DNA from: Bispira polyomma
Taxonomy: Eukaryota
Assembly: GCA_965649765.1 (NCBI GenBank)
Contig: OZ287750.1
Location: 6,324,001 to 6,388,000, forward strand
Length of the DNA: 64,000 nt
Reading direction: 5' to 3'
Shown: piece after piece, positions 1-64,000 of the stretch
Layout: each line of letters starts with the position of its first letter
Position numbering within the stretch: the first letter of the stretch is position 1
The notes under the pieces: generated by a model
The model's database searches: none
Told to the model about the DNA's origin: nothing
What the model saw: only the letters and a program-made list of their open reading frames with translations
Translations under genes and position numbers: made by a program

Positions 1-329
1 TTTTAGCAAGGGAATTAATTAGCAGTTTTAAAACAGGTGGGGAAAATAACATCCTGAAGAGAAAAATTCAATATGTAGGTTATGTGTGTGACTATAAGAA
101 ATATATGACTTTATAGAAAACCTTGTACCATGGGGTTAAAGGGCAAAAATGAGATATTATTTTTAAAAACCCATCATTAATGTTACTGACTTTATCAATG
201 AAAAATTTGCCAAATTTATCCGCTAAAAATGTTAGGCAGTGATTTATAGGGAGAACTTTTTCAGATGTTCGATGGAGAATTTCATTTATGGAGGTCCATA
301 ACCTTGGGGGTTGTGTTGATTGTCACCCT

Positions 330-565
330 TTTGGCACTAGATGTCAACCTGTTAAAGTTGTTTGTTTCTTCCAACAAACATAAATTTGGTACAATTCCAT
401 TGAGGCTCGAATTTACGTTTGCGTCTTTTGGCCTCTGTGATGGCAGCATTGGTCTATTTGTGGGGTTTTGTGGGGGAATGGGCTTTAGAGACCAAATGAG
501 CGTGATTATCAAGGATAGTTGAAAGGCTATGATTGTATTGTGCGCTGAGGCTGTCAGTATTCTTG
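330..565 (-). mobile_element. L2/CR1-type LINE ORF2 fragment (linker between endonuclease and RT)
   Basis: Minus frame reads QYNHSLSTILDNHAHLV...*TNAAITEAKRRKRKFEPQW, the YN..L...LD.HAP / I..AKR.RR.ER.W pattern of L2/CR1 ORF2; contains a stop. Confidence 0.55.
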
Positions 566-1444
566 CATTAACTGCTATTATTTATTGTAAGCAGAATTAC
601 ATATCCTACATTTAGATGGAGATTATACAATTTGTGTGATACCAATTTGGATGTAATCAATAAGTTGGTTAGAAGGGAAGCAATTTGTGACATCATAGTA
701 TAATATGATGTGGGTTGGTGTGTGTGTGTGACGTCATATGTGTGTGTGACAAAATGTACTTGTGTATGTAAGAGTACATTAAAATTTTTATAAAAAAAAT
801 TACTCCAGCACATTAAATTTCATGTGGTTGTGTTTGTGATGATCACTGGTAAAGTGCCTAAATACAGGTGTTGATCTAGAGAACATTTTTCACCAGCTTC
901 AAAATTTAAAATTTTGACAACCTTCATCCCAGTATCTAAAATCTAAACAAGTGTCTTTCTTGCATTTCCAATAAACTATTTTGACATTACTTTTAATAAA
1001 CTTGGTTCAATATATGGTTTGGGCGGCAGTTGGCTGCCATTTTAAAGAAGTTGTATATTTTTAGTGTTTTTAGTATGGATTTCAGCATACGTAATGCGTC
1101 AATATGGTAAAGATGCCCAATAGTTTATACAATAGATGGTTAAAAGAGGCAAGGTTAATAGGATGAAACTTTTTCGTGTGATGCCCTTGCAATGTGAAAT
1201 CATATCTTGTGAGTTAATTTTGCTTCATTTACAACCAATCTCAGAACCTACATGTATGCCAGCCAGATTAACGTGTTTCTTTTTCCAGCCAATGACTTAT
1301 GATGTACTGTAACATATTTACAAATATTTGTCATAGTATAACAGTTTGATAGATTAGTTTTCATTACTTTAAAATGGGAACCTTTATTTAATATCTTTTC
1401 CAAATGTGTGAGATTTGTGAGGGTATCAGATTAATGCACTTTAA

Positions 1445-1960
1445 TTTTTTCTTTTTTTTTTTCTTTTTTTTCTTTTTGCATATGTTTATATATATATAGA
1501 GAGAGAGGACACATTTTAAACATCACTCAAAAGCTTCACAAAAGGACAAAGACAAACTCAAAAACAAAGATAAAACAGTACTACTAACAATACTACCGGT
1601 ATGTTGTCGTGACATGGTAAACTAAAAAGCACTTCACATGTGGTGAGCTCTACTGAAAGAGTTTGAGCTAATAGGGTTTTAATATTTTCCCAAAAGTTTA
1701 CAGTTGAGTTTTAATAGATCAAGTGATGCTCTAAAGTATTGGTGTTATTTCCAAAACATTATTTACAAAGAGCATTCTCTCTTGTGCTCTATTTGTGTAA
1801 GTTTTTGTTGCAGTTCAATACTGTGTTCAACACTTTGTACTGAAATGTTTGTAAGGACGTTTCAGAGGTAACATTATTTGCTAATAGAAATATTAAGCTC
1901 CAGTCTATACTCTCTAGGCAGGGAACTAAGTCCACCCAAGTTTCTAATGAGGTGGTTGTC
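1445..1960 (-). mobile_element. L1/Tx1-type LINE 3' fragment (zf-RVT region) with A-rich tail
   Basis: IDWSLIF...LQTFQYKVLNTVLNCNKNLHK*...LCK*C...TLEHHL matches the C-terminal CCHC region of L1/Tx1 ORF2; the T-run at 1445-1478 is the tail on the minus strand. Confidence 0.7.
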
Positions 1961-2046
1961 AATAACAATAATAATATATGCATATACAAGTATATATATA
2001 TTTCTTTTAAGGACCATCATTTATTTTTTAAAGCATTAATAACTGA

Positions 2047-2138
2047 ACAGCCATGTTGTCCAGTATTTCCCGGTATTTCCCGCTATTTCCAGCCATCCCG
2101 GGAAATACTGTATTTCTTGGGAAATATAACAACCCTGA
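2047..2138. mobile_element. Small palindromic MITE-like element
   Basis: Perfect 13-bp inverted repeat CAGTATTTCCCGG (2061-2073) / CCGGGAAATACTG (2098-2110), 10-bp internal tandem, hAT-like CAACCCTG right end. Confidence 0.4.
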
Positions 2139-2747
2139 CTGGAACAGTGACAACCATGCCAGATTTATAACTCTACTTTTTGGGTGTGAATTTCAGACTG
2201 GCAACCTAATACCACATACATGGATGCTAATTTAAGATATGTTGACACTCTACATAGTCCAACTGATAGACAGTACAACAGAGAAAATTGAAGCATTACA
2301 CAATAAGCCTAACTTCATACAACACAGAGTTGCAGTAATCCAGATGGTCGTTAACTAAAGCATTTGCCAGAAGATGTCAAATATAAAATAATTTTTTTTT
2401 GACTTTGCAGGCTTGATAGAACTTTTATCTGTTGAATGACTTTTCTTATTATAAAATATAGTGTAAAGCTAGAGACAGGTCAATGTGAGTTCAACTATAG
2501 TGGATTGATCACCAATAGTGGTAAGTCTTTAAGTAGAGTAGTTACTCCAATATGACACAAACTCTCCACTTGAAATTTTAAACTGTATTTTATGCTATAC
2601 ACCAATAAAAACATAAGAACATGGCCCAATAGAACTTTATTCAGCAACAGACACTTCTAGAACCTATGTTAGGGATGATGACACTAAAATCGTACACAAA
2701 CCATTCTAAATATAATTAACTGAACTTTATATAGTAATTTAGTTCAT

Positions 2748-2753
2748 TTTATT
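2748..2753 (-). promoter_or_regulatory. Polyadenylation signal of the lectin gene
   Basis: AATAAA on the minus strand about 50 nt downstream of the TAA stop at 2803-2801. Confidence 0.55.
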
Positions 2754-2800
2754 GACTCAAATGCTTGTCTGCCTTTACTACCCAGTAGCATTTGACTTTT

Positions 2801-2934
2801 TTAAGCACAAGCTAACCAGTACAGCTTTGCTGAGTAAATCCTGGAAATGGACCAGGTGTTTAGATTGATAGTTATCTGTGAGGCAGATTTGGCAGGAACA
2901 CTTAGCTCAAACCGGAAACTCGTGTCAGTGTCAT
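2801..2934 (-). CDS. H-type lectin coding exon 7 (terminal)
   Basis: TTTTTCAG| then DTDTSFRFELSV...NTWSISRIYSAKLYWLACA*. Confidence 0.85.
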
Positions 2935-3038
2935 CTGAAAAAGAACAGGATATCATGTATCTTCATTTTCAGCTAATCACTGTTAAGAGAAGAAGGCAAT
3001 GTATATAAAATAAGCATATTTTGAATTCAAATGTGGAG

Positions 3039-3087
<49 letters not shown>

Positions 3088-6000
3088 CATTTTGGGACAT
3101 GTTTTAATGTATATGTAAGGCGCGATATAGCCATACAATAATTTTTGTTGGGGATAAACATTTTACATTGATCAAATATCTATTAAACCTAATATAGACA
3201 GTGTTTTCCTGTCACTCTGACACACTAAGGAAGAATGATTGTCGTAACACAAAATATAACAAGGTGGCTCATAGCAGATTGCTTTAAAAGCACCTGTAAA
3301 TGATGCTACAGAAAGTAGCACCACAGGAAAGGCATAAAGTAGACATAGAGTAGAATAAGCTATGGCAGATATTACAGAAATCTGATTGGAGGAATGGACT
3401 TGCCATATTGTTTTAATGTGGTAATGACTTTCGGTGTGGTGTGGAAAGCGGGACTGAATGTGATGACATGGTTCATCCCATTAGGATAATCCTGACCCTT
3501 CCAGTTACAGTAATCACCACAGCCATTAGTGATCTCACCACTCTGACCTGAATAGAACAGGAAAACCACTTTAAGAAGGACACACTCAGCATTGAATACA
3601 AGTACATAAAACAACTGACTTAATAATAACATAACATATATGTAAACAGCATTGGATACCAGTACATAAAACAACCAATTCAACAATAACAAAATAAACA
3701 TAGCATATGAAATACACACATGAAACAAACAGCTTAACAAAGCATATACACCATTAAATATACGACATGGCTGGCTCAACCCCTTCAGAAACTAGGATAC
3801 AAGTTATTTATACTTTGCTCACCCCTAACCCCTTTAGCACATTACTCACAAGATCTGACTGTAGCTGTGTTGTACTGGCTCTGTAGTGTGCTAACACTGC
3901 TAGTCAGACTGGAATCCACAGCAGTCAGTTCTGTAACAACAGGTAACACTTGCAGGGTAACTCTTAGCATAAGTGAGTCATTCAAACCAAAAGTTATGAT
4001 TTGTTTTTTAAACTATATAATATATTATTCTATATATATGTTATCCTTTCTTTACAGAAGGCCAAATCTACACAGACAACCCCAGTTATCTGATTTTATC
4101 AAAATACTTATGTAGAAGCAAATTCCAAGAAGAGGTATTTGAAAAGAGACATGTGATTAAATGACAAAGACATACGAAACACACATAAATGGTCGAAACA
4201 AACTTGACAAAGTACATATTACGGTGAGAGAATAGTTATGAAATGGACATATTTAACAACTGTTTATACACCCTAATATTGTAGTTGGTTATAACAGTCT
4301 AACATTTCACCTACCATTGTAGTTGGTTGTAATAGTCTGACTGTTTTGCATTACTATGGAATTAGTCTGTTCTACCATGGCCATTATACCATTAATATCG
4401 TCATCAATGTCAGAGAGAGCCGCCTCAAACACCTCCACAGTGACATCTAAACCAGTAGTAAAACATGTGTATGGGTCTTAAACTCAAGGGCCAGTGTTCA
4501 CAAAGATCTCAACTTAGTCTCTGGCTTAATATTTTTGTCCCAAATATATATAACAACCTTTGGGTAGTTTTAGTTTTAACAGCAGTAAAGTTAACAGCAA
4601 AGAAGTTTTTTAATGTTCCGAGCACTAAGGCAATCATCTAAAGCTCATATCAAAATATGACGTTTAAATCTGACTTAACACTAAGACCTGTTGTTCATAC
4701 AGATGGGTAGAAAATATGACTTAGTATGACCTAATGAATGGTCCCCAGACAAGACACAATATGTATACGAACAAACGTTTAATTATTAGGTCATTTTTTT
4801 CATTTAAGTGAGCCTAATTTCTTTCAGACTAATTTTAACTTTAAATTTAATGTTTTAATTTTAATTGTTATATATTATGTATCATCAGGCCTGTTAATTT
4901 TCAATGAACCAAGACAAGCACGAAATATAAAGGACTCACACTCTTGTTCCTGTCTGCTAGTTTTCTTACTGGTCATTGTCCCAGGAAACCTACAGCAGAA
5001 ATTACTTGATGTACTGCTTTTTAAAACTGTGGTCACATGATCTATACAGACTGGATAAAGTATGATAATATGGTGTGTACAGATTGGTTAAAGTATGATA
5101 TCATGTGATGTGTACAAACTGGTTAAAGTATGATATCACATGATGTGTACAGACTGGTTAAAGTATGATATGACTTGATGTATATAGACTGGTTCAAGTA
5201 TAATATCAAATGATGTGAACAGACTTGTTACCAAACCTTGTGTAACAACTGTATCCAAAATAATATTTTCTTGGAGGAACTCTGGTTACAAACCTTGAGA
5301 CTCCCCTATTAATCAGTTTATTACCATTACACATCACACAGCTTTTGATTGAGTTTGGCACAGTTTATTACCCCAAATGGAAAAATTTGTAAGTAGTGGC
5401 ACACCATTTAAATAGTTAAGCGATTACTTAAAAATAGGAAACAAAGAGTTGTTAATCTTGTTTCTTGGTTCTTAATAAAGACCTTGATTGTTAAAATAAA
5501 TAAACTATTTAGCGAATTTTAACCCTTTTAAAACTAAATACATAATATTTCTAAAGAAATTAATACCCACAGATAATCCCGACCTGTATCTGGGTGACAA
5601 TAAACCTCAAAAGGTAAGCTGTTTGACTTATCTTTGAGTAACTTTTAACTCTAAGATGACTTCTCATTAGAAAATATAGCAGATAAAGTGCTCAAAATAC
5701 TATCTCAACTGAAGCAATTGTCATTCAAGCTGCTCTGTTTAGCTAAGAGACAGATATATGTGAGTTATGCAAGACCTTTATTGGAGTATAGGGCAGAATT
5801 GTATGATAGTTGCTCTGTTGTATAACAAAAGATGTTAGAATCGATACAACAACAGTTTGGGGAACATCACACAGAGTATAATATTCGGGGCCTATAACGC
5901 TACTAAACATGAATGTATTTGATCTGAATGTGGATCAAGGACAGGCGTTTGATAAAAAACTTGTCATAATGTATTAATTTGTAAATCATTATTCTCTAGA

Positions 6001-8725
6001 TTATCTTTACAAGTTTTGTCCCAAGGGTGGAGTGCATTGCTAAAATCTGAGAAATAGTACGCATATTTAGCCAATCATTTGTAAGAAAGACTATTACCAT
6101 AAATCATTCTTTCCATCAGTTATAAGACTTTGGAACTATCTTGACCCTGACATGAGAGGAGTCTTATCACTCCATTTTTTAAAGTCAAAGTTAGAATTAA
6201 ACTATCATATAAAATTTAATAATGAATTTGTGGCACACAGGTAAATCTGCAGTATACCACAGTAGGCTTAGAATGGATCTTAGTGCTTTGAACTTCCACC
6301 ATAGGTCATACAATTTCATAGAACATGACTGGTGCTCTGTGTGTAAAACTGGTCCAGAATCTGTGACCCATTATTTCATAAAATGCCCTGCTTATGCTGC
6401 TCATAGAGATGAAATGCTACAGACCATAAGCAAGTTATCATATATTTTACTGTATGGCACTGATCTTTTTAAAATTGATACAATAGTATTTGACAGTTGG
6501 TTATTTCACACACCCATTGGTTCACTATCAATTCGATTTGAATGTCACACATGTTACATGCCATCCTATCATCTATCTTGTTTACTAAGAAATAACTTTC
6601 TTTTTGTACTATATCTTATTGTTTAAGTGTGTAAAATGCTTTCTTTTTGAACAAGAACCCTAAGTGGCTTGCAGCTGTGGGTAATTGTCATTAAATAAAT
6701 GATGTCTAAATTAAAAACATACATCACATAATGTGTACAGACCGGTTAAAAATAGTCCTTATGTGTGCACTGTGGTTTAAATGTAAGTCTAAATCTGTCA
6801 AAAATAATACTGTTGACATTGTGGTTCTGTTCTCTCTGTGTCTAAATTCTGGTCAGGCTATGGTGGCATGATTTGTATTTTCTACTTACACAATTGTTTC
6901 TTGATTGCTACAGCCTGGTCATGTACATTTAAGTACTAGATCCTTAGTACCTAGATCCCAGGTATCTTTTTCTCATAATCTTTGTCATGTTTTTTACACT
7001 TGTGGCAATAGAAGTGCATTTTAGAGTTTGTTACAAGAAATTGCTGAACATAGTAACTGTTCGATCAAACAATTTTAACGATGGATAAAAGCTAAAGTAT
7101 TCAACCAAGAGGTTAATTGACAATAGACATACTGTGATATCTAAAGAGGCCACAGAAGTGTGTCTAATCTGTAGGAAATTGTGCTAGGCTTACCTCTTGG
7201 TTGTCTGTGAGTTGGCCATCTTAGGAGATTTGGGGACAGCCTAAAAGTAAACATTTATTTTATGCATATAGACTTATACAAGGAGATTATACACATCCAA
7301 ACAAAAACAATTACATTGTATTTAGCAATTAAATGTAAAAGTGGATCGTATTTGTGTACCATTAATATCAGTGAAATAAGCTTGTGGGGAACATTACCTA
7401 TAGTATCCTATACAGCTATTTACAAATATTTGGCACTTGTTGCATTCGTTCACTGTACAAAATAAAATTAGGAATGTTAATATTTCGATTGCCAATGACA
7501 CTGGATAGATTCTATACACGAGAATATTTATTTATATTAACAGAATATGAAAAATGGTTTAATCTCATACACATCCCTGCAAAATGAGTTAGGTGACAGT
7601 ATATGTTTCCTGTGCTCAATCAATTACTTTTTATTCATTTTCATTTTCAGATAATTTTTAAAGCTTAAATAACTTGATTGTCGATGTAAGCCAATTTCAT
7701 ATGTTGTCAATGGCAAGTCAGTGAAAAAAGTCTGGGTTGTAAGTATGGCAAATGGTAAAAAGTGTGGGTCAGAGGTATGGCAAGTCAGTGGCAAAATTTT
7801 GTAACTTTACTATGATGTAGCTGAGGCATTTTGTTTACCGAGTGAAGCACCAATGAAATTGACTGGTAGCAAAGGATTTTACCGCCTTTTCTACTAATGC
7901 CTCATTAATTAATTAAAATCAAGGTGAAAACAAGTAAACATTCTCCCAACCCACTAGCCAAAATTTTAATATTTAACCTCTTGTGTGATTTCTCTATGTT
8001 TGTTTAAGACACATATCACGGTGTCCTGTCCTTGGACCATCCTCTGCTAGTAGGTGCTGCAGGCCTCGAGTTCTATGTATAATATTATGCATTTTTAATG
8101 CACTTTATTGATGCAAGGCATCTTCTAAAGTGCAACAGCTGAATAAGTGATTTAATCGTGTGATCCACAGACATAGGAAGGTTGCAATGTAGGATGTGGA
8201 GGTGTACAAAAGGGAAACTACAGTCAAAAGGCTAGGTTAAAAAGACAGGCTTTAAGCTTTTTCCTAAAACCCATAAGTGTGTCTGATATCTGATGTTGAC
8301 TGGAAGACTGTTCTCTAACAAGGGAGATGCATGGACAAAGCTCTTGATCCAGTCATTTTTGTGGTATGACGGACTACCTTTATCTGTGTCCTATGTTAAA
8401 TCGACCTTAAAAGGTCATACTATCTACATTGGAAGTCTTTTTTCTTTACGTATACATTATTCTACCTAGGAACTAACTTTTAACATTTCTAATATTTACA
8501 TATTTAAATTTTTCTCCAAACTTATTTTACTATTTATTGTACCTGACTTTGACCAACACCCAACCTTTTTAAACTTCAAGCGACTGACCTATTCATAAGC
8601 TGTTACAGGGTAAATACACTACATACCTGGGCATTGATCCTTTCCATCCATGTGTCAATCCCATTGTTATCCAGGGATGTGGCTGTGGCCACAGTAACAA
8701 CAAACAAACACAATGTCCACTTCAT
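2801..8725 (-). CDS. Secreted H-type lectin domain protein, 203 aa, 7 coding exons: complement(join(2801..2934,3404..3547,3850..3930,4390..4446,4940..4989,7194..7240,8627..8725))
   Basis: All exon phases are compatible (612 nt, no internal stop). Protein: MKWTLCLFVVTVATATSLDNNGIDTWMERINAQAVPKSPKMANSQTTKRFPGTMTSKKTSRQEQEYVTVEVFEAALSDIDDDINELTAVDSSLTSSVSTLQSQYNTATVRSCQSGEITNGCGDYCNWKGQDYPNGMNHVITFSPAFHTTPKVITTLKQYDDTDTSFRFELSVPAKSASQITINLNTWSISRIYSAKLYWLACA. Signal peptide, then the ITF...F..TPKV / R...V / TW...IY....WLAC pattern of the H_lectin fold. Confidence 0.85.
3042..3084. repeat. (TA)n microsatellite
   Basis: Uninterrupted TA run in the last lectin intron. Confidence 0.95.
3404..3547 (-). 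CDS. H-type lectin coding exon 6 (GC donor)
   Basis: ATTCAG|...G|GCAAGT, encodes CQSGEITNG...ITFSPAFHTTPKVITTLKQY. Confidence 0.85.
3850..3930 (-). CDS. H-type lectin coding exon 5
   Basis: TTACAG|...T|GTGAGT, phase 1 to 1, LTAVDSSLTSSVSTLQSQYNTATVRS. Confidence 0.8.
4390..4446 (-). CDS. H-type lectin coding exon 4
   Basis: TTTAG|...G|GTATAA, phase 1 to 1, VTVEVFEAALSDIDDDIN. Confidence 0.75.
4940..4989 (-). CDS. H-type lectin coding exon 3
   Basis: CTGTAG|...T|GTGAGT, phase 2 to 1, FPGTMTSKKTSRQEQE. Confidence 0.75.
5034..5230. repeat. 35-bp minisatellite, about 5.5 copies (one further copy at about 6722-6750)
   Basis: Unit GATGTGTACAGACTGGTTAAAGTATGATATCACAT. Confidence 0.85.
5235..6718 (+). 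mobile_element. 5'-truncated, decayed CR1-like LINE in a lectin intron
   Basis: AFD.VWH..LL / DYL.NR.QRVV RT motifs; C-terminal HSRLRMDLSALN...CSVC...ESVTHYFIKCPAY; AATAAA and A-rich end. Confidence 0.8.
7194..7240 (-). CDS. H-type lectin coding exon 2
   Basis: TTTTAG|...AG|GTAAGC, phase 0 to 2, AVPKSPKMANSQTTKR. Confidence 0.75.
8079..8400 (-). mobile_element. L2 LINE 3' end fragment
   Basis: NSLPVNIR...GFRKKLKACLF followed by a 3' UTR ending GCACTTTAGAAGATGCC...AATGCATAATATTAT. Confidence 0.7.
8627..8725 (-). CDS. H-type lectin coding exon 1 (signal peptide)
   Basis: GCCATG context, MKWTLCLFVVTVATATS..., donor CAG|GTATGT; an upstream acceptor at 8741 implies a 5' UTR exon. Confidence 0.85.
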
Positions 8726-9592
8726 GGCGTCTCAGGATTTCTGTGTAAAATGTCAGAGATAACTGTGACAAGTGTTGCCTTAGCAGACTAAATGCCCTGT
8801 TAATATACAGCACAGACTGACCCCACTCGCTTGACATATTGTCAAAGTTCAACCTACTTACAGTGTACATATGGGATGCATAGAGCTACTACTCACATGA
8901 TTTGCCATACTTTTAGTTTGCTTTTTTTAAGCTAAAAAGCTTAGCAAACAAATTTAGTGGGTCATGTGTTTTGTGGAAACGTCACACTGTAAGAAATATA
9001 TCAGAAAAACCCAAGATTTAACATTGTAAACAGGAAAACATCAAAACAAATAAGAGGAATATGGAAAACTTTAATCTATATATCATCAAATATATTTTAA
9101 ATTGTAAATGACAGTTAATGTATATGTTGTAAATTTTGTGGAATATCATACACATCAAGTAGAGTCAAAATGGAAAACAAGGATGGAAATTTGAAGTCCA
9201 AGGTAGCAGAGTTTGTATTTACACCTAGATCTACTTCACCATATGTAAAGCAGAGCTCACATTGTAACAACAATCGTAGTGGCAGAAAGATCTGTGTTAA
9301 AAGAAAAAAAATCTACTTTTTATCACAAGGGAATAAAGTACTGACAATATTTGTATTAGTTGGCATAGTAAGGAAAAACCTGAGATAAAAGTAATTTCAT
9401 ACGTGTGCATCCAATCTCACAACATAAAATTTGGGTTTTACTTTTTATAAATATTTTACAAATTTTAAAGTTTAATCCACAACTGTTAGTGTCTGTAAAG
9501 GTATATTATTCATGTGTTGGATGGGTGACTGTCCATAAATTCTACTAAGAGCTAAATCATTTCCACCTTTGACCTTAGAAGTACTGTTTTAG

Positions 9593-10285
9593 TACCTGGC
9601 TGCCGACGCCAACAAGCTAGAGGAGGGGATTTTCAGACATTTAGGAATGACACATTTTCCAAACATAGTAAGATACAGCATGATAGAAGTTATCACACAG
9701 ATCAAGCCACCTGCAGTTTCAACCTATGTGCCTTAACAGCAAGTGCCTCAACATCAAGTTGGGTATGTGGATACAGTTACACCATTGACCTTCCATACTA
9801 TCCAGCTGCAGGTCTCAAAGGCTGATCTGCAACTGCATCCAAAGATTCCATGCTACATCATAGATGAGACTACAGTGGCAACTAGGCAGGTGAAACTGGT
9901 CAGCCCATCACCCAGCAAGCAGTTTTCAAACCCACCATCGAATGGCACCACAAATGATGATACAGCTCACAATACTTTATCGATTTCCAGTATTTTTAAA
10001 TATTTTAACACAGAGATACCACAGGATATTTGATACGTACAGATCTTGAGCCTTACACTCGGCGATCAGCAACAACAGCTTGTAACGCTCAGCCTACAGA
10101 TAGTCAGCGATCAGCAACAACCACTTGGAATGCATAGCCTACAGACAGTCAACGATTAGCAACAACAGCTTGGAACGCATAGCCTTCAGACAGTCAGCAA
10201 TCAGCAACAACTGCTTGGAACTCGTAGCCCACAACCACCCAACATCACCTCTGCGTCACAGCCTCCTCCACCATCACCACAGTAG
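9593..10285 (+). pseudogene. 3' part of putative Harbinger accessory (Myb/SANT/MADF-type) gene
   Basis: YLAADANKLEE.DFQTFRND helical motif followed by a Q/P/S-rich tail with in-frame 45-bp repeats; frameshifts and stops present. Identity inferred from position opposite the transposase; the DNA-binding domain itself is not seen. Confidence 0.5.
10067..10228 (+). repeat. 45-bp coding tandem repeat (about 3.5 copies, QQQQLGTHSLQTVSD-like)
   Basis: Unit CAGCAACAACAGCTTGGAACGCATAGCCTTCAGACAGTCAGCAAT. Confidence 0.85.
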
Positions 10286-10339
10286 CCAGTCAGCAGTGTC
10301 CTGGCGGTCCTTTTCAGACAGACATTCATTGAAACTTCC

Positions 10340-10355
10340 GGCCCTTTTAAGGGCC
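10340..10355 (+). promoter_or_regulatory. Histone mRNA 3' stem-loop motif (Histone3-like) after the accessory gene
   Basis: GGCCCT-TTTA-AGGGCC followed by ACCC; perfect 6-bp stem and 4-nt loop. Confidence 0.8.
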
Positions 10356-11202
10356 ACCCGAACATTATTTGAGCTTGAATGTTGAAAATCCCAAACAAAC
10401 GATAATACTGTCCCCTCTAAAGCAATTCCCACATGCAAACATAAATTAATAATCACTGGCCCAGAGTTCAAACCCAAAATAATAATCTCAAACAAACAGA
10501 TTACAATGTCCCCTAAAACAATTCACACATACACACAGAAATTATAAATCACTGACCCAGAGTTCAAACCCCAAAGTAAAAATTGAATGACAGTAAATCT
10601 CCCAGTAACAGTGTTTGTCCCTAGAAATAAAAATGGCCCAAATACCTACCAAATTCAAAGAAAAAGCTCCAATATCCTTTGTAAATTGTAACTTTTAAAT
10701 AAGACAAAGAGAAAAGGAATAATTTAGAAAAAAAAGAGAAACTCTTTCTAACCCCATATTTTGACAGCTGTGCAATACAAGTTTTTTTCATGGACCAAAG
10801 AAATCATTTCCTGAAATGTCCTACTCCAAAACAACTAACCACACCAATAACAGGGTTTGAACCCATGTTATCTGACAATTAATGGCCCACAACCTATTGA
10901 TTGCTGGGGAATCTTTAGATTTTATATTGAGGGGGCAACAGTAAAAAAATTTAATGTCAGTGAAAGGCCTTGGCTTTAAATCTATTTAAATAAGGAGTTT
11001 CTTTCTTGAGTGTGTGTGTTGGAGTCTAAAATATTTTATGTTGGGTTGGAATCTACCATGTTTTTTTATGGTGGGGCCTAAAATATTACATGTATGGCCG
11101 TTGGGTTCTAACTTTATGAAGTGTGATTTGTGAGATGTAATTGGGTTAGGGGTTGAGGGGTACAAACAAATAGCTTTGTAATTGTTCTTGGAAATTTTGA
11201 GT

Positions 11203-11218
11203 GGTCCTGAAAAGGACC
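11203..11218 (-). promoter_or_regulatory. Histone mRNA 3' stem-loop motif (Histone3-like) after the transposase
   Basis: AAAA-GGTCCT-TTTC-AGGACC-ACTCA on the minus strand, then CAAGAACAA about 13 nt downstream. Confidence 0.85.
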
Positions 11219-11304
11219 TTTTAGGTTACAGCTACTGCGACATCTCTGGCTCCGAGTGGCTTCTCATCAGGCTTAGGTAGTTAGGCTCAGACTCAAGCCA
11301 AACT

Positions 11305-12180
11305 TTATATTCTGTCATTCTGCCACGGGACTGCCCCTCATTCATAATGTTGTCCATCAACATGTGCCTGTGCCCTTTTGCCTGTCTAGATGGATTTTTA
11401 TTTTCATTAGGCAATGGACCCCCCACCAGCTGCTCCTCAGGCTCAGGTGGGTTCCCACAGCAGCTTCTCAAAATGTTGCATAATATAACACATGGTAACG
11501 CATTGTTTGACGCCACTAGAGGATGTTCTTGCATGGTTGTCAGTAGAGGCCCGAACCTGCTGACCAATATTCCAAAGGCGTTCTAACAACCCTCCTTTCC
11601 CTGGATATTCTGTAGTTGCATATCCTTTAATTGTTAGTGAGTGCTCTTCTGTAAAAGAGTTTCATCAAGCATGGGTTCAGGGCGAGGGCGTCGTTCCCCA
11701 GTAGGAAGTTGTTGACATCATGTCTCGAACTTTCAAATAGTGGTTCAGGTCTGGGCAGCCTGATGGATCCGTCTTCAAACTTTTGTTTTAGTTCTGATTG
11801 GTTAAAAATTTGTGCACCCGAGCACAAACCACTGCAGCCAAGGTCCACCTAAACAAATCTGTGGTCACCATCAACCAGGTCTAACAGCACAATTGAATGG
11901 AACCCTTTGTAGTTGTAAAATTCACTGCCAGCCTTTGAAGATTTCTTGATGGCTACATGCTTTCGTCAATGGAGCCCACAGCGTGAGGGATGCTCCATCT
12001 GTTTCTGATACTTCTTCAAGTTTCATCCAGCCAGCAGGCAAGGGAAGGCAGGACAGATTTTCAGCTTTGTATTCTCCTTGGCCTTGCAGATCCCTTGGAC
12101 AAACTTGGTGATTGTCAATTTCCCCACCCTGAATTGGTACGACAAGGAACTGTAACTCAATCCAGGGCTTGACCAAGTGG
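11305..12180 (-). pseudogene. PIF/Harbinger (HARBI1-like, DDE_Tnp_4) transposase, frameshifted
   Basis: YSSLSYQFRVG, W.IPHAVGSID.KHVAI, FYNYKGFHSIVLL.LVD, FLLGNDA, NYRISR.RRVV.NAFGILVSRF, and ...AVPWQNDRI* ending at TAA 11307-11305. Confidence 0.92.
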
Positions 12181-12364
12181 AGGGGTGACACTCTTGAAGG
12201 CCAGACCTTTTCGGAGGGCAGGGGGGTCTAGCCTCTAAGAATGTCAAGGCGGGTGGGGCAAGGGGCAGGTGGTGGCCTGGAGTTCAATTAATTCCTCTTG
12301 ATATCATGTAACTTCAATTTCAGCCAATCACTGTTCAGAGAAGTAGGCAATGTATGTACAATAA

Positions 12365-12567
12365 NNNNNNNNNNNNNNNNNNNNNNNNNNNNNNNNNNNN
12401 NNNNNNNNNNNNNNNNNNNNNNNNNNNNNNNNNNNNNNNNNNNNNNNNNNNNNNNNNNNNNNNNNNNNNNNNNNNNNNNNNNNNNNNNNNNNNNNNNNNN
12501 NNNNNNNNNNNNNNNNNNNNNNNNNNNNNNNNNNNNNNNNNNNNNNNNNNNNNNNNNNNNNNNNNNN
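12365..12567. other. Assembly gap (203 N)
   Basis: Run of N. Confidence 1.
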
Positions 12568-12597
12568 TGTTACATTTCTGGGCATATTCAATACCCA

Positions 12598-13530
12598 CTA
12601 CTCCCTTTTGTTACTGTCTCTCACATTAAACAGCTCTACGGACTCAGCCGATAATGTGTCCACATTAACATTCGTTGGAAATCTCGTCCTTGGTATTGGT
12701 AATCCTGAACTCTTTTTAAAGCATATTCAGATATTACACCGACACTGTGTACATTGAGTACGTCTACCGCAACAAAAGTAAATATTAAAAGCAAAAGCGA
12801 TCACAACCACCCTAAGGCTTATAGAGAAACATATCACCAGTTCAATTTCAAAATCATTTGTCATCCTTTCATTATCCGTCACGATTACATTTTCAGTAGT
12901 CGGAATATCAGTAACCACACTTTCAGTAGTCAGATTATCAGTAGTCACACTTTCAGCAGATTCAGGGCCGTTGGGGTCACTTCTTTTGGCTTGGGAAAGG
13001 GTTTCCTAGTTTTAAATTTACGTCTGGGGATGGTTCTCCTGGTGATAGTCTCTGAGGTCGTTACCTCAGGGACTGTAGTCATTTCCTCTACTGTGGTCAT
13101 TTCCTCCAGTGTGGTGGTCGTCTGAAGGGTGGTGGTCTTCTGGGTAGTACTTTTAATATGGTTTTTCTTAACAGTAAATACTCTGGTCAAAGGTCTGCTA
13201 CAGTCTGTAATTATTTTGACTGCCGTTACCTCCAAGCTTTCACAATCAATTTTTTTTTTGTTTCTGTACATCAAGGGTCTTTAAATACATAAACTTTGAT
13301 AGAGATTTGTAATCGTTAGTCTTCAAACAGTTTCCTTTTAGGTCCAGGTATCGCACTTTTTTAATATCCAATTTTGATATTAGTAAATCTGCTAAACTTT
13401 TGATACACAAGTTCTGACAGATTACAAAATACCTGTCATTAGAACACTGACACCTCACACCACTAAAACTACAGGCCTCTGAATCCGTTTTACCTATCAG
13501 ACACAGTACACACAATATAAACAGTAACAT
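12598..13530 (-). pseudogene. Intronless LRR / Thr-rich stalk / transmembrane protein (about 310 aa), disrupted
   Basis: Three adjacent ORFs join into signal peptide, LRRNT (CSFSGVRCQC...VICQ), LRRs (VRYLDLKGNCL; LKTLDV), mucin stalk, TM, Cys-rich juxtamembrane segment and tail. Lesions: frameshift in the A-run at 13250-13259, frameshift near 12967, TGA at 12729-12727. Confidence 0.75.
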
Positions 13531-13567
13531 CTTGAAATCTAATAAAAATTACTTTGGGAGTCATCAT

Positions 13568-13575
13568 TATATATA
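13568..13575 (-). promoter_or_regulatory. TATA box candidate of the LRR gene
   Basis: GGCTATATATAAT about 40 nt upstream of the ATG at 13530. Confidence 0.4.
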
Positions 13576-14775
13576 GCCTGGACACTGAGGCCTCCAACTG
13601 TGATCCTTATTATTTATTTCTGGACTTACCCCTCACTGTATTTATATTGGTCATTAGTGTCTCCAGTAGAGTTGATTATATCTCATAGAGCTCACAGATA
13701 GGCCCTGCACTTCCATCCAATGAATAGATCAAATATTTAGATTGGACTGTTTACATTTCAAATAACAGCTCAGATCAAAATACTACCCTTTTGTACTCAG
13801 AAGAATGAATGTCTGAGATTCTGGACCCCCGACTGAGCCTAGATATTATTATCTCAGGAAGGGTGAAAAACCCCTCTGCCTGACATCACCACTCTGGTTA
13901 ATATTATCTTAAAGGATTAAATGTGGTTTCACTGCAATTGTTTAAGATTTAAGTAAAAAAGTGTACGTGGGAGCCAAGACTGCAGGGGAAAAACACCTTT
14001 TGTGTGTGTGTTTGTGTGGGCTTGTGTGTGTGAAGAGTTTCTGTGAAAATATGCTGGCCATTTCACATGTCTGTGCGTATGTGTGTATGTTATATGTGCG
14101 TGTATGTGTGTGTGAAAATGTAAATGCAGTGTTAAATAAAAGGTTTTTTCCCCTCAAGTTCACATCCTATACCTCAAGACAGATTTTATTATCCTGTCAA
14201 ATAAAATTTTTGGACTATAAATACCAATAGTGGTCAACATATTCTATTAGCACTATCAATACTAATATGTGTGTGTAAATGTAGGGGCTTTTGTGAATGT
14301 ATAGAGTTGGACTATAAAATACCAATAATGGGCAACAGATTTTCTTTTTTAGTTTAAATATGAGCATTTGCATGTGTGTATGGGTGTCTGTGTGTTTGTC
14401 ATTCTGTATGTGTATACATTGCTACAAGTCAGAGTCTTCTAAATTTGTGTTATGTTGTAAGCTAGAATATTCACCATATTATTATTATTATCAAAACAGG
14501 ACCACGAGGGTGATTAAATAGGGTTTTTAAATTTTGAAAATTGGATTAATATTAAGGAAGATAGACATTTTTGAATAATTATGTTTCTTTTAACAATTTA
14601 CAATGTAGACTAGTATCGCGACGAGCGGCCGCAAACGCTGATTAATTAGCTTTTTAAACTTTGAAAATTGGAGTAATATTAAGGAAGTTATGGCTATTGA
14701 AAGTTTTTTCAATATTCAGTCACAGATATTATTGAACCCATTTTTTTACCACTAAAATCACTAGGGGCTAATTCG

Positions 14776-15014
14776 TGTGACTATAAATCCTATCACCATC
14801 AATCATGTCACCATAAATCCTATCACTATAAGTCTTGTGACCGTAAGTTCTGTGACCATAAGCTCTATGATCATCTGTGACCGTAATTTCTTTGACCATA
14901 AGCTCCGTGACCCTAAGTCCTATGACCATAAGTTCTATGACAATCTGTGACCGTAAATCTTGTGACCATAAGTTGCGTGTCCGTAAGTTGAGTGACCGTA
15001 AATCGCGTGACCAT
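14776..15014. repeat. 15-bp tandem array (TGACCATAAG core)
   Basis: e.g. TGACCATAAGCTCCG TGACCCTAAGTCCTA TGACCATAAGTTCTA; ends at a GGGGCCCC palindrome. Confidence 0.85.
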
Positions 15015-15055
15015 AGGGGCCCCATTGTAGTTCTATTCATTTAATTTTATGTACT

Positions 15056-15310
15056 TGAATTTGAATTTGGATATTTAACGTCCACTCTAGTACCTTTTAG
15101 TAGGTTATATTGGGACGGGTAGTTGGAAACGCTGGAGGAAACACTGCATACAGTTGGTCAAGGTTCTGCAGAGAAACCAGCGGCCCACAGTAAGGAACTA
15201 CCACCTTTCCCACATAGGCAACGACGGGATTCGAACTCACGCCGCCCAGAGGTGAGAGACCAGTGATTGTGAAGCGCAATGCTTGCTAACCACTAGGCCA
15301 CCGCGGCCCC
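15056..15310 (-). mobile_element. Full-length tRNA-derived SINE with 15-bp TSD
   Basis: A box GTGGCCTAGTGGTT, B box GAGTTCGAATCC, (TTCAAA)n tail, TSD TTAATTTTATGTACT at 15041-15055 and 15311-15325. Confidence 0.92.
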
Positions 15311-15617
15311 TTAATTTTATGTACTACATTGTATTATATGAATTTTTATTGTTATGCTAATGTTATGATTTTATGTGTTAAGCCCTTTGAGTAACTATAA
15401 TAATTCACTATATAAATTTGACTAATACTAATAATAAGTCAATACAAATATGCACAAGATTGATTTTTGTGGGAAACTACAACTTGAATAAATCCATCAC
15501 TCTGCTTATATATGTCAAATAAAGACCAACATTATAGAGATTTAATAAAATGCACACCAACATACTTGGTTTGCATTTTCGTTTACTTCTGATGAGCTTT
15601 CTTTAGCAAATCATTTA

Positions 15618-16100
15618 TGCCGTGGTCGCACTGGGCTTACGTTTTCATTATGCACCAAAAATGGCTATTGTGAGGTAAAACATGGTGAAACGTAAGCAGA
15701 ATATAGTGTACTTAAGTAAACGTAAGCATGCGTGAGTAAGATAGTCCTTTAATGACCTTAATTTTTTACGCTTATGGCCGTTTTCCTGAAACAGTTGGTG
15801 TGTTTGCGGGAAAAGTACACATATTCAATGCGTATATGACCTAAAGGATGGCAGTAAAACAAACTATACATCCAAACAATATTTAAAACAAGGAGAACGA
15901 GAATGAAACAGGTTTCTAAAATGTGGCTAATGATACAAACATAATTAAAACGGCTATTAAAATGTGTTAAATGTAAATGTAAATGGGTACAAAACGGTCC
16001 ATACATTGATGTTTTGCTGTGTTTCCCCAAATTTTCACTTTATTTATTTACTTTACAGAATTTTTAACATAACACAAACATTTTCAGTGTGACCACAGCA
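15618..16100. mobile_element. Harbinger-type MITE
   Basis: TIRs TGCCGTGGTCGCACTG / CAGTGTGACCACAGCA (14/16 match), TTA on both flanks. Confidence 0.8.
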
Positions 16101-16952
16101 TTACTTTCAGTGCATTATAAGGCCTGTATTATACACTACTATACTGCAAGTTCCATACATACATGACGCACACACAACCAAGTGCACATGGGTGAACCCT
16201 TTTCAATACTAGAATTAAGACATATATTGCTGGTTATAAAGTTGCAATTTACATACCCCAGACCCATGCTTTTATTAATTTTTTTTATATTAAGACAAAT
16301 GTAACTCAACTGTGACCAAGTACAGGAAGAAGAATTTAAAAAATGTCTTCAACAAAAAGATTAATATACAATGTTAAGGTTCATATATACAAGAATATTA
16401 CATAGTATCTAGTGGTTTTTGTTGTTGTTTTCCTGACTTTGTAATGTTTATAACTTATATTACAGCTTCTTAAATTTAGTATTCATATATTGAGTCTAGT
16501 GTAAGGCTAGGTAGTGCTGTGTTATTTTAGTGTGACCACAGCATTACATTCAGTGCATTATAAGGCCTGTGTTATACACTACTGTACTACAAGTTCCACA
16601 CTTGACCGCACATACAATGAAGTGCACACAGGTGAACCCTTTTCAACACTAGAATAAAGACAGGTATTGATTTTTTTTTGTTGTTTTCGTTACTTTGTAA
16701 TGTTTATAAGTTATTTGTGTGTATATGTAAAGATAATAAAAATTTAACCTATTACAAGGCTAGGTTAGTGATGTGACATGTGTAAGCTTTGGTTTTATAA
16801 AAAAATTTGATTGTTTATTTTATATATTGAGCCTAGTTCCAAGCTAAATTAGTGGAATGACATGTGTAACTTTGGTTTTATAACAGTTTCTTTTAATTTA
16901 GTATTTATATATTGAGTCTAGTGTAAGGCTAGGTAGTGCTGTGTTCTTTTAG
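16084..16952. repeat. Diverged local tandem duplication (about 430-445 bp unit)
   Basis: GTGTGACCACAGCATTAC... recurs at about 16087 and 16530; TATTGAGTCTAGTGTAAGGCTAGGTAGTGCTGTG recurs at about 16488 and 16910. Confidence 0.8.
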
Positions 16953-18479
16953 TTTTAGTACTTTGAGCCTAGTACATTGTTAGATCATATATAAATTATT
17001 GTATTTTATTGTAAGCCCTACTGAAGGCTAGTAAAGTTCTTCATGTCCTGATAAAAATGGTATAAAAATATTTAAATATAGGGCAATCCTTTTACGCCTC
17101 TTTTACGTAGTTCTATGTGGCATTTAACTTTTGGCCAAATGAGATTTATCAAAGGTGGAAAAGTGTAGGTTTTGAAGTTAAATTAAAAGGATTGTTGGAG
17201 TGAGGAATACTGAATGCAGTGTTACAAGGAGTGTTTTTGGAATAGTTGTATTATTAGTGTGTACAGTGTATCTGAAGTGCTGAGGTTTTAATTGCATTTG
17301 TGTTGGAAACTTGGGTAAATATATTAATATAGCTTATGGTGAAGTATATTATGAAAGTATATATTTGACATAAAAACTGAAGTTAAAAAGTTATGTTTTA
17401 TTAGTATGTTGATTTTTGGGTCTGCTGATTAATCTTTAAATTATGTGAGCTAAAATATTTTATCTTTAAATTATTTGATGCAAAGTGTATGTATATTTAT
17501 GGTAATTTTATAATTAGATTATTAATATTTCATGCACTACATGTTTATAAGTTATGATCATACTAAAATAATGTATATGGTAATGTTAGTGTATGTATAT
17601 TTAACTAAGAAATTGTTACGTATTTGGGCAAATGAGATGCAAACATTTTACACGCATGTAATTAACTAGGTTAAAGTTTTATCTTTCCCTGTGGCAAAGG
17701 CCCTATCCTGTTCTTTTCTGATATTTATGGCCTTTTTTGCTGCCCCTTCCTTTAAACTTTTCTCTGAAAACTGTTATACATATTACCTGACACAGTTAAA
17801 TATTTGTTCCTTCAGTAAAAAGTAATTGGATACATGGAAGACAATGGGTGATCGCTTTCCAAACTGTAAATGTCCTGCAAAAATTCATGCTTTTCCCGCT
17901 CGCAAGTGAAAATGGTGTTTTCATGTACACATGAGCTTTTTTAGGTGGATGTCAAACTCACCTATTTTTCTTTAAATTATAAATATTCTAGCTTTTTGAA
18001 ACTTAACCAAGTATTAAACCACACAATAAATAGACCATACAAAATTTAAATATCAAGGAGAAAATGTAAAATTATAAAATATGTTAGCTTCTGCTAGCTT
18101 TCCGATACTTTACCAAGTTTTTAACCACACCATAGACTACTATGTCAGGGAAGAATAGTATCAACATTTTTTTGGATTTGGAACTCATGCCGTGGTCACA
18201 CTGGGCTTATGTTTTGATTACGCACTTTGCATTTGTGTACCAAACGTAATATACTTATGTGAACGTATGCTTATGTAAGACCAAACTTGGAAAAATTTTG
18301 AAATGTCTTAATTTTCAGATTGCTCGAAATTTCTTACATTTTATGAAATATGGTCCTTTGCATAATAAGCGGGTTTAAAACGTATTTGAAATGAAATTAA
18401 AGCGTATTTTGCATAATTTTACTGGGTCAAAGCAGCCCTGGACGTACTATACCAATGTGGGATTTACAAGATGTTTCAT

Positions 18480-19780
18480 TTAGGTAATGGTCTTGTTGGA
18501 TCTTTCAGCAGCTTTTGATACTGTGATTCATGATATCCTGTTGAAGAGGCTGCAGCTGTCTTATGGTGTGTATTGTACCTTCTTGAAATGGTTAGAGACA
18601 TACCTGGAGTTCACAGTGTGTTATGGCACTAGGATTAAAGTCAGAAGATGTTCAGCTAACCTGTTGTGTTCCACAGGGTTCTGTGCTTGGACCGGATTTG
18701 CACAGAAAATATACATTATCTTTGTCCGATCTCATTTCATCGTTATCACCTTCCTATCATTTCCATGATGATGATTCTCATGTCAAGTTTGGACTGCATT
18801 AGAGCCTAATGACATTAGTAATCAAAATTAGGCTGTGCTAATGCTTAAACAGGGAGTGAAGGGGATTGGTGAGTGGATGTTTAACTGATGAACTGCAATT
18901 AAAAAAAGGGACTAAATTATTAATACTTGGAACTAAACAACGAAGGAGAAAGATGACAGTATCTTCCATGAAACTCAACAATGAAATAATCTATGCCATT
19001 CTGGGAGTAATCCTAGACAGTTCACTCACAATAGAAGCTCATGTGAATAATGTTTGCAAATTATGTTATATTCAGCTAAGAAACATCTCTAAAATCAGAT
19101 GCTACCTAACTTTTGAAGCAACAAAGAGGTTAATACAGGCTCTTGTGATTAGCAAAATTGGATTGCTGCCATGTATTGCTCTTTGGCATTTGCAAAAAGC
19201 TTCTTCTTAATATAATAATAATAATAATAGAAGCATTTATAAAGTGCAAAATTGATAAAAGTCCTCTAATGCGCTGAAAAATTCTCTAATGCTGTTAAAC
19301 TACGAGTGCAAAAACATGCTGCAAGAATAGTTTCAACAACACCTCATCATGAGCACATACCTCCAGTGTTGAAGTTACTGCCCTAGCTTCCTGTTTAGAG
19401 TATGCCATTCTGGTGACTGTATACAAAGCCAATAATGGTTTAGAACCTGAATACATAAGGGACTTGTTGCAGCCACAACAAAGTAGTAACTAATATGACT
19501 CGAAGGTCAATGAAGCAAGACTTGCTGACAATACCATATTATAAATTAAAGTCAGCTAGATACCGTGCCTTCTTGGTCCATTCACTTCAAATTTGGAACA
19601 ATCTACGGGATGAAATTAAAAACAGAAATAATGTTGTCACATTCAAAAAATCACTGAAAACATTTTTATTTCGTTGAGCCCATAATTAAATGAATACATT
19701 AATCACAAACATTAAAGTACTTAATGTTAAAGTTATTGTGATGCGCTCTGAGCATATGGAAGAGCACTATATAAATCATC
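18480..19780 (+). mobile_element. L2 LINE, RT to 3' end, decayed
   Basis: VLLDLSAAFDTV.HDILLKRL, LGVILDSSL, LRNISKIR.YLT, IWNNL...FKKSLKTFLF. Confidence 0.9.
19208..19290 (-). mobile_element. Short LINE/SINE 3' tail inserted antisense into the L2
   Basis: Reverse complement of 31005-31072 (CAGCGCATTAGA...ATAAATGCTTCTATTATTATT). Confidence 0.65.
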
Positions 19781-19914
19781 TATTTTTTATTTTATGGGTC
19801 GTATATTACGCATTGCACCCGTTTTTACAGCTGTTTATGGCCAAAAATAAATGTTTACATTTGATCCGCTTTGATGAGGTAGGGAAATTCTTATGTATAA
19901 GGAGATGTTCAAAA

Positions 19915-20680
19915 TTAGATGGTGCTAAATAAGCTCAAGCTGAATCCTGATAAAACCGAATTCATATTGTTTGGCTCGAGCACTCAACATGCTGAACTGT
20001 CAAATTCTTTTCCAGTAAACATTCTTGGGACACTGTCATCCCCAACTGAAAAGTGAGGAACATGGGGGTTTTATATGATAGTGATTTTTCCTTTTCCAGT
20101 CATATCCAATCACTGTGTAAGTCATGCTTCATGGGTCTTAGAGACCTTAGGAGAATCAAAAATCAAAATCGTTTGCAATAACTGCAGAAAATGCTCTGGT
20201 TGGTAGCAGACTGGAGTACTGCAATTTACTGTGTCGTAGTTTGACCGAAAAAGAACCTGAACAAATTGCAATGCATCCATAATTCATTGGCATGTCTGAT
20301 CAATTGTTGTACTCGGCTTTCACCTATTATGAAGTCACTCCATTGGCTCCCTGTTAGGTATGAGTGTGTTTTTAAAAACTGCTACAAAAGTATATAACTT
20401 TCTCGATTCGGGTTTGCCTAAATACTTTAAACCACACTTGTGTTACTACAAGTGTAAAGTTAATACAAGGCGAGCTGCTCCCAAAATAGATTCTATCTTG
20501 CTCCAAAATATAAGTCCAAATTACACAGGTTAAAGGTTCACTTTGATAAAAGTTTTGCAAATGATGCTCCTACCATATGCAATAGCCTCAGCACATTAGG
20601 ACAGCTCCGTCCCTGTATTTCTTCCGGAGTAGTTTAAAGACCTATCTATTCAATGATGCATTCCCTCCATAGTTTCAAGC
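19915..20680 (+). mobile_element. Second L2 LINE 3' fragment
   Basis: NKLKLNPDKTEFILFGS, NALVGSRLEYCN, KSLHWLPV, FRSSLKTYLF. Confidence 0.85.
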
Positions 20681-21049
20681 ACGAAAAAAGTATTACATAT
20701 TATTATACCTTGTTTGACATTCTGTTTAATCCGCATGTGATTTCTTTCTACCCATTTATCAAACCGTTGACTTCGATCGATACGCTTCCATTTCATCCAC
20801 CATGCTCTGACTTTGTTTTATTCCCTTTTGATGTCACAATTTTGTTTGTTTCTTCTATTGTGATGTATGCATATGCTTTCGTCATTTGCTCCTATCATGT
20901 TGGAATGCGTCCTACGATACCATGAGGTACCACACGGTCAAATCATTTAAAGTTATATTTCATTGTGCATGCAAGGATTTTCAATTTTTCAAAGTAAATA
21001 ATAGGTTGAGTTAGTAGAAAGAGGTAAGCATCAACTCTACTACCTTCGC

Positions 21050-24000
21050 TAGAGCCAGAGGCCGAAATTGTGGAAGAGACTCAGAATGACACTCAGCAGA
21101 GGAAGAACTTCAGCAGATGAAGAACTTCAAGATCTTTCGCAGACCCAGAGCCAGACCAAAAAGTTGCAAGGAAGAGAAGCCAGCTAGTGAAATTAACAAA
21201 CACACAGGAGGACGATTTATTAGATTGGTTGAGGAACTGTCTGGAGTTGTGGTCATGGGCCTCTAAGATTGTGCATATCCGGCAGCCAGATAAGATGCCA
21301 ATGTGGGCACAAAAGGCAGCCGAATATGACAAGACTGGTGAGTATTCATTTTATTTTCTTTGATTTACCTGTTAATTATAATGTATTCTACAGCCTCAGT
21401 TAACCGTTCAAGTGGTTGGAATAAATTTTTGTTTGGATAATTGGATTGATGTGTTGAAATATGTTGGAGATTATCTTGATATTATATATCATTTCATATG
21501 TCATTGTTCCCCCATTTTTATCAAGATGGTTCCATCTTTATTACGCTATAGAAAAAGGCAAACTTGTATGATAGCACTTTCTACCATCTCTTATGTTATT
21601 TCCACTTCATTTTTGTACTTAAGATTATATGGTACTAAGGACGAGCACCATGTTATAATATAATATATCTATATATATCTTTTATTTATTTGTTAAATAC
21701 GTCAAGTACTTTGGTCTAGTAATTACCGCATTTTTCCTTATATCTTTCCTCGCTTGAATTGACATGTCTTGACAGATATATATACAAGCAAAACCATGGG
21801 TTTGCGAATATATATATATATAACATTTTTATGTATAGGTTTTGTCATTTCTTCTAAATCACCATAACACACCCCTTCTGACTTTGGTTTCGACCACTAG
21901 AGGTCGACACACTACAGTCTTTTTTTTGTAAACAAGGAAGACCTTAAACAGAAGATAAATACCATTTTAATTACTGATAAGAAGTGGCGAATAGAAAACA
22001 AATTGCCTTGATTTGATAAAAATACTATTATTACATGCAAGTTTGACAACCTTATATGCACATATAGTTGCTTTAATCCATTAAAATTTATTTAGTTTGT
22101 GAGACTTTGATAGCTTTCATAATGGCCATATTTGTTGTATAAATAGTTGTACACAATGATCAAATATGGCGACCAAACTCATATCTTAGACAAGTCGGTC
22201 ATTGGCTAAAAATCTAGGCCGTTTCCAATGCGCATGCGCTGTAAGGTCTAAGGTGAGACCTCTTTGAAGAGATTAATTGATTTTTAATCCGCCAATCAGG
22301 AAACTCGCCCCATCTGTGTACTTGAGGCACCCTGCGAGCATATGTATATATACATTTGAAGCAAATGTATAGCAAGTATTGAGAGAACTGTCAACAAGAC
22401 ATGATTATCTATCTGTATATATCAATATATATTCCATCATTGTTCAATATACTTCTGAGTATCTGTAATATAAAAAACATTTTCTCTACAAATTTGCAAA
22501 TACCTTCAAAGCAGGTACGTTTGCCATTCATAAAATTCTTATTTCGTCTTCATTTTATTTTCATAATATGTTCTTTATTGAAGTTCTATATATGACCACA
22601 AATATATGTTTTCTCAGGTATCCGAGAGAGTTGAATTTCCTTATATGGGAGTTGGTTCTTGTGCATGCTTCCAATATACGTCGGGTCCTTGATATATATA
22701 TTTCCTGCTTTCGGCAAGTTCCGTGAATTGTATCCTCCTAAGGTATATGTGTAAATATAAGGTAATATATGCTGCCGATCATTGTTTACAACCAGAAGTG
22801 AGAGTAACCATATTTGAGAACTCGACGTACAACCAAAATATGCACATTTTATATAATATCCCCTTTATAAATGGCCTTAATAAATAACTTAACAGAAGAT
22901 AATATTTAAAATATAAGGATTCAGCAAATTAATTATTTAAATTGTCGGCAAAATAGCAAATTCGCTTATATTTGTAATTTTACCGGCTGTCGGCAAAATA
23001 CCTTGCTTAGTTTATAAAAGATAGCTTTACAATTTGATTCCCAAAAATAACATATTTCATTTCTAATTTTTGAAGTATTTTATTTCTAATTTCAAAGTTT
23101 TCTAAAGATTTCGGAACACAAGAAAGAAAGATAAACTATTTTGTCATACAAATACATATAGGATTTCTAAAATTTACCTGTTTATTAATTTCTTCAATTT
23201 GTTTTTCAAACATCTTATTTTATGTCCATGTGCTTCCCCAACTACGCAATGTTTATTTCTTAAGAAGTGTCACGTGTGTGTGGTCAGCCAATCAGAATCA
23301 CTGAAACAGTAACCATTGAAATTGCTTCATACTAACAGACATTAGGGTGAGCAAAAATATAAGATGTTTTGTACAGATGAGTTGAGCAATATAACTCCAT
23401 CTTCTCGACTAGTGACTAGTTTACTATTCTCATACTCTTCAGTAACTTGCCATCTTGATTTGTGGTAAGCACTGTCACCACTTTACCTAATGTTGCCCTC
23501 TATTATCTGGCCATAGTGAAGAAGTAGGGTATTGTTTGGATAAATAGATTGATGTGTTGAAATGTGTTAGAGAATATCTTGATATCATATGTCATTTTAT
23601 ATGTCATTTTAAATGTCATTGTTCGCCAATTTAATTAATCTAGCCCCCCCCCCCCCCTATTATCTGGCCATAGTTGAGGGGTAGGGTAATGTTTAGATAA
23701 TCACATTGATGTGTTGAAATGTGTTGGAGATTACCTTGATATTATATGTCATTTTAAATGTCATTGTTCCCCACTTTAATTAATCTGGCCCATCATATTA
23801 TATATCATTTTATATGTCATCTAGCCACTCATATTATATGTCATTTTATATGTCATTGTTTCCCACTTTAATTAAGCTAGAACCTCTATTATCTGGTCAT
23901 AGTGAACGAGTAAATTTTTGTTTGGATAATTGGATTAATGTGCTGAAATGTGTTGGAGATTATTTTGATAATATATATGTCATTTAATATGTCATTGTTC

Positions 24001-25320
24001 CCCCATTTCAATTAATGTAGACCCTCTATTATCCGACCATAGTGAGGGAGTATGGTATTGTTTGGATGATTAGATTTATGTGTTGTAATGTGTTGGAAAT
24101 TATCTTGATATTATATAGGTCATTGTTCCCCAAGCTTCAATTAATGTAGAGCCTCTATTATGCGACGATACTGACGGGGTAGGGTATTGTTTGGATAATT
24201 AGATTGGTGTGTTGAAATGTATTGGAGATTATCTTGATATTATATATGTCATTGTTTCCCAAGTTTCAAATAATGTAGACCCTCTATTATGCAACCATAC
24301 TGAGGGTTAGGGTATTGTTTGGATAATCAAATTGCTGTGTTGAAGTATGTGGGATATTATCTTGAAAATATCGCATGTTCCATTGCATCTTTTTCTCTAC
24401 AGGGGAACAATTGCTGCAGTGGTGGACCAATTTGTGTAATATCTATGGTCGCAACACAGACATTCCAGCTTCTGGATCTGCGCCTGCGATTGAGGGTGAA
24501 TTGGGTTGTGAGAAAGTGTGCCGATCCACTGAGCAATCCACTGATCAATCAAATGAGCGAGATAGTCAATCAGGATCCTTGGGTGATGTGCAAAGGTAGG
24601 ATAAACACACACTAGATTCTCAGTTATCGAGATCAAGTTCGCAAACCCCCACAGGGTCAACAGCTGGTAGTACCTCTATGAGTGAATCTATCAGTGGTAA
24701 GCTATTGCAGCAGCTGAATGACACTACGCACCTGGAGCTACAGATGAATGACCACTTCAAGGAGGTCAGGAGCAAGTAAACCGGTTGTCATGAGCCATTA
24801 TTTTTTAACATGTTCTCTACAGATGCTGAAGCCATCGAGGATTTCTATTGGTTAGACTGCAGAAAGGAGTTGTTACCTGTGGTTGATAGGTACCTGATGA
24901 GATCCACCCAGATATCTAGATTTCCACAACCGTTGGTCAGTGTGACCTTGTCAAGCGTTTTCAAGGCCAGTGGAAGTGTCAAACAGGCTCACCAGGCTGC
25001 GCTTAAATGGAAATGTCAACGTGGACATGTCCATGTTTAACCACAGTTATACCCCAGCTTCAGGCATTTTGACGGATAATTCCTTGTTGGACACACCTGC
25101 TTGGCCTGTTCAGACTCTTATGTCTAATTTCGGCACTACTGATGTTGTGTCTGTTGTGTCTACTTTCTCCAATGCTGGTGTTGTGCCCAAGATATGTAGT
25201 CCAACCCAGAAAACAGGTACCTCAGGGCCTGGTCTACACCTGCCTCGGTCTTCTTCTTCTGACCATACCTACCTGTTCCTGTTCCAAATATTGAGTGACA
25301 TTAAAAATGTTCCGCATTAG
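21050..25320 (+). pseudogene. MADF/Myb-like Harbinger accessory gene, two exons (..21337 and 24403..)
   Basis: QEDDLLDWLRNCLELWS...MWAQKAAEYDKT|GEQLLQWWTNLCNIYGR...SGSA; donor GTGAGT at 21338 and acceptor TCTCTACAG at 24402 are phase-compatible; downstream stops and frameshifts. Confidence 0.7.
23495..24365. repeat. About 130-bp minisatellite (6 copies, one more at about 21380-21520)
   Basis: Recurrent CTCTATTAT...TTGTTTGGATAAT...GTGTTGAAATGTGTTGGAGATTATCTTGATA. Confidence 0.9.
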
Positions 25321-26429
25321 TTGTACTTGAACCATCATAGCCTGTTGCATTACATGCAATTGCTCAAATACAAAGTTGAAAGCCATTGTTGAAATCGACT
25401 GAAGATCTGAAAAAAGGGTGAACAGTAGAATTAAATGCGAACAATGAGGAAATATGTATGATCGTCTCTTATATATACTACCCAGAAATAGCTGAAAAAC
25501 AGGGAAACGTCACAGACGTAACCATGCATGCCACACGCAATAAATCAAAGGGATACGTGAGGGATGTAACAGATGTAACTGAAGAGTGCCTGGAGCGTGA
25601 AGAAAGTGGTTGAAGCATAATAAGCGCATCCCAAATGTGGTAATCGCAATCAAAACGTAGAGGGATATGTAGCTAGAACGTATGAAATGTTTCCAGACGT
25701 AACAAATAACGTGTCCAGCGTCACAAGCATAATTAAACCGTCAGCTAAAAATCACATTCCATGAGTGTATATATGCACAAGAAGTGGGAGGAAAACAAAT
25801 TATTCTAACCTAAAGCGTAATGAATTGGACGTAATTATTGGCTTATGCTCCAAATTTTGACTTCGTTTACTTTCGTTCCCTCATGCTTGCAGAATTTTAA
25901 ACGTAAGTTAAACATGCTCAGTATGACCATGGCATTAGTCTCGGGATAGACACACCCTGGAGGACAACAATATTTTTTTCAATTTAAGATTATTCTGGCT
26001 TTCTGAACCTTCTAGCATTGAAACAGACCTCACACTCAATAAAGTTCATATATCAAGGAAAAATCTAAAATTTTATTATTTGCTGCGACTTTAAGCTTTG
26101 GTCTCTTGAACTTTGGTCTCTTGATTGTCACATATCTTGATGGCCCATGCCCACCATATGTTTTCAATATTCTTCTTTTGTAATCCTCTTTATGCCTTCA
26201 TGTGGAAAACAGTCTCAGATACTTGCCATGGATCGTTATACAGTGATTCAGCAAGACCATTGAATCTGGCCATTGTAATATGACCTGAGCTGTTGAAAGT
26301 GCCATAAAACCAACTAAATTCCGAATTTAGCAGTGCATTGCTGCATCTGCAGATTGCATTGCTGTTGTCCTCCAGCCAGAAGAAGATCCTGCCACTGAAT
26401 GTGTCAGTTGCTGTCATGTGATTAAGCAT

Positions 26430-26935
26430 GTGACTGTGGATACAATTAGTGCTTGCTGTTGAGACTTGTCATGCTGTGATTAAATGAGAAAGCAGGATCA
26501 TTAGTGACACCCAAGTTTGTGGCCTGGTCTGAAGGTTCAATATCATTGCCCATTAGTGTCATTGGGAATAGTGATCTTAAGTAATTATTGTGTTTCTTGT
26601 TGCCTATTAGGATGAATTCAGTTTTATCTGGGTTTGAATTCAATTTGGAGTAATTAATCCATAATATAATATATCAGACTTTTTAGTGCTTAGTTCCATG
26701 CCTGAACTCAGGAAAGACAATCAGCAAGTAGATCAAGGTTGTTTCCAGCATTTAGGGTTTAGAGAAAGATAGATTTGACTGTCATCGGCATACATGTGAT
26801 TTTTAACATTGTGATTGTTGATGACTGTACTGGGAGGATGTGTATAGAGGGTAAAAAGTAGAGGGCCAAGAACCGACCCCTGGGGTACTCTGAAAGGTAG
26901 GTTAAAAGAGGATGAAAAGTGGTCAGCCAAATTCA
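26430..26935 (-). mobile_element. L2 LINE RT fragment
   Basis: [37 protein letters not shown]. Confidence 0.9.
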
Positions 26936-26939
26936 TATA

Positions 26940-27200
26940 ATTTATTATTATTATTATTATGCATTATTATGCGCTTTATTGATGGCATCTTCTAAAGTGC
27001 AACGGCACAATCAGTGATCCAATTGTCAAGTCCATGGGCATAGAAAGGTCGTAAGATTAGGGGGTTTAACAACTGGTTAATGAGAAAGCAACCAGACTGG
27101 GTGTTAACCCACCCTGTAGTGTCCGGCGGCAAGGGGCGCAACTCTCTTTCACCTTTTACAAGGTGGAGTGTGCCGTAGCCCATAGGATTTTTGATATCCG
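26940..27200 (-). mobile_element. SINE-like 3' portion with L2-derived tail
   Basis: Last about 110 nt resemble the L2 3' UTR at 8079-8195; (AAT)n tail; the upstream part is GC-richer and not L2-coding. Confidence 0.55.
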
Positions 27201-27270
27201 ATTAACTTTAGGAGACAACAGTTTGAGACAAATTTTCTATACATTACTTTATTAGATTGAGTTATATTTT

Positions 27271-27527
27271 TGTAGCATTCGTGAGAGTTGTCATATTGAT
27301 AACTCACAAGCTCTGATGTTTAGTACGTCCCCGAATTTGGTGATCGACAGAACCGAAAGTCCACGCATGCACAGAAGCTGTAATACGCCGCCAGACAAGT
27401 GACCACAGAGACTTCAAAGTGATCAATCAAACAGAACACATGTAAGAATCCCCTTTGGTTTGTATTATAATTATTAATGTAATGTATATCACAGTATAGT
27501 GTAATATTATAGTTATAAAATGCAACA
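27271..27527 (+). repeat. 5' LTR
   Basis: Diverged direct repeat of 31343-31597. Confidence 0.9.
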
Positions 27528-30500
27528 TTGGTACCAGTGTGACATTAATGTACTGTCATTATGTAAAGTGTAACATTTTTATGCTTGTGATTTTTGAACA
27601 TTGAGTTGATACAGTTGAGTGATTTTGGGAGATATTTTGTGAAAAGTCTTTGAATATATTGTGGAAGTGTCTGATAATGTATACTGAAATATCGGCAATA
27701 ATTTCAGTACTGTTTTGGTGCATAGTGAATTGATTATGGAAACTGTGAAAATTGATAAATTTTGAGGGAGCACATGGTTGTAGTTGGATGGATAGTGAGT
27801 GATAATTGGTGTTGATTCTATAACTTTAAGATCAACTGTATTTATATATTGATACACTGTCATAAACATAAAATTTAATATTAGTCACAGTAAAGTTTTG
27901 GTGACACATTGTGCATGAATTGATATTTGAAAATATAAACAGTGCGTTCCATGGAATATTTTTGTGCATGACAATCGGCATATATAAGTTTGCTTTGAAT
28001 AACCAAGAACAAAATTGGCTATGTCAATGCATGTTGAGAATTAGTAAGTAGTAGTACAGAGGAGGTTTCAAATAGTAACAAAAAAGTGATGACAAGTATG
28101 TTGACTGTTTCTGACGATTTTGGAGTTGACTCAAGGCAGATGGTGGGTGCTTTTGAGAAAATGTCTTGTGAGGTATGTCATAGTCTGAAAATAGTTCAAA
28201 AGGAGATAGGTTGTCACATTAATATTGTGACACAGGAAGTGAGTCATAAGGTTGGGAAGATTTCACAGAGAGTGGATGATAAGGTAGATGAGATGTCAAA
28301 GAAGGTAAGTGATAGTTTTGGCGAAGTGTTACAAAAACTTAGTGACACTACTCAAGTTATTCTACTCATGGATAGTAGAGTTACAAAACTTGAAGGACTG
28401 GATAAAGAAACAGTGCCCAAGTGCCCAATGGAGAGGTAAGACATAAAGTACCAATCGTGATCCAGTCTTTGAATTAGATGATTTAAAACAAGAAAGTTTA
28501 AAATTACAGTGAGAGTTTGCTTTTATAGAGGACATCAGGAATCGTTAGCATTCAGCAAAAGTAGGTAAGAGGAAGAAAGATTTGCAAGGTCAGTTGGTCC
28601 AGTTGTCGTGAAAATATGACCAAGTTATGGAAGAAGGTAACACAATTACTGCTATGACTGATTATTGGTTTAAAAAGAACAAACCACCACCAGTGCTAAG
28701 TCCTAGGTACAAGCCACTACAATGCAAGGGAGTGCAGATGTCGTTTTTTTAATGTTTCATGGAGGTGATGTAACAAGGAGTTATTCAGGTATGTCAAGGA
28801 TGAGTGATTGGCTTGCCATGTCCACTATAGTGAGTGTTGACATCATCTCCAGGTATGTTGACTACACAGGTGACATTCATGTATTCTAGACCTATTGTAA
28901 GCAGTGTTCTATATATGACGCTTGCTGAGCAGTATGCCTAGTCATAACTGGAACGAGTACAGAGGTTTATGTTATCATTATCAGGTAAGGCATTTGAATT
29001 AAATGTTGATTTGCCTGAAACCTGTAAACGAAGTTTTGAAGAAATTAAGAAAGCATTTGCTCAACTGCAAGAAGTCAGCTTTAAAACATTCAGCATAATT
29101 CAAATGAGGATTTGGAGGAATTTTCAGATAGGGTTAACAAGTTAGTGGTTAGAGGTTTTCCTGAAATTGAAATGAATGAGTGTATTCAACATGCAAAGAT
29201 GGTTTTTGGAAATATGGTGAGTGTAGTCTGCGTGGAAGATTTAAGTACTATGTTAAAGCAGTCTCTGAAGGCTATGTCTGTTTAGAGTGGTAAAACTGGT
29301 GAGTTTGAACAAATGAGATCTAAACTGTGACAATTGGAAAAGGGAGTGAATCGATCTCCAATTTCTAATATGAAGTGCTTTAGATGTGGAGATTTTGGTC
29401 ATCTTACCCGGGATTGTAAAACATCTACTGTTTCTCCTAGGAATAGAACTGTCAGGGGTTATGAGGTGGTGAGTATGGTCATTTTAGAAGAGAATCTTCC
29501 GGGAATCAGAGGTATTCCCCCGATCAAAGGAGGCAAAGGGGTGTTAATTACTCCCCAAATTATTGTAGGAATCCAAAAATTTGTGGTAATAGTGTGAAGG
29601 CTGTTGTGGATACTGCGGCACAGGTGACTGTAATGAGTAACAGTTTGTATACAAAATTGAAAAATCATTGCCTAAACCACAAGAACAGTTAAATTTAGGT
29701 TTGCAGGTGTTGCAAATATTTTACAGCTTTTGTTTTGGGTAAAGTTAAAATACAGTTGGGTAATACTGTGTGTGTTCAAAATGTGTTTGTGGCTAATATA
29801 ACTGATGATCTATTGTTGGGTTTGAACTTCATATTGAAAGATGAGATTATTTTGAATTAAAATGAGTGTATTTTGCAAATCAATGATAATACTGTGCAAG
29901 TGTCCACCATGAGGAATGAATTTTAAAAAGAGTATTGTGTTTGTAGAGTGACTTTGTTAAATAAAGAAGTTGTACCGCAGCAGTCTGTGAAGAATATCAA
30001 ATGTGTGCTGCGAACCAGGTAAATATCCTATGATTCTGCCTTTAGTTGATTTGCTTGTTCTTTTACCGTGTTGCTTGATCTGTTTTGGTGATTCAGTTAT
30101 TCAAGTTGTCAATGATTTAGATCATGAAATTTGCATGAAAAGGGTTATTGTGTTGCAATTGCTATTGAAGTACAGGACTTTTTGCAGAGCATGATTTAGT
30201 TAGGTCAGAAAATTGGCCTGATACTTTTCAGGCATGTACTAACATAATACATGAAGCCATCAATGCTGACTCTAAAGGTGAACAATTGGAATCAACTCAT
30301 GTGTTGACTCCTGAGTTGGACAATTTTAGTAAGGTTGATATTGGACAAGTTCAGTTGTCTGACACTGACAAAAGTTTACCAGGATTTTTGACACAGTTAT
30401 TTGACAAAGCTAGTGCATTTTTAATTGATAGTCAAAAATAGACATTGAAATCTGTGTTGATAGATTATGTTTTTGCTGAGACTGACAGTGATATCGGTTG

Positions 30501-30829
30501 TCTTTAGGAGACAAAACATAAAATAGATACTGTTGATCACAAACCAGTCAGACAGGGTTATGAGAAGGGTACCTTTGGGGTTTTGAACAGAAGGTGGCAG
30601 GTTTGCAGGACATTAGCGTTCATACCGTTTTAAAATTGACAAAGGAGAATGCAGAGGAGTTTTTCGGGTTAAAGAGGTTTTATTAATATTTAGTTGTTTA
30701 GTCTGTGAATTGAGAAAATAAGAAGTGTACGTGTTTGGACAGAAATATTAACAGTGTAATTATGTGTTTGTGTAGGGTAGATTTTTGTGCTTTGTTAGAC
30801 CATTCATGTAGTTATTGGTGTAGTTGTCA

Positions 30830-31072
30830 CTGCACTGGCAGAATGGAACAGGTTGCCACAAAATGTCAGATTCCAGCAGACACTATCAGGTTTTCAAAGC
30901 CAGCTTAGGACTCACTTCACTATAGCATATCCCCCACCTTGGTTACTTCCCAGTTGGCGCTCACTTAGTAACGACCTTCGCTTGATAAAGGACAATCGCT
31001 TTTCGAATTCAGCGCATTAGAAGATTTTTATCAATTTTGCGCTATATAAATGCTTCTATTTTTATTATTATT
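30830..31072 (+). mobile_element. LINE (CR1/L2) 3' end nested in the Gypsy element
   Basis: EWNRLPQNVR...GFQSQLRTH then UTR and (ATT)n tail. Confidence 0.7.
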
Positions 31073-31342
31073 CTCTCCTTAGGAGACTTTCTAATTTAGT
31101 AATGTGGTAGAGTAAGCGACTGTGAAACGTTGGAGCCTCACAGGATCAACAAGATACGGGTAAAGGGAGCAGGCTGTGCAAAGTTGTTGGATTTAACCGT
31201 AACTGTGTGAGTTACCTAAAAGTAGACTTGAGTGTTAAAGTGAATCTTTATTTGCAGTATAGTGTTTCAATATCAGAAAAGAACCTAAGCGTTAGATCTG
31301 TTAAAGTGAAAGAGTATTCTTCAAAAAGAAAACACAGAGTAG

Positions 31343-31597
31343 TGTAATATTCACAAAAGTTGTCATATTGATAACTCACGAGTTCTAATGTTTTTTATAT
31401 TTCCGAATTCGGTGATCGACACAACCGGAAGTCTGCACATGCACAGAAGCTGTAATACGTCACCAGACAAGTGACTGCAGGGACTTTGAAGTTATTAATC
31501 AAACAGAACACGTCAGAATCCTCTTTGGTTCATATTATAGTTATTAATATAATGTATATCACAGTATAGTGTAATATTATAGTTATAAAATACAACA
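31343..31597 (+). repeat. 3' LTR
   Basis: Diverged direct repeat of 27271-27527. Confidence 0.9.
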
Positions 31598-32659
31598 TAT
31601 TACACAAATCTGCTGGCCTTGTGTTATTTTCAGATAGAGGAGAGATTCATAATGTGCATCAGGATACCCAGATTTATACTAGCAAGCTTTGGTAAGAAGA
31701 TATGCTTTGTTGTATACAGTTTGGTCTTTGTTTGCAAGTTAATTTTTAAGGGGATTATATGCCATGTCAGAAGAATTTCTAGAAAATTAGTAAATCTATA
31801 AGTTCAGTAACTTTATATATTATTACAATATATTACTATGCAGTCGATGACAGTAGACTGTTTTAAAATCAACCTGTACAGTTAGTATCCATTATTTGTT
31901 TTATTCATAATTGAACTTTATGCTATCTTGTGCACCTATTTTGTGCTGTTACAACTCATGCATCAGCTTCATAACAACACTAGATTTTACATAGCGTTCG
32001 GCCAAGAACTCTGACACAGCTATAGCTATATATAACTTGACTGTATATAAGACATACTTGTGGCAAATAAGCCTTTGACACCTTTCATCACCAACTCCAA
32101 GAGAATAAGTAAGTACCTGTAAGAACTACAGTACGAATTCTGGCTGGTACGAATTCTGTACAATAAATCAAATTATATAGAAATACCAAGTAATACACGA
32201 AAAAAAACTTAACTAAGATAAATACTTAATAAAGGTCCCATCAAGTACGTAAATACCATAAAATGCAATTACAAATTAAATAACCATTAATTAAATTATT
32301 TTGAAATTAAACTGACTTACATCTAATCATATGGGTGGTTATTTTGACATCACACAATCTCAAACTAAGAAATTATTATATAAATTACTTTACACTACCA
32401 AATGTCTTCTTACTGAGAAAGGTGACAAAATATGTAAGTAATTTTAATTTAAATGTATAACCAAACTGTCCAGAATTCATGCCACTTGGCTTGGTCTATA
32501 AACAAATTTAAAACGTTATTTCAAAGAATCTGTTAAAATATTTTTCATGGATAATTAAGCATGTTTTAAATGTGCAAATTTCAGTACATTTTACTTTTTA
32601 TTATATCTGATGTGACATACTTAATCTAGATCTAGCGCATTGGAGAACCGATGCATATT

Positions 32660-33750
32660 TGTGTCCACCAAAAAGACAAAGCACCAGCGGTAGCAAACAC
32701 TCTAGCTAGCATCCAAGCTAGAAGCCCATGATTTCCTACAAGGCATTTATCCTAAAGTCATAAATTGCACAAGTGAGTTTGACATTGCAAACTGTGGAAC
32801 CAATAATAAGTCTGTAATAGGCACTTTAAAGTTTGGCGTACCCGTTTGACCTTGCACGAGGGATCCAAGGTTAAATGTGACTAATAGATTAGCAGCCTAT
32901 GATTTTCTGTAGGTTGGTTTCACATCCCAAACCTCTATGACCATGATTTTCTTAGGTTATTTTCACATTCCAAATATTTAGGACCAATAATAAGCACTTT
33001 TAAATTTGGCTACCCTTATTTAACCTTCAAGGAGGGGCCAGGGTCAAACCTGGGCACATCAGAAGACTCCCAGCCCATGATTTTCTGTAGGTTGCTTTCA
33101 CATCCCAAAACTGTAGAACCAATAATAAGCGAGTTATAAGCACTTTTAAGTTAGGCCACCTGCATGTGACCTTGAAGGAGGGGCCCAAGGTCAAATCTGA
33201 CAACATCAGACGATTCCCAGCCCATGATTACTTATTAGTTGGTTTCACATTGCAAACCTGTAGGACCAATAATAAGCAAGCTATAAGCACTTTTAAGTTT
33301 GGCTATCATCGTTTGACCTTGAAGAAGGGGCCCAATGTCAAATCTGCCCATATCAGAAGACTCACAGCCCATGATTTTCTATAGGTTGGCTTCCGTGGAT
33401 GACCTTGAATGAACTCTGTTGATGATCTTGAATGAAGAGCTTTATAGTCAACTGTCTATGTTTGTAGAGGACATATATATCTGTTATACATGTCAGCTAT
33501 GAAGAAATTCAACCTTCTAGTTACGAGAACCAGCCAATAGAAAAAGGTAGATAATTTTCAAAGAAATGCCCATGGCGGCCATCTTGTTTTTCAGAATGAG
33601 GCTTATTTCAGTCGCAGAGATGCTTACCTCCCAATAAAGATATTCTTCAAATTTGGTGAAGCTAGCTGGTCTAGTTTTCCGCTGAGAGTGTTAACAGCGA
33701 AAATCTCTCTACGACAGCGGTGTAGTGAACGCTAAACCAAAGGATACAAT
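32660..33750. mobile_element. Non-autonomous Helentron-like element with about 147-bp internal tandem repeats
   Basis: ACCAATAATAAG...TGACCTTGAAGGAGGGGCCCAAGGTCAAATCTG unit recurs from 32799 to 33390; family assignment is by architecture only. Confidence 0.55.
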
Positions 33751-33869
33751 TAAGTAAAACCATGAAATTCTGTCTAGAATTCATACCACCAGTGTAGTGT
33801 TAATTTGGGTTTATAGTACCACTGGTTGCAAGTTGGTGTCATGCCTCCTCCATGTTGCCTTCACGTGTT

Positions 33870-36800
33870 CTTGCTCTAACTCCCAAAAAATATTGTATGA
33901 TGAAATTGCTTGAAATTGGTAAATGAGAGTATTAGACAGACAGTAAAGTAGCTACCGGAAATGTAAGAATGTGACGTCACCAAAGTAAACAAAGCTAGAG
34001 AGGGCCTGGGGAGCATGCCAGGGTTGTGTTGCGTAAACCAAGGAGGGAGCGATCCGACACCCACCTTTTTGGTATTTTCTAAGGGGATTAAGTAAACAGG
34101 GAGGTAAATTAGAGTTTGTAAGTCAGGGTGGGGTGTAACATGAATTAAAGTTAGATGTGTGAAGTAAAATAAGTATTTAATTGTCAAAGACAACCTTACA
34201 GTTTAACCTTTGAAAGAACTATGTCATTATTGCAGATTCCAAAGTTTCTGCAAGTATGCTCAGTTAACGGGCGTGCAAAACAAACACTACATAAAAGAAG
34301 CATATTAACAGGATGTGATTTGAGTAGGCCTAGTGTGTCTTGTTAATTGTAAAAAAAATATTGTAATTTATCCTTTTGGAACATAAATACTTACTTTATC
34401 CTCACAAAGTGCCTTTATTTAATTTGAATAATTGCTAAAAAAAAGAATAAAAAAGTGTTTTATCAAAGACTATTCTTGTTCCAGTCTCGACACATTTAAA
34501 CTGTGCATGCGCCGGAAGTAAGGTCACTTCCTAAAATGGCATGGTACTGTCATGTTTCAATTTGAAGTCCCTGCCACACAAATATTATGGGGTTGGTGGC
34601 AGGGCATAAGACTTGTGAGGGTAAGGCCAGTATTTAGCCTTACAAAGTGCTTGATTCCAACCTTCAAGGTGCAGGGTATTTGTGTGACAGAACCCCACTT
34701 AAAGGAATTTACTTTGGAAAGCACATTGTTGAGGACAAGATGAGTAACATATAAGAGTGAATAACACTATAGATATACACCAACAGCAATGATCAAGTAA
34801 TAACAGCTAAGGTTTACATTACCCAAAACTATTGAGAATTACTCATAATCCAAAAGTCTAAACATCTGCATTAAGATTAAAAGATAGCAGCTATAGCATA
34901 ACTTAATCAAAACTAGTTGATCCATAATACATGTGCATCTGTACAGAAGGTGCTGAAAAATGGTGTTTGGTCAAATATGTGCAGTCATCTAACAACCCAG
35001 GGTGAACTATCATAATGAAGTCACCAACTCCCAAGCAGGACACAACCGCTTTAACTACATAGCAAGAGCCTTTCAAAGAATGGATAACACACATAAGCAT
35101 CACTGGTAAGAGAGATACAGTAACCCCATTCCAATGTGGTTTAAGCTTGAGAGAAGAGAAGTTTCATGCATGAGTTTCACCTCTTCCCTTCTCTGAGGCC
35201 AGAGCCATACGAAATAAGGTTGTGAAGGTAACCAGTTACAAACAAATCTCTTTTATAGGTTCAAATAGAGGCTTGATCAAAGCTAAAAGTACCAACGACA
35301 AGTCTCAAGTAGGAATATTTCTATCTTTGACAGGTTGGTCGCTACAAAAACTGGCTAGAAATCTATTCAGGTCAAGCATTTTTGGGATTTATAGTCCTTT
35401 TGATCTCAAGGGATTGGCAATATATATAGCTGTACAAAAATTAGCTATCGTTGCAGGTATGAGATTTCGCTGTTGAAATAGGACCAATAAGGCCGACCTC
35501 GATTTATACACTTGTCTAGAAGATGGTCTCTGGGGTGCCTAAATTAGTTCTGCCACTAATCTTGAGTACTGAGAAACGGTGTGCAATTGGATTTCAGTAC
35601 CCAAACATGGAGATCCAGATATAAAAAGGTCCACCAGATCTCAAAACCAGGTCATGCCTGGCGATCCCGGAGCTAAGACCATCACTCAACACTGCTTTTG
35701 AAAGAATGCTACTGGACACCAAAGCATTACCGACCAAACCCCTACCATACATTCAATGCATCCCTCTCTAGATCTTGGATATCTGGGAATTGGTGATACA
35801 TTTCTGGATTCAATGACCACTCACTTGAACCACTCGCTTGAACTCGCTTATACCTGCAGGAAAGACTTCTGCTATCATGTTCAATGAGACTTGTATGTGA
35901 TGGGCTCGAACCCGGATTTTCCTGGGATTGAAGTATCCGCCATACCCAAAGAGACACATCTCTAGAAAATGTGTTTCCACTTGCTATTTCAGATAAACTA
36001 CTGCAAATGCATTGTCGCTGGCTATGAGAATAAATGCCTTGTGTCGAGGACATTTATATGCAAGCTTGTGTCTAGACTTGATCAAACACCACTGCCGGTC
36101 AAAACGCCTAGATGTGGCCCCCAACTTGTGTTGGAAGCGTGTCTAAAAAGGAGAAGATTGTGCTCTCTTGGATGCAAATCTTCCCCAACCAAGACATTTA
36201 AGGGGTCTTTACCACCATTAAAGATGGTATCTTAATAGTGAGAGAATCACCAATGAGATTTTAGGTACCATTGGATGTGTCTAAAAAAACCTTCCAAATG
36301 ATACTGTCCTCTCCAGACTGGCCAACACTCATCAAAGACTTAAACCTTCTGGATGTCATAAATCGAGATTTTTTCACTAATAAGATGGCTTATGACAAAA
36401 TTGACGACTTTGTAGGAAAAACAATGCCTGTTTCAAATCAAATTGAAAGCCGATAAAATCAATTTTCGATTGAGCAAAAGATTTCTGAAAGTTAACCAAC
36501 CAGCACAGTTTCTGAACTGTCAAAAAAAAACACAATAAATCAATAAATTTGAACACGCCTTTGTATTAGCGATGGAGACCCAATCAACTAGGCAGTCAAC
36601 CAGCTGGGGCTGATGAATCTGAAAACCATTAGTAAAAAGTGGGGGATTCAAATTCTAAATTCTGTTCGAATAAATTTGCGGACACCAGTCGAAATTCCAA
36701 GAAGCGGTGCTTGAATTTGACAGTCTAAAGCTAAAGTAAAAAAAATTCAACTGGGATTATGCCACTGGGATTATGCCACTTCACAATATCTGTAAAATTC

Positions 36801-37000
36801 TTCATTTCCATCCTGTTAGAATGCTAAGAACTCTCCCCAAACCTCACAATATACAAAGCATTTGTAAAAGTCCCTTCATTTTCTGTGAACGCCATGTTGT
36901 TTACAAATGCTAAAACTCAACCGACAACTGGTCTAAGATCCCATCTTAGCGTACGCACAACTCTGAAAAGGCTCCCATCTTCTAACAATCACAGCTAGTC
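33870..37000 (-). mobile_element. Decayed DIRS-like tyrosine-recombinase retrotransposon
   Basis: RNase H (DNASAVAYL...VWRIL...EWSL) and YR (DLSLV..ALIKPLFEPI...TLF.MALAS) remnants; boundaries approximate. Confidence 0.75.
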
Positions 37001-37583
37001 GAAAAAACGCGTTATGTAATGTAATGGGTCTAGAGTATGGGAAGTGTAAGTTTATAACCAGTAGATGTGTTTTAATTCTACTGTAAATGAGTGTTCAGTA
37101 CTAGGTATTTGGATGTGTGTGTGTGGGCCAAATAAGGAACATGCAGTACAGTATAGTAGTGCATAATGTAGGACTTATGAAGAAATGAATGTAGTATCTG
37201 GGCATAGAGTATTGATTTTCTAAAGTCTGCTTACCAAAAGTAGAGGGAAATGTGAACCAAGTATCTGTGTGTATATTTTGTTAATTCTCGATGATTTAGT
37301 GGTCTTTATTTTGCACACTGCAGAATAATGCATTTATTCCAGTGCTAGTTTCCCACAAAATTAAATGTCATGAATATTGGTGTTGACTTGCTTATAGTGT
37401 ATGTAAAAATATTTAACATATTGCAAGAATATTTGGTGATATTTTAGAAAGGTTTAATGTTTTAATATTACTAGTATTTTAGGTTTTAATTGTACTCAAA
37501 CTTACTCTGAAAGTCAGAGTAGATTCAGAGCAGGTCAGAGTAAAGCCAGTGGTATTTGTTTACTCTGGAATCTCTGAATTACT

Positions 37584-40500
37584 CTACCTGATTTTACATT
37601 TAACTTCAACATCAGGATTGTCACCCCATGCTTCAGGCTTCTGATTGTTGTCATTTTCTACATTACAGTCAGTAGCCATGACAGGCTTTGTCATATCCCT
37701 TTCAAAGTATGGTTTTACCATATTTACATGACACAGTTTGGTTGACTTTGTTCTGTCCGGGGTTTCAATGACATAATCCAGATCACCAACTCTCTTTAAC
37801 ACTTTGTATGGCCCATGATATCTGGCCTGTAACGTGTTCCCCTGGACAGGTAATAGCACTAAAACCTTGTCTCCCAGTTTAAAAACACGGTTTTGCGACT
37901 TTCTATCATATAGCATTTTCATTTTTGACTGAGAATGTTTCAAATTTTGTTGCGCTAGCTCACAAGCCTTTTTCAGCCTACTCCTAAACTTTGAAACATA
38001 ATCTAACAGGTTTAGGCTCTCCGAGTTCTCGGATAACCAATTTTCTTTCAACAACTTGAGAGGACCACGGACTGAATGACCAAACACCAACTCAAAGGGA
38101 CTAAAGCCTAAAGACTCTTGCACTGATTCCCTAACTGCAAACAATAATAAGTTGATGCCTTCATCCCAGTCTTTCTCATTGTCTAAGCAATATGTTCTAA
38201 TCATATTTTTTAAAGTGGAATGGAACCTTTCAAGTGCACCTTGTGATTCTGGGTGATAAGCACTAGATTTGATCTGTTTGGCACCTAGCTGAAACACAAC
38301 TTGCTGAAATAATCCTGACATGAAATTTGACCCTTGATCTGACTGGATCTCCTTCGGTAAGCCAACTAAAGTAAAGAAATTGACTAAAGCTTTTGAGATT
38401 TTCGGAGCTGTTATGTTGGTCAATGGTATGGCTTCAGGGAATCTGGTTGAGGCACACATAATGGTTAAGAGATATTGGTTTCTGGATTTAGTCTTTGGTA
38501 AGGGGCCTACGCAATCAATTATCACCTTGCTGAATGGTTCCTCAAATGCTGGAATGGGTTTTAGAGGAGCTATAGGAATCTTTAGCTTTGGTTTTCCTAC
38601 AACTTGACAAATGTGACAAGTTTTACAAAATTCTGCCACACAACGCCGGATTTGAGGCCAGTAGAAATGCTTGGTTATTTTGCCATAGGTTTTATTGATG
38701 CCTAAATGGCCACCCATTGAAGACTCATGAGCTAACCTCAATACCTCATTTTGGTACATTTTTGGTATTACAATCTGATGTAGTATTGACCAGTTTTCAG
38801 ATGTAGGAACATTTGGCGGCCTCCACTTTCGCATAAGCACACCATTTCTGATATAATAGCCTACTGGGACCTTATCTAGCTCTACTGTTGGTAACACCAA
38901 TTTGAGTAGAGGGGCTAATTTAGGGTCATTTTCCTGCTCTCCAATCAATTTTGATTTTGAGAGTGATACATCTGGATCATCAATTGGGTCCTGTTTCTCA
39001 GAATCTTCCCTACCTTTAGGGTCAATATCACTATGATTTTGCACATCATGGTCACAGTTGTTCAAGAATGTATCTGATAAATCAACTAAGACATCTGTAG
39101 ATTGTTTACAATCTTTTGGTTCTTCTTGGGCTTTTTTAGCCATAGCTCGAGTCACAGCACAGGAGGGAAAAATACCAGGAATAACCTCTTCTAATTTCTC
39201 AGTGCTAACCAAAGTGATCGGCTTAGAAGTAACGTTAGGATCAGCAACCACCTTGCCACCTGCCAAATCGTTTCCCAACAGCAAAGACACCCCTTTAATG
39301 GGTAAAGTGGGCCTGGTACCTACCACAACAGAACCAGCAACTAAGTCTGATAGTAAGTTGACCTTATGTAAGGGAATGTTTACACAACCTCCTTCAATAC
39401 CTTGAGCAATAATCCTCTCACCAGTAGAAGTGCTTACACTCAATGGCAATACACCTTCTAAAAGTAGTGACTGAGTAGCCCCAGTGTCTCTTAATATCTT
39501 GATGGGAACTTCACTGGAACTACTATCTAAGGATACAAAAGCCTCAGACACAAAAGGTTTGAACTCTTCCCTAATCTCAGACTTGACTAAACCAATACTA
39601 GATTCTGCTTTATTGGGATTTGAACGCCAATTAGATTTGCTAGAAATAAAGGCATTAGGTGTTGCCTCCTTTTCTCTCCTTTTCTTTAAGAGCCAACAGT
39701 CAGACATAACATGCCCAGGTTTTTTACAGTAATGGCACACAGGAGCAAAGGACCTAGGTTTCCTATCCTTACTCATTGTCTGATTTGTTGTTTGAAACTT
39801 ATCTGAACTCTTTTCTGGAGCTACATTTTCTAGTTTCTTTCCTACTTCAGGATAAAACTTCTTTGTGGGACCAGAGGATTTATTCTTGTAAAAAGTGGAC
39901 TTGTAAGTCAGCGCATAATCATCAGCATAAGCTGCTGCTTTTTGCAAATTTTCTACTTTCTGTTCATCCAGATCGGTTTTAATGTCATCACGAACACCCC
40001 TTTTGAACTCCTCAATTAAAATGACTTGCCTAAGCTTTTCAAAATCTGTACCAACCTCTCTAGAATTACACCATCTGTCAAAGTATACTTCTTTTTCATG
40101 GGCAAATTCAACATAAGTTTGATTTTCTTGCTTACGGTAATTTCTAAATTTTTGACGATTTTTGCTTCTGGTACCAACTCATATACTTTCAAGATAGCAT
40201 TTTTCACAGAGTCATAGTCTCTACATTCAGAAATTGGCAAAGCTGTATATGCCTCTTGGGCTTTGCCTTTGAAAACACTTTGCAGCAATAAAGGCCACTG
40301 GTTTGTGGGCCATTTCAAATTTTGAGCCACTCGTTCAAAGTGTTGAAAATATTTATCAACTTCCGACTCGTTGAACAGTGGTACCAGTCGCATATTTTTA
40401 CCCAAATCAAATTTGGTTGCCATGGACTCCTCATAGGCAATTCGGCCAGAATTGAGTTCAAAAGCCTTTATTTCCCTTTCATGCTTAAGCTCAAGTTCTT

Positions 40501-40891
40501 TTTCAAATTTCTCTTCTTTTCGTCTTTGAGCCTCAAGCTCTTCTTTACGCTGTTGAGCTTCAAGCACTTCTTTTCGTTGTTAAGCTTCAAGTTTTTCTTT
40601 TCGCTGTTGTGCTTCAAGCTCTTTAAGTTTCTCTCTTTTAATTTCTAATCGCCTGATCTCAAATTGCCCAGAAGGTTCCATTGGCAGAGGTTTATACACT
40701 TCTAAACAATTATCATGCAAAAGGTCTTCATCAACTAACTGTTCAACAATAAGCCTTTTAAGTTCATGTTTACGTGTTGACCTTTTCACTTTTAACTGTA
40801 ATTTTTGTGCTATCTGCATTAACACATCTTTTTTAAAAGTTTCCAAAACCTCAATAGATGGTGACTGTACAAACTCTTTAGCACTAGCCAT
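37584..40891 (-). pseudogene. gag-protease-integrase polyprotein (787-aa open segment 37584-39947; stop and frameshift in gag)
   Basis: VDKYFQHFERVA (SCAN-associated gag), CHYCKKPGHVMSDC, ILRDTGATQS, GGHLG...CKTCHICQ, IIDCVGPLP, QSDQGSNF, SAYHPESQGALER, GPYKV. Confidence 0.9.
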
Positions 40892-40978
40892 TTTGAGCAC
40901 TGTTGACTGTAATATATTTTCCAACAAAATAAATGATTTTTCAAAAAGCTAATTTAATAGTTAGATCAAATGGTTGTA

Positions 40979-40998
40979 TCCTGGATGACGAGCCCCCA
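40979..40998 (-). promoter_or_regulatory. Primer binding site (tRNA-Pro-like)
   Basis: TGGGGGCTCGTC...GGAT just inside the LTR. Confidence 0.8.
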
Positions 40999-41005
40999 AT
41001 TTTTC

Positions 41006-41751
41006 TGTTACGGTCACAGGAGCAAGCGCGGTAGCAATTACCGGTTGCTTTTAGGTTGTAACAGGAAAAGACAAAAAGTTTCACTTAACAAATTTATTAA
41101 CATATAAAATAACAATTACAGAATTACAGTCAATTGAGATACTCTCAATGGTTCATAGAATAATACAATAATGACACCGATCTGACCTGACCACAGTCCT
41201 GTCCACATAAATAACAATAAACAAGTTTGTCCACTGTATCCAGCAATCTGTCTTGAGATCCGCTCGGTGTCCACACGATGTCTGTATCCTGTTATCTGTT
41301 CGGTGTCCACAAACACAAAAATGTATATATCCAGAGAGGCTGCACAACTAAGCTATCTAGTCCAGGATGCAAACAATATCCAATATGCAGTAAATCCAAT
41401 CTCTGGTAGATCCACAACTTTATATCCAGTTCACTCCAATGAGTTCACCACAAAATGTACATAATAATCAGTTTATATTATGTTTCACAGTATAGCAGTT
41501 CATATAGCACACCAACCAATAAACTCTACTCTGTGGCCAGGCTGTCAACCCTTATATATACCACTGCTAGAGAATGTAAACAACAATCGCTAGAACTTTC
41601 CAGAATAAAATTGTAAATAAATTATAATAACTTCAATAACAACAGAAACAAAATAGAACCAGCCTCTGGAAGCTTAGGGGTTTCCCCAAATCTATAAATA
41701 GATCACTCTAGCAGAGTGCTTTAACATACCACAATGTCCTTATATGTAACA
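41006..41751 (-). repeat. 5' LTR of the Gmr1-like element
   Basis: TGTTAC...GTAACA termini; reverse complement of 46431-47227. Confidence 0.92.
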
Positions 41752-43322
41752 ATAAATAATACACCTGTGTCATTATTATTAGACAATAAAAATAGAAAAC
41801 ATACAAGTACTGTTTAAGTAAGGAAAAGCTTGAAACACATCTGTACCAACTTGCTTTTCTGCCTAGTATTTATCTCCTGGTCATGACTGAACTCTGATCA
41901 TGACCCTATTCACCTATTGGGCTATTCTTTTGCATACTGATTGGGATGTTTGCCACAGAGGATGCCTGGTCACCAATTGTGAAGCTATAGAACATTGGCA
42001 TTACTCGTTTATTGTCATAAAAAGCTGGGGTTTTATGCTGTTGTCTGAAAGATAGTATGGTAATCCATATAACTGCAATTCTCTTGTACGTAATATATGG
42101 CTGAAACATAATAAAAAATATAACTTAAAAACAAGTACTGTCATCAATGCTAGACAGTTAAATGAACTGGTATTGTCGATTTGCATTCATATTTTTGATT
42201 TGGTAATGCAGTCAAATTTTCTTCATTAAAAGTATAAATATATTTGTTTTCATTTTGTAGTGAAAGAAGTATAATTTATTAATATTTTGTTGCATTTGGT
42301 TCATATAAAATATACACTGAATATAATATCATGTACACCTTTTGGAAGGAGGAGATTTTTTTTGTGTGGAATAATTAATTATTTTGAATCTAGGGTTAAT
42401 GTATTGGAATCGATTGCATACATTGTGTTTAATACATAGGGTTTGTTTGAGACTTTATTTGGATTTTTAATCAATCAAATGATATTATCGTCTAACATTA
42501 CTGCCGTCTAACATTAATGATACACCTGTAGAGTACAAAAATAGTGTTGAAAATAGGCCATGGTAGATACACTGAAGGGATGAGGTTTCAAGAGGCCTAT
42601 TATGGCATGCCATTGCAATTGGCTGAACTGTTATGGTTGCATTTTAGGTAAGGTTTACAATGTAAACAAAACAGCTGCCACTTCAGGAAATGACAAACAA
42701 TATGTACTTTGAAAGAAGTATTACATTTTGGTCAATCAAACTCTTTGAAGTGTTTATGATTAGTTATTGTCTAAACTGGTAAACTTCTGACCAAGACAAC
42801 CTTATTTTCCAAATAATTGCGATACTAAAGTGTTAACAAAATGGCATATTTATAAATGCATGCTAGATCTTCAGGTAAAGTGTAGTGCTTCAAGAACCTC
42901 TTATAAGATAGCATTTATAGAAGCCCACTCGAGAAATCAGTTAATTTTTGAGTATGTACCCAAACTATATGCCCCCAATATCTGTAAGAACGCCTGTTGG
43001 CAAATGTTCGGCAGTATTCGCTTTATCTGGCAAATCCTTCTATATACAAATAGAACCCCACCCTCTGCCATGAAGTTCTGGCATGTTCGAAACAATCTAT
43101 AACAAAATTGTGATGGACCTGCTGCAAAAAGGGACGCATAGCTCCACTCACACCCACTAATGAGAAACGCAGACATAATTACTGTTAGATGTGATATAAT
43201 ACAATATTTAAATTTATATTTTCAATTATAATGGTGTGTATTTTGACTTAGTTAAAATACATATAGATATGTGTAGTCGCTGATATCTTGTTCGGGATAC
43301 AGCAGTGCTGAATTATTGCTAA

Positions 43323-64000
<20,678 letters not shown>

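Follow-up and report, generated by a model that had tools for sequence, protein, structure and literature searches.

Histone-type 3′ end signals follow both genes of a Harbinger transposon variant in Bispira polyomma

Introduction

Histone mRNAs are regarded as unique among cellular mRNAs in ending, without poly(A), in the histone stem-loop. The processing signal of histone pre-mRNAs has been described as consisting of two parts, a hairpin and a downstream element (PMC2781718), and introns are absent from the replication-dependent histone genes of animals (PMC13525598).

PIF/Harbinger transposons encode a HARBI1-like transposase of the DDE_Tnp_4 type and a partner protein of the Myb/SANT-MADF type. 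Here we analyse a Harbinger copy in a 64,000-nt stretch of contig OZ287750.1 from Bispira polyomma (the window; positions below refer to it). The initial annotation of this stretch proposed that both genes of the copy end in histone mRNA stem-loops and that the family borrows histone-type 3′ processing. At the family level, a Harbinger variant with a complete histone 3′ signal after both genes is real and conserved, and apparently undescribed.

Results

The window copy belongs to PIF/Harbinger

Searching the 1.04-Gb host genome by blastn showed that the element at 9584 to ~12295 is one of many sister copies with ~70–88% identity and belongs to an autonomous-type Harbinger family. Similarity to the sister copies was found by blastn over 9584–12226; the likeness of 12226–12295 was judged by eye, and the right limit of ~12295 is therefore approximate. 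The copy is decayed and truncated. It has no left end and no MADF domain, and its right end is gone before or within the N gap at 12365–12567.

The two genes are convergent and face each other. The 3′ part of a broken partner gene of the Myb/SANT-MADF type lies at 9584–10285 on the plus strand, as detected by tblastn with the partner ORF of L002 (E 9e-22), and its stop codon (TAG, 10283–10285) is common to the sister copies. A 45-nt tandem repeat is present inside the partner gene at 10055–10234. On the minus strand, 11305–12214 is a DDE_Tnp_4 transposase pseudogene equivalent to residues 120–435 of the intact relative P0002 (tblastn E 2e-61); it contains stops and frameshifts and terminates with TAA at 11307–11305. 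Both ORFs are broken by stops, frameshifts and truncation, so that the window copy is not autonomous. It is dead; intact relatives, e.g. L057, exist elsewhere.

The window element belongs to PIF/Harbinger, and its initial description as a Harbinger with a transposase and a Myb/SANT-type partner was borne out by PF13359, PF10545 and the TAA duplication in family members. The transposase of sister copy L024 matched PF13359 with an E value of 8.6e-27. PF10545 scored 23.2 bits in the L039 partner gene (cut-off 22) and is also borne by the L057 partner protein, which L002 of the window family matched with an E value of 7.5e-11. The nearest named proteins are those of Mercenaria, Pinctada, Mytilus, Patella, Lytechinus and Portunus. 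About ten family copies share a sharp right terminus, mostly followed by TTA or TAA; the left terminus of autonomous copies mostly falls beyond the loci examined. A non-autonomous, MITE-like relative of 650 bp at 55053–55702 has the family's termini with imperfect terminal inverted repeats; the window copy, itself truncated at both ends, has none. The relative is bounded on both sides by a TAA target duplication (3-bp TWA type), and it is from this relative, not from one autonomous copy, that the duplication on both sides is known. No stem-loop was present in the relative. It thus moved without one, indicating that the signal is not needed in cis.

Two histone-type stem-loops in the window

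The initial annotation had placed a hairpin after each gene, on the sense strand of that gene, and both were recovered where it had put them when the sequence was re-read and scored with Rfam. Stem-loop 1 (GGCCCT/TTTA/AGGGCC, then ACCC) lies at 10340–10355 on the plus strand and starts 54 nt past the TAG of the partner gene. Stem-loop 2 (GGTCCT/TTTC/AGGACC) lies at 11203–11218 on the minus strand and starts 86 nt past the TAA of the transposase. Each was detected by Rfam, by pattern and by folding, and both are predicted to fold as hairpins. The Rfam Histone3 model (RF00032) gave 36.1 bits at 11223–11178 (−), which is over the gathering score of 34, and 29.9 bits (E 1e-5) at 10335–10380 (+). 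Nothing else in the window matches the histone pattern, and 100 shuffles gave no match.

The downstream element of stem-loop 2 (11172–11202, minus strand) consists of ACTCA, CAAGAAC at +13 (11190–11184) and AGCT at +28, which is the arrangement of the host histone genes; the transposase-side flank of the family is ACCCA where the window copy has ACTCA. The downstream element of stem-loop 1 (10356–10380, plus strand) is damaged. Sister copies have a CAAGAA core here; in the window copy it is lost to an 11-nt deletion after 10362 (+), and AGCT is shifted from +28 to +17. By comparison with sister copies, a degenerate second hairpin was recognised upstream of stem-loop 1 at 10303–10321 (+); at the equivalent place the sister copies have a 7-bp G+C-rich hairpin with a T-rich loop.

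A chance match was ruled out by the Rfam scores, the shuffles and the reversed genome control given below. An assembly artefact was ruled out for stem-loop 2 by a 302-nt public contig that equals 11027–11328 with zero differences, although it may come from the same individual. Neither the ORFs nor the six-frame translations of 8000–14000 showed a histone coding sequence, in agreement with the original statement that none is nearby. A histone pseudogene remnant was rejected on this ground and because the stems are unlike those of the host and occupy the same position in many families.

Comparison with the histone 3′ ends of the host

The signals of host H3, H2A, H2B and H4 (L038) and of the H1 array (L040) were read from the same genome and have one common stem. 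In them YAARAAM stands at +13 and a second box, AGCT or AGTT, at +27 to +29. Among named proteins, those of molluscs were the nearest matches to the host H1. Transposon signals carry CAARAAC at +12/+13 and AGCT at +27–29, i.e. at the same spacing. The ungapped identity of transposon and host signals was 0.85 in the stem-loop, 0.83 at +1–5, 0.63 at +6–20 and 0.43 at +21–35; outside this block it was 0.23–0.25 upstream, at distances over 5 nt, and 0.35 past +35. The confinement of identity to the block and both boxes indicates that the transposons have the whole two-part histone signal and not the hairpin alone. The stem begins 31–86 nt after the stop codon in transposon genes and 27–34 nt after it in host histone genes.

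An SLBP gene is present in the host, with PF15247 above its cut-off and two exons on C5. In the host genome search for U7 snRNA, the best Rfam score was 31.3 (cut-off 34), inside a common repeat, and a pattern derived from the downstream element gave matches at chance level; no credible U7 candidate emerged. All five intact transposases that bear the signal have a TATA box 50–65 nt upstream, but so do three without the signal; a histone-like promoter was therefore discarded as a distinguishing trait.

Distribution in the host genome and in other samples

The host genome contains 3,077 matches to the histone pattern. Stems of the host type with a +13 box number 1,665, and those among the matches listed sit in histone arrays. 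The GGYCCT-type stem with CAARAAC at +13 gave 736 exact matches, with none for the reversed control; those among the matches listed are dispersed, and 11 facing pairs 0.8–1.3 kb apart were seen among the 100 of the 736 matches listed. Among 14 top Rfam loci examined, three were histone-type and all 11 of the others, which are dispersed and come from at least seven diverged families, adjoin Harbinger transposase or partner homology. The top Rfam loci were picked for having the motif, which inflates their conservation; the loci found by protein homology were not so picked. The downstream element stands at the exact spacing in nearly all families.

Outside the host genome, loci were found by protein similarity in five samples. 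ERZ22147071 contains an intact 436-aa transposase and a 406-aa MADF gene, both with the signal, and ERZ25073805 has it after both genes. The signal is also carried by ERZ27264376, OFHQ01022529.1 and SRR2134639. The transposases of the five samples are 39–67% identical to one another, and the ERZ and OFHQ loci scored 29.7–37.9 bits with Rfam. L073 gave no Rfam match at E 0.01. The signal was absent in relatives from Mercenaria, Pinctada, Patella, Lytechinus, Portunus and one Logan sample, and no relative was found in viral contigs.

In a transposase tree, for which broken sequences were pieced together from BLAST alignments and their stops set to X, the main signal-bearing group was split from signal-less relatives with a branch support of 100%. 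OFHQ01022529.1 fell on the other side of the split, and a single origin was not rejected (p-AU 0.14). A second signal-bearing lineage (L062, L073) was placed among signal-less relatives. Inside the signal-bearing clade, the P0110/L069 lineage has a transposase without the stem-loop and with AATAAA signals, and its partner gene is followed by a hairpin with a non-histone loop.

Of the five named relatives examined, four showed a partner gene (Mercenaria, Lytechinus, Portunus and Pinctada); read frame by frame and not as joined models, these genes all have an intron just after the MADF region. The signal-bearing partner genes of L002, L039, L035, L003 and L026 read through at this site, and the L057 ORFs (436 and 406 aa) are uninterrupted. 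The absence of the intron in signal-bearing genes fits a switch of processing pathway, as judged from a small sample that is not independent.

Covariation among families and decay within the window family

Among 26 signals, 98.7% of stem cells pair and three of the six pairs show two-sided changes, a level not reached in any of 500 shuffles; the signals are interrelated and some were chosen by Rfam score, so that the covariation is to be taken as support and not as a probability. Between families, the stem changes are compensatory, and the UTRs on either side show no relationship. No variation was seen in the second G-C pair, in the top two pairs or in U1 and U3 of the loop; loop positions 2 and 4 vary. 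SLBP reads the positions that are invariant here.

Copies of the window family were chosen with the entire element as BLAST query. In these, departures from the column majority amount to 16% and 9% for the two stem-loops, as against 15% and 7% for the UTRs next to them and 10% for the transposase. The stems are thus kept no better than their flanks, indicating that dead copies decay evenly. The initial annotation had pointed out that the stems stay perfect although the ORFs have decayed. As evidence of selection this does not hold, because the stems decay like the flanks and an intact 16-mer in a copy that is ~10% diverged has a chance of ~0.19 per stem. Ongoing selection on the window copy was likewise rejected, on the similar divergence of stem-loops and adjacent UTRs in the family. 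Conservation is seen in the paired changes across families and samples but not within dead copies; the signal was retained in the active lineages.

Discussion

We consider it likely that these non-histone transposon mRNAs undergo SLBP/U7-type processing, and transposons have probably borrowed the histone RNA machinery. The Harbinger lineage would form the 3′ ends of both its mRNAs in the manner of replication-dependent histone mRNAs. SLBP would bind the hairpin of each transposon pre-mRNA, U7 snRNP would pair with the downstream element, and the pre-mRNA would be cut ~5 nt past the stem to give mRNAs without poly(A). The borrowing of histone 3′ processing, as first proposed, is favoured by the anatomy of the signal, its conservation and covariation across families and samples, the host-matched downstream element, the intronless partner gene and the SLBP gene; the argument from perfection despite decay had to be given up.

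It may be, less firmly, that the transposase and the Myb-like partner are co-expressed at the times of histone mRNA synthesis or storage, in S phase, the oocyte or the cleavage embryo. Coupling to S phase would be of use to a cut-and-paste element, whose copy number rises at replication, and storage alongside maternal histone mRNA would give activity in the germline and the early embryo. Early 3′ ends 850 nt apart would also keep the facing transcripts from forming double-stranded RNA; the three advantages are mutually compatible. We lean slightly towards the fuller scenario in which both genes moved, possibly more than once, from splicing and polyadenylation to SLBP/U7 processing, which would tie activity to replication or maternal storage. 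In contigs of three public runs, unique flanks were covered evenly and in a DNA-like manner, and these contigs held no transcript evidence. Against SLBP/U7-type processing stand the negative U7 search, the even decay of dead copies and the P0110/L069 lineage with its stem-loop-free transposase. It also counts against it that histone promoters and the histone locus body aid efficient histone 3′ processing in flies and mammals, and that dispersed transposon copies may lack them.

The hairpin might bind SLBP and serve in export, translation, storage or decay, yet the transcripts might mainly be polyadenylated downstream or use both ends. This we regard as unlikely, although AATAAA or ATTAAA stands 200–290 nt past the transposase stop in L059, L061 and L062, which makes poly(A) ends possible and counts against histone-type ends, and some true histone genes make polyadenylated RNAs that run through the stem-loop (PMC5100578). 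The intact L057 transposase has no hexamer of the AATAAA/ATTAAA type within 300 nt. The downstream element also argues against it: in histone pre-mRNAs this element is removed during processing and hence serves cleavage only (PMC2781718), and in the transposons it is kept almost universally at its exact spacing. A role at the DNA level, in which the opposite-strand signals form an internal inverted repeat bound by the Myb-like protein or the transposase and the histone likeness reflects origin only, is quite improbable. The signal regions of L057 do form a 44-bp inverted repeat with 89% identity, and both L059 loops share one unusual letter, suggesting homogenisation within the element. However, the signals are always 3′ of the stop codon and on the sense strand, compensatory changes preserve hairpin pairing and not primary sequence, a non-autonomous relative has transposed without the signals, and L057 has subterminal repeats elsewhere that are suited to protein binding.

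It is very improbable that the signals are functionless relics of histone 3′ ends captured once or refreshed by conversion from histone arrays. The genome would offer ~1,665 histone-type signals as a source, the stem of family L037 is exactly the host stem, and no selection is seen in dead copies; but the majority of transposon stems are set apart from the host stem by paired changes, the signal is present after both genes, and a 50-nt block outlasts a protein identity of 40–65% while the remaining UTR is at background identity. Convergence on a hairpin that terminates or stabilises the transcript independently of SLBP and U7 seems to us likewise very improbable, since the positions that vary and those that do not are as in the histone model and the downstream element matches that of the host's five histone classes. 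In its favour are the variant loops TATC, TCTA and TGTC and an A-U bottom pair in other samples.

The literature searched, in which subscription journals and Repbase reports were thinly covered, yielded no description of a histone 3′ signal in a Harbinger or any other transposon, and the observation is likely to be novel. If SLBP/U7-type processing of these mRNAs is true, a transposon that uses this pathway breaks the histone-only rule. The elements would be natural substrates with which to ask whether histone-type processing works without histone promoters or the locus body, and a handle on the question of how the activity of cut-and-paste transposons is timed to replication or to the germline. 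Poly(A) RNA-seq would miss them, and Rfam Histone3 counts in such genomes would include hundreds of transposon copies.

The transposon 3′ ends resemble those of replication-dependent histone mRNAs (RF00032; SLBP, U7 snRNP) in the 6-bp stem, the 4-nt U-rich loop and the ACCCA-like flank, and further in the short UTR, in a downstream element positioned as in the host, and in intronless genes. Unlike histone ends, they follow non-histone genes on a mobile element that is dispersed outside histone clusters, and their stems are mostly of the GGCCCT or GGTCCT type whereas the host histone stem is GGCTCT. The products are a transposase and a MADF-type protein, not histones, and the histone likeness is limited to the 3′ end. 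With PIF/Harbinger (HARBI1-like DDE_Tnp_4 plus Myb/SANT-MADF) the element shares two facing genes, a PF10545 partner, the 3-bp TWA duplication and a PF13359 transposase 49–53% identical to those of named relatives. Five such named PIF/Harbinger relatives were examined; all are without the stem-loop, and in three of them AATAAA lies no more than 150 nt from the end of the transposase.

Variation of the histone-type signals among related elements

Additional hairpins were located upstream of the main stem-loop in several elements. The window family has a degenerate one at window 10303-10321, the intact relative L057 (ERZ22147071) carries a tandem pair at L057:5329-5369, and the related element L061 carries three at L061:1950-2016. 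Some of these extra hairpins contain a compensatory A-U bottom pair. In another related element, L059, the two signals (L059:5350 and L059:6218) share an identical unusual loop, TATC. This common loop suggests either homogenisation between the two ends of the element or a host-specific SLBP preference.

The L069 lineage (L069:11176-12210) is placed within the signal-bearing clade. Its transposase lacks a stem-loop and instead has AATAAA signals; on the partner-gene side the downstream element is retained, together with a hairpin whose loop is AATA. This lineage has possibly reverted to polyadenylation.

Genomic surroundings of the window copy and host histone genes

A second, closer copy (87-88%) of the window Harbinger family (G000:C3:6318578-6320120) lies ∼4 kb upstream of the window start, at a distance of ∼15 kb from the copy in the window, and retains the full downstream element 3′ of stem-loop 1. 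A MITE-like relative of the family, flanked by a TAA/TAA target duplication and without stem-loop, is present at window 55053-55702. The 3′ part of the window partner gene contains four 45-nt tandem units (window 10055-10234), each of 15 codons and glutamine-rich. Immediately right of the N gap, ORFs at window 12945-13530 (minus strand) would encode a signal peptide, an LRR-like start rich in cysteine and a segment rich in threonine.

The host carries more than 60 histone H1 genes in tandem, H1 alone, with a unit of 1,727 bp (G000:C4:54707086-54812449). Its core histones are encoded in separate arrays of ∼4.8 kb on several chromosomes.
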